Shown piece after piece: positions 1-64,000 of a stretch of DNA of 64,000 nt. Under the pieces are notes generated by a model, which worked only from the letters and a program-made list of their open reading frames with translations, ran no database searches and was not told where the DNA came from. Where the stretch lies: the NCBI GenBank assembly GCA_026936335.1, contig JAPMXV010000030.1, positions 62,001 to 126,000 of the forward strand, in the 5' to 3' direction. Made by a program: the position numbers and the translations under genes. The stretch comes from Mantamonas sphyraenae STR306 (Eukaryota; Protista; CRuMs). How positions within the stretch are numbered: position 1 is the first letter of the stretch; every line of letters begins with the position of its first letter.

Positions 1-139
1 TCTCCGCTCCTTCCTCTTCCTCAGCCTTTCCCTCCACGTCAATGAATCCGCCGAGGAGGACGATGACTCCTTCATCGTCCCCTCTGAGGTCACGCTGAAC
101 CGTCTCTTCTCTCTCTTTGCAAATCGGCCCATGTCTTGA
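1..139 (+). CDS. 3' end of an upstream gene (partial, unknown product)
   Basis: Open frame from base 2 (LRSFLFLSLSLHVNESAEEDDDSFIVPSEVTLNRLFSLFANRPMS) ending at TGA 137-139, with the local C-ending codon bias. Confidence 0.5.
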   Translation, partial: LRSFLFLSLSLHVNESAEEDDDSFIVPSEVTLNRLFSLFANRPMS

Positions 140-215
140 CCCCCCCCGCGCATGGTTGTCGCACGACCCCTTCACCAACCCATCGCTTCCCATTTTCGTC
201 CCCACACCTCCCACC

Positions 216-1010
216 ATGGACCCCGCTCCTGCAGTGACCCGCGCCCGAAAGCGCAAGTCCCAAGGCTCCCACACCTCCGACTCCGACTCCTCCCCTGAGC
301 CCGACCGCCGCCGCCAGCGCGTCAGGAACACCTCGCCCTCCGCCGCCACCACTTCCTCCTCCACCACCCAGCTCACGCACCCCAATACCACCATCTCCAC
401 CACTCAATCCACCCCCTCCACTGCGGCAGACCTCTTCCAGAACTCTCCCGACCCGTGGACTGCTCTCGAGCGCTACCTTGAATCCCGACCCCGCTTTGAG
501 CCGCGCCCTTTCCCCAGTGCCACGGCAACCATCTACACGAGCGATCTCATCTATGCCGCCAAGAACGCCACAAACACAACCACTCTTCTCGAGGAACGCC
601 TCGATTCCCTAAAAGAGCGCTTGCGCAGCTCCAGCATTCAAACGCGCATCAACGCCCTCTACTCCCTCTACCACACCATACGTTCCGTTCCCATCACTCA
701 GCACACACGCATGCTCCTCTACAACACCGTCCGCGTCATTGCCAACAACTACGTCGACCAGAACAAGCCCCAGCGCTGGCCTCCGCTCCTCGTCCTCGCC
801 ATCCTCGCCGTCTGCACTGCAAACATCGACTCCTTCACCGAAACCTCTGCCGACAAGCTCCTCCAATGGTACACAGAAGTCTCGGCCGTTGCTATTCTCC
901 CGTCCTCCTCCTCCTCCTCCTCCTCCTCCACCACCCCCAGCCACACCACGAGCACAGCCTCCTCCACCCCCTCCTCCATCTCCACCACCTCCACCTCCAC
1001 CTCCTCCTCC

Positions 1011-1041
<31 letters not shown>

Positions 1042-2581
1042 CACCCTTCCCTACCTCCCTCTCCACCACCCGTCAACCCATCCGTTTCGTCCGCAAGGCC
1101 GCACACGAGAGCTACCTGCCTCAAGCAATCCGCGCCGCCGCGCACTCCGTCCTCTGCCACGACCCATTCCAAGAGGTCAAGAATTACATCCGCTCTCTGT
1201 CCCTTCCGCACACAGAACCCTCCTTCTTCTACAACCCGCGCGCCGTTGCCACCATGGGCCCCACCACCATCCAGATTCCAGACGACATCTTTCGCCGCGT
1301 CTCCGCCGGCAAGTCCACCATCGCCCTCGTCAGCTTTGACCCTGAGCCCCTCGAGCGCAACGAAATCCCGCAGCTGCACCTTCCATACAACATTGTCGTC
1401 TGCATCGGCGGCAAGTCCATCCGCATTGTACGACCGCATCCTTTCACCCGCACAAACACACGCGCCCTCGCCCTACCCTGTGTACCCCTGCCTCTCACAC
1501 ACACACGCGTCCCCACACCACCCCACAGCCCCAACGCAGAAAACCAGCCACCCTCATGGACACCACCAACGCCAGCCGCCAGTTTGACCTCTCGTTTCGC
1601 CTCGAACACATGTGCCGCTGCAGCTTTATGCTCATGGTCCTCGAGATCGCTTCGGGCAAGGACAGGCTGCGCTCCCTCATCCAACACGTCATCGACTCCA
1701 AGCTGCCCCTCGACCAGGCCCGCAAGGCATTTCTTGCCCTCCACCACATCGAGGACAGCGATGACATTGTCATGGAGGAGCGACCTCCCCTCACGCTGCT
1801 CTGCCCGCTTTCCCAAGCCAAGATCGCCACGCCCGTACGCAGTACTGCGTGCACACACTCTGCTTGCTTCGACCTTTCCAGCTACATCCGCTCCAACAGT
1901 CTGAACCGCAAGTTCATCTGCCCCATCTGCTACAAGTCCGCCCTCCCTTTCACCCTCTTTTGCGACTCCTTTGTCCAACATATCCTCGAGTCCACGGACA
2001 AAGACACCTCCATCGTCTATGTCGACCGCCAGGGCGAGTGGTGGCAGGAACGCGACCCGTCCTCCTCCGCCCCCACCACCTCCTCCTCCCATACCCCCTC
2101 CACCACCACCACCTCCTCCTCCCATACCCCCTCCGTCTCAACAACCCCAGCCCCGTCGGCCCCCACCCCGACCCCGACAGAAGGCTCACGCAGACGACGT
2201 CGCTCGCGCAACCAACCGACCACCTCTTCGTCCTCCACCACCATCATTGTCCTCGACGACAGCGACGACGAAGAAGAACAAGGTAACTCTACCACTGACA
2301 CACCACCACCACAACAACAAGAGCAAGACGAACAAGATGCATACGGTCAACAGAATCCCCAAGATGACTGGGACGAGGACGATCTGTGGTACCACGCAGA
2401 AGACAGCCAGGCCTCCAATCTTTCCACAAACCCACCTGCACCCAACCCAACTCTGCTCTCCTCAATCCACGTCAACAAAGATTCTCTCTCTCGCCTTCTC
2501 GAACACCAGCATTCCGCTGACAGAGTCCTCGACATCGACGAAGCCATCAGCATCCTCAACCAACACAATAACACCAACTAA
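216..2581 (+). CDS. SP-RING (MIZ zinc finger) SUMO E3 ligase, Siz/PIAS-like; 2 exons, intron 1428-1528
   Basis: SP-RING motif LLCPLSQAKIATPVRSTACTHSACFD...FICPIC followed by a SUMO-interacting motif IIVLDDSDDEEE. A phase-0 GTACGA...CAG intron joins ORF 117-1904 to ORF 1556-2581 in frame. Confidence 0.85.
902..1040 (+). repeat. (TCC)n/(TCA)n/(ACC)n coding microsatellites giving poly-Ser/Thr
   Basis: Read directly; similar poly-Ser tracts occur at ~10311-10370, ~11432-11475 and ~54894-54935. Confidence 0.85.
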
Positions 2582-2601
2582 AAATTACATGTGCCCATCC
2601 A

Positions 2602-4950
2602 TCACACACAGTCTGCATCCACCAACACAGATGGCTCCATCAGCTGCTGAAACCCTGCTTCCAGCCCAAACCGCGCCTCTCGTCCGTTCCCACGCACGTG
2701 TGCCTGTATATCCACCTCGCCCAGCTCATTCCTCTCCACTTCACTCATCACTTCCTCCACTGCCTCCAGGACCTGCGCCGCTGCTAGCCGAAGCGGTCTG
2801 TGTGCATCTTCCAGTGCAGCTGCAAGCCACCGCACAGGCCGCATCGTCTCCATCACTCTCTCCACGTCCTCCTTTTCCGCATTCTCCCGCCCTTGCATCA
2901 ACGCCTGCAACAGCTGTGCATACCGCACACCCACCTCCCAATCACTGTGTCCCGCCGCCACGTCCAGCCCGCCACCTCTTCCCAGCGCCCTCCACACACT
3001 TCCTGCTGCCTCATCCTGGCCCAAGCCACTGCACAAAACCTCCAAGCTGCCTCGCACCACAAACTGGTCCGTGCAATGAGCCACACGTACCACCACCCGC
3101 TCCACCGCCTCCTGCATCTGTTCCCCATTCCGCCCCTCACCATCCATCAGCGCCCCGACTGCCTGCACTGCCACTGCCACCACCTCCTCCGACGCATCCT
3201 CTTCCATTCGCTCCAGCGCCAAGTCCATCAGGGCGCCCCATCTCCTCGCACTACACCGCTTCCCCAACCTCCCCGCGCTCTGCAGCACCAGCCGACGCAT
3301 CCACGACTCCCGGTGCAGAGATTTGGCCTGCAACACACCCATCAGCGCATCCCACGCCACGTCTTCCTCTCGTGCCTCGATCCAATCCAGGCACGCCTTG
3401 GCTGCTCGCGCATCGGTGCACTCGTCCAGCAAATCGACGGCCATGCCGCCCCACACTTCACCAACCGCCTCCCCATCGCTCGCACGTGCCACTTTGATCA
3501 CATCCACCACCCACCGCACGTTGTACTGGCCCCGTAGATCCCACGCCGTCTCAACTGCAAACTGCGCCCATGCGTTCACTTCCTCGCCGCCCACATGCGC
3601 CGCTTCCTTGCTCAACAATCCCACCCAACGCATTTCGTCCTCTGCACTTCCCTTCACCTCCGCCACATACCGTTGCACCGCGCTGTCCACTGCCTGCGGC
3701 AGCTGCCCACCCGCCGTCTCGCCCGTCCTGCTCACTCTCAACAGGGCCTCAAACCACCTGCACGGCCTCCTCTTCCACCCTGCCAATAGCCGCAACACAT
3801 GCACAGCCAGCCTTGTCGTGGCTGCTTCTGGCTGCTCCAGAACACGCGCCACTTGCTCCTGCAACTCCTCCACCATCCCGTCCGCGGCTCCGTGCATGCG
3901 CAATTGTTCCAATGCAGCCAAACAGTGCTCTTGAAGCAGCCAGTCGTGAAACGATGCCATCAGCGCATTCACAACGACCCCCGCCCATCTCTCCACCAGC
4001 TCGCGCGCAAGCTCCACATCCTCTTGCAGCGCCGCAATACCCGCAACCAAGTCACACACTATCCGCCGTCGCCTATTCAGCACCAGCTCTTGCCTGTGTC
4101 TCGCCATGCTGGCTTCCAGCGTAAGCACGCTCCTGTTTGCAAAGCGACTCGGTGCATCCGGATGCCTCGGCACCTGCTCCAGCGCCTCCACCGTCTCCTC
4201 CACACATGCACGAGCATCCTCCTCCCGCTCTGTGTTTGCCAGCACGTTCACAAACACCTCCACCGCGCTTTGCAGCACAAACACCCCCTGGTCGTGCTGG
4301 CACACCGCACACAGAAGCCCGCTCAAACTCGGCACAAGCCCCACCTCCTTCACAAACCGCACCCCTTCTGCACTGCTCGTCAAGCCTCCCAGCATAATCA
4401 ACACGTCAGCGTGCACGCGTGGCTCGTGCCACACGCTCGCATGCACGCTTTCGATGTCTTCGTCCGCCAGCTCTGCCTGAGCCGCGTAGCTCCTTGCACA
4501 CAGCCCCACAGCCTTCACCACGCCTCCCTCCACAACCTTCTTCCACGCTCCCAGCCGCCACGGCGTCTGCCTGCCCACCGCTCCCATCACCTGGCACACC
4601 ACATGCATCAGCTGCCCTCGCCGCTCCGTCAGCATCTCGCTCCGCCCATCGTCTCGCAGCCCGGCCTCTACAATCTGCGCCATCCGCTCTTTCCCGCCCG
4701 CCTCCTCAAACGCCTCCTCCATGTCTCCTGCCACACAGTGTTGCGTCAACCACTCGGCCAGATACGCGTAGAACGTATCGTCCCTGTCTGCAAGCTCACG
4801 AACTGCCCCTTCGTCCAGAAGCACCACGCACCGCTCCAGCTGCTCCTCCACGCTCATTCCCCTGGCCCCCTCCCGCCACACATCCTCCATAGCGCCCTTC
4901 TCCTCCTCCGCTTCTCCCGTCTCCAGCCGCCTACTTTTCCGCACACTCAT
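2602..4950 (-). CDS. BRAT1: BRAT1-like HEAT/ARM repeat protein (INTS11-binding)
   Basis: Intronless helical-repeat ORF. Motifs SDWEV, EDASEEVVAVAVQAVGAL and EDAHRPL plus the C-terminus DADCV resemble recalled BRAT1 motifs (DWEVR, DCDRPV, C-terminal EADCY). First ATG is at 4950. Confidence 0.7.
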   Translation of the reverse strand: MSVRKSRRLETGEAEEEKGAMEDVWREGARGMSVEEQLERCVVLLDEGAVRELADRDDTFYAYLAEWLTQHCVAGDMEEAFEEAGGKERMAQIVEAGLRDDGRSEMLTERRGQLMHVVCQVMGAVGRQTPWRLGAWKKVVEGGVVKAVGLCARSYAAQAELADEDIESVHASVWHEPRVHADVLIMLGGLTSSAEGVRFVKEVGLVPSLSGLLCAVCQHDQGVFVLQSAVEVFVNVLANTEREEDARACVEETVEALEQVPRHPDAPSRFANRSVLTLEASMARHRQELVLNRRRRIVCDLVAGIAALQEDVELARELVERWAGVVVNALMASFHDWLLQEHCLAALEQLRMHGAADGMVEELQEQVARVLEQPEAATTRLAVHVLRLLAGWKRRPCRWFEALLRVSRTGETAGGQLPQAVDSAVQRYVAEVKGSAEDEMRWVGLLSKEAAHVGGEEVNAWAQFAVETAWDLRGQYNVRWVVDVIKVARASDGEAVGEVWGGMAVDLLDECTDARAAKACLDWIEAREEDVAWDALMGVLQAKSLHRESWMRRLVLQSAGRLGKRCSARRWGALMDLALERMEEDASEEVVAVAVQAVGALMDGEGRNGEQMQEAVERVVVRVAHCTDQFVVRGSLEVLCSGLGQDEAAGSVWRALGRGGGLDVAAGHSDWEVGVRYAQLLQALMQGRENAEKEDVERVMETMRPVRWLAAALEDAHRPLRLAAAQVLEAVEEVMSEVERNELGEVDIQAHVRGNGREARFGLEAGFQQLMEPSVLVDADCV

Positions 4951-5020
4951 CCCCAAGAAACAATCACACTTTGCCTGGTGCCCCCCACGCTTTCTCCATT
5001 TCTTTTCCTTCCTCTCTCAT

Positions 5021-6898
5021 TCACCCACTGTATCCCATGGCGCCCACAAGGCCAAACGTGCTCCAGTTGTTGATCATCATCTTTTGCACCGACAAGATTG
5101 CGTTCTTCTGCACCTCCTGGTCCTTGGACGTCATGTGTGTCATCACCAGTGCCTTCAGCCCCAGCTTCTCCACAATCTGGTTGCCTCGTGGGTGGAACCG
5201 CGAAAACTCTCCCACGTCGTAGCACGCCACAGCCAGCGACGTCGGGTCGCTCTCGTTCTTCAGCGTGCGCACAAGCATGCGAAGCAGCTGAAAGTCGTTC
5301 TCTTCCAGCTGCAGCACATTCTCCCGCCAAAACTTCTCCGACTTGTGACAGTGCGACCACTGCAGCATCCCCGATTGGATTTCCTTCTTGTACCGCTCAA
5401 ACGAGCCCAGCTGGATGAGATCCCGCTGCATCGCGTCCGACAGAAACTCCAGGTCCTCCTGCACGTCCTCGTCGTCGATGTTGCGCGCCCCAATCAGCGT
5501 CAAGTGCTTGATCAAGTTCGCCTCAATCATCACCTCGTTGTTGTTGTCGATGTTTGCCAGGTTGCGCAACGCCGCAAGGCCCACTCGCACCACCTTTTCC
5601 TTCTTGCAGATGCGCAGTGCGTTCACAAGCCCCTGGATCACAGGCGTCTCTGACGACTCCTGCTGCATCATCTCGGCCACTCCCTTGTTGTACGTCAGCA
5701 GCCACAGGGCGTAAATAATCTCGTACAGGAACTGCACGTTGCCCAGCTTCTTTGTGTTCTTCTCCAGCAGGCCCGCCAGACGTGCCACGCCTCCGCTTTC
5801 CGAGAAGCACACGCGATACACATCGATTGCCAGCAGCCGCAGCAGCACGTGCACTGCAATCTGCTGCGTCGTCTGCACACGCTCCACAAGCTGGTCCGAC
5901 GCCCACAGCAGCACGCGCTCGGCCATCTGCATCGTGTTTTCAGACTCTTGCGAAGCATAGCTACACACACACACACACACACAGGCGCGCCGCCACCCCG
6001 TGTCAGCAAAAGGCACCCGCCCAACTCCCCGTTCCGCTGTTCTCCAATTACTCACCTCAGGAAGCTGCACAGGATCTGCGACGCATAGTATTGTGTGTAG
6101 TTGTCGTTCTTGTCCAGCAGACTGTCCCGTGTGCGCCCGCGTCCGCGTTTGTGAGTCCTCCCCGTCCTTGGGCACGCCTTCTCCCACGTGCGTGTATTTC
6201 AGCCCTCCCAACCACGCCCCGCCTCTTCCCTTACCTCAGAAACGGCTCGTACGGAGACATACGCATATCCTCGCACGTCTCCAGGATCTGCTTCACTCGC
6301 ACCGCCTCGTCCACTGTGCGTGTGTGCCCCGCGTGTGCAACGTGCGTCAGCGCCTCGCCTCTCAATGCACCCCCTTCCCTCTCTCACAAACCCCTTTGTC
6401 CGCTCTCGCTCGCCACCCACGCTTTCACACACCCGCCTGCGGCCACCGCCTCCATGTTCCCTGACGCTCCTCTTCCGCACCGTACACCTCTGGCTCTCTC
6501 CCACACTCACCATCCATGGCGTCCTTGAACAGCGTCAAGATGTACCCCAGGTTGTCGCGCACGTTCACCTGGCCCACAAGCTCCAGCATCACCTGGCAAA
6601 AGTCGCTCGTGTTCTCGTTGAACACATTGTCCTGCGTGTTTGCCGCCTTCTTGTCGTATCGCTCCATCAGCCGCAGCTGCTTCTCCGTGATGATCGAGCC
6701 CGTCTTGTACGCGTCCCACTTCACCGTCGTCGTGCGCACCTCGTCCGCCTGCAGCTTCAGTCCGTTCACTCCTTTGGTCATGTAGCCCACTGCTTCCGTG
6801 TCTGCATGCACAGACACCGTTGCTCGCGATGCCGAAGACGATGAAGACATGGCAGTGGCTTGTTCTGGCAATTCGGTGCCTATGTTCGCGCTTTTCAT
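5021..6898 (-). CDS. ATP6V1H: V-type ATPase V1 subunit H; 4 exons (6898-6511, 6313-6235, 6121-6056, 5960-5021)
   Basis: Hallmark motifs KEKVVRVGLAALRNL, LQWSHCHKSEKFWREN, LAVACYDVGEFSRFHPRG and VQKMM. Three GT-AG introns join the exons in frame. An alternative start at 6850 is possible. Confidence 0.95.
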
Positions 6899-6919
6899 TG
6901 TTGGTGGTTTCCTCCCTTC

Positions 6920-7560
6920 TCACTTGGCCAGCTTCTCCAGCACCGCCGTCAGGTTGTCCAGCTTCTGCGACACGTCTGCCTTGAACGCCTGAAACTCTTC
7001 GTTCGTCACAGACGCCCCCGACGACGCCTTATGGTCCTCGTGCACCGCGTGCAGCTTCTCGCGGATCGCCGCCAGCTCCTTCTCCGTCTTTTCGTGAAAG
7101 TACACCTCCTCCGCAGCACGCTCGCGTTTCTGTGTGTGTGTGCACAATGCCCATGCCGTCCATGTGCCCTCCCCCTTTGTCAGCATCCCATCCTCCTCCT
7201 CCTCTCACCTCACACTCCACGTCCCTTCCGGAACCTTCCGCGATTTCCCTCTCCCTCTCTCCAGCGACCGCTTCCCCGCCCCTTCTCCCGTGCACGAGCA
7301 CACACGCCCACACGCCCCCACCACCTTTTCCTCTTCCTCGTCACTCTTCTTCTCGTCCCATCCTCTTCACACCCTCTCCACACACTCTCGTTCCCGTCTG
7401 TGTCCCCTGCTCTCCTCCTCCCGTCACCCTTGCCCCAGCCGGCCCCTTCCCTTCCCACACAGCTTACCTGGAACGCGTCGCTCATCACCACGTTTGTCGC
7501 GGAGAACACGCCGCGACGGCCGTTCGAGATTCCAGTCACAATACGAGGGGCAATGCTCAT
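6920..7560 (-). CDS. ATPIF1: Mitochondrial F1Fo-ATPase inhibitor IF1-like; intron 7467-7130
   Basis: Spliced product: a basic presequence MSIAPRIVTGISNGRRGVF, then SDAFQ|KRERAAEEVYFHEKTEKELAAIREKL, which matches the IF1 core AFxKRExAxEExYF; coiled-coil C-terminus. Confidence 0.8.
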
Positions 7561-7646
7561 TTGTAATAGTCTGTGCTTGCAGTGCCTCCACCAACGGCCT
7601 CCATCCCACCCAACACGACCCCCTCCACCCATCTCTCCTAACCACC

Positions 7647-10600
7647 ATGCAATCCATCACCCTCCCATCCTCCTCATCCTCTTCATCCTCCGCATCCTCC
7701 GCATCCTCCTCATCCTCCTCCCCTGCCGCCCCGCTCATCATCGACACAACCCCGACACAACCCACCACCATCCGTCCTCCCACGATCCCCACTTTCTTCA
7801 CACCCATCCCAGTCGCCAAAGCCCTCCGCCTCCTTCTTGCCACCCGCCTCTCAGACATCCAGGCTGTCCCAACCGTCGACTTTGACTCCTCCGGTACGAG
7901 CCGCCCCTTCCAACACGCCTTTTCCTCTTCCACAGTGCCACAGTACCCCCAGCCACTCACGAAACAACCCCGCCACCTCCCTCCCACCCCTCCCAGATCC
8001 AACCTCCTTTGCAATCGCTTCACTCTACACCAGCCTCCACACACAACCCACGACTTCCCCGGTCCTCCTCACCACCGCTCGCCACCTCCTCCAGGCCTCC
8101 CGCCCAAAGGACAAACGCAGGATACACCTACTCTTCCACACTCTCGTCCATGCAGACCCTGAATCGTGTACCAATGCCCTCCTTGCTGCGCTAGACCCAA
8201 CCAACACCGACAGCGACCCCAAAGACCTCCTCGCCTGCCTCCACCTCCTCACCGGATACCTCACACATGCTTCCGTCCCTTCTCCTCTCACCCGCCTCTC
8301 CCTCGACGACATCCAGGCCGACCAACACGACTCGGACCTCCTTCCGAAGCTTGGCATCGCTCCCGTCCTCGCCCCACTCCCATCCCACACCCTCCACCTC
8401 CTCCCACGCCTCCACGACGCCATCTTGCACATAGCCCACCCGGACACCCCCGCACAACCCACCCGTCTCAACATGGACGCTGCAGACTGCCTCCTTTGGC
8501 TCTGCCACGCACACCCACACCACGCCCAACCCCTTCCTGACCTCCTCCTTCTTCTCTCATCCTGGTACGCCAAGCGCCAGCCCGCCACACACCTCGCTCT
8601 CGCCACCCTTGCCTCCCTAGCTCAACACAACACCGACGCCCTCCACCAACTTGCACACGCCCACCACATTCCCCTTCTCCTTCACTCCAACCCGGCCCGC
8701 GACCGCAACGCTCCCGTCGCCTTTGTCCTCATGGCCTCCTCTCTTATCCACGCTCATGCCCAACAAGACCACGACGCCCTCCTCTCAATCCTCCTCAACC
8801 TCCTTCTCCTTGCCGGCCCGCTCTCTGCACGCAAGTACGCTGCCATCTTTGCTCTCGACACACATCTCTCTCAAACCTTCATCCAGCTCCTCCTATCCCT
8901 CCTCCCGTCCCAGCACCAGCCCATCGCCGACGCCGCCGCCCTCCTTCTCGCTCGCCATCTCGCCGCAAACACAGACCCGTCCCACGACCACGCCTCCCTC
9001 GCAACCCCGCTCCTCAACCTACTCGACGACGACCCCGAGTCCAACCACCACTCCAACGACCTCTCTCCCGCCCTTGTCCGTTTCGTCGCCCAGTACGCCT
9101 CCGACCACCCGCAGCCCATGCTCCGGCCCCTCTTTGCACGCCTTGACCCTCAACTCCACTCCCCCACGGAGCGTGCACGCGCTCTTTCTGTCATCACACA
9201 CCTCTTTGACCTTCTCCCGTCCTTGCCCAGCCCGGACGCCCTTCGCAAACAGCTCGCTCCCTACCTCCTCCACAACCTCACCGATCTCTCCCACCTCAAC
9301 CTCCGCAAACACGCCGCCTCTCTCTTTGCAAACCTCGACCCAGCCTACATCCTCCCTCGCTCCTGCGCCTCTTCCTCCACACTGCCTCTGGCGCACGAGC
9401 CGCCGCAGAGGAGGCTCTCCTCGCTCTTCTCACAAATCACAGCGACGTCCCACACGCCATCCTCACCCTTCTTGACTGCCTCCGCCACGGCATCCCTCTC
9501 GACGAAACCCCAGAGGCCCCAACCTCCCCGGCTGCCATTGCCACAAGCACACATCACAACCCGACCCACGACAAACAACAGCAACGGTGGCAGGAACGCG
9601 TCTATACCCTCCTCCCTCGTTGGGCTGAACTCTGTCCCGACCACCACTGGGCCTCCATCATCCCTGCCCTACTCCGCAAGCTCTTTCTGTTCCCCACAGA
9701 GCTTAGCATTGTCCGCCTCCTCTCTGCTGCCTCCCCACACCTTTCTCGCCACCGCATCCTCCTCTTCCGCCATCTCAACGACCTTTGGGATCCCACTGCC
9801 TCCCTCATCTTTGCCCGCCTCGCACCTCTCCTTGTCCTCCGCCTCCTCGACATTGCCCTCTTCCAGCCCGACCCACTCTCTGACGAGTTCCACTCCATCT
9901 GGATCCCCCTCTCCGACCGCCTTTTTGCCATCCTCGACGACCCCTCTGAAGAAAAGGATGTCCGCAAGGTCGCCGCAGAGCTCCTTGGCCGCTTCCACGC
10001 CTCCCACCTCCTGCCGCTCCTTCTTCACCGCCTCAACCAGCACCTTGCCGACGAGCAACACCTCTCCCTCCTCCTTGACGACCCTTCCGCCATCCAACAC
10101 TTCAAACTCTGCGTCTACATTCTCTTTTGGCATGTCTCGGCCTTTGCCAAACATCCCCACTCTCCCACCCTGGCTCGACGACATCCTCCTCCTCTTGACC
10201 CCTCTCCTCGCCCACACACACAACGACAACCCCGACTGGACCTCTGCCCTCCAGGGCATCCTCGACACCCTCTCCCTCATCCTCGCCCAACTCCTCGCCC
10301 ACATCTCCCACTCCTCCTCCCCTTCCTCCTCCTCTTCCTCCTCCTCCTCCTCCTCCTCCTCCTCCTCTTCCAACCCCCTCATCCAAGAACTCAACGACGA
10401 CGACTCACCCTCCACAAACCAACCCGTCGAGACCATCACCCACGGCATGCTCCGAGCCTTGCTTGCTCTCTACTCCTCCTCTACACTCCCCACCACAGAC
10501 CCATCCTGGACGTGGCCTGCATTCCACGACTCCCTCGGCAACCCCGACTTTGACCAGCGCGCCGCATCCATTCTCCTTGCCGCCGCTCAAAAGTTTGGCC

Positions 10601-11010
10601 TCGCTGCTGCCCATGTCTTTGCCACACACCGCCTCCAACCCATCTCCCTCCTCACACACGCCGCCGTCTACCACAACGACCTGTCCAACCGCATCCTCGC
10701 TCTCAACATCCTCTTTGTCACCGTGTACAACATGAAATCTGGCACCGCCCCACTTGCCGACGACCTCGTCGACGCTGCCCTCCGCTGCATCTCCGACAAG
10801 GCCCACTCCCAGCTCACTCTCGCTGCCCTCAAGCTCCTCGGCAGCCTCCTCGCAACAAACGACGAGCTCACCCTCGCCTCAGCCCACTCCGATGTCCATG
10901 ACGTCCACACCACCCTCTCCTCCTGTGCCATGGCACACACAGACCCCACAGTACGCAACCTTGCACAAACCCTCCTCGATGGCCTGACCGCCAGCCAACC
11001 CAACTCATGA
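7647..11010 (+). CDS. Large HEAT/ARM-repeat protein of unknown function; intron 7894-7996; apparent compensating frameshifts near 9357 and 10156
   Basis: Leu/Ala-rich helical repeats. Between ~9360 and ~10155 the protein-like sequence is in the -1 frame (IFARLAPLLVLRLL...EEKDVRKVAAELLGRFH), while the long ORF frame reads as Ser/Pro/Thr-rich noise. Confidence 0.7.
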
Positions 11011-13728
11011 GCGATCACGCCCAAACCGCTCTCCACGCCGTTCTCGACGGCAAGCACTCCCAGGCCGTCCGCTCCTGGTCCGCCGCCATCGACAATGAAT
11101 CCCACCCGCCATCTCTCGCCATACTCCTCACAAACCGTGCCCATGCCTACCTCTCTCTAGGCATGGCTCGCAAGTGCATCGCAGACTGCACCGCTGCCAT
11201 TGCCGCCCATCCATCCCACCTACGCGCCTATCTCCTCAAGGCCCAGGCACACATCAAGCAAAACAAACTCTCTGCCGCCCAACAAACCGTAGCCCAAGCC
11301 CTCAGCCTGCCCGGCCCGCACGACATCCACCTCCTCCTCCAACTCCACGACCTCGAGCTCCCGTCCCCCTCTCCGTCCCCACAGACCACGACACCGACCA
11401 ACCCCACCCCCACTGCCACTGAATCTGATACATCCTCCTCCTCCTCCTCCTCCTCCTCCTCCTCCTCCTCCTCTTCAACCCCGGCCAGCTCAAAGCCCTC
11501 TCCGGCCGTCGAGTTGGCCGTCGCCCAAGGGTACGCCCTCGTCAACGCAGGCAAGCTCAAGCGCGCCGTCGAATACTTTGACTCCCTCCTCCAGGACACA
11601 CACACACGTGTTGCAGGCGCTTACATTGGTCGCGGCACAGCACACGCCATGGCTGGCGCCTTTGCAAACGCAGTCGCTGACTACACGTCTGCCATCCGCC
11701 TTGCTCCGGATGACCCAGATCCCTACAAGCGCAGAGCACAGACCCTTGCTGCCATGGACAAGCTCCTCCCGGCCCTCGACGACCTTGACACCTGTGTCAA
11801 CCTCTCCACCGCTGACCCGTCCCTCGAACCACCTGCAGACGCCTTTTATCAGCGCGGCATCCTCCACCACCGCATGGTACGCCATCCACACCTCAAACAC
11901 CCCTCACCGCCTCTACCCACCCTCACACTCTCCGTCCCCCACCATCCCACAGAGAAACTACCTCCTCGGCGCGGCAGACCTCGCCCAGGCCGTCAAGTAC
12001 GACCCCACACACCATATCGCCTGGAACTTCTACGCCCTCTGTACAAACTCTCTTGGCTACTGCGACGACGCACTTCCTCTCTACCAGCACGCCATCGACC
12101 TCGTCCCTACCTTCAAGGAAGGATATGTCAACCTCGGTCAGTGCCATCGCGACTCTGGCAACTACGACCTCTGCGAACACTTCTTTGCACAGTCCATTCG
12201 CCTCGATCCAACCTACTTCCATGCATACCACATGCGCGGCATCGCACGCTACGGCGTAGGCAACCATCGCAAAGCCCTCGCAGACTTTACCGTAGCCGTC
12301 CAGCTCAACCCTGAAAGCGTCGACGTGCACTACTACCGCGCGGTCGCCCTCCACGCTCTTGGACAGTACGCAAAGGCCCTCGCCGAGTACGACCTCATCC
12401 TCGCCTCCCAACCCGCCCACCACTCCTACTACACCCGCCAAGTCATGCTCCTCTGTGCAAACTCCATCGACTCTCCGTGGTCCGACGTCAACTGGGATCG
12501 CATGCTTCACCCACACCTCAAAGAAGGCTGGTGCAAGCGTACAAATCCCGCTGCCCTTCCTTCCGACTACTCCCCCTTCCCAGATCCCACTCCCAAACAC
12601 CTCCCCGCGCTTCCACTGTTCCCCACCCTCTCCAAAGCCCAAACCCAGCTCCTTGACCATGCCACCCAGCTCGGCTACCTCATGCACCTCGACTCCCCAG
12701 GCTTCCTGTCCAATGCCCGCCAACAGCGCTTCTCCGGCTTCTCTATCCTCGAGATGGCTCAGCGCATCCGCCGTGCATGGGATGGCTCCCAACAAACCTC
12801 CTCCGACGCTTCTTCCTCCCACCCCGACTACCTCCTCTCCACAGGCGAACATCCCTTTGGCTGGCGCGACTTTTGTGACATTGGCGTCAAGTGGCGCCAG
12901 CTCTCCGAGCCCAACGACCCCGTCTGGTGGGTCGATTCCCTCAGCAAAGAGGCCTTTCAAGAGGGCTTCGGCTCCCACACGCCTCTCTACAGCGGTCAGA
13001 CCCGTGTCGTCCGCTACTTTCCCCAATTCCAGCGAGCCTTTGCCATCTTTCGCTCCCTCATGCCCCATCAGTGCCACGACCTCCCTCAATCCGCACACTC
13101 CACCATCAAACACGCCCCAGACCATCCAGACTCTCTCCACACCCTCTACCAACTCATGGGCTCCGATTTCTACGTTGTGACCCCCTGCTATTCTCTCCTC
13201 CACGCCGACGACCATACACACGCGCACGATGACGATGCTACTCACTACGAAGGCACGCGCCTCACCATCCAAAAGATGAGACCCCACGGCTACGAGTTCT
13301 CCATCCGCACCCCTGGCACGCCCGCACGCTGGCAGCAGTACGACGACGAGCTCGCTGCACTCTTCCAACGCCTGCACGACCTCGCCACTGCAGACACTCT
13401 CGATCTAGAGCAGTACTATCGCACCGCCACCCACTTTGCCTTTTACTGGTACAACTTCATGCCCCTCAGTCGCGGTACCGCCGCCATCGGCTACACCTGC
13501 ATCATCGCCCTCCTCCTCGCCGTCGGCTACCGCGTCACACGACGCGTCCCTCCAGGCCAGCAGGCTGACTGGGAAGCCATCCTTGAACCCCATGCAGACA
13601 ACTTCCACGCCTGGATCCGAGATTGGCAATTCGACTCTCTCCAATTCGACCCAATCCTCGACGACCTCCCGCTCGTCACAGACTCCTTTCCCACCCTCCG
13701 ACACGCCCTCGCTGCCATGATGGCCTAG
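11007..13728 (+). CDS. TTC13: TPR protein of the TTC13 / plant SRFR1 family; intron 11877-11952
   Basis: N-terminal and central TPR repeats plus family motifs VKWRQLSEPNDPVWWVD, EGFGSHTP, FSIRTPGTPARW and YWYNFMPLSRGTAA. Confidence 0.88.
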
Positions 13729-13789
13729 TCACATGTCCCCGCCTCCCATGCCAATCAAAACCCAAAACCATTTCCAACCTCAGGTCCTC

Positions 13790-16700
13790 ATGCCACGACG
13801 CACGCATCCCCTTGCACGCCAGCTCCTCGCGCTGCTCCTTTGTATGTGGCCATCCCCTTTGCCCACCTTTCATCCTCACCTCCTTCCCGCCTTGGCCGGC
13901 CCAGCTGACGCAAAAAGGTCCTCCCCTGCAATTTTCACCGCCCGCCGACCTGTCTTCCCCTCCAGTGTGCGTCCTTGGCGCCCTTGCAAACACAGACCGT
14001 GCAGCAAACCTCTTTGGCACCTCCAACTACGCATATATCCCCAAGCCCAGTACGTTTCCCATCACATCCGACCCTCCCCTTGCCCCTCTGCAACCGTCGC
14101 CCGCGCTCCGGACACACACAAACTTGGCGCCGACGACCCCCCGCTTCCGCGCTGCCTCCCCCTTTTTCTCCTTCCCTGCCCCACGGTGCTCATCCTCCCG
14201 CCCCCACACCCATGCACAGACGAGGCCCCGCTCCGTCCAGGCACAAAGCAATGGACGCTCAGCCTGTGGGCCTTGGCCAATCCTATCAGCACTGCAAATG
14301 GCCATCTTGTGATGCACGGCAAACAGCCAACCGGCGCAAACATCGGCCAGGGCTACTACTGGTCCCTCAAGTACGCCACCTCCAAGCTCGAGGCTGCCGT
14401 CCGCTACAGGGACAACCTTGATACAAACTTCATCATTGGCCAGGGCAACACCGTCGTCGTCGACAATTCTTGGCACCACATTGTCTTTATGCGCATCAAT
14501 CGCTACGACTACCAGATCATCGTCGACGGAACCGTCGACAAGCGTCTGTCCACATCCAACGCCTTTCTCAAGCAGTTTCTCGGCTACGAACAGATCGTTG
14601 ACGGCGCCTTTACCATCGGCAGGCCCAACGACGCAAACGGAAATCCAACCGTCCCAGCCGAACAAGATCAGAAGAATGAGTGTGAGTCGCCATCCATCCT
14701 CCACCCCACACACTCCCCCTTCAGCTTCCCTTTTCCACATGCTCACCCCTCCTGCCCTTCTCACCGTTCACAGTCTGGCTTGATGAGCTTCAGCTCTACC
14801 ACCGCTCCTTCTCCATCTACCAGGTCTCCACCTACCTCACCGTCGCCTCCAAGGCGAACCTCCTCGGCACTCAGCTCCTCGCCGACCTCGCCATCGCCGA
14901 CTACTGGCAGTTCAACACAGACGCGTGGGTCTCGTCTGTTGCCGGTGCCGTCCAGCTCACAACCGTTCCAGGAGGCCTTTACCCAATGACCACACAGCCC
15001 ACAGAGGTGCCCACAAAGACCTCTCGCGTCCTCCGTCGTGATTCCACCTACAAGATGCTCGCTTTCCAAGAAGCCGGCCAGCCTGTGGCCTGCTCCCCCG
15101 GCTGGCTCACCTCGGGCGTTGACAGCTTCTCCCTGGAAACATGGATTAATGTCGACAACCCGTCCGACAACGCATACCGTTCAGAGACCAACGCCACCTT
15201 TTTCGATGTCCTCTACTACCAGCACGCCTCTGCACGTGTCGCCCTTTCCTTCAAGCGCATCAGCACAAAGATTCCAGGCACGTACGCCGCCGTCGACCCG
15301 CTCCAAAGCGACCTCGAGTGGCGCGTAACCATCAACAACGCCACGTGGACCACCTCCTCTCACACTTCCTCCTCTGCAGACACCGTCGCCGCTCAGTCCG
15401 GTGCATGGCACCATGTTGCCTTTGCCAAAAACGCAACCGACCTTGCGTTCTATCTCGACGGCGATCCCATCTACGCCATCACCTACTCCGCGCAGGGAGA
15501 CACCACACGACATTCACAGGACACGTTTACCCTCGGCGCGCGCCCCTACGGCTCCACAGGGCATCTTGCAGGCAAGCTCGATCAGCTGCGTGCCTGGGAT
15601 CATTCCCGTTCTCTCGCACAGATTCGCCAGTTCTTTGACGTCACCCTCGACATCGACACCCCCAACCTCCTACTCTACTACAACATGAACACTGCCACCG
15701 CGGGAAACGTGACTGGCATCAACACCGCAGAGTGCGCCCTTCTCCAAAACACTCTTGCCGCAATTGCCACAAGCAACGCACCCATCTTTGAATCTCGCGC
15801 TGCCTACGACGCAATTTCACCACAGGCACTCGCTTCCTGCTACGACGACACCTCCCTCGCCCTCACCTACCCTGTCGGCAAAGGTGTCCTCCCAACCCAC
15901 AAGCTGGCCTTTGCCCCCAACGGCCGCTGCGCATACAAGTCCTTCCGCACCTCCGCGTCCACAGTCAACACAACAGGAACCTCCTTCACCCTCGCCACTC
16001 CCGTCACCACCGCAGGAACCTATCAAATCTGCTACTCCAGCGACGGCGGCCTCACCTACGCTGGCCAATCCGCGACCGTCCGCTTCCCAGCCACCACGTC
16101 TGCCGGCTCCATCGTCCTGCCGTCCTCCCCTTCCAACCAGTCCGTCGTCTCGGGCTCCCAATTCACCTTTACCCTTGTTGCGCGCGATGCGAACAAGGTC
16201 GTCCACACGCCTTGCCAAGCACACGTCGAAAACTTCACCTGCGCCTTCTCCAACCCGCTTTCCACCTCCATTGCAAGCCAGGTCCAGGCTACCCAGATCA
16301 ACGGCACCCACTATACCTGCACCCTCCGCCTCGACGACGTCACCACCGCTCCCAACCAATTCCAATTCCTCTATGAAGGCGAGCCCGTGCCCATCCTCGG
16401 CGGCTCGTTCACAGCCTCCGTCTTTGCCGGTCCCCTGTCTCACTTAGGCACCCGTTTGGCTGCCCAGACTGTCCCACAGCTCCCTGTCCTCGCTCAAAAC
16501 GACGGCGTCGACATTCTCGCCGGCGATCGCTTCGGCAACGCGCGCCTCAGCACAGCAGACCTCGCCAGCATCCACACCGTCGTCCTCGACCCGACAAACG
16601 CTACCGTCCCCTCTACGCTCACCGCCGTCGGCAGCGGCCTCTACCGCACTCGCTTCACCGCGCAAACAACTGGCACCTTCCTCCTCAACGTCACTGTCCT

Positions 16701-19700
16701 CGGTCAACTGGTCCCAGGCAGCCCTTTCCCCATGCACGTCCTCCCACCTGCCAACTTCTCCGCCTTTGCCCCTTCCTTTGGGCCCCAGCAGGGAGGCACC
16801 CGAATCACGCTCACCGGCACAAACTTTGTCCAGGGCTCCACCCTCCAGGCGCGCATCGGCGCCCTCCCTGCGACCATCCTCTACGTCTCTTCCACTCGTG
16901 CCGTCATCACAACCCCGGCCAGTGACGCTGTGGATGTCTCCCGTCCCATCGTCGTCACCTCAAACGCCTTTGCCAACTTCTCCCAAGGCGACAACGCGCA
17001 GTTCACCTACCTGCCCACAGAGACGCTGTCTGCATTCACTCCAGAGACAGGCAAGACCTACGGTGGCCTCAACGTCACCGTCACAGGCTCCCAGTTTCGA
17101 GACACCGCACAGCTCACCTGCCGCTTCGACACCCTTGCCGCAACCGCCTACTACGTCAGTGCCTCCGTGGTCATCTGTTTGACCCCGCCCAGCGATCCTG
17201 TGCGCCGCGTCATCGGCATTGCAAACAACGGCATCGACTTTGCAACCCTCGCCGACCCGCGTTTTGCCTACGTCGCTCCCTTCTCCGAGCTATGCCGTAC
17301 CACCGGCGAGCTTAGCACGGGCATCGAACAGCGCACCAAACTTGGCCTAGAGTACTACCCCAACCTGGCCCTCTCTGGCGCAACCACAACGGGCTCCTCC
17401 CCAGGCTCTGACAACGGCACCTTTCCCGACGGCATCAAGGACGGCGACCGCTGCTGCAAGTTTGACACCACCTCAGAAGGCTTCAAGTGCGGCATTCAGT
17501 TCAATCGCACTGCCCTCGGTACAGACACACAGGCTGCCCATGTCAACCTCAAATCCGCCGCCTACATCAACCAGTTCGTCACCACCTGGTACAAGCCATG
17601 CCGAAACCAGCCCCTGCGCTACGAGATCCAAGCCCTCAATGCGACTTCGCTCGAATGGGTCACTTTGCTCGCTCGAGTCACTCGCTTCACCAACAACCAA
17701 AACCTGTTCACCGAGCAGCTGACTCCTTGTGCGCAGGTGCCCGGCGACGCAACAGACGCGGTCAGTATCTGCCACGATTTTCTCCCCACATTCATCAACG
17801 TTGCCTATCTCAACTACCGTGTCCTCTTCAACAACTCCGAGGCCCTGATGGGCGCCATGGGAACAAGCACAGACGGAGGCTGGCTCTACGAGTTTGAACT
17901 CCACGGCGTCTACAGCAATGACCCGACGGCACTTGTCATCGTGGGCACCTCCAACGCTTCCAACGCCTTGCAGTCGCTGCAGACCACCACCATCCCACCG
18001 GTCGCCGTCGAAACACGCAACCTCGCCAACCAACAAATCGGCCAGCTCGACGAAACCACGACGCGTATCACCGCCACTCTCCAGCAAAGTCTCGATCAAG
18101 GCATCTCCTACGTGGATGTCACTTCTTCGGGCCTCGGTGGTACCACACAGCTCGCCACAAGCATTGGCACCGCAAACTTCACTGCCCTCACTGCCCTGCG
18201 CCCGCGAGCTGCTCTCTACCGCCTCATCCTCACTTCAAACACAGGACTGACTGCAAACTACACATTTTCCGTTGTTGCTGGTCCCGTGGCCATCCTGGTG
18301 CTCTCCGACGGCACCGCTGCGTCGCAGTCTCATCTTACCGCTTCAAACGTCACCCTGGACGGCGTGGTGGTGCAGGCTACAGATGCGGGTTCCAATAAGC
18401 TTCCTGCCGCTTCGGGCTTCACCGTCCAAGCCACCCTTTCTGCCACCGATCCCTCTGTCATCACTGCAGGCGTGCTGCATGGCAACGTTTCGCTTTCCAT
18501 GGTCTCAGGCTCGGCCAACTTTTCCCAGCTCCAGCTCCGGCTCCCTCGCCCCAGCAACGCGTATGTACTCACCTTCCAGTCGGCTGGCCTCTCCAGCGTC
18601 GCCGTCGCAGTAACCATCGTGCCCGGGCGCCCGCACTCGCTCAATGTCACCGGCGGCACAGGTACGGTGCACAGTGCAGCCTCGTCACCCATGCCTACAC
18701 TCTTTGTGGACATCCTAGACGTCACAGGCACCGTCACTACACAGCCTGTCTCTGTGCAAGGCGTTGCTGGCCAACACGTCGCATTGGTAGTTCCCGCGCC
18801 CCTCGCTCCCCTCGCAAGTGGCACCCTCGTGCGCACGGCCTCTGCAGGACGTGTTCAACTCTCGGGTGTCACCTTTGCCCATCCACCACAAGGTGCATAT
18901 CGCTTCGGCGTCACACTTCTCAACACGACCACCATCGCGGCCAATGCGACGAGCGACCTCACAGTCACCCCGGGGGACAGCTACTCACTCCATGTCACCT
19001 CGTCTGCGCTTGGAACCTACCGCGCTGTCTCCCAGGTCACGCTCAATGCAATGGTTGTCCAGGTACGCGATCGAGCGGGCAACGCAATCCAAACCACGCG
19101 CAGCGTCCATTCAGACAGCATCCGCGTCATCCTGGACGTGTCACCCGTCACAGCCTCCTTGTCTGCCGGTTCCACAGTGCAGATCAACACGACAGTCGGC
19201 AGTGCTCTCTTTGGCAACCTCCGCCTGGATTTGCCCAAGGTCGGCGACTATTCGTTGCTGGTGTATGGCACTGCAGGGACCACGGCCTCCGCCAGCTCGC
19301 TCGTGCCTGCTCGTGCCAACTTCACCATTGCCGCAGGCGACGCAGTGTCTGTGCAAAGGGTGGGTGCTGCAAACGACCTCACCGTGGCCACGCAGCCGTT
19401 GGTCTCACTCGGTACGCTCATCATGCGCCTCGCCGACGTGGCGGGCAATCTTTTGGGTCAATTGGACGCCACTGTGTACAACATGAGCGTGAGTGCGATC
19501 GGTGCGCAATTGCAAGGCACAACGAGCCTGAACGCAACGCAATCGGCGGGCCAATTTGTCTTTGACTCCCTGCAACTGGTTGCTCCTGCTCTCGATCCAC
19601 CCACTGTCCTCGTGTTCAACACCTGGCCTTCCCCCGTGGCAGGCGTCAACGTCACCGTCAATGTCGTCGCCGGCCCTCCATTTGCCCTAAGTCTCCTCAA

Positions 19701-22700
19701 TGCCTCCTCGCCCCTTCAGTCTCCCTCTGCAGAATACACCACACTGCAGGTGGTACGTGTTACCGCTCTCGACGTCCAAGGCAACCAGGTCCGGCCGGAA
19801 CAACTGGCCGGTGTCACAGTCTCTGCCATCCTCGCAAACTCCTCGCTCGCGTTTGTGGGCCAGGCCGCTGCCACGTTTGACAACACCTCCTCGCAGCTGC
19901 CCTTTGCCAACCTCACCTTTTACCGCCCTGTCGCTGGACAATACCTGCTCACCTTTGCCGCACCGTCTCTGGGCATTGTCAACGCAACGCTTCCGTTTCA
20001 GATCACCGTGGGAGCTGCGTTCGAGGTGCGCAGCTCCACAGCAGGCGTCAACTCGTACCGTACGGACAAGACCGTGGCTCTGAACACCCAAACCGCCTGG
20101 CTTGTCGACGCCGGTGGCTCGCTGCTCAAGCTGCCGCTGCCGCAGCTGATTGTCGTCAGCCTCGTTGGCGACGCAGCGTTGTCGGGCACGCTGCAAGTTA
20201 ACACAAGCACGAGCACGGGCCTCGCTGTGTTTGACACCCTGCAATTGGTTCGCCCAAACAATGGGACGTACACGCTGCGCTTTGCAAAAGGCTCACTGAT
20301 TGCGGCCAACCAAGCGATTTCCATTGTGCCTGGACGCGCGGTGAGCATGTCTGCGGCCACAACGCAGCTGTTGGACGTCCCTTCAGAGCTCTCCAGCCAA
20401 CTGGCAACATTCGACGTGACCGTGCACGACGCAGCTGGGAATCTCGTGCAGGAATCCGCACTTGTCAACTCGACCGTGCTCAGCGTGCGTCTCCTCAACG
20501 ACTCAATCACACTGTCGGGTAACACAAGCGTATCCCTGGGCACAGACGCCACCACGCCAGGGGTGGGCCGGTTTTCGGGCCTTTCGCTCCCGTCGCCTGT
20601 GCTCGGCACGTACACCCTGGAGGTGTACGCAAGCGACGCCTACATCGACAACAATGTCACACTGACCTTTCGCGTGGTCGTGGGCTCGGCGCGCACCGTC
20701 CGTCTCGACGTTCCCGCCCAGTCGCCCACGCTGCAGTCGGACACAACCGTGGCACTGCCCACAGTCCGCGTCAGTCTCCTCGACGCTGGAGGGGCGCTTG
20801 TGACAAACGATGCTCTCAATGGCACCCGCACTGTGCGTGCCTACGCCTCGGTGGCTGCCACAGGTGTGGGTCCGGCGTCTGAGATCTTGTTTGTGGATGG
20901 GCGAGCCACGCTCACAGGCATCTCTCTGACCAACCCGCCGCATGGTGTCAATACCCTCACCCTGAATTCCGTTGGCCTGGTCAACGCCTCGTTGAGTGTG
21001 ATTGTGGTCGCCGGCTTACCCAAAAGCTTGCACATCGTCGCCGGTGTCAACGGATCGTATGCAAGTGGGTTTGCTGTCCCCATTGGCAACCTGTCGCTGG
21101 AGGCACACGATGCGGCAGGCGAGTTTACACCTCTCACTGCCTCGCTAGCTGCCGTGACGGTGCAGCTCAACACCTCCAGCCACAAACTGGGTGGCACCGC
21201 CTCGTTGCCGATGCAGAACGGGCGCGTGGAATTCGATACCCTCACTCTCGACGCCCTGGCTGCAGGCGCCTACCAACTCGAGTTTGCCACAGCCACGCCC
21301 GGTGTGGCAGGTGCGCTCGCTACCTTCCAGGTCACGACAGGCACGGCCACGCAATTGGTTGCAAACACGAGCGTGCTCAGCGTCCAGGCCCTTGTGAACA
21401 CGCCGTTGGCCGTCGTTGCCCTACACACACGCGACGCCGGAGGAAACGATCTGCGCGGCATCGACCCCACGCTGCGCAACATCAGCGTGAGCGTGGTCGC
21501 TGCAAACATCACCGTGCAAGGCCCACCCTCCCATCCAATGGCTGCCGGCGTCGCAATTGTGGCTGGTCTCAGCCTCAATCGACCCATAGCAGGCCATTAT
21601 GCGATTCGTCTCGACAGTACGGGGCTCGTTGGGGTCCATGTCGACCTCAATGTGGCTGTAGGGCCGGCAGAGCGCTTGGTCGTCACTGGTGCAACTGCGC
21701 TGCGTGTCCAAAGTACACAGAGCACCACTCTGCCCAGCACATCGGTGGCGCTCGTCGACGCCGGAGGTTCGCTCCTCGGTGCCGCAGACGTGGAGGCGCG
21801 AAACATCAGCGTGCTGTTTGTAGACGACGAGCTCACCACGCAGCCAGCCACCGTCTCCATGGAAAACGGCGCAGCCACCGTGTCTGGGTTGCGTGTCGCA
21901 ACTCCTCGTGAGGGTAACTATACGATGCAGCTGCGCACTCCAGGGGTTCTGCAGGCCAACGTGTCGGTGCGTGTCGATGTGGGTGCAGGGCACAGACTGC
22001 GCTTGTGCAACCTGTCCAGCGGTCAAGACAGCTTCTCTGCAATGACAGACGTGTATGTTCGTGTGCCCGACGTGCACGTATGTGTCGTGGACGTTGCGGG
22101 CGTGCCGCTTGGGACGCGAGACACAGTGTCACGCACTCTGTCCCTTTCCGCAGATACGCAAGTTGCCAATGCCAACTTGCAGTTTGCTTCCGTGTCTGGT
22201 GCTGCCACGGTGTCCAACGCCACGCTCGTGCGACCCCAGCCAGGTGCACACACAGTGACCATCCAGTCTGGCTCGCTCGTCCCGCTGGTCGTCCACATCA
22301 ATATCTCCAGCGGTTTTGCACGCTCCCTGCACATCCCAACGTACACGACGGCTGCTCAGCCCACAAGCTCATCCAAGCGCATCGACCCCATCACTGTGTA
22401 CGCCCTCGACGCAAGTGGCAGCAATACGCAGCTCCTCGAAAACGGCGCCGTCAACGTCTCTGTCGCATTCGCTCAAGGTTCGCCGTCTGTCCCCTTGTCG
22501 GGCATTCTCAGTGTGCCTGTGATGTCTGGGTCGGCTGTGGTCGACAGCGTGATCATGCAAGCTCCGTCTGCGTCTGTGGGCACCTACGTGTTGCGATTCA
22601 CTGCACCCGGCCTCATTCCAGTGCAACAGAATGTCCACATCGGTGTCGGCCTGCCCGAGTCATTGCGCGTTGGCCAAGCCACGACAAGGCTGTTGAGCGA

Positions 22701-25700
22701 CGTGTCCACTTCCCTGGGCAACATTCCTGTTCTCGGCATTGACGCAGGTGGATCTCTCTCCGGTGCTGTAGACACAGCGACACGCTCTGTCTCTGTGGTT
22801 TCGCTCAACACCACGCAGGTGACGCTGTCGGGCGATCTGACACGTGCGATGAACGACAGCCGTGTGGTTTTCGCTGCTTTGAGCGTGCAGCGACCGCGAG
22901 TTGGCGTGTACTGGCTTCGCTTTGCCTCTGCCGGCCTCCAACCAGTGCTGTGGTCGTACGAAATTGCACCTGGACGTGCCACTGCGCTCAGGCTTGTCTA
23001 CAACACTTCCGCCATGCTCGTCTACGCCTCCGAGTCCGTGGGCCTGGACACAGTCCTTGTGCAATCCATCGACGCCGGGGGAAATCTGGTGGGTGCAGAA
23101 GACGCCAATCCACAACCTGTGCGTGTACAGGTTGTTTCTGGGCCGGGGTCTCTCGATGCGGCTCGCCAACCCCTCTCATCGGTTGAACTGCTGGGCCAAA
23201 CCGCGCGTGGGATGACCAACGGCGTCGTGTCCATGTCTGGGCTGTCCATGGTGCGCCCACGAAATGGTACCCACCAGCTGCAATTCTCCAGGGTGCCTCT
23301 TGAGAGCGCATCCTTGCAGGTCAAGGTAGAAGTAGGCCCGGCCGCAGCTCTGTCCCAGTCGTCGCTGCCCTCAAACGGACTGAATGTGACGTACGCCAGC
23401 GACGGGTCCGGCAGCATTGCCCTCCCTACGTTGCGTGTGGGCGTGCGCGACGCCGGAGGCAACATCCCGGGAGGTGCGCTGGCTACCATCGTTTCCATCT
23501 CTGCCAGCGAGGCGACGGCTCCAGCTGCTTCCGTGTCTGTCCATGGACAGCGACAAAGCCGCAGCGCACAGTACCTGCGATCCACGTCGGCCGTGCTTGT
23601 TGCTGGTACGCTCTCGCAGGCGGTGAGTGGCGGCCGCAAGGAAGCGGTGTTTGCCGACCTGCGCATCCGTGCACGTGTGGGTCTCTACCGCCTCTCCTTT
23701 TCTGCCTCTGGTCTCCTCAGTCCACCTGTGTTGTCTGTGGCTGTGCGTGCAGGTGCTCCGCGTACAATCGTGGCCGTGCAGAACGCAAGCACCACGTACG
23801 CAAACTCAGGCCCGCTCGAGACACAGCCTGTCTTTCAGCTGTATGACGACAACGGCAACGAGTCTCCCACGTCCAACGTACAGCTTCGTGTGTCTCTGAC
23901 ACGCACGGGGGTGACTCCCTCCGAGTCACCCGTGGATGAACGTGGTACGCTTGCCATCTCCGATGAAGCCGGACAGGTCACGTACACGGCGCTGCGGTTC
24001 CAGGGCAGACGTGGCCAGTGGTACTCTCTGACGGTTGACGAGAATCAAGGCAATACGTTGCGTGCGTGGACTCTGGACTTTGCAGTCAAGGTTGACGCAT
24101 GCGGGCTGGGCACAGAACCAGACGCAGCCACGGGCGTCACCTGCGTCTGTGCGCCGGGATACTTTATCAACGATGTCAGCGTGTGCCAACCCTGCCCCAA
24201 TGGCCAGTACCAGCCGCTTCCCAACCAGGTCGAGTGCCAGAAATGCAAGGTGGACATGGACACAGGCGGCAACTTTGCCTCGACGGCGCGCGAGCAGTGC
24301 GTTTGCAATCCAGGCCGGTATGACACGGGACGCCTCGACGACAACAAAGATCCCGTGTGTGAGTCGTGCAACAAGGGCATGCGCTGTGATCAGGGATTGG
24401 AGCCCGAAGCTCGACCAGGCTTCTTCCGCTTCACGGGCTCCAAGGTAGGCCAGGCCTTCACCTGCCCCAACCCCAGAGCATGCCTGGGTGGACCCAACTC
24501 CACGTGCTCCGAAGGCTACGAAGGGCCCCTGTGCGCCGTGTGTGCGGACAACTACGGCAACTTTGGCTACGAATGCCAGCCGTGCGGCGATCCCGCAGGA
24601 AATGTGGCAGCGGTGGTCTGCATTGCCCTGGCAGCCCTGGCCATCCTCACCACCCTCGTCTACACGTCCACGGGTGCAAAGTCGGATCTGTCCATTGTGA
24701 TGAAGATTCTGCTCAACTACCTCCAGGTGATCGCCTTTCTGGGCGAGTTCCGTATGCAGTGGCCCTCCTCCATGCTCGGCCTCTTCCAAGGCTCCTCCGT
24801 GTCTCTTTTCACCCTCGACTTTCATCCGATCGATTGCACCTTCCAGGCCAGCTTCTACAGCCAGTTTGTGTCGTACATGCTCTTTCCGGTTGTGGTGGTG
24901 GTGGCTCCGGCCATCGTGTTTGGCATCTACTACCTCATTCAGGTGTACCGTCTGGGCAACGACATGGATCTGGTCGAGTCCTACCAGTCGGACTCTTCCG
25001 AGCGCAATCGCAATCTGGTGTTGAACCCATCTGGTGGCGATGCACGAAGGGCAGCCGGTGCAGGCACCCCTGCTGACCCGCAGCTAGCTGCCAACACAGC
25101 AGCAAACGCGGCTGGTGGCAGCGACAAATTGAAGCGCATGATGGAACAGAGCGACGATATCAAGCTAAAGGTTGCACTGAAGCGTGTGCAGGGCCGTGTT
25201 AAGGAGCTTTATGTGGTGACGCTTCTGGTGACGCTGTTCCTTGCGCATCCAGCCGTGTCCAAGCAGGTGTTGCAGGCGTTTGACTGCATGGAGCTCGACT
25301 CACGCTCGTACCTCGTCTCTGACATGCGTATTTCGTGCACCAGCGAAGAATACCTGACGTTCCGCAACACATACGGCTACCTGATGTTGTTTGCCTACTG
25401 CGTGGGTCTGCTCTTTGTGGGCTTGGCCATCCTTTTTAGCATCCGCAACCGTCTGGCCGCCCCCGAGGTGCAGGCGCGGTTCCGTTTCCTGTACGACGGC
25501 TATGCCAACAAGCGCTTCTACTGGGAGATGGTCATTGTGGCACGCAAGCTCATTGTGGCAGGCATCATTGTGTTTGGGCGCGCAGAGCCGCTGACACAGC
25601 TGTATGCAGGTTGTTGGATGGTTCTGGGTGCCTTGATCCTCCACCTGTACTCACGTCCTTTTGTGAACAAGAACAACACACACCTGGAGACGCTCTCGCT

Positions 25701-26388
25701 GATTGTCACCGTGATCACTCTCATGAACGGCATGCTGTTCCTGTCCGGTGAGATGGACCAGACCAGCGTCGTGTCGCTGAGCATCGTCCTGGTGATCATC
25801 AACGTTGCCACGGTGTGCGTCTTCCTGGCAGTGCTCACCCAGAACTTCATCCTCATCAGCAAGCGGCAAAAGATGATTGTACGCATGCAAGAGAAGATCA
25901 AGGAGCAGTACGACGAGTACAAGCAGGCTCAGATGGAAGCTGAGCGTCTGCGACAACTGCGTGGTGAGGAGGAACCTGCGAGCTTCCGTTCACGTGCGAG
26001 CTCCTTCCTCAGCCGTGGGCGCTCGGGGAGCAAGAGCAGCAGAGCAAGTGGATTCTTTGGCCGCAAGTCGTCCCGCATGTCATTCAAGGCCGACCTGGCT
26101 GCTGTTGATCTGGCGCGCGAGGCGAGCCCGCCAACACCCAGTCGCGACGACGTAGAGGACCGCGACAGCGACGAGACCTCGACGGAACACACGGAGGACA
26201 CGCAGACACAGCTCAAAGCACGGCCGTTGACGATGTCCTTGGACGCGATGCTGGATGAGATCGAAGACAGCAACGACTCGCCAGCAACGCCTCCCATGGC
26301 GGCCATCGAAGAGGTAGAGGACGAAACGGGCGCAAGAGAAGGACACGAGCGTGATTCGCCTCCTCTTCCACCGCCTGCTGCGTTGTGA
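13790..26388 (+). CDS. Giant (~4070 aa) cell-surface receptor-like protein: signal peptide, 2 LamG/ConA-like, filamin-type Ig, 2 IPT/TIG, ~18 bacterial-Ig-like repeats, Cys-rich repeats, ~9-TM TRP/FLC-like C-terminal module
   Basis: Exons 13790-13841, 13966-14049, 14220-14681 and 14774-26388 total 12213 nt (4071 codons). Motifs: DNSWHHIV and SGAWHHVAF (LamG); PSFGPQQGGTRITLTGTNF (IPT); recurrent DAGGN; CQPCPNGQYQ and CSEGYEGPLCAVC; MKILLNYLQV; FLYDGYANKRFYWEMVIVARKL. Confidence 0.85.
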
Positions 26389-26449
26389 GGACCAATGAAG
26401 GATGTGATTGAAACCACCCCAGCCCAACCAACTACAGTACGTGTAACCC

Positions 26450-27609
26450 ATGGACTCATCTTTCGCGTTGTACAGGTGCGACGGCAAGGACTTGAGTCTG
26501 CAGATGACGAACCTGGGGGAAGAGGAGGAACAAATAGTCAAGGAGCACATGGCAGAGCGGCTGGCAAACGACATGGTGTACGAACAGTTTGGCAACTTTG
26601 CGCAAGCCGACCTGGGCACAAATGGCGAACAACACAGTGAGGAAGGGAGCAGCCACACTGTGTATTCGTGTTTGATGACATGCAACGATACCCAGCTGAT
26701 GATCTGTCTGCTGAACGAGTATGAGGACGGCTTTGACATGTGGGTTGCCAACACCTCAGCCCCTTACCAAACGCCGGTGTGACCACTGGCCACACCGCAC
26801 TCACACACACACTCACACACACACACACACACACGTGTACTCACCGCAGTTTCCGACCGGATCTGGACCGGTTCACTGCCGAGCTGGCAGTGCAGATTGA
26901 GCAGACGATGGACGCAAAGTCAGAAGGGTGGACTGAGGACAAGGGCCTTGAGGACATGTGCAGCCAGTGGTACAACGAGTACGTGTGCTTCCTGGCACGT
27001 GCGTTGGATGTACTGCACGGTGTGGTGGAGCACGTGCTGCACGGTGTGATGCTGAACCGACGCTGGACTGTGGTAGGCAAAGAGGGTGAGGAAGAGGAGC
27101 AGAGGACACGCGACGTGCTGAAGTTCCTCACTGCCGGGACGCTGTTGCAGTTTGAATGCGATGCTGTGGTGGGTACAGGGGAATCAGACAACGCAGAGAC
27201 GAGTGCAGAGACAGAGAACGAGCAGGAGGCCCAGGAGGCCGTTCCAGAGAGAACGGTGCTTGATCTGCGCCAGAGCCCGCCTGTCGTGGGACACACACAC
27301 ACAAACGCCTTTTGTCAGGCCTGGGCGCAAGAACTGCAGGATGGTCGATCCAACGGCGCAGTGAAGCTGAAGAACATGATGGACATGCGCAAGTTTACGG
27401 TGATCCAAGACCTGAACCTCATTCGCCGTCTGGTCAACCAAGCCATGGCTGACAACTATGCCCTGTACAAATCGTACCGTTCATTGAGCGAACACGACAA
27501 CGTGGATGTCCTCATGCACATCCTGCAGCAAGAGGTGCAGCCCGAGGACGCGGAAAGTACCCTGGAGGTCCTCGATGCGCTGCAAGCTCAGCTGGACAAC
27601 AACAAATAA
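26450..27609 (+). CDS. C17orf75: Njmu-R1 / C17orf75 homolog (WDR11-FAM91A1 complex subunit); intron 26740-26849
   Basis: The spliced FDIFRPDLDRF and the C-terminal NAFCQAWAQ...KFTVIQDLNLIRRLVNQAMADNYALYKSY...DVLMHIL resemble the recalled Njmu-R1 C-terminus (IQDTNNLKRFIRQAEMNHYALFKCY). Confidence 0.78.
26802..26834 (+). repeat. Intronic (CA)n microsatellite
   Basis: Read directly; similar tracts lie in introns at 5963-5983, 31624-31675 and 57493-57533. Confidence 0.85.
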
Positions 27610-27653
27610 TGAGCAATTGGGTAACATAAGGAGTGAGCCACACGAACGCAGCG

Positions 27654-30494
27654 TCACCTTCCGGCTCCATTCTTGCGAAGTGGCTTGCTTCCCATGGCAA
27701 AGAGGTCGTCCTCGTCTTCGTCGTCGTGCAGCTCCTCCAGCTCCTCTGTGTCGTCGTAGGCGTTGACAACACGCACAGTGGATCCTGCATCGTCGTCGTC
27801 GTTCCTCCTGTTGTACTTTTCAAACAGCTTCTTGCGGTTGAAGCGATGGTTGCGCCCCAGGCCTGCGATTCCGTGGCTTCCCCGACGTGTCGACTGCAGG
27901 CCCGGAAACGCGTTGGTTTCGCCGTTTGAGCCCACCACGCCAAACGAACCCTGGTTGGCCATGGATACAACCGGTTGCTGCTGCGACCAGCGGCCCATGT
28001 ATGCCTGCTGGTCCTGAAGCGAAGCCTGCATGGCCACCTGAATCTGCTCCTCCTCGGACAGCGCCGGAAAGTCGCTCTCCGAGACGTGGCCCGAGGTTCC
28101 GTGTCGTCCACGTGCTGTCGACGCCCATCCGTCGCTGCCAGAGCGTCCGGTGCTTTGGTCGTCGTCGTCTGCGTCCAGGCTGACCTCGGGCACGTCGTGG
28201 TCGTCGACCACCTGCGCCCCAGTTTGGGCAAGCGAAGGAAAGTCCTTCTTGCGCTGAAGCCTAGCCTGACGCTTGGCCATCTTGCGTTGGTCTTTGTGGT
28301 TGCGTTGGATGTGGTTGTTCAGCGAGGAGGCCTTGACGACGGCACTGCAATGAGGGCAGTTCTTCAGGCCGCTGTTGCCGCTGTCTCCCAGTTGTCCCTC
28401 GTCCTCTTCCTCCTCCTGGTCGCTGCTGTTTCCACCACGCTTCTCACGCGCAGACGCCTTCACGACGTGCTTCACTTGCTTGTACAGCGCAACCAGTGGC
28501 TCGCGCTTCTTTGGATCTGGCAACAATTCCACCACATCCAGGTACAGAGGCGTGTCTCCAAAGATGCCCCGAAATGTTTGCAGGTACTGAGTGGCATCGA
28601 TGTCCCCCGAGCGGTACTCTGCGCTCATCTGCCGGAACTGGCTCCAAAGCTCTGTCTCGACGTCGGCGTTGTCGTGCGTGTCTCTCAGCAGTTGCTTCAG
28701 CGAACGCACCACCTCTCGGTTGCGCTTCTCCATTCCCTTTTTGGTCAGCAGCTTGACCTGTCCGGGCTTTTCGCGCTCCCGTGTCTCGGACACCGACGAC
28801 GCCCAACTTCCTTCGGCCGACGTCGAGCCGTCGTGGTCGTCCACCATGACAATCCCATCTGTGTACGCGTCTGCGCTTCCATTTCCACTGTCGCTGTTGT
28901 CGCTGTTTCCATCTCTCCTCTGGCGCCCGTTGCGCTGGAACGGCTGCTGTGCGCCCTGAAAGCTGCTGTTGTTGTTGTTCTCTCTGTCCCGGCTGTTGTT
29001 GCGACGGTTGCGGCGGGAGCGGCCATTGTTGCCGTTGCCGTTGTTGTTGTTGTTGTTGCTGTTGCTGTTGCTATTGCCATTGCTGCCATTGTTGCCATTG
29101 TTGTTGCTGCGTCGTCCGCGCCCGTTGTTTCCTCCGCTGCTGCTGCTGCTACTGCTGCTGCTGCTACCACGTGTGGTGTGTTCAAAGTCCCCCAGGCGCG
29201 GGAAGGATGATGGGTCGACCTGGATGCGACGCAGATCCCGCTTCTGCTGTTTGCTCAACATGTTGCCGTGCTCGCTGAGCTTGTGCGCGTTGAGCGATTC
29301 CAGTGACTTGAACACAATGTGCTGCTGCGAGAGACACTCCTGAAAGTCGCACACGTAGTGCTGGTCGTAATAATGATCCTGCAGCTGGCCATAGTCCTTG
29401 TAAAAGGTTTGGCCGTCCATGCCTGCTCCTCGGCACACGTGGCAGAAGAAGTGGTCCTCGTTGAGGTGCCTCTCGAGCTCTTCGTTGTCGTACAAATGCT
29501 TGTGTGTGCAAAACCCACACACAGGGTGCCCTCGCACATCCTGCTTGCTGCGCACCTGCTCGCCGTTTTCCATTACGCCGTCGCCCTTTGTCATGTGGCG
29601 CTGCAGCTGCTTCTTGGTGTACAGCTTCTGGTGCATGGGAAACTCCTTCTTGCCGCGCAAGCAGACGTCGCTGCAGAGTGCACATGCGTGGGTGTGGGTG
29701 TCGGTGTCGGTGTGTGATTTCACACGGTGCACATGCGGCGCCGGGACGGAAAATAAGCACGGACGCGGGCGAGTCAGCGGACGGCGCATTTCCGACGGGC
29801 CAGGACCGGCAAGGGCTGTGGACTTACCAGAAGTACACGTGGTGCTTGCTTTTCAGATGGGCCTTGAGCTTCTTCATGTTGTCGAAGCGCGACAGCTCCC
29901 CCGTCTGTTCGTCGCAGAGGGCGCAGTACTTGCCGTAGCACAGTCGGTTGACCGCATCCAGCATCTCCTTGTCCTCAAACCACATGGACAGCCGCTTATG
30001 CTCGTACATCTGGTTCAAACGAAAGTCACCAAAGTCCTTGTTCGGGTTCTTGGTCACCACCATCTTCTTCATGTCGGTCTGTGTCCATTGTCCGCGGCGG
30101 CAAGTGTCAGACTCTTTTCTGGCGAAGTTGCTCCGCACTCGGAGACGGCGCTTTCCGAGAAAGACCTTTCACACACGCCCATGACACGACGTAGCGGCGT
30201 CCAAACACACACAGCACAACCTACCATGCAGTAGCACTTTGTCTTTTCGTACAGGAAGCGCTGCTTGAGCTGGCATCGCAGGCACACCTCTCGGTGGTTG
30301 CAAACACCAAAGGCAAGCGTGTGGATCGGCTCCATGCACAGCAGACACTCGCCAAACACTTCACTTCCTTCGCTCGTCAGCGCCGTTGAAGCATGTTGGC
30401 TCGATGCTCCGGCCAGCGATGAGTCGCTGGAGATCGATTGTGCACGTGTGGACATGTCTTGGCCACGGTGGAGCAGAGCGTCGCTGCTTTCCAT
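27654..30494 (-). CDS. ZNF598: ZNF598/Hel2 ribosome-collision E3 ubiquitin ligase; introns 30224-30079 and 29827-29671
   Basis: N-terminal RING (CLLC...CNH...CLRC), C2H2 array (FCDVCL...GHPVCGFC...HFFCHVC...HYVCDFQEC...HKLSEH), PAH-like region (FRQMSAEYRSGDIDATQY...LVELLPD) and DFPSL/DFPAL motifs. Confidence 0.9.
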
Positions 30495-30508
30495 TCCATT
30501 GCGTCTGC

Positions 30509-31198
30509 TCACTCTGTCTCTCCCATCATCTTGCCACTCGCCAGCACGTCTACTTCCATTTGGATGTTGGCTCGTGCCTGCTCCTCATATCTTTCCTGCA
30601 TGGCAGGCAAGCCAAAGATGCTGCCCATGTCCAAGAATCCCTCGAGAACCGCTCTCCTGCCTTTGCGGTAGTCCTCATCGCCATAAACGGAATATTCCTT
30701 GCGAACATTGGCTGCATAGAGAGCATACACATCGCTGGGTTGGCCCAGAACTGACATGTCGACGTCAAGGAAGAGCTGCAGCTCGTCATCCCCGTCGACG
30801 GTGCTGTGGCTCTTTGTCGCGTCAATCATGGCAACCACCCTCTGAACAAGTCCCTCTTCTGCTCCAAACTCCTTTCCGTAGTCCTGAAACAGCACGGCCG
30901 ATGCGTCTTCGTTGGCCCCACTCGATGCAGACGGGTCGTACACGGCGTCGTGGAAAAACACAGCCAGAGGCAACGTGTGCTCGTCTGTGACCAACCCCCC
31001 GAGGTCTCCTACCTCGTCCAAGACGCCAAACATTTGCTCCAGATGCGTCAGAGTGTGGTAGTGGCGGTGTGACTCGCCGTACAGCTGAGCGAGGCGATCC
31101 CACCACGCATCGCTTCCGTCAGCCGTGGTCATGCGACCTGCAGCAACGAGCGACTTTTGAAGCGCACTCCATCGAGACGACAGTGGACCAGAGGACAT
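30509..31198 (-). CDS. Predicted metal-dependent HD-superfamily phosphohydrolase (COG4339-like)
   Basis: Motifs YGESHRHYHTLTHL, AVFFHDAVYDP, NEDASA, FLDVDMSVLG, YAANVRKEY, YRKGRRAVL and ARANI; intronless. The start is uncertain (31198 or 31132). Confidence 0.85.
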   Translation of the reverse strand: MSSGPLSSRWSALQKSLVAAGRMTTADGSDAWWDRLAQLYGESHRHYHTLTHLEQMFGVLDEVGDLGGLVTDEHTLPLAVFFHDAVYDPSASSGANEDASAVLFQDYGKEFGAEEGLVQRVVAMIDATKSHSTVDGDDELQLFLDVDMSVLGQPSDVYALYAANVRKEYSVYGDEDYRKGRRAVLEGFLDMGSIFGLPAMQERYEEQARANIQMEVDVLASGKMMGETE

Positions 31199-31266
31199 TG
31201 GGATGGATTTGGGTTGGCATCTGGTGGGCGAATGGGGCTCCGCACTCGGAGGACAAAACCAAAACC

Positions 31267-34200
31267 ATGCTCCAGTCGGGCTCAACGCTGCAATCGGGCG
31301 CGATGGCACAGCAGAGCCTAAAGACACAGAAGCTGCAGACCCTGCTGCGCACCAAAGCCGAATTGAGCACGGGCACGGCGTCTGCATCGGCGTCGACAAC
31401 AGCCTCGGCCAGCGACCGAGCTCCTGCCATCGTCCTGTCCGAGGAGCTGGACCTGAAACGCATCATCAAGCTCATGAGCCACAAGCACAGCAAGGACATG
31501 ACGGAGCGCCACGTGCGTGCCGTCAATCGCATTGTCAAGCTGTACCCTCAGGGCTTGGTACGTGCCGAGTGGAGTTTTGGCCGTTTGCCCGTTGGAAGTC
31601 TCGACCTCTTCGTGCCCGCTCTTACACACACGCACACACACACGCACACATACTGGACACACACACACAAACACAGTTGATCACCGATCTGCCAGACATG
31701 CAGGTGATTGTGGAACGGCTGTTTGAATTTGTGGTGCAAGGCAACGAAGCGTACCTCGAGCCGCTGTGTCGGCTGGTGTCGCTTGTTGGTCAGCCCTTTC
31801 TGCAGGAGAACGCATCGGACATGGTCGTACACCACGACGTCGTGGTTGCCTTTGTTTCCAGCGTGGCCTCGCTGCTCCAAAGTGGCATAGCTGATCTTCA
31901 GTTGGCCGTGTGCCGTGCCCTGAGCACCATGGTCGACCGAGCCCAACCCACAGCCGTCGTCGCAAGGCCCAAAGGCGGTGTGTCCACCGTCCACGTGGAT
32001 GCAAACTCCAACAAGGTGTCCTCCAGCAGCAACAAGAGCAGCAGCAGTGCATCCCTGGGTGGCACCAGGCGCACAGGCACCACCGTGCGCTCGCCAAAGA
32101 CGGGCAAACCCAAACCGCCACGCGCGGCCAACAAGGCCTCCAGCACAGCCGTCAGCGCCTTTGCCACGCCCAAAACCCAGAAATTGGACTTGCAGGAGCT
32201 TCAGGAGTACAGTGGTACGGTGTATCACCATGTCAATGGAGTCAACAACCACCTGCTGCTGGAAGAGAGCGGCGCGGTGCCCCTGGTCATCGAAGCCCTG
32301 CGGTACAGACTCATCCTGGACAAGGGACGATCCGGAGCAGGAAACATGCTGCAAACAGGCAACACAGGCACAACATTGGGCTCATCCAACGCACAGGAGG
32401 ACGGCACGTCACAGGAGGAGGAGAACGGAAGCGAAATCGAATCGCAACTGGGCGCAACCCTCGAGGGATTGATCCGCACCGTGCGCGACTGCTCGTTCCA
32501 CAAAGAGACTGCCACGCAGCTGGTGGACGCAAGCGCCCTCGAGGTGCTGCCCAAATTTCTCAACATGGTGACGTTCCACCACGACCCAGTGGTGTACGAC
32601 ATCTTGGAGTGTGTGTGGAACCTACTGGAGGTGACCGGCCCTGCTGCAGCCCAGGAGCTGTCTGCGCCTTTGGCACTGCGTTCCCTCAAGGCCTTTTGGG
32701 TGTGGTTGCTGGTGCACGGCAACAGCGAGAAGGACAAGAAGCTGCGCAACCAGTTCATGGTGCTGTTCACCCTCATGATGCACCACAATCTGGCTCTGGT
32801 GGAATTCTGGCTGCAAACAAGCACGGCGGATCCCACAGACGAGGACACCATCCTGGAGATTGTCTGTGCCGTGTCCATGGGCGTCGAGTCGGGCCAAGAC
32901 ATGGACAGTCCGTATGTGCAACAGCACCTTCTGACAAACCACAATGAGGACTTTGTGTTTCGCCAACTGTGCATCAATCTCCTCTATCTCATGGCCATGG
33001 CGCTGCCCGAGGCACTGGCCTTTCAGCTCGACCACGGCCTCGCCGCATTCCTCGTCTCCCAGCTCGACAGCAACCACCGTTCGCCCCACCGCTGGGCCAA
33101 TCCGCAGCTGGACATGCTGCGTGTAGCAACCATCACCTTTGTGCAGACCTTCCTTGTGGAGGAGCCACACGTGGATTACCTCCTGGCAGAGGATGGCGTT
33201 GGGGTGCTTGTCGACTACGTGCGCCAGGCCTACGCCGAAGGCAAGCTGGAACTGGTCACGCAAGCAGTGCAGGCCATTGCCCTGCTGGCCCCTGCTACCC
33301 AGGACCTCCTCTGTGCCGAAGAATGCCTCCCATTCCTCGTCACTCTCTTCACAGACGCCAACCCGCACGCCCTGAGGTGCCATGCCCTCTCTGCCATCAC
33401 AGCCATGTGTGTCGAGCACAGCGACAGCCAGGACGCTCTGCGTCTGTGTGGTGGCGTGCGTCCCCTCGCCGATGCTCTGCGTCTCCACGTCGACATCGAC
33501 TCCAAAGACAAGCTGCTGCAGGAGGACGTCGCCGTGCGTGCCCTGGACGCCATCTGGACAGGCATCATTGGCAACCCTCTCAACGAGACAGCCCTGATTC
33601 TGGCAGAGGGTGTGGATGCCATGTTGGACTGTCTGGAGCATGCACCTCAGTTTATGCAGGCCCAACTTGTGGGTGCCCTGTCTGACCTGTTGCTCAACGA
33701 GGCCGTGGTGCCCCACCTGCTTGAGTGGCGTAGTGACGGTGAGTTTGGCATTGGTCCCTGCCAGCTCCTGCTGGACCTGTGGATTGCCGAAGAGGCCCGC
33801 CTGGGCGTCCAACGCAAAAAGGGGGTTGTCGTCAACGTGGACGAGCCCCTGGCTCCCACGGGCGAGGCAAAATCGTTTGTGTACGACGTGCGCTACGACA
33901 ACAGCGCCAGTGTGATCTCGCGTGAGATGCTCGAGGCATTGTGGACCGTGGATCTGCGTCTCAAGCTGTACTCGCTCATCACCGTGGTGGGCTTGGACAC
34001 CCTGAGTGCCAACGAGGACCTGAGCTGGGACGCACAGCTGTGCCTGCCCGTTATCGAGCGCTACATGACATTCCGCATCGGGCAGACATGGTCCGAAATG
34101 TACAAAGAGATGCAGCAGGAGCGCTTTCGACCCGTGTCGCCCGACCAGGACAGGCTCAACAAGGCATTGTCAAGGCGTATCGGGAATCGTTGGACACGGT

Positions 34201-34543
34201 GCAGGAGCAGAACAGGCTGAATGAGCTGCGGCGGGACGAAGAAAAGGAGATCGAAGGCGAGTTTTTCCAGATGCAACTCAACACCGTCAAGCTGGCCACA
34301 CAGAAGAAGGGCTACAAAGAGCTTGCGGCAAGGCAAAAGCTGGCCAAGAAAGCACAGGAGGCCAAGCGGAAGAAGATGGAGATGCTGAAGCGCAGCAAGG
34401 TGGCTGTGGCTCCAAGCAGCAACTTGTCGCGGATGACCGAGGCCAAGGAGGCCGAACTGGGCGCTGGCTGGGACGATGGTCAGCAAGATTGGGAGGAAGA
34501 GGAGTGGGAGGAAGGGGAAGAGGACGATGGCGAAGACGAATGA
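31267..34543 (+). CDS. CFAP69: Cilia- and flagella-associated protein 69; intron 31558-31676; frameshift near 34163
   Basis: N-terminal LDLKRIIKLM...VKLYPQGL|LITDL, ARM repeats (ECVWNLLE, DKKLRN, LDAIWTGIIGNPLNE, EGVDAMLDCLE, LWIAEEARLGV, RPVSPD). The C-terminal coiled coil continues in the frame of ORF 33941-34543. Confidence 0.88.
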
Positions 34544-34553
34544 ACATTTTGGA

Positions 34554-35951
34554 TCATGGGGTCTGCAGGCGGCTGCCAACACGCGAGCATTTGATGGTGG
34601 ACGGGATGTTCCAGGACTTGCCGATGAACCATTGGCCACCGATTCCCTGGAATGTCTCGACAAGGGTGGGCTCAAGCGCTGGGGCAGAGTCTTCAAAGCC
34701 GCCCCAAGCCATGCCGGCGCGAAAGAGGTCGGTGCGATTGTTGGCAAGTTCGACGAGCAGTTGGACGGCACGGGGCTGGATGCGGTTCTCCTGAACGTAG
34801 AATCCCAGAGACACGGTGTGGTTGACACAGTCCAGCAGGTCCTGGATGGCACTGAGGACGCGAGGGCGCAACTGGATGCGGTCTTGCGGCTTCTGCATGC
34901 GCTGGATGATACCAAAGCCGTGGGCGTAAAGCAGAGAGCCGCCGTTGAAGAGGAGAGTGTCGCCAGGGAGAGCTCTCCCACGGTAGATGTGGTCGAGGGC
35001 GCCGGCAGCAAGGTGGAAGAGTTTGAGCTTGCGGCGTTGGGGATACCCCGGCACATGGGCCAGCTCACGCATCTTGAAGGAAGCAACGGCATGGATGTGG
35101 AGGTCGTGGTGGGCTTCCATAAAGGCGGCGAGGTGTTCGATGAGCAACGGGTGCACGTTGCGCGACTTGAGATCAAGGACAAGCTGCAGCTGCTGCCCAC
35201 CTGTGAGACGTAGCATGTGGGCACGGACACGCGAGAGAGGCCACTTTTGAACAAAGGTGTGGTGGAAGATGGGAGGAAGGGGGTCGTGGATGGAGACACG
35301 CTCCTCGGAGGCCATGAGGTCAAGGGTTGCGTTGAGGTCCGATGCCACGCCAAGGTGAAGGGCACGCGCAAAGTGGTCAATCCAGTCGCGCACTGTGAGG
35401 CCTCCACCCACCTGTGTGCGAGATGTATGCAGAATAGAGTTGAATTGGGTGCCCCACACCTCTTCGGAGATGACCTGCGGGATGGTCCCGTGTGCGACGA
35501 GGGAGCCATTGAAGAGAACCTCTGCCTGCGACGCCGGGTCGACGTGTGCGTTGTACTTGCCCACATGTTCGTCAGACACGACCAGATCCCACTCCAGGAT
35601 GGTGGGACGAGAAAGGTCCCCGCGTCTACCCAGGAGCCAGAACGCAGCCACCACCGGGTTGTTCTCAAAGTCTTTAATCAGCCGTGCGGGCCGATGCAAG
35701 TGTTTCTCGGCGTCTGCATACACATCTGGCATGAGAAAGTCCAGAATGCGCTTCCAACGCGCGTTGTGCATCAGCTGCGGCGCAACCGCCATCCCACCCC
35801 CGTGGGCGTAAAAGGTGTTTTCCAGCGGCACACTCAGCTTGACCGAGTCTGTGTCACACGAATCTGTGTCTGCGCCACTCTGTGATCCACCGTCGGCAGC
35901 AAGGACGACTGCGACAAGCAAGAGCGGAACGAACAGCACAGGTCGCGTCAT
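34554..35951 (-). CDS. Secreted/lumenal protein of unknown function, possibly a GDPD/PLC-like barrel
   Basis: 465-aa intronless ORF with a clear signal peptide (MTRPVLFVPLLLVAVVLAA). The C-half has alternating alpha/beta segments (LQLVLDLKSR, AVASF, LLFNGGSL, LGFYVQE). The fold is a guess. Confidence 0.7.
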   Translation of the reverse strand: MTRPVLFVPLLLVAVVLAADGGSQSGADTDSCDTDSVKLSVPLENTFYAHGGGMAVAPQLMHNARWKRILDFLMPDVYADAEKHLHRPARLIKDFENNPVVAAFWLLGRRGDLSRPTILEWDLVVSDEHVGKYNAHVDPASQAEVLFNGSLVAHGTIPQVISEEVWGTQFNSILHTSRTQVGGGLTVRDWIDHFARALHLGVASDLNATLDLMASEERVSIHDPLPPIFHHTFVQKWPLSRVRAHMLRLTGGQQLQLVLDLKSRNVHPLLIEHLAAFMEAHHDLHIHAVASFKMRELAHVPGYPQRRKLKLFHLAAGALDHIYRGRALPGDTLLFNGGSLLYAHGFGIIQRMQKPQDRIQLRPRVLSAIQDLLDCVNHTVSLGFYVQENRIQPRAVQLLVELANNRTDLFRAGMAWGGFEDSAPALEPTLVETFQGIGGQWFIGKSWNIPSTIKCSRVGSRLQTP

Positions 35952-36212
35952 TTTCCGTGGCTGCGTGGGCGAATGCAGTTGTCCAAACGGATGAAGACGG
36001 TCCTCACGGTCTGTGGATGAGGGTCATGGTGGGTTGAGTAGGGACTGCGCACAACTCAAGAAACCGCGCGACCGGGGCTTCCACTCTGCGTGCGTGCACA
36101 TGCTGACACCAACACACGCATGGTCACGTCTGGAGCAGGCTCTACCTGCAATCCCCGTCGAAGCAAAGGGATGTGTGGCTGTGTGCGCAACCTCGAGCAC
36201 ATCATTGCGGCC

Positions 36213-37134
36213 ATGGGTTCTGAATCGTCCAAAATCATCCCGGGCCTCATCCAGGGCGGGGCTGGCGTGTTGAACGACGAGACCTTCTTTGAGGAAAACA
36301 ATGTGACCCACGTGGTCTCTGTGTGTCCTTCGGTGCCCCAGGTGAACCGCAAGATGGAAAAGATCAACTTTGTGGTGAACGACGTCGAAACCGCCAACTT
36401 GCGTCCACACTTTGAGGAAGGAGTGCGTTTCATCCACTCTGCTCGCATGAACGACGGCGTCGTTTACGTGCATTGTGCCGCTGGAGTGTCGCGCTCCTCC
36501 ACCATCAGCATTGCGTACTTTATGACGCTGTACAACATCGACTTTGAGAAAGCCCGGGACATTTTGCGGCACTTCCGCAGCGTGATCTGTAAGTGAGGGA
36601 ATGCTTGACAGGGCCGTTCTCAACGGAACACACTTTCGGGTGCATGGACGGTCATGTTAGTCCCCCGCAAACTCTGTGGGGCTGGAGAAAGACCACGGGA
36701 ACGACCGAAACGAGTTTGCGAATTCGCTGGGCGGCTCCCGCCCTGCTTGTTTTGTGTTTGCGAACCCAGCCCTCTCGCCACTCACACCCACGGCAACTGT
36801 GTGTGACCTTCCATCCACAGCCCCGAACTACGGCTTTGTGTCCCAGCTCGAGGCGTACTATAACGACGAGATGCAGGAGGTGCGCGAGCGGCTGCTGCGC
36901 GACTTTGCCGGAAGCGAGGATCTCATCGAGAAGGATGCGCGTTTCATCTACGGCAACAGCCAGATTGCCATCAACGCAACCATTGCCGCAGAGTTTGACA
37001 GTGTTTCGTCCACCCAGGACGAGGCGGAGACCAAGAGCACGACCACCACGACCACCACGTCCTCCGAGAGCAACAGCAACAGCAACAGCGAGGGTGACGA
37101 CCAGGCAGAGGAGGAAGACGACAACAAGGAGTGA
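36213..37134 (+). CDS. Atypical dual-specificity phosphatase (DUSP22/DUSP15-like); intron 36589-36820
   Basis: Active site VHCAAGVSRSSTISIAYFM, spliced RSVI-SPNYGFVSQL, N-terminal MGSESSKIIPGL (myristoylation-type MGxxxS) and an acidic tail. Confidence 0.9.
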
Positions 37135-37294
37135 TGCAGTGGCAATGGGTGCTCCAGCACGCAGCTTGTGGCCACATGCACGATCCACCTTTTGAAGCAT
37201 GCAATGAAACGTACTCTGTGGAGCCCATGCTGGGGTAGAGCGAGGCGGTGGAGCGCAGGGCGTCTCCTGCGCCAAACCAAACCACCCAGCAGCA

Positions 37295-38251
37295 ATGTCC
37301 ATCATCTTGGAAGGCGGAGCGGCCATTGCAGTGGGTGTGGGGCTGGCCAAGCGGATAAACGACTGGCTCGTGGGCAGCAAAGAGGAACACGAGAAGGAAG
37401 AGCAGGCAGAGTATATTTTGGACGACCTGGAACGGGTGATGGAAGGTGGGGACGACGACCAAGAGTCTGCAGGGGCTGTTAAAAGCGGCGGAGACATCGA
37501 CACAGAGGAGGTGGATGCCATCGATGCATACGATGTGAAGAAGAAGAAGGAGGAGCAAGCACGGCAAGCAAGCAACGCTCACAACGCCATGGCCTGGCTG
37601 GCGGTCGGAGAGGAAGAAGAGGACGAGGAGGAAGGAGATCACAGAACAGTCAATACGACATCCACAGCCGCTGCCTCCTCCTCCACCTCCTCCTCGTGGT
37701 CAGAGTGGGCACGTGTGACCACACGCTGGTGGAGTGGAGACGGGGACTCGGAAGCAGAAGCTGAGCAGCAGACGCTCAAAGAGCTGGACGAGGATGCGGT
37801 GCAAGTGTTGGTGCATGCTGCACTCAAGGGGGACGTAGACACAGTGCGCAAACAGGTGGCCACGTACGGCCTTTCTGTGACACAGCCATTGCCCTACGTG
37901 CCCTCGGGTTCGTCGCTGCTCCACGTCGCTGCACTCAATGACACCATTGCCCTGCTCAGCTGGCTTGTTCAGGCCACAGACAGCGCTTCCATCAACTGTA
38001 CAGACGAACAGGGCCAGACCCCGCTCCACGCCGCTGCCCAAAGCCTCAATGTCCGCGCCGTGGAGATCCTCCTCCAGTTTGGTGCAAATCCGGCTCAGCC
38101 AGACGCAAACGGCGTACTGCCGGCCCATCTGTGTCTCCAGCACGCCCCCTTGCAGAAAATACTCGCCAAGGACTCATCGGTTGCCCTGGAGGAAGAGTGG
38201 TCTCTTGACGACGACGACGACGAGGAGTTTGCCACCGCCGTCGCGCTGTGA
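37295..38251 (+). CDS. Ankyrin-repeat protein
   Basis: Motifs LVHAALKGDVDTVR, GSSLLHVAA, DEQGQTPLHAAAQSLNVRAVEILLQFGANP and NGVLPAHL. Confidence 0.85.
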   Translation: MSIILEGGAAIAVGVGLAKRINDWLVGSKEEHEKEEQAEYILDDLERVMEGGDDDQESAGAVKSGGDIDTEEVDAIDAYDVKKKKEEQARQASNAHNAMAWLAVGEEEEDEEEGDHRTVNTTSTAAASSSTSSSWSEWARVTTRWWSGDGDSEAEAEQQTLKELDEDAVQVLVHAALKGDVDTVRKQVATYGLSVTQPLPYVPSGSSLLHVAALNDTIALLSWLVQATDSASINCTDEQGQTPLHAAAQSLNVRAVEILLQFGANPAQPDANGVLPAHLCLQHAPLQKILAKDSSVALEEEWSLDDDDDEEFATAVAL

Positions 38252-38270
38252 GCTGCAACGCAAAGCACAT

Positions 38271-38698
38271 ATGGCACGCCACCCCGGCCTCGTTGTGGGG
38301 CTGCCCATAGTATTATTTAGCATCGGAGGCACGTTGGCCATGAAGGCCTACATTGAAGAACGGCGCGACCTTCGCGAACCACCCGTCGTCCGCCGAGACT
38401 CGCGCCGTCTGGATAGGAACAAAAAGTTTGATTTGTCCGAAGAGCTGCAGGTACGCTTTGTTGGTATCGCTTTGTATGCACGTGCATGTCCTGCCCGTGT
38501 GCTATGCTGTGAGCACACAGCCTCTGCACGCTGGAAACACGCACGCACCAACGCTCCGGCCACATTTCCGAGTTGCTCCCCTGGCCCCACCTGACCTGTT
38601 TCTGACTTTGCCGCACCTCGCAGAGACTGAAGGACACAGAAAAGGAGCGTGAGAACTATGTGCAAGTGCAGATCGACCGTCCATCGTCCTGGAAATGA
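38271..38698 (+). CDS. COX16: Cytochrome c oxidase assembly factor COX16-like; intron 38451-38623
   Basis: Spliced 84-aa product: GLPIVLFSIGGTLAM (single TM), KFDLSEELQ|RLK...NYVQVQIDRP, which matches the COX16 pattern. Confidence 0.75.
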
Positions 38699-38717
38699 AG
38701 AGGCTGCTCGCTGCGCT

Positions 38718-41700
38718 TCATTCGTTGCCAAACACGTCCCACACAAGCGTCACAGGCACCTCGACGTCTTCCAAAGCCATCGAGTCGTCCTCCAGGCGTG
38801 CTTCTTCCCCACTCTCAATGTCCACATAGCTGGCCACCAGCCGTTGTGGCTGAAGCAGCTCCGCCAGTCCGCCGTCTTGCGGGAGGCCTGTGCGCACAAG
38901 CTCACACGCCGATTCTTTGATACAGTCCATTGTGTCCGTGATTGAACACGGCACGTCCGCACGGAGCGTCAACAACGGTGTGCTCACGACAAGCGTCACC
39001 GAGGGCTCCTCGCGATCCTCCAGTTCGTCCAGTGCCTGAGCCGCCTCCATCGTCATTCTGGCGCCATACTGTTCGTTGGTGTACCACAGACGACGGAACA
39101 CAATATCCTGCACCTTTGTGCTCATGTCTGTGTCCTCCAGGCCTTGGAACAACGGTCCCACGCGGAACTCTTTGGTGTCCAGCACCACTCCAAACAGCAT
39201 TGCGTACCTGTCTGCAAACTGAGACAATGCACGTGCAAGGTCCATTTGACCCCACGTTGTGTGCTGTGCCGCAAATGCGTTGACCATCACGGAAAAGGTC
39301 AATCGATCCCGCTCCTGTTTGGTCATGTCCACCTGTGCCACCAGATTCGGCCCATTGGCATCCAAAATGCGCAGCTGGCGCACCAGCTGCGCCACGTGCA
39401 CATCTTGCGGCACGTAAACCCTGCGGTTGCCATCCTGCGACAGAGTGAGCTCACAGAGCGTGCACGGGCCCAGCTCGTGCTCCAGCTCCTTCTGCAGGCG
39501 CCTGTTCACTTGCAGGCCCGTAAGCCCAGCTCGGTAGTATACGTTGACTCGGCTCAGGTAAGCGCGACTGCTTGCGTCTTCCACAGCCACGTTCAGCACA
39601 TATTCCAGATCGATCTTCCATCGGAAGCGTGCGTGCACCAGATCTCGCGCCTCCACAGTCAGCGAGTTGATCACAAAGTCTTCGCTGCCCTCGTTGGCCA
39701 TGTCTTTGCGGATGAGCTTACTCAAGTGACTTCGCAGTTGTTCCACGCTTGCGTCGCAGTGGCACGCGTATCGCCGCCATTCCTCCCCATCCATGTACAC
39801 CACGTGCTCAAACTCCGGAGGCCACACACGCAACGCCGTGTTCGTATTCCACAGTCCACTCTGCACAAGGTCGCTCACCAGGCAATCCGAATCCACATAA
39901 TGGTACTTGTGGCTGTGGTGTCCGCGTCGATCAAACAGCATCAACCGCGACCCGTGTGGCAACGGCGCCTCCAGCTTGCGAGAGTGTTCCATCACGTTGA
40001 GAACGTCGCCGACGCGATGGTGCTTCTCCACACGCACCTCGTGCACTGCCTCTTGCCACAGGATCGTCACCGTCGTCGCGTCCGATTGGTACCGCAGCTC
40101 CAACTCGGCCCGGTCGCTCAGCTCCCCGTCAGATGTCAACGCCCCCGCTGCGTGCAGATCCTCCCACAGGTCCATCACTGTGTATGCGTCCTCTTCCACA
40201 CCCTTGCTCAGCACAAGCTGTTCCTGCTTGCCGTGCTCTCGCCACAGCAACATCAGCCTCGCCTGCTCCACCTGCAACGTCCGCTGTCCCACGCCCAACT
40301 GGTCCCTAAGAATGTGTCGTACTACACTGCCCATGCTGGCATCGCTGCTTGCGCGCACTTTGGTCTGCTTCGACCCAAGCACATCCATCGTCAGCAAGCC
40401 TGGGTACGCACACAACTTGACACGTGCACGCTCCATGTCTCCGTGCACACTCACCACCAGCTCCACCGGGTGCTGCGTGTCCACAAGCATGTGCATGTCG
40501 TGCAAGTCGTCCGCCAGGTCGCCTAGCGCGTAGTGATGCATTGGAAGCTGCACAAGTTGGTTCTCTGGGCCACAAATGTGTGCATCCACGCCTTTCATGC
40601 CAAGCGAGGCAAGGAAACGACCCACCGACTTCGTTGCTTCCACCTCACGCACTTCGCACGGGAATTCAGCCCATGCCTTGGGCCCACTCTCGTGCATCGC
40701 CACCAGATCCTTCCACTGTGCTTTGCGCACGTCTACGGTGCGCACCCACACACTCCATGCCTGCGAGTCGTCTGCGTCGTCATCCGAAATCAACTGTAGC
40801 TGGGCATTGGCCACTGTACCCGGCATGGCCACCTGCTCAAGGATACACCCACTGTCCACGAGCTCCCCCAGGGTGCACGCATTCATAAGCACCACAGGTG
40901 GTTGCCACTGCCCGTCTTGCAGTAACGACACGCCGAGTTCATGCTGTCCCATTTGCAGCTCGTGCAGGATGCTCTCGGCCGTGCTCCACACACCGCACCG
41001 TACGGGCAGCAAACGTCCACGCCGCGTGTCTCGCACGACCACACTCAAATTGCCATCTTGACCTCCGTCCTGACCGTGGCATAGCACTCGCAACTCGCTG
41101 TTGGAAAGCGCAGTGGCCGTCCACGGCGCCATTGTGATCCCCTGTGCAGGCAGCTCCCACAGTACGAAATCGTCCAACAACACCGTGTCTACGCCTGTCT
41201 CCAGGTTGCGTAGCAGCAGGTCCGAGCCCAATGCCAGCCGTGGTACACGAGCTTGCACTTGTGCAAGCAGCTGCGCAGCCGTCATTGTCGCGTGCACGTT
41301 TGCCTTGACCACCTGAGGCGGCGTCGACATGACGTGCACACGCACATGCTGCCTGTCTCTGCGCTGGAACTCGGCCACATACGATCCGTCTGGCCCACTC
41401 TTCAGCTTTAGCACCCGATACCCGGCCCCCATCACAGCGCGCATGCCAACCTCTACACTCACGCTGGAGTCAAGCAACACGCTCCACCGTGTGTCACCCA
41501 CTTCCACTTGGACGCGTGACATCGACGTGCACACCACAATGCGTGCGTCTTTGCCCCATTCCAACCCCGCCGCGCGCATGTCTTCTTTCAGATCCATCAT
41601 GTCGTAGCCGCCCTTTCGTGCCTCATCCAGCGCCACACTGTGCTCTCGTCCATCCAAGCGCCACACCAGATGTGACAGAGCCGGTATCTCGTTCCCAGAT

Positions 41701-44700
41701 ACAGGTTGTGGATCTCCGTTGCGCCAACACACGTCTCGTGAGCGTGCCGCCGTCCCGTCCAACAGAAACACAGACACGTGCACTCCCTGCTCTTGCATGT
41801 CCTCCACCAACTCACCCACCGTGTATCCGGTGTCAGGAAGCGCGATGCGCTGTCCATCCGGCAGCACCACCTGCATGGTCGCCCACCCCAACCGCCTTCG
41901 AACAGAGGCCACGTCCTCGTTGCCTCCGGCTTGCACCTGACCTCGTCCATACGACAGATAAAGTGTGTGCACATCTCCAGCCTGCGTGTCTACCTCACTT
42001 CCCACTCCCAGCCCCTCCGCCACGTTCACTGCACTCGACGCTGTCCGCAACACAGCCGTACTCTGCAATCGTCCGCCAACCCACACACCTGCTGCGGCAA
42101 GGTCTTCTACAAGGTCCACCAGCTCGTAACGAGTCCCATGGATGGGGACAGCCCGCTGGTTGCCGATGCATAATTCCAACTGGACGTCCTGGAGGCCAAC
42201 CTCGCTGAGGATGAGTTGCACATCCTGCCTGCTCTTGTGTGGATCATCCAGCCAGTGGGACGGCACTACCACCGTGCGCCCGTCGTGCTCCACCACCAGG
42301 CCACCCTCGGTTCGTGTTTCCTTCGTCCACGGTCAGCGTACAGCCTCTGCACATGCCCTCCGCATCCAGAATGCCCATGGCAACCAGATCACCAATCGTA
42401 CAGCTATCCAACAGAGCCACCCGCTGCCCACTCGCAAGCACAACCGCCAGGTCACACGTCTCCGAGTTGCCAGGCACCCGTGCGCGCACTTCGCCCACCT
42501 GATCGATGTTGAGACACGCGTACGTGCTTGTTTCTCCCTCGGCGTTTGCAATGCACACCACCATTTCTCGACCTAGCTTCACCTTGCGCGCGTCTCCGTC
42601 CAGAATCACATGCAAAGCTGCCTGGCTTGCATGCGAGCCCACCACATCGTCCACGAGCATCCCATTCCACACTGGGACGCCCGTCCCCACTCCGTCATTC
42701 GCCAGCTCACCCACAACCATCCCTTCGCAAAAGTCCATGTCCAGCACCTTGCGCGTCTCGTCGTACGTCAGCATGCTGATTGTCGTCCGCTCACTCACGT
42801 CCACCTTGATGCTGGCACACTCCAGCACATAGGCGTTCAGTGCCACGAGCGACTCCGCCTCGGCAAACACCTCGCCTTGTACATCTACATACACCACATC
42901 GTCTGACGAGACCACTGTAAACACGCGCATGGCAACCTTGGCCATGTGTGCGTCCACTTCCACCTCCAACTGTGTCCCGTTGTTGGCCACCAGCACTTGC
43001 AGACGCGACATGGCCATGCTCGCAGGCAGTGCATGTCCGTCCAGTTGCAGCGAAATCACTTCGACAATCCCATCCTTCCACTTCAGCGTGTCCTGAAGCA
43101 TGCGTTGCACCTTTGCTCGCAATGCCCCCACCGTGTCCTGCGTGGCCACACGAACGGGCACACGATCCTTTTTCCAGCGTCGTTCCACAGTGCTTACGCC
43201 TTCTACGTGAACCCAAACGTCCATCAGGCTGATCGCATGCACTGTCCACTCATGTTCCTTCGCCTCAGAGTACAGATCGGCCACGCGCAACTCGTCTCCG
43301 TCCTCGTCGGGGGCACAACTCCACGGTTCGTCCGGCTCGCCGCTCAGCACAAAATGGTCGATGCGCTGTTCACTGGGAACCAGTTTGGCCAGCTCACCCA
43401 GTGTCGCGTCTTCCCTCACCGTCACCCTGTGTTGCCAGTCCATGTAGTGCACATCCATGTCGACCAGCAGCGCAGCCTCGCTCCCAATCTTTGTCTGCTC
43501 CAGCTCCTCCAACTGCTCCAGCACCTCTTCCGCCAACATGTCCTCTTCCAACACGTCATCACCAATAAACAGTCGGCGTACTTCGAGGTTCTGTCCACAG
43601 CTTGCCTGCAGCGCCGTGCGGATCTCGCTCACAGTCGCTGTCGCAAGGCACGACAGCTCCACGAGGGCATTCTGCACCTCAATGGGAAGCACCACACAGG
43701 ATGCAATCTCAGCTTCCAGGTGCAACGTGTTGGAGCTCTCCCACCTGTTCCCTTGTTCGTTTCCAGTGAGAATTATCGACCAGTGCGCTTTGGAGTCCAG
43801 TGTGGCACCTGTGGCCAGCATCAACGCACCCACCCTGCCCACTGCATACCCTGGATTGGTATCCAGACACTGTTGCACGCAAGACTGCACCACATCGTGG
43901 ACTGTCGTATCTTCTGTGGGCTGCAGAGCCACGATCAGCTGCTCCGTGCCGTTCAGCGTGATCTTCACGTCGACCCACGACAAAGCAGCCAGCATGCGCA
44001 AGTTCTGTGCTGGGTTCATGCCCAACAGCGCAGGCGTCGAATCCTCTACGTTCTGTGAGTCGCGTTCGAGCTCGCACGTAGTGAATGGCACGCCGAAACG
44101 CACCGCATGCTCTTCATGCGTCCCATCGACAAGGAAAAGGTGCGCGTGGACGTCGTCAACGGGGGTTTCCCGCAGGAGAAAGGCCTTGAGCGCGTTGATG
44201 AGCTCGTGTACCCCGTTGACTTGGGCAAAGAACGCAAGCCGAAGCATGGGCGTGTGGAGTCCGTGGAGTTCCAACGGCATACTCATTTCCACGTCTCCCA
44301 CCCTGTACAAGTCTTGTGGTTCCTCGGGGACAACCATCAACCGAGGCAGCTGTACAGCCGACGCCAAGGACGCAAGCCGGGTGTGTTCGCTCACAAACGC
44401 CGGCCGCAGGTACGGCTCTTCCTTGTCCATGACCAAGTATGTGCGCATTTCCTCGTTCTTGTGACCTCTGCTGTGATTGCTCGAGCCACCGCCGTTGGCT
44501 TCTCTCATGGTCCAGGTGAGCGTGGTGCACAGCTGCGCCACGTCGCCGAGCGAATCGGCATCCACCAAGGCATCCACGCTGCTGCTGCGATCTGTTGCAC
44601 CCACATGCACGTACGTGGCCATGCGTTGCAGCAACTCCTTCGTTGCTGGCGTGTCTGTTTGCACCAAAGACACACTGCGTGAGCCAGACGCGCCCAGAAG

Positions 44701-45154
44701 ACTCGTCAGGCCCTCTGTGCCGTCCAGCACGCTCTCCGGTTCTTCCTCCGTGCTCAACATGTACACCTCTCGAGATGGCCTGCTGGCCTGGAGTCGAACC
44801 ATGACATGGAGCACTGTGTTTTGCGGCGAGCACAGCAGACGCACACGCTCGGTCGAGGTGTGCAGCTGCACCGAAACGCCCACGAGCGACACGCCAAGCC
44901 GCCCTGGGCTCCTCTCGTCTGTCTTCCACGGCAACACCACGGCACTCTGGTCCTCATCGACTCTACCCGTGGAGTACACACCGTGGACCGTGTCTGCTCC
45001 ATGCCCCGGGCAGGGAGGGCGTGCGCACACGACAGTGATGAACAGTGTGTTTGTCAGCCAACGTTTTCTTTCTTCATTGCGCAACCCACCGTGTCCACCC
45101 CACGGCTGCAACCCGCTGGGTACACCCGTTGACACCGTTGTACGCACCTTCCAT
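38718..45154 (-). CDS. ~2090-aa protein of tandem divergent ubiquitin-like domains; probable 7-nt first exon, intron 45147-44994, frameshift near 42305
   Basis: ORFs 42244-45624 and 38718-42296 abut with a 1-nt offset. Both show repeated ~75-90 aa beta-grasp-like units (for example VELSCLATATVSEIRTALQ...RRLFIGDDVLEEDM, RVATQDTVGALRAKVQ...LQLDGHALP). The Ubl assignment is by pattern only. Confidence 0.6.
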
Positions 45155-45220
45155 CGTGAATTTTGTTGGACATGCCGTCGCCAAAGTTTGTTTTTTGTTC
45201 CCTTCTCTCCACCCCACGCG

Positions 45221-46276
45221 TCATGTGCGGTGTTGGATGACCCAGTCGGCCATGGGCATCGGCGTACGCTCGCTGCGAAAGTACAAATACAGGAAAAAGA
45301 CGGTGACGGCGTCCAGGATGTGCCACAGGGCGTGACCCTGAACCCACGACGTCGGGTTGCACCAGATGTGCATGTTGTCCAACAGCCACACGGTCGTGGC
45401 CAGGGCATATGTTCCCAGTGCAACCAGAAAGAATCTTGTCTTGAGCAGAGCTTGCACGCGGTATCGGTACAGCGCCTCGCAGGCGAGCACCACGCCGATG
45501 AGGCCCAGAAACACCCACCGCCGGTACACGGGATAGAAATACTGTAGTGCGCCCAGACCAGCGTTGAGCAGCAGAAACACGATGTACTGCGCAAACCCAG
45601 GCGACAACCAGCGCAGCCGCACACACTGGTGCAGCAGCAGCGACGTCATCACAAAGTACATGCCCTGAACGTCACACAGCTGGCCGACAAACGTCAAAGA
45701 CGCATGGTAGAACGCACTCATCATTCCCAGAAACACGCAACTCATACCAAACAGCGACGCAAACGGCTCAAATCCATACGCAAACGAGCGCTTGTTGCTC
45801 GAGTGGTCGAAGCAGACCATCAGCGCGCCGGCAATCACAAAGCCCAGGTTGCTCCATGTGTTGCTGGGCTGCCGGATCAGGTCGGTGCGCGGTTGCTCGC
45901 AGAAACACCCGTTGGGCATGCACGTAGCTGGACGCCATGTTTTCCACAGGTCCACCTGCAGCGAGTCCAGCAGCGCAAACGAAAGAACAAACAGCGAAAC
46001 AAGAAGGAGAACCACAACCACGCGGCCCGGACGTGTCACGTCCTTCCACATGTCCCACTCATCATCTGCCAGGCTCGGGTCTGTGAAGCGCACAGGTAGA
46101 TTGCCACTGAAACGGTCATACGACACGTCCCTGTGCGACGACGAGGGTGTCGGCGACGACATGAACATCGACGGCCGTGGCACCACTGCCGGTGGGTAGT
46201 CTCCGTCCGTACTCGACCCCAGGCTGCTGCTGCTATCCAGAATGCTGTATTCGCCTCCGTTCGTCTTTTTGGACAT
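45221..46276 (-). CDS. CREST-superfamily ceramidase-like membrane hydrolase
   Basis: CFCE...QPSNTWSNLGF, SAFYHAS (SxxxH), QLCDVQGM and GHALWHIL (HxxWH) with ~7 TM helices plus an extra N-terminal TM. Confidence 0.85.
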   Translation of the reverse strand: MSKKTNGGEYSILDSSSSLGSSTDGDYPPAVVPRPSMFMSSPTPSSSHRDVSYDRFSGNLPVRFTDPSLADDEWDMWKDVTRPGRVVVVLLLVSLFVLSFALLDSLQVDLWKTWRPATCMPNGCFCEQPRTDLIRQPSNTWSNLGFVIAGALMVCFDHSSNKRSFAYGFEPFASLFGMSCVFLGMMSAFYHASLTFVGQLCDVQGMYFVMTSLLLHQCVRLRWLSPGFAQYIVFLLLNAGLGALQYFYPVYRRWVFLGLIGVVLACEALYRYRVQALLKTRFFLVALGTYALATTVWLLDNMHIWCNPTSWVQGHALWHILDAVTVFFLYLYFRSERTPMPMADWVIQHRT

Positions 46277-46356
46277 TCGGTTTCGCGAGATGATCGTGTT
46301 CTTTTGTTCCGCTGGCCGGCCTTGCGCTGCTTCGTCCAAATCCCGTTTCTTCTGCC

Positions 46357-47939
46357 ATGTCCTCAACCTACGTCACACAGCCTCGCACCAGCGGCAAAGT
46401 GGTTGTCCATACCTCTGCAGGGGACCTGGACATCGAGCTTTGGCCCAAGGAGGCGCCCAAGGCTGTCCGCAACTTTGTGCAACTGGTGAGCTCGACGGCG
46501 CGCCCAGCTGCTTGCCTTTTCCCCTTGCCCCTTCTTCCTCAATGCCGTGCTGACCCGTCCTTGTCCATCCAAACCTCGCCATATCCACATGTGCACCCAT
46601 CCACACCCACACCCACTGGCCCACACGTGCCTCTAGTGCATGGAGTCGTACTACGACGGGTGCATTTTCCACCGGGTCATCAAGGGCTTCATGGCCCAGA
46701 CAGGCGATCCGTCGGGCTCTGGAAACGGAGGGGAATCCATTTACGAGGGTCAGCCCTTTGAGGACGAGGTTCATTCCCGTCTAAAGTTTAGCCAGCGGGG
46801 CATGGTGGCCATGGCAAACTCGGGGCCGGTGTCCAACCAAAGCCAATGGTTTGTGACGTTTGCACCGTGCGAATGGCTTGATGGCAAACACACCATCTTT
46901 GGAAAGGTTGTTGGCGACACCATCTACAACCTGGGCTCCATGGAGGAGCTGCAGGTGGACGACAACGACAGGCCGGTCTACCCGCCGCATATCACTTCCG
47001 TGGACATTGTCCTCAATCCGTTCGACGACATTGTACCACGTGCACCGCGCAAAACAGCCGAGCAGGTCATGGCCGAAGAGGCGGCCGAAGCAGCAGCGCA
47101 GGAACAAAAGGCACAGGAAAAGGTCCTGCGCAAACGCCGCAAGGACAAGGCGCTGCTCTCATTTATTGATACCCAAGAAGAGGATGAAGAGGAAGCTGAG
47201 GATGCGCTCGGTTCTCGACCCTCCGCCTCTGCCCGCCACAAGAAGAAACGGCGTCGCAAGATGCTCTCCAGCCACGAGGCTCTGGACGACCCAAGCCTAT
47301 CCAGCACACAGGCAATGGAAGCGGCCACAGCCGAACAGATGCGCTCTTCCGCTCAGCAGGAGCAAAAGAGGATCAAGAAGAAGCACAAGGACAAGAAGCA
47401 AAGCCTGGCCGAACTCAAGTCTCTGGTTGCTGCACAGAGTGCTGGCACCGCCTCTGCAGAAGCATCCTCATCCGCAACGACGACGACGGGTGGATCCCTT
47501 CCCTCACAGACCCATGGCGACGTGGACGCCCACCAGATGCAGGTCGAAGTCACCGATCACCATCCTCGCTCGTCCTCCTCCCCATCCGCAACAATCAGAC
47601 AAGCAGAAGAGGAACAGGAGAGTGCCCCCAAGAATGGCGAGCGCATGAGCTCACCCGACAAAAGCAAAAGCAAGAGCAAAAGCAAGAACAAGAGCAAGAG
47701 CAGCGACACGGCTGTGGATGAAGCTCGCAAGCGACGCGAACGATTCAAACAGGCCAGCCAGGCACGACGCAAGGGAGGCAAGGCATCGCAAGACGACATG
47801 ATGAAGCGTCTCATGCAGTTCCAGCAGGGAGTCAAGAATGCCAATGATTGGCGAAGTCACAAGCTCGACTTTGACGTCGACGAGCGGGACGACATGTCCA
47901 AATCCTTTCCGGAGGCAGAGATACGTCCAAGTAAAGTAG
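46357..47939 (+). CDS. CWC27: Spliceosomal cyclophilin CWC27; intron 46486-46636; 3' end uncertain
   Basis: [15 protein letters not shown]...[18 protein letters not shown]|[14 protein letters not shown]...[11 protein letters not shown]...NPFDDIVPR...KALLSF...[11 protein letters not shown]...WRSHKLDF. As assembled the frame runs to 48118; a 1-nt shift near 47907 would give a stop at 47939. Confidence 0.9.
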
Positions 47940-48008
47940 CACGTGGCCTGTGTGGGGTCGTTCCATCCATCGCTGCGCCAGGCCGCGCAACGCGCGTTTC
48001 CCGGTTCG

Positions 48009-49115
48009 ATGTTCTCCAGAGACACCCTGGTGATGCTGGCAGGCTGCACAAGTGGTATGTACTCCTGAATGAGTTGATTGCCTTTTCTCTTTCGTGCTCC
48101 TTTCGTGCTCCTTGCTGACGCTGAGCTCACTGTGCGTCTCCAGGCGTGATCAGCGACACGTTCATGCACCCTGTGGACACCCTACGCGCAAACATGACTG
48201 CAAATGTGGGTTTGCACACACTCCCCGCACGCCTTCCAAGGGGCCCCAATGCGATGTACTGAGCGCAGCACACGTAATTGGCTGACACGGGAAGCTATTG
48301 CGATGCGAACACAGGTGCACAGTGCAAACTCTCCGTTTGCAACAACCGGCGGGGCCGTCCGCCATCTCTTGTCCCAGGGTGGCATTTCCCGCCTGTACAA
48401 AGGTCTGCCTACGGTGCTCATGCTCAGTGGACCTGCGCATGCCCTGTACTTCTACGGCTACGAGCAAGGCAAAAGTCGCCTGGGCTCCGTAATGTTTGCC
48501 AACACCCCGGCGGACCAGCTCACGCTGTGGCAACAGGGTGCCGTCCACATTGCCGCTGGTCTCTGCGCTGAAGCGCTCGCTTCCCTAATTTATGTTCCCT
48601 TTGACATCCTCAAGCAGCGGCAGCAGGTGTCGCACTATACCAGCACGCTTGACGTTGCTCGCGTCGCCCTCAAGGAAGAGGGAGTCCGTGGATTGTACCG
48701 TGGCTACGCTGCCGCCATGTTTGTCTTTGGGCCCTTTTCTGCCATCTACTTTCTGGTGTACGAGCGTGCCAAGGCCGGTGCCATGGCCACCCAACACATT
48801 GCCAGCACTCACGACGTTCCATTCCTCGTCCACCTGGGCTGCGGCGTTCTGGCAGGCATCACAGCCGCCGTGGCAACCACACCGTTGGACACCGTCAAGT
48901 CCCGCCTTCAGGTGCAGCACAGGGCCGTCGCTGCCGACGTCAACACCGCCTATCGCTACTCGGGCATCCTTGACGCCTTTGCCTCCATCTACCGCAATGA
49001 GGGCATGCGTGCCTTGTGGAAAGGGGCTCCATCGCGCGTTGCTTGGATGGGTCCTGGCATGGCCATCACAGTGACGTCGTACGAGACGCTGAAGCAATTC
49101 TTGGATCTTGATTGA
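48009..49115 (+). CDS. Mitochondrial carrier (SLC25 family), 302 aa; introns 48055-48143 and 48206-48314
   Basis: Three PxDxxK/R signature repeats: HPVDTLRAN (exon 2), [11 protein letters not shown] and [11 protein letters not shown]. Exons sum to 909 nt. Confidence 0.92.
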
Positions 49116-49129
49116 TGTTCCAACCGCCC

Positions 49130-52100
49130 TCACACTCCCAGGAAGCGTTTGAGACGCCTGTCGTTGCGCAGCTCCCTGTCCAACTCTTTGAGCTTCTGGA
49201 TAGACTCTGTCTCGTGCGCAATGAAGCGCTGCTCGAGGATATGGATTCGGAAGATGGCTTCGTGGCAATAGCGCACATACTCTGCCTCTTCTTCCTCGTC
49301 CACATTCTCCGGGTTGCGCGAGTAGCCAGCTTGGCGTCGCGCAAGTTCTTGTGTCTCCTCGTCCAGGCGCATCTGGATCAGATTGGCCTTTTCGATCAGG
49401 CGTTCCTTGAGCGCCTTGAGAGCACGGTCCTTGACGCGCAGCGCCGTCTCCCGGTCGGTCGGCAAGCCATCCTTGAAATACACGGCCAGCTTGTCCCTGT
49501 CGTGCGCCTTTGTTTCTTCCTCTTCCTTCTTGCGCCGCACAATCTGCTCTGTGCTGAGCGTGTGCGCGTTGCGCCGAATGTCGTACACGCTCACGTCCAA
49601 CAGCGTCTTGTCGTCCGCATCGATCATGGCCTCCTCTGCATAGCGCTCTTCCAACAGCTGTCTGGCCTGCCTTTGTCCAGCGCGCATCATGGCACCGCAA
49701 TTCTGTTCCGCCTTTTCAAGTTCGCGGATCACGTTCATCAGCTCCTCCTCGTCCTTCAGCTTCATGTACGGGTCTGCCTTGATCTCCTTGCCATCCCACT
49801 CTGTACCAGACTCCTTGGTGAAGATGAGTGCGCTCTCGGTGATGTTTCCCTCGCCCCGATGGTACCACAGGCGCACCCTATCGTCGGCGTAGAAAGCCCG
49901 CTTCGCCACGTCTTCGTGTGCTGGCAGGGCATGGTTGCGCGAAAACTTTTCTGTTGCCTTTACCTGCCTGCTGTTGGTCACGTCAAACGTGCGCATGCGC
50001 TCCCGGCCCTCCAGGTCGTCCACGTGCGACGTGTCAAAGTTGTACCCGCGGAAAGTCAGGTGATCCTCGCGGTCGACGTACAGCTCCACCACACGGCGTG
50101 CCATGTGGTCTTCTCGCGACTGGAGACCATCTTCGCGGTACTCTGTGTAAAACTCGAAGCGCTCCAGCTCGGCGTCGACAAAGATGTGCTTGTGCAGCGC
50201 CTGGTCGCGGCCCGGGGCAAAGATCTCCACCACCTTGCCCTCCTCGGGATAGATGTTGCGTTCTTGCAGCAGATCCAAGCGGTTGGCAAACAGCTGCTGG
50301 ATGCGTGCCAGCTCCGTGTACTCTTCGTCTTCGTACAGCCAGAACTGCTTCACCATGCCGTCTTCACGCAGGTACTCCGCAAACGACTCATACTTGCACT
50401 TGAGATAGTAGGTGACAATGTGGCCCTGCGGTGAGCGCTTCTCAAACGCCACCTCGTCGATGGCCATGTCGTCCTCGTTGACCCAGGACGGCGGCAGCTC
50501 TAGTACCTCGCTGCCCTGCTCGCCGGCCTGCAGCTGGTTCTGTTTGGTTGAATCAAACAGAGAGGAGGCCATGAGCCGGTCCACGTTGCTGCTGATGCCC
50601 ACATTGCTGCTGGTGTCGATCTGTTCGCCAGAAACACCCGCGCCGTCGTCGGCGGCATTGCCTCCCATGCTGCTGCTGCTGCCTGCCTCGCGTCCATAGA
50701 GCTGCTGTGAGCCCTCCTTTGTGTTGATGCTCTCCATAAACAGGTACTCCCACCGAGTGTTGTCGCCCAGTTCGTAGCGGATGTCTTCTACGCGCTCGTG
50801 CGGCTGCATGTTCACCCAGCAGTTGACGTTGTTCCAGATGTTCTCGATGCCCAGGTAGTTGGCATCGCTGGCGCGCGTCACTTTGCCCGTGGACGGCTCG
50901 ATAAACAGATCGTGGGCCACTTCGCGCTTGCCCGACAGCACGAGCACCCAGCAGTGCACCCGCTGGCCCTCCAGCGGATCCCTGACTTCCACCTTGTTTG
51001 CTTCCTCTTCTGCACGCAAACGATCCTCCTCCTCTCGTCGCGCCGCTTCCTCCTCGTCCAGCTCCTTTTGCTTCTGCTGCTCGATAAACTGCGAGCGCAG
51101 CTCCTTCTTGGGCCGCACCGCATACCGGTTCACCTTTTGCTCCTCTTCCTTCTCCTGCACCTCCTCCTTGCCGCCGCCGGACGACGTGCGGGCCTTGTAA
51201 AACGGACACTCCACCTTGCGCAGGTCGCGCTGGGTGATCTCGCGAACCGCGTACCCGTTGACACAGTACGCGTCGTATCCCACGCCGATGAGCAGCGAAC
51301 ACAGAAGCGTGCTCATATCGAATGCGTCTCCGCGTTGCCAACGTAGAGTCGTGGGCGGAGATACCAGAGTCCTCGGCTGTGTGTGGTGTTGTCGTGCGTG
51401 TTGCGGCAGAGTCAGCAAAAGGGCGTCTCAAGAGCCGTTTGACGTCGGAGCCAAACACGGCCGCCTCACGACCTATCCCGACCACCTAGCGGTTCTGATT
51501 GGGCACGGATGGCAAAAATACACGCCTTGCGCACACCAAGGAGAAACAGGACAGGCGCAGGGGGAAGGTAGGCAGGCAAAGGGCAAATTTGAGGAGGCGG
51601 TGCGGGCAAACGTACGACTTCCTTGGGAAACTCGAGGGGCTCGTACACGATGTAGTCGGCGATGAACTTGGCACACGTGTCGAGGTCATAGAGGTCCTTA
51701 AAGGGGATCTGGGTGGGGCGCACGAAGCTGCAGACGAATTTCTGGAGTGGGGTGGTGGCGGACGACGGGGGATGAGCACAACGGTCGCCAGAGACGACAC
51801 CGCGCTTGCCGGGCTGCACTTACCTGGATGCCGGCCTCGTTCATGGGCAGCATGAACGGGATGGGACGGCGCATGTACAGTTCGATGTACTGCTTGATGA
51901 AATCGGTGACATACTCGAGGATCATCTCCTCCTGGACCGTGTTTCGGACGTAGGAGGTGGGCAGCTCGTCGAAGCGGACAGCGTCGACGCGAGCTCGCTT
52001 CTCAGCCTTGCTTGCAACAAGTTCCTCCTCTGTGACCAGTTCCGAGTTCTCATGGGTGTCGATGGCCCAGTCCAAGTGCACCTCGATGCGGTAAGCGGCC

Positions 52101-52132
52101 TCTTTCTCCTGCACCGCTTTCTCAAACTGCAT
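49130..52132 (-). CDS. DRC7: Nexin-dynein regulatory complex subunit 7 (CCDC135); introns 51823-51742 and 51615-51377
   Basis: PMNEAGIQ|KFVCSFVRPT, SPPTTLRWQRGDAFDMSTLLCSLLIGVGYDAYCVNGYA, RVHCWVLVLSGKREV, FIEPSTG, YLGIENIWNNVNCWVNMQ and FRIHILEQR. The start could be 52171. Confidence 0.93.
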
Positions 52133-52308
52133 CCTGGATCTTGTTGCCTCGCCAAGCGCAATGGACTGCATCAAACACAACGTTGGAACATCACACGTGT
52201 GTGTGTACTTTTGCGGACACGTACATGTGACGGCAAGGGTGGTCGGACATCTTGCACGGGGCACCGATGCGTTGTCGGCGGCAATTCAGCGGCCCCACTC
52301 CCCCCTCC

Positions 52309-54939
52309 ATGGACGACAAGCTTGCAGTCAAGGCTGAAGTGGCTGCCAAGCGACAGAGGCTGGAACAGCTGCGTGCCAAGCAGCAGGCACTGACAGAGAA
52401 GCGTGTGCGGTTGCGCGCCGGTGTGGCTGACGGAAGCGACGACGACGGAACCGATCTGCTCACTGACGCAAGCATTCTGCGTTCGTCCGAGCAGACGCTG
52501 AAGCAGGCGCTGAAACTGGCCGAGCAAATCCAACAGACCAGTGTGCAAGAAATGGAGGCAGCAGCAGCGGCAGCAGCAGTGGCCAAGACGCACGACGCAG
52601 TCCAAGCAGCCGGCGCTGCTGTCCAGAGCAGCAGCAGCAGCAGTGGCAGCAGCGGCGAGAGTGCAGAGGGCATGCGCATGGTACCCCGTGTAGAAACTAC
52701 AGAGGCGGAAGTACAAGCGGTACGTTTTCCGTGTCTGTGTCTGCGTAGGGACGCAGTTTGCGGTGTGCGTCGTCGCGTGTTCCTGATCAGCCCTCTGACA
52801 CCCGCAAACAACCATCCGTTGCCCGGACATGGGGCGCTCTCGCCGCCGTGGCTTATCGCACACGTCTTTCTGCACACACCCTCCTTCACCCTCTCCACCC
52901 ACAGGGCTCAGTGACATGTGCGTTGAACACAAGAGTGGGAATCCCATCGCAACCCGAAGAAGGGCGGTGGAACCAGACCGCGCAGGCCGTCGTAGACTCA
53001 CACGCACACACAACCCCCCCCCCCCCCACCGCCCTCAGCATATGCATCAGAGGCACAGACCATCGGTCTAGTGCTGCCTGCAAACGAAGAATACGTGGAG
53101 AAATGCCAATTGCTGGCCACTTGGATCAACTCGTTCAGCCTGAAACATCCAGCGTTGAACGACGGCGTACCAGCAAAGGTGACGCAGGATCTGCAGCTGG
53201 AACTGCGTGACGGCGTGCTGCTGTGTCTGCTGGCCACATGGTTTCCAAACGTGGTGGGCAACAAGATCATGCCTCTGATCGAGGTGCAGCCCGAAACAAG
53301 CGAACACAAGCTGGCCAACATCCAGCTGTTCCTCAACGTGTGTCAGTCGCTGGGAGTTGACCGCAGCTTCCTCTTTGCCCCCGACGAGCTGTACCACCAA
53401 ACCAACATGATGGGTGTTGTGGATGCGCTCCTGTTTGTGCGCGACCATGTCAACATGTTGCGCGACTCTGAGGAGGCCGCGGAGGAGGCCGCCGGCGGCA
53501 CAGCCGATCCCGGCGCATCGTCAGCTGGACCCTCGCTGGCCACCACGGTCGGCGTCGATGCAAAGCGTGCTCAGTGGACAAAGGCCGAGCTGGACAACTT
53601 TCGCAACGCGTCGCGCATCATGGAGGTGGCGTTGAACGAGAAGGACCAGGTGCATGCCCTGGATGAGTACACACAAGCCCTTAAGGAGTTGCCCGACAGC
53701 ATGAACGATGAAGAGCAGCGCAGTTTCCACGTGGTGCGTACCTACGAGCACGCAGCGTGTGAGCAGCGCTCTGTGGTGGCGATGGACTGGAGCACAGCGC
53801 ACACACAGGCCGAATTGCTGGTTGCGTACTCGGCACCCAGGGGCATGAGCCAAGCGCAGTACGAGCAGCAGCTTGCAGGCAACCACGACTTTGCACAGGG
53901 ACTCGTGTTGGTGTGGAACAGTGTCACGCAGGACAGGTACGAGCACATGTTGACCTGGAACGCCCCGCTTGCTTCAGCCGCCTTTTCCACACACGGTGAC
54001 TATGCCGTGGTGGCGGGATGCCACGATGGACAGCTGCTCAAATGGGACCTGCAGACGTATCTGGATGGCTATCCGACGACCAAGAGTGCGTTTAGCATGG
54101 ACACGCACGTGTACCCTGTGTTCTGCTTGGACTTTTCCCAGCACCACATCCTTTCCATCTGTACAGGCGGCGCTCTGATCTCGTGGCAGCCGGAGAAAAT
54201 GGCCAACAGCACAGAACCCGACAGGGTAAACCTGCTCGACAGCATCAAGAAGCCGCTCGCTGTGTTGACGCACAGCTTCACACGCAACCGCGACGTGCTC
54301 CTTGTTGGGGCCGAGGATGGCATGCTGTATGCGGTCAACCGTGCAGACAGGGACAAACCTATTGAGGGCGAGTACACAGGGCACAGTGCCGCTCTGACGT
54401 CCATTTCGGCCCATCCCAGGCGCAACGATCTTGTGCTCACAAGCTCCCTGGACTGGTCGTGCATGCTGTGGCGCCTGCTGCCCCAGGGACAAGACACGCC
54501 CGTGTATGTGTTGGATCAGTTTGGCGACAATGTCCTGGATGTGGCCTGGTCTCCTGTCCACGCGTGTGTCTTTGCCACTGCGGATGGCGAGGGCCGCGTC
54601 TGCCTCTGGGACATGCGCCTCCTGGGTCAGACTAGTGAGAAGGACACTCCCGTGGCCGAGTTGCTGGTGGTCCACACTGACGAGCGCGGTTCCCAGCACA
54701 GTGTCCCTGTCAACAGGCTGCTGTGGAGCCCCGATGGAACACAGCTGTTTGCTGGGGACGTCCTCGGGCGCACTCACCACATCCAAGTGGGCGCGCAGTT
54801 CTCCTCTGATGTCTCAAAGCAGACCCTGAGCGACCTTGACTCGGCCGTGGCTGCCCTGCAGTCGCGTTCTGGGGCAGCCGGCACAGCCGACGAGTCGTCG
54901 TCGTCGTCGTCGTCGTCGTCGTCCTCCTCCTCCTCATAA
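52309..54939 (+). CDS. DYNC1I: Cytoplasmic dynein-1 intermediate chain with an inserted calponin-homology domain; intron 52720-52904; probable 1-nt shift in the C-run 53014-53027
   Basis: N-terminal MDDKLAVKAEVAAKRQRLEQLR coiled coil; Roadblock-type helix FRNASRIMEVALNE; WD40 motifs RSVVAMDWS...ELLVAYS, GLVLVWN, HVYPVFC, VGAEDGMLY, LTSSLDWSCMLW, VLDVAWSPVHACVFATADGEGRVCLWD. Confidence 0.85.
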
Positions 54940-55061
54940 CAACGAAATGGACAGCTTCTTTGCTTCGACGGTCAATGCATCGCTCATTTCCCATCCATCA
55001 TTGCGCGCGGAGCAGACCAATCTTCTGCTTCTCTGTTTCGTGCCGCCGTGGAATTCCCCGA

Positions 55062-57138
55062 ATGCTCGCTGCACTGGGCGCATTCTTGCTGGACATCAGC
55101 ACACCCACGCTGTACATACTTGACGTGGTCACAGACATCCTGGTGCTAAACCAATACAGGGAAAACGGATGGGAGGACCTGTACCAGCTGACGTTGACCT
55201 TCATTGTCCTTGTGCCGGTGATCTCCTTTGTGTTCTCCGTGTGGTTTCTGCTCATGTGGACAGCCAACGCATACGACACCATGGACCCCGAGGGCCAGGA
55301 CTCGGCCCTGCGCGACTTTTTCTACAAGCAGTTTGGCCATGATCGGGACGCCTTTGTGCGGCGCATCTACGTGATGATCGCCCTGTCGCCGTTGCTTCCC
55401 CTGTATATTTGGCTGGTCAACTACATGGAACTGATTCACTGGCCCCTGTATGGCAACCACTCGTACGAAGATCTGCGCACAAAGTCGGAGCACGAGGTAA
55501 ACTTCAACACTCTGGGCGGAACCAACGAAGACGACACAGGCGAATTCTTTGCCAACCTGCTGCGAAGGGCCATGCGCGACGTGGGCGTGCTCTTGGAGGT
55601 GCTGTTTGAGGCGTATCCACTCAGTGCCATCCAGCTGTATGTCCTGCTGGACACGCGAAGCGCAAACCCAGTGGCCATTGTCTCGATCCTGGTTTCCTTT
55701 GTCCAGATCATGTCCAAGACCTACTTTCTGGGCATCGACAAGCATGTGCGCCTTAAAGTGCTTTGGGCAGCGACTGCACTCACCAGCGACTGTGTTGGTC
55801 TCCTCACCACTGTTTTCGTGGTGTACTTTGCCGACGAATTCACGGGAGTGTGGTTTGCTGCTTATCTGACCCGCTTTGCCGTACGTGCCCCATCTTTTTC
55901 CTTTGACCCCATTTCCAGTGCACAGGCCTATGGCACCCATCCACACACATTGGAGTGTTCCAGGCATGCATGCACAGCAACTGACGTTCTAGCCCACCCT
56001 CCCCTGCTCGAATCCCTCCGCACAGGCCAATTTCTTCCTGACGATCCTTGTGGTGATGCGCAAACTGCACCGTTTCCTGGATATGTTTGAGACGCAGCGT
56101 TCGTCAAGCAACCGCTATCCGCCCGGGTACAACGGGGAAGGAGATCTCCCGGCAGACTTTCGACCGCCTGTGGATCCCATGGTGCTTGTGTTGCACATGC
56201 TCTCTGCCATCATTGTATTCATGGCATTCCTGGCCATCTGCACATTTGGGGCTCTGTTCCCCATGGCCACAATGGTGGTGCTGTCGCGCGTGACCCTGCT
56301 CTCGGATCGGGAGCGCTTCTCGCACAAGGAGGTGATGGCCGCAAGCGCACGTGCTCACCGTTCAGCTCACTACAACGACCTGGGCGCACGCAACGTGCCT
56401 TTCTCCACCCTGCCGTACACCAAGTACGTGGACATGAACAAGACCTCGCACCTGGGAGTGAGCACCTACCGCAAGGAGAAGATAGTGTCCTACCTGCACG
56501 CCGAATTTACGCCGCAGATCACCACTGCGCAGCTGGACATCTTTGCACCCATGGTGAATCTGAACATCAATGTGCGTCCTCCGCGACCACAGTTCAACAA
56601 CGACCGCTACCGTGCCTTCCGCGCTCGCTTCGATCCGCGCGCATTGCACATCTCGGTGGTGAATCAAGACTTTCTTCGACACCGCGAGGACCTGTCGTTG
56701 CCCACACAAGCCTTCTACTGCTTGTTGGACGCTCGCATGAACCCCAAGTGGTACGCGTGGTTGGCGGCAACGTTGTTCACCGCGTTTGTGTACCTGCTGA
56801 GCCATCTGGTGTGGCCGGTGCTGCTGAATGTCATGTTTTATGTACTGTACGACAGCAGCGCCGGGGTCATGCAGGGCAACAGCAACCACCTGCTCAACTC
56901 ACTGACCCCGGGCGCCGTCTTGTTCAAGGACTTGTTTGGCCTCGCCGGCCTCATTCTGCCGGTTATCTCTGCGGTTTCTCTGTGGCTGATCATCAAACAG
57001 ACCAACCGAATGTTTGTGCGGCGTGTGCACGACCTCGATTGCATCTCGGCTGGTCTGATTGAGCGCCGCCAAGCCGACGCCGATGCTCATCCACGAAACA
57101 GGCGTCGTCTGGCGATTGTGCAAGCCTATCGTCCATGA
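55062..57138 (+). CDS. XK-related (Xkr-like) multipass membrane protein, ~643 aa; intron 55881-56025
   Basis: LYILDVVTDILVLNQY, LLEVLFEAYPLSAIQLY (ExxP motif) and IVSILVSF, with many TM helices; a phase-0 intron joins the two ORFs. Confidence 0.65.
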
Positions 57139-57147
57139 GCGGCTTTG

Positions 57148-57890
57148 TCACTTGTTGGCCTGCAGCATGACTTTAAACTCGTCGTAGTCAATGAATCCCG
57201 AGTTGTCAGTGTCCGTCTCTGCGATGAGCTGTTCAATGTCGATGGTCAGCTCAAACTCCTTGATGGTTTTGATGAGCAATTCAGCCTTCACTTCGCCACT
57301 CTTGTCCGGGTTGCCACCCATGGCCACAAATGCGTCGATGGTGTCGCTTTCGTCGTCCACGGTTGCGCTGGCCGCCTTTTGTGTCTCGATGACCTTGAGG
57401 AACTCGGAAAACTCAATCGTCCCGCTGTTGTCGTCGTCCACCTCGCTGATCATCTGGAACAGTTCCTCCTCTGTTGGGTGTTGGCCCATGGCTGTGTGTG
57501 TGTGTGTGTATGTGTATGTGTGTGCGTGTGTGTTTGGCCAAGGGCGAGGGAAAGGCAAGAGGCCAACGTGTGTGAGTGGTCAACGGGAAAAGAGGAGGGG
57601 GCCTTTTGAGAAACCTTCGATTGCAAATGCTGCACGTACACTCGAGAATGGCCCGCAATTCCCACACGTCAATGCTGTCGCTACCGTCCTTGTCGAACTG
57701 TTCGAAGGAATGGCGGCATTGGTCAATTTCCTCCTGCGCGGTGAAGGAAAAAGGGGGTGAGCAAACGGTCGGGGCGTTGGTGTGCGCGTCACGAGGCACA
57801 CGGGAGTTGCACGGTGCATTGAGGAAAACAGGAGCAAAGGCAAGCTATGTGCGATGTACTCACCTGTGTCAAGCGCACGGCTGGGTTCAT
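57148..57890 (-). CDS. Calmodulin-like outer-arm dynein light chain (Chlamydomonas LC4-type); introns 57863-57734 and 57639-57492
   Basis: EF hands FDKDGSDSIDVWEL, VDDDNSGTIEFSEF and TDTDNSGFIDYDEF, plus the LC4-specific DTIDAFVAMGGNPDKSG...EFELTIDI. Confidence 0.88.
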
Positions 57891-58017
57891 GGCAGGTCGG
57901 ACGTGAACGAAACGTTTGGGTGGAGTCGCGCGGACGACTCGCGGAGGATGGCATGATGGGAGAGTGGCAACTTGCGGAGAGGGAGGTGCAAGGTGTGGCA
58001 TGGTTGGCGGCAGGTGG

Positions 58018-58056
58018 GTGATGTGGATGTGATGTGGATGTGATGTGGATGTGATG
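58018..58056 (+). repeat. 11-bp tandem repeat (GTGATGTGGAT) x3.5 in the divergent LC4/SFI1 intergenic region
   Basis: Read directly: GTGATGTGGAT GTGATGTGGAT GTGATGTGGAT GTGATG. Confidence 0.9.
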
Positions 58057-58093
58057 GGACGCGGCCAGGCGCGCGGGGGCAGCCAAAGAAGGG

Positions 58094-61000
58094 ATGTTGT
58101 CGGCAAAGGACGCGTATGCGGAGCGCTCAGACGCACACCGAAGTGGCACGGTGATGCCAGCTCTGTCTGGAGGGGGCCTGGCGGGGGAGATTGCCACACG
58201 GTCAGCGTCGAGGCTGGCGCCACGGACGCCGCCGAGGTACGTTTCGTTCACCCGAGCCCGGGTACACGATGCAGACGAAGGCGAGCTGCCGGGGATGCTG
58301 AATGAAGAGGATGCACGTGCGGGAGTGTATTCGTCGTTGTCTGGGGTCACGTCTGTGGCGAGCAGTCAGTCGTACGGGACGACGAGTTCGATGCGCGCGG
58401 CTGTGGGCTCGCCATACTCGACGAGCTCGCGCAGGGTGGACTTTATCGAACGCAACAGGCGTTTGGTGTCGGCCATGTCCAAGGAGGTGGCGCGCAAGAA
58501 GCAGATGGACGAAAGCCGGGCGGCGGCAGAGAGAGAACGGCAGTTGCTGGGAGTTGGCGCGCAAACGCCATCGAGCGGCCCCACACACACACGGGAGGCT
58601 GTGAGCCGGATTCGCATCCCCTCTGTGGTCTCTGATGCACTCAAATCGGCCATGGACGGAGCACAGTCTCCGTATGCATCTCCAAACAGGCGCACGGGAC
58701 CGAGGACGGTGCGGGCCACAGAGACGCCCGAGCGCGCCACGTACGTAGCGCCGAGAGCAGGCAACCCGTACGACTATGAGCTGGTGCGCACTGAGCATGG
58801 TTCACGAGGAAGTGGGCACAACATGGGATGGCAGAACCACGAGGATCAAGGGGACGGGTGGGACTCGCCTGAGGAGGAGGAGGTGGAAGTGCAGGTGACA
58901 AGCAGCGGAGAAATGTCTGCGTCGCTGCGCAGGTCGCACGAGGACATGCGAGCAGCGGGAAAACTGCAGCAACGTGCCAAAAGACTGTACCACATGCGGC
59001 TGGCACGCATTGTGGCCGACCATTGGATGTATGTGGCGCGAGATCGGCTGGCGGCTGTGCGAGCACGCCACCAGCGCGAACACAGCACTGTGAGGCCTGC
59101 GTTTGAAGCATGGCGAGACATGACTTGGGATGCACGCAAAGGGTACAAGAGCCATGTGCGGTCGCTCGATGCGGATCGGCGACGTCTGCTGCAGAAGGGT
59201 GTTCGGCGTTGGTTCAGCTACACGGAGATGCGTGCCTGGAAGAGGCACATGCAGGAGGAAGCTGACGCACACGCTCGACAAGTACTGGTGACGCGGGCAT
59301 GGAACCTGTGGGCTTCGTTGTGCAACCAGCCGATTGTACGACGCAGTATGGATCCGACGTTGGCCGCGCTGGGTGTGCGCCCTCCAACAGAAGCGGAGCT
59401 GGAGGCGCAGGCGGAGCAAGTGGACAGGGAAAAGAGGGTCCAATGGGCATGGAAGACGTGGACCGAGGCGCTGCAGTGGAAGCGGAAGCTGCGGGAACAG
59501 GTTGTGGGTGCGCTTGTGTTTGACGGACGTAGGCTGCAGACACACGCGATGCGGCAGTGGCTGTGGTATCATGGACAGAAACAGACCAAAAAGGAGCTGC
59601 AGGCACAAGCGGACGAACTGAGGCGATGGATAGTGTGGCACCGAACGCTGGCGGTGTGGCGCAACCACGTGGCGTGGCGGGTGCAGGAAGCAGACAATTT
59701 GGTCAAGTCGAGGCTGCACCAGCGCAAGCAACTGCTATCGAGGTACACGGCAATGTGGCTGCAGTTTGTGGCAGAGGTGAAGGAGGAGCGTGTGCAGGTG
59801 AAACGGGCGCTTGGTCACTTTCTGTCTCAGAACCGCATGAGGTACTTTGCCACGTGGCTTGCCTACACACAGCACCGCCTGCGTAAACATGTGATGAACA
59901 CACAGGCTTACGCTCTGTTCCGTGAGCGGGAGCTTCAGCGGCGCACGGCGCAGTGGCGTGAAGCGTGGCAGTTTCAGCGCTGGGAAATTGCCACAAACGC
60001 AGAGGCAGACGCAATGAGCCGGCGATTGACGCTAGTGCACAGTTTGCAAGTGTGGCACGGCGGATGGGCGCAGCGTCGCCATGCGCGACGGTTGATGACA
60101 CTGGCAGTGGACACGGCGGATCGGAGTTTGCTGCGACACAACATGACCAAGTGGCACGCGTACGTGAGGTTGAGGCGATGGAAAGCAACCCAAGTGGAGG
60201 TGGTGGGAGGGTTTGCACGGCGTTGGCTGGCCAGGAGGACGGTGGCAAGGTGGAGGGAAGCGCTGCGTACATCGCAAGAGACGCGGCAAAGGCAGCAGGT
60301 GGAGGCGTCACACAAACATTACCAGGAGCAGTTGCTGGGCAGATCGATGGAGCAGTGGCGGCGATTTGTGCAGTTGTCGCTACGCACAAAGCGCCAGCTG
60401 ACGCAGGCGCTGCGACACCACGACAGCGTGGTTGTGCGTTCGTGCATGGATGCACTGAAGCGCAACGTACGCATGGAGAAACAGCGACGGCACTTGGAGG
60501 GAAAGGCGGACGCGCACCTGCGACACAAACTGCTGTACGAATATGTGTGGATGTGGCGAGAGCGGATGCAGCACCAGGTGAAGATGGGCCGTATGGAGGA
60601 GAACGGGCGTGCGTTTGAGCGATACTGGCTGAGCCTGCGTGTACTGCACGGATGGCGAGAGCGATGGGAAGTGGTGGTGGAAGCGAGGCAACTGGAGCAC
60701 ATGGCTTTGTTTCACAGGTCGTTCTGGCTGCAAAAGATGTGCTTCGACCGCTGGCTGGAATTTATGCTTGCGATGGAGCAGGAGCGGCAGCGGCTGCGTG
60801 ACGCAATGTCGTGGTGGACGGGCAATGCGTTGTGGAAGAGCATGCGGCAGTGGCAGCGGTACGTGTTGCATCGGCGAGGCAAGCGGGACCTGCAAGTGGC
60901 TGCGTCGCGGCAACGCAAGGTTGCGCTTGTTCTGAGGCATCTATCGCTGTGGCTGAACAAACTGGACGCAGTGAGGACGCAGGAGGGACGCATGCAGCTT

Positions 61001-62440
61001 GCGCGACAGCATGAGGTGATCCGTCTGCAGCGCATGTGCTTTGTGCGCTGGCGCTTGTACATGGCAGGGCGTGAACGCAAGGCGGCGCTGCGGGTCAAGG
61101 CAGACAGGTTTGCCAAGCGTCAGCTGGTGATACGAGCGTGGAGTGGGTGGGCGCATGTGTGGAGTGGGCGGCTTCAGCTTGCACGGCTGGAGCAGGAACG
61201 TGTGGGCATGCTGATGGCTTCACTGTTCATGGGCAAGATGGAGCGTGCGTGGCATGGTTGGAGACGATGGCACAAGCGAGCACGTGAGGAAAAAGCGCGT
61301 GTGGCACGTGCGATGATGTGCAACGAGCGACGTCTGCTTGTGCGTGCCATGCGCGCGTGGACAGCGTTTCTTCGCGGAGTCCAGGTGGACAAGGCGCGCG
61401 TCGCGCAGGTGCAACTGTACACGCGGCACAACACACTGGGACGCGTGTTGCACGTGTGGTGCGCACGCTACGCAGACCGTGTCGTGATGGGTCACAAGAG
61501 CAGGTTGGCAGCGTGCCATTGGGCGTTTGTGCTGCGCCGCAAGGTGCTGCACGGGTGGATGCGTTACGCGGAGATGCGTCACGAGTACCACGAGCGAGAA
61601 CAGGCGGCGCTGCGCATGTACCAAGATCGTTTGGTGCACAAAGGAGTGTACCAATGGGTGGAGGTTGCGACAGAGCTGCGGAACCGCAGGCTGCAGGCTG
61701 TGGTCAGCGTGCAAACACAACGCACAGCTGCACTGTACCAGCGCGTGGCAAAGTATGCCTCCCACTGGCGGAACGAGACAAAGCGGCGCGTTCGCGAGCG
61801 TGGAGGTCCCAAACCGCGCGGCGGTGGTGGCGGTGGTGAGAATGCCCAGTCCATCCGTCGCTCGGCTGCCTGGCACACGAGCAGCAGCAGCAGCAGTGGC
61901 ATGGATGCTCATGGAGCCGGTGGTGCTGAGCACGAGCACCCGGCGAATGTGTACGTGCCGAAGCCACGCGCACGACGGCCGCCACGGCAGCCATTGCTGG
62001 TCTACCGAGATGGGCAGGTGATCATTCCGGCGCAGTATTATGACAAACACGGCCGGGTGCACCTGCCCAGCGAGCAGCAGGAGACCGAACAGGCAGAGGA
62101 GAGGGCAAGTAGCACGGCGGCGAGGACGAGCAACCGTGCGGCCATTGCGGATGCTGAGCGCAAGGAGGAAATCCGGGAGATCGGAGAGGCGCTGCGTGCG
62201 TTCAAGGCCTTGAAGGATCGTGAGAAGCGGGCCAAAGAGGAATGGCAGCGGTGGAGGCGGATGGCAGCGGAGGAGGAAGGCAGGGGACAGAACGCAGAGG
62301 AAGCTGATCAGATGCGACGCACGGTGTGGGACAAAGAATTGGAGTGGAAGACAGCACATCGGCTGGTGGAAGAGCGTGTGGGGAGAGTGAGGGAATTGCG
62401 TGCACGCGTGGAAGAGTTGCGTGAGCAGAGCGCCAAATGA
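58094..62440 (+). CDS. SFI1: SFI1 centrin-binding repeat protein
   Basis: 1448-aa intronless ORF with many ~33-aa helical repeats of the form A-x7-LL-x3-F/W-x2-W (for example ADAHARQVLVTRAWNLW, ADRFAKRQLVIRAWSGW) and a C-terminal RRPPRQP motif plus coiled coil. Confidence 0.88.
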   Translation: MLSAKDAYAERSDAHRSGTVMPALSGGGLAGEIATRSASRLAPRTPPRYVSFTRARVHDADEGELPGMLNEEDARAGVYSSLSGVTSVASSQSYGTTSSMRAAVGSPYSTSSRRVDFIERNRRLVSAMSKEVARKKQMDESRAAAERERQLLGVGAQTPSSGPTHTREAVSRIRIPSVVSDALKSAMDGAQSPYASPNRRTGPRTVRATETPERATYVAPRAGNPYDYELVRTEHGSRGSGHNMGWQNHEDQGDGWDSPEEEEVEVQVTSSGEMSASLRRSHEDMRAAGKLQQRAKRLYHMRLARIVADHWMYVARDRLAAVRARHQREHSTVRPAFEAWRDMTWDARKGYKSHVRSLDADRRRLLQKGVRRWFSYTEMRAWKRHMQEEADAHARQVLVTRAWNLWASLCNQPIVRRSMDPTLAALGVRPPTEAELEAQAEQVDREKRVQWAWKTWTEALQWKRKLREQVVGALVFDGRRLQTHAMRQWLWYHGQKQTKKELQAQADELRRWIVWHRTLAVWRNHVAWRVQEADNLVKSRLHQRKQLLSRYTAMWLQFVAEVKEERVQVKRALGHFLSQNRMRYFATWLAYTQHRLRKHVMNTQAYALFRERELQRRTAQWREAWQFQRWEIATNAEADAMSRRLTLVHSLQVWHGGWAQRRHARRLMTLAVDTADRSLLRHNMTKWHAYVRLRRWKATQVEVVGGFARRWLARRTVARWREALRTSQETRQRQQVEASHKHYQEQLLGRSMEQWRRFVQLSLRTKRQLTQALRHHDSVVVRSCMDALKRNVRMEKQRRHLEGKADAHLRHKLLYEYVWMWRERMQHQVKMGRMEENGRAFERYWLSLRVLHGWRERWEVVVEARQLEHMALFHRSFWLQKMCFDRWLEFMLAMEQERQRLRDAMSWWTGNALWKSMRQWQRYVLHRRGKRDLQVAASRQRKVALVLRHLSLWLNKLDAVRTQEGRMQLARQHEVIRLQRMCFVRWRLYMAGRERKAALRVKADRFAKRQLVIRAWSGWAHVWSGRLQLARLEQERVGMLMASLFMGKMERAWHGWRRWHKRAREEKARVARAMMCNERRLLVRAMRAWTAFLRGVQVDKARVAQVQLYTRHNTLGRVLHVWCARYADRVVMGHKSRLAACHWAFVLRRKVLHGWMRYAEMRHEYHEREQAALRMYQDRLVHKGVYQWVEVATELRNRRLQAVVSVQTQRTAALYQRVAKYASHWRNETKRRVRERGGPKPRGGGGGGENAQSIRRSAAWHTSSSSSSGMDAHGAGGAEHEHPANVYVPKPRARRPPRQPLLVYRDGQVIIPAQYYDKHGRVHLPSEQQETEQAEERASSTAARTSNRAAIADAERKEEIREIGEALRAFKALKDREKRAKEEWQRWRRMAAEEEGRGQNAEEADQMRRTVWDKELEWKTAHRLVEERVGRVRELRARVEELREQSAK

Positions 62441-62464
62441 AACAAGGCAACAACATTCTTGTCC

Positions 62465-64000
62465 ATGTCACGCGCAACCAAGCTGACCCATGTGCTGGGT
62501 AAGAATGTGACGAGTGCGGGAGTGCGTTCAGGAACGAACAATGTGAATGTGCTGCCGCTGCCGCTCGAAGGGAACGCGATCTCTGCGCTGTCGTACAGCG
62601 GAGGCAACAACAGCGCAAGCAGCAGCGCAAGCAGCGGCGCAAGCAACAGCACAGGAAGCAACAGTATGGGTGCTGGGAGCGGAGTCGAAGGCGTTGTCCA
62701 TCCATTGACGTGGAGTCATCTGAACAGCGGGGCGGACATTTCCTTCGGAGCTCAAGCGCTTGCGCTGGGCGGCGGGAACGCAGGGTCCAGCGGCAGTAGC
62801 AGTAGCAGCAGCAGCGGCAGTAGCAGCAGTGCAGGTGCAGGTCTTATGGGCAGCAGCGCCTCCACGGGCTATTTCCATGGGAGCAATGCAAGCGTGTTCA
62901 GCAGCTGGCACATGAACTCGATGGCCAGCAGCAGCAGCAGCAGCAACAGTTCGGACCAAGCGACGTCGCCGCTGCTTACTACCGTGGAGAGCAGCGTGAA
63001 AGAGGCAAAGACATCAGCTGGCGCAGGCGAACATGGAGCTGTGCAGAGGAAGGCGACGACGAGTGCAGGCGCGAGTAGCGGCGTAGCCAAGCCGGGCATC
63101 AGTGAGGCGGACAAACGCCTGCTTGCGCAATTTCAGCAAGTGCAGCTTCAGGCGCGCAGGAGAGCGGACGCAAACAGCCAGAGTGGGGCAAGTGAACGGC
63201 ACATAGACTCTGTGTCGGCATCTGCAGAGGCAAGCGACGCAGGACTGGCCAGTGGGTCCATGAGTGCTTCGGGTAAGTGTGAACAGAGAGCGAGCGAGCT
63301 GGGTTCTCGGGACTTCTGCGGAATTTCGGAGGGGCCGTTTCGGCGACGATGCGCACGACGCACTGACACGGCAGACACACACAGCAAGACCATACTATCC
63401 GGGAACACAGCGTCGTACAGGGCGTGTGGAGCGTGTGGTGCGTGGGGGTAGTCGCAGCGGTAGCCCCGCAGGCGAAAGAGCCTCCATGCTCTCTGGTGTG
63501 CACGACCCACACGTGCGAGGCATGCACACTCTGACCACGCGCGAGGCTGAGCGACCCGTGGCTGTGGTTGCCGCCCAACTGTTTTCCAATGTGAAAAAGT
63601 CTGCCGAGAAGAAAGGTGAGGGCAAGAAGAACAAAACCAACAAGAGCGGCCACAGCAGCAGGAAGGAGGCGGCAGAGAGCAACCGAGCCAAAGGGAGTCA
63701 GCAACAGCAACAACAAAAGCAGCAGCACCATCAGCAGCAGCAGCAACAACAACACCAGAAGCAGGGGCGGCAGGGAGGCGTGGCTGCAAGCGTGCGCATG
63801 GAAAACGAATCCATCACACGAGCGTACGAGAAGCGGCTGTCGAGCGGCAGGGCTTTGGGTGAGGTGGACGGAGACTCGACACTGTACAATGAGGCGATGG
63901 TTGCATACTGCAAGCTGCACGAGGTGAATCAGGGTATGGACATGCTGTTGAGTCTGCAGCAGGCACGCGGGAGCGGCCTGCGCCTGGAGGAGCAGACGTA
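62465..64000 (+). CDS. Probable mitochondrial pentatricopeptide-repeat protein (5' part, runs off the window); intron 63273-63384
   Basis: Basic N-terminus and Ser/Gly-rich linker. A phase-1 GTAAGT...CTGAC...CAG intron leads into a frame ending with the PPR-like STLYNEAMVAYCKLHEVNQGMDMLLSLQQ...GLRLEEQT. Confidence 0.6.

Follow-up and report, generated by a model that had tools for sequence, protein, structure and literature searches.

The intermediate chains (ICs) of dynein-1, such as DYNC1I1/2, Pac11 and Drosophila Sw, are built from an N-terminal helix, an LC8-type motif, Roadblock helices and a WD40 propeller, in this order. LC8 and Roadblock dimers clamp two dynein-1 IC chains in parallel, and the IC linker is regarded as a disordered scaffold for light chains. 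In the studied systems, all cargo and cortical contacts of dynein-1 are to our knowledge made via separate adaptors, which bind the light intermediate chain (LIC) and dynactin. The Hook domain of Hook1-3 has a fold like that of calponin-homology (CH) domains and binds a helix of the LIC. Single CH domains of type 3 occur in a different set of proteins, including calponin, transgelin, Vav1/3, alpha/beta-PIX, IQGAP1 and GAS2. Lone type-3 CH domains often fail to bind F-actin on their own, and the CH domains of Vav, alpha-PIX and calponin work via protein partners rather than F-actin.

Mantamonas sphyraenae is a deep-branching flagellate of the CRuMs supergroup, a lineage near the base of Amorphea. 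We analyzed a window of 64,000 nucleotides from strain STR306 (assembly GCA_026936335.1, contig JAPMXV010000030.1, positions 62,001 to 126,000 of the forward strand), to which all coordinates below refer and which has a G+C content of about 59%. The assembly comprises 25,061,354 bases in 78 contigs. It was published as 25.06 Mb in 78 contigs with 59.19% GC, together with a transcriptome made in the same study, and dynein is not mentioned in the genome paper (PMC10492846). For an ER Hsp90 encoded in this genome, the best match (76% identity) comes from the EukProt transcriptome of Mantamonas plastica.

A two-exon gene on the forward strand of this window (52309-54939, about 774 codons) probably encodes a single, fast-evolving dynein-1 IC, orthologous to DYNC1I/Pac11, that carries a type-3 CH domain between the LC8 and Roadblock sites, where the linker is normally disordered. 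Its elements follow each other as N-terminal helix, LC8-type motif, CH domain, acidic linker, Roadblock helices and propeller. The M. sphyraenae protein thus resembles DYNC1I1/2, Pac11 and Sw in having an N-terminal helix, a candidate LC8-type motif, Roadblock helices and a propeller, and in the same order. Its linker includes about 135 residues folded as a CH domain, whereas the linker is disordered in all 150 relatives examined. It further differs from canonical dynein-1 ICs by an AQT in place of TQT in the LC8-type motif, by the lack of a match to the Pfam family Dynein_IC2 (exons searched separately) and by an identity of only about 30-35% to any relative.

Exon 1 (52309-52732) starts with the ATG at 52309 and has 424 nt, corresponding to 141 codons plus 1 nt. 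It is followed by an intron of 306 nt (52733-53038), which has GTCTGT as its donor and, after 14 consecutive C, CTCAG as its acceptor. Exon 2 (53039-54939) is a single open frame ending with the TGA stop at 54937-54939, and translation places exon 1 in frame with it. The initial annotation had described an uninterrupted ORF at 53071-54939, and translation bears this out (622 codons from a GTG). The frame is, however, also open upstream as far as 53041, where it reads YASEAQTIGLV, and the exon begins at 53039 rather than at 53071. All tools were run with the two exons as separate queries.

Exon 1 encodes a charged N-terminal helix, MDDKLAVKAEVAAKRQRLEQLRAKQQ, which fits the consensus ELExKxxxLxxLR derived from 126 and 76 dynein-1 IC relatives. 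It is a candidate counterpart of the helix by which dynein-1 ICs bind p150Glued or NudE. Other stretches of exon 1 are disordered and rich in Ala and Ser, and RVETTEAEVQAVRFP is possibly of the Tctex type; no Pfam family matches exon 1. The LC8-type motif S-Y-A-S-E-A-Q-T (53039-53061) begins with a Ser whose codon is divided between the two exons. The motif fits YxKxxQT, the consensus among dynein-1 IC relatives, and mammalian ICs read SYSKETQT. A candidate LC8 motif upstream of the CH domain had been proposed from the letters SEAQT. It is kept here as a candidate, in a longer form. The CH domain begins 10 residues downstream of it.

Downstream of the CH domain, an acidic Ala/Gly/Ser-rich linker of about 20 residues (53497-53553) leads to the Roadblock helices. 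It is predicted to be disordered, as the AF2 model of exon 2 has pLDDT <50 for residues 142-156. Vav likewise has a single CH domain with an acidic stretch behind it. The next segment (53554-53652) is a candidate Roadblock/LC7-binding region of two helices, supported by its alignment to human DYNC1I2 from chain residue 196 onwards and by the exon-2 model, in which helices at 162-168 and 171-194 precede the propeller. This region starts about 30 residues after the CH domain, and it retains the nearly invariant columns F176, E185 and R186. The WD40 beta-propeller (53713-54810) is of the dynein-1 IC type according to phmmer, the structural model, Foldseek and a tree. A C-terminal helix (residues 582-609 in the model) and a poly-Ser tail with a run of 14 Ser at its end complete the protein (54814-54936).

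The CH domain covers 53086-53496 (Pfam core 53110-53421), and its last helix is lengthened to some 30 residues. Pfam assigns ORF residues 14-117 to PF00307 (E 6e-9, 36.5 bits versus a gathering cut-off of 26). When the domain alone is compared with PDB sequences, the matches are Vav3, alpha-PIX, Vav1, calponin, beta-PIX, transgelin and IQGAP, with E-values from 4e-4. In the exon-2 model, which was based on an alignment of IC relatives, the CH part has low confidence, and this alignment has no rows there. An AF2 model of the domain itself, for which 20 other CH domains of the same genome were aligned, reaches a pLDDT of 86.8 and a pTM of 0.79. With this model, Foldseek ranks 1 to 42 are all CH domains, with a probability of 1.00 for calponin, Vav3, alpha-PIX, transgelin and IQGAP1. 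The matches include GAS2-CH3 on F-actin (9kbx) and parvin, and the TM score to calponin (1h67) is 0.77. The nearest Atlas clusters, which are protein-language-model neighbours, are transgelin-2, CH domains of the CAMSAP/CDC24 type and myophilin. Sequence and fold thus agree with the initial annotation, which had recognized a typical CH domain and placed a single one of the calponin/Vav/IQGAP type after the candidate LC8 motif and before the Roadblock-binding helix.

Despite this similarity in sequence and fold to other type-3 CH domains, the host protein is of a different kind. It is a motor subunit and has none of the calponin repeats, DH-PH, GAP-related or GAR domains that accompany type-3 CH domains elsewhere. 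Hook likewise brings a CH-type fold into the dynein-1 machinery. Hook is a separate adaptor, whereas the M. sphyraenae domain lies within the IC and belongs to the calponin/Vav rather than the Hook type, and the structural match between the two is weak (rank 43, E 0.6). The closest CH domain in the same genome is that of a gene combining CH with AMPK-CBM (contig 44, near 301.7 kb). Both domains are of type 3, but they are distant from each other (phmmer E 3e-8, 27% identity), and the partner domain there is PF16561. An identity of only 27% to even the closest counterpart in the genome shows that the insertion did not arise by recent copying.

A comparable arrangement was absent from the data that we searched. 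Exhaustive phmmer against 1.84 billion representative proteins yielded 2080 hits, and none of the 150 best relatives among them aligns over the CH region. A phmmer comparison of the M. sphyraenae CH domain with these 150 relatives gave nothing better than E 0.38. A profile built from the CH domains of the genome itself detects the M. sphyraenae protein at 1e-30, whereas every one of the 150 relatives has E >1. Ten relatives, chosen for having the longest N-terminal regions, show no CH domain in Pfam; one of them has DUF2152 instead. None of the Atlas clusters listed as nearest combines CH with WD40; these are dynein ICs without CH. Furthermore, a metagenome scan returned 43 pattern matches but no relatives. 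In the full texts searched, neither a dynein IC with a CH domain nor a Mantamonas dynein of this layout is described. On the basis of these comparisons, a dynein-1 IC with a CH domain in the LC8-Roadblock linker appears to be a new architecture, of which we found no earlier description and whose layout is shared by no searchable dynein IC. The suspicion that this architecture had not been described was hence justified for the best 150 relatives and the literature searched.

What might the CH domain bind? We tentatively favor a protein partner, which could be an adaptor, a regulator or a cortical anchor, in the manner of the CH domains of Vav, PIX and the parvin-binding type. Direct binding to F-actin or the actin cortex, by which dynein-1 would become a built-in actin-microtubule cross-linker or a cortex-anchored motor, is possible but rather doubtful. 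The initial annotation had suggested a direct actin-microtubule motor link as a possibility, but F-actin is just one of several conceivable ligands for a lone, acidic type-3 CH domain. Among the structural neighbours are type-3 CH domains that bind F-actin, namely GAS2-CH3 (9kbx), IQGAP1 and transgelin, and dimerisation of the IC would bring two CH domains together, as tandem actin-binding domains do. On the other hand, Pfam detects no second CH stretch in the protein, and thus no tandem CH1-CH2, and the best sequence matches, Vav and PIX, are not actin binders. A domain with no specific ligand at all appears unlikely.

Binding to microtubules, as described for the CH folds of EB1, NDC80 and CLAMP/SPEF1, would provide the tail of dynein with another site of contact to microtubules. 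Several families use CH folds to bind microtubules, and among microtubule-type profiles CAMSAP_CH matches the M. sphyraenae domain below threshold (19.8 bits versus 27). NDC80 and CH_2 are, however, absent among the Pfam matches listed, and the nearest folds and sequences are of the calponin/Vav type. Moreover, the domain is acidic (pI about 5.1) whereas microtubule-binding CH surfaces are basic, which argues weakly against binding to the lattice. We therefore consider the microtubule lattice an improbable ligand.

The assignment to dynein-1 rests on several comparisons of the part downstream of the CH domain, where Pfam detects WD40 repeats. In a phmmer search against the PDB, human DYNC1I2 is the best match (E 1.3e-33, 119.8 bits), with ORF residues 173-578 aligned to residues 196-578 of the DYNC1I2 chain (612-residue isoform). 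The runners-up score considerably lower, with 64.7 bits for DNAI4 (6.5e-17) and 37 bits for dynein-2 WDR34. The AF2 model of exon 2, computed with IC relatives, shows a propeller with pLDDT >90. Foldseek places 12 dynein-1 IC chains from dynein-dynactin cryo-EM structures at the top for this propeller (TM up to 0.90, rmsd 2.4 A), and axonemal ICs rank below them. In a quick maximum-likelihood tree, the protein is grouped with 56 dynein-1 IC relatives to the exclusion of four paralogous ICs from M. sphyraenae, with an SH-aLRT of 96. The WD40 part accordingly falls inside the dynein ICs, and the initial identification as a dynein-1 IC is supported by PDB sequence comparison, Foldseek and the tree alike. 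The top relatives also have the consensus of a classic dynein-1 IC, with ELExKxxxLxxLR, YxKxxQT, SSxxxERAL and the propeller.

The same data reveal considerable divergence. The best relative has 35% identity (157 bits), and Dynein_IC2 is detected by Pfam in 21 of 76 relatives. A search based on shared 5-mers gave no match for the whole frame and three weak ones for the WD part, because the protein is too divergent. In the quick tree, its terminal branch has a length of 4.16 compared to a median of 0.95, which is about four times longer. Judged from these sequence data, the protein evolves very fast, and functional drift may have occurred given the long branch.

Such drift raises the question whether the protein might no longer be a dynein-1 subunit at all, and instead be a divergent IC-like WD40 protein that was re-used, for example in the flagellum, with the CH domain serving a new role. 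Apart from the very long branch, this would fit the genomic position of the gene, which lies head-to-head with DRC7 among flagellar genes, and the tail of the dynein-1 heavy chain, which is unusual too. We nevertheless regard a re-use of this kind as very unlikely. The protein is the sole IC candidate for a conserved dynein-1 heavy chain, the canonical order of N-terminal helix, LC8-type site and Roadblock helices is preserved in it, and both structure and tree side with dynein-1 ICs.

Some partners of a dynein-1 IC are recognized in the same genome. Searches of the genome with the M. sphyraenae protein and with a dynein-1 IC profile found no second DYNC1I-like gene. Comparison with the PDB identifies the next match, on contig 44, as DNAI4/IC138, and the remaining matches score lower. 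The gene thus appears to be the only DYNC1I of the genome, a point left for checking at first. All six heavy chains that match DHC_N1 strongly belong to axonemal classes, comprising two outer-arm beta-like, two gamma-like and the I1 alpha and beta chains. The motor of a heavy chain on contig 2 scores 2151 bits to Dictyostelium and human DHC1 versus about 975 bits for other classes, and a dynein-1 heavy chain is therefore present. As in canonical systems, M. sphyraenae hence has a dynein-1 heavy chain along with its single-copy IC. The tail of this heavy chain reaches just 70.8 bits on DHC_N1. A complex prediction for the IC propeller and a segment of this tail gave a score of 0.05, which speaks neither for nor against an interaction. 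The genome also encodes LC8 (113.7 bits) and Roadblock (38.8 bits). The LC8 gene is split by an intron whose acceptor, CCGCCCTGCAG, is close to that of the dynein IC gene, which lies downstream of the run of 14 C and reads CCGCCCTCAG.

Other partners escaped detection. A six-frame Pfam search of the genome, run without a positive control, did not detect DLIC, the p150 Dynactin domain, dynamitin or dynactin p62. Two of the five CAP-Gly loci were read; one is tubulin cofactor B and the other a CAP-Gly/transglutaminase/KY-Ig protein, and neither is p150. With an IC evolving this fast, the dynactin and LIC partners may be merely unrecognisable, and their apparent absence is a lead rather than a finding. 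That Mantamonas dynein-1 works without recognisable dynactin and LIC, and that a CH pair borne by the IC ties the motor to the actin cortex or to cargo instead, is an improbable scenario. If true, dynein-1 would be coupled to its targets in a mode not known from other eukaryotes.

The gene model and the presence of the CH region in the mRNA are supported by sequencing reads. Four public runs from a single study contain this stretch, and three of them (X1, X2 and X3) were compared. In X1 and X2, depth is even and contigs are continuous through the intron, and both runs are DNA-like. Depth in X3 is uneven among neighbouring genes (130, 36, 24 and 134) and falls to zero upstream of the ATG, within 52807-53008 and between the dynein IC gene and the next gene. 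From this depth pattern and an intron-sized deletion we infer that X3 is RNA, its run label being merely 'DNA?'. Record 7 of X3 (1897 nt) aligns to 52307-52551, 52659-52720 and 53041-54509 and is unbroken across the CH-coding region into the WD part; record 8 is continuous over 54511-54882. Between 52721 and 53040, record 7 has 14 letters versus 320 in the genome, so that the contig lacks exactly 306 nt, which leaves the frame intact. Within these positions, only one GT..AG pair removes 306 nt (GT at 52733-34, AG at 53037-38). The deletion in record 7 and the single fitting pair therefore yield the exon and intron boundaries given above. The exon-1 piece in X3 stops at 52720, which is 12 nt short of the inferred donor, and borders on a masked stretch in which the exact junction lies. 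According to this RNA-like run, the gene is expressed as a spliced transcript, in which the CH region is retained and joined in frame to the N-terminal exon.

Three other gene structures were considered and rejected. The donor GTACGT at 52720 looks stronger, but in combination with the acceptor at 53038 it would shift the frame and delete 319 nt, versus 306 in the contig. An acceptor at 53058 would lose the LC8 motif and is contradicted by the X3 contig, which is aligned from 53041. Two separate genes with a kinetoplastid-style trans-splice site between them do not agree with the mixed strands across the window or with a genome that is that of Mantamonas.

The DNA-like contigs of two runs cover 52659-54882 or most thereof. 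Of the six between-run variants inside the frame, five are synonymous, and the CH part has none of the six. The CH and WD parts have similar GC3 values (0.72 and 0.76). The CH part might still derive from another gene, be removed from the mRNA or have been misjoined, as the exact splice junction lies in the masked stretch of the read comparison, but such an artefact of gene model or assembly is already largely refuted and hardly credible: one stop-free frame links the CH and WD parts, DNA-like contigs from two runs support the join over the range just given, the RNA-like contig shows no break within 53041-54509 and connects this part in frame with exon 1, and the published assembly is long-read based with most contigs ending in telomeric repeats (PMC10492846).

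We return to the dynein-1 IC with a CH domain in its linker. Since the IC would dimerise via LC8 and Roadblock, its two CH domains would be adjacent. Each dynein would then present two CH domains side by side at the base of its tail, between the LC8 and Roadblock clamps, and the pair could act as a bivalent docking module on the motor itself. A real lack of dynactin and LIC would bear on how dynein-1 is activated without them. A folded domain fixed in the IC linker of a CRuMs lineage suggests that the scaffold can bear a module of its own, and the M. sphyraenae IC may serve as a natural experiment on how dynein is coupled to its partners.

The contig of public run X3 that resembles RNA joins exon 1 of the CH-containing dynein-1 intermediate chain (IC) gene (window 52309-52732) to exon 2 (53039-54939), and in the read alignment its exon-1 piece ends at 52720. 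A stronger-looking donor, GTACGT, is located at this same position, and only one GT-AG intron has the observed length, namely the one starting at 52733. It is possible that the two donors are used alternatively, with one of them breaking the frame. The closest relative of the IC CH domain within the genome is found in a gene on contig 44 (locus L023, about 301.1-303.0 kb), which carries a type-3 CH domain at its N-terminus (PF00307, 57 bits) and, behind a GT-rich intron, an AMPK-type carbohydrate-binding module at its C-terminus (PF16561, 66 bits).

The IC gene lies head-to-head with the gene for dynein regulatory complex subunit 7 (DRC7; 49130-51418, minus strand), with approximately 890 nt between the two starts, and the DRC7 protein contains MORN_DRC7, DRC7_C and CEP76-type peptidase-like domains. 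On the other side, an XK-related protein (PF09815) and then a second long membrane-like frame occupy 54960-57138 on the plus strand. Because these two frames overlap at 56050-56090, they probably belong to a single gene containing either a small intron or a shift of frame.

Elsewhere in the genome, two nearly identical IC-like WD40 matches are located 8.5 kb apart on contig 53 (348491-349679 and 356992-358179; L011-L014) and appear to have arisen by tandem duplication of a dynein IC paralogue. Furthermore, contigs 55, 42, 74 and 9 (L041, L043, L044 and L046) carry outer-arm dynein heavy chain tails, of which two are beta-like and two gamma-like, and the outer-arm heavy chains of M. sphyraenae thus appear to be duplicated.

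A six-frame Pfam search of the whole genome, run without a positive control, returned no matches for the light intermediate chain family DLIC (PF05783), Dynactin p150 (PF12455), Dynamitin (PF04912) or Dynactin_p62 (PF05502). The same assembly does encode the IC, LC8 and Roadblock, along with a dynein-1 heavy chain whose motor is conserved. Since the search had no such control, these four families may be divergent in M. sphyraenae rather than lost. Two CAP-Gly genes were examined, TBCB and a CAP-Gly, transglutaminase and KY-Ig protein (L065:2320-4782, minus strand), and p150 is not among them; three further CAP-Gly loci, on contigs 55, 45 and 33, lie outside this pair.

The cytoplasmic dynein-1 heavy chain itself is encoded on contig 2 (147245-157144; L051 and L053). 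Its motor is highly conserved, with a score of 2151 bits against DHC1 of Dictyostelium and human, and its tail reaches just 70.8 bits on DHC_N1, a profile on which the genome's axonemal heavy chains score 510-600 bits. This divergence of the dynein-1 heavy chain tail accompanies the fast evolution of the IC.
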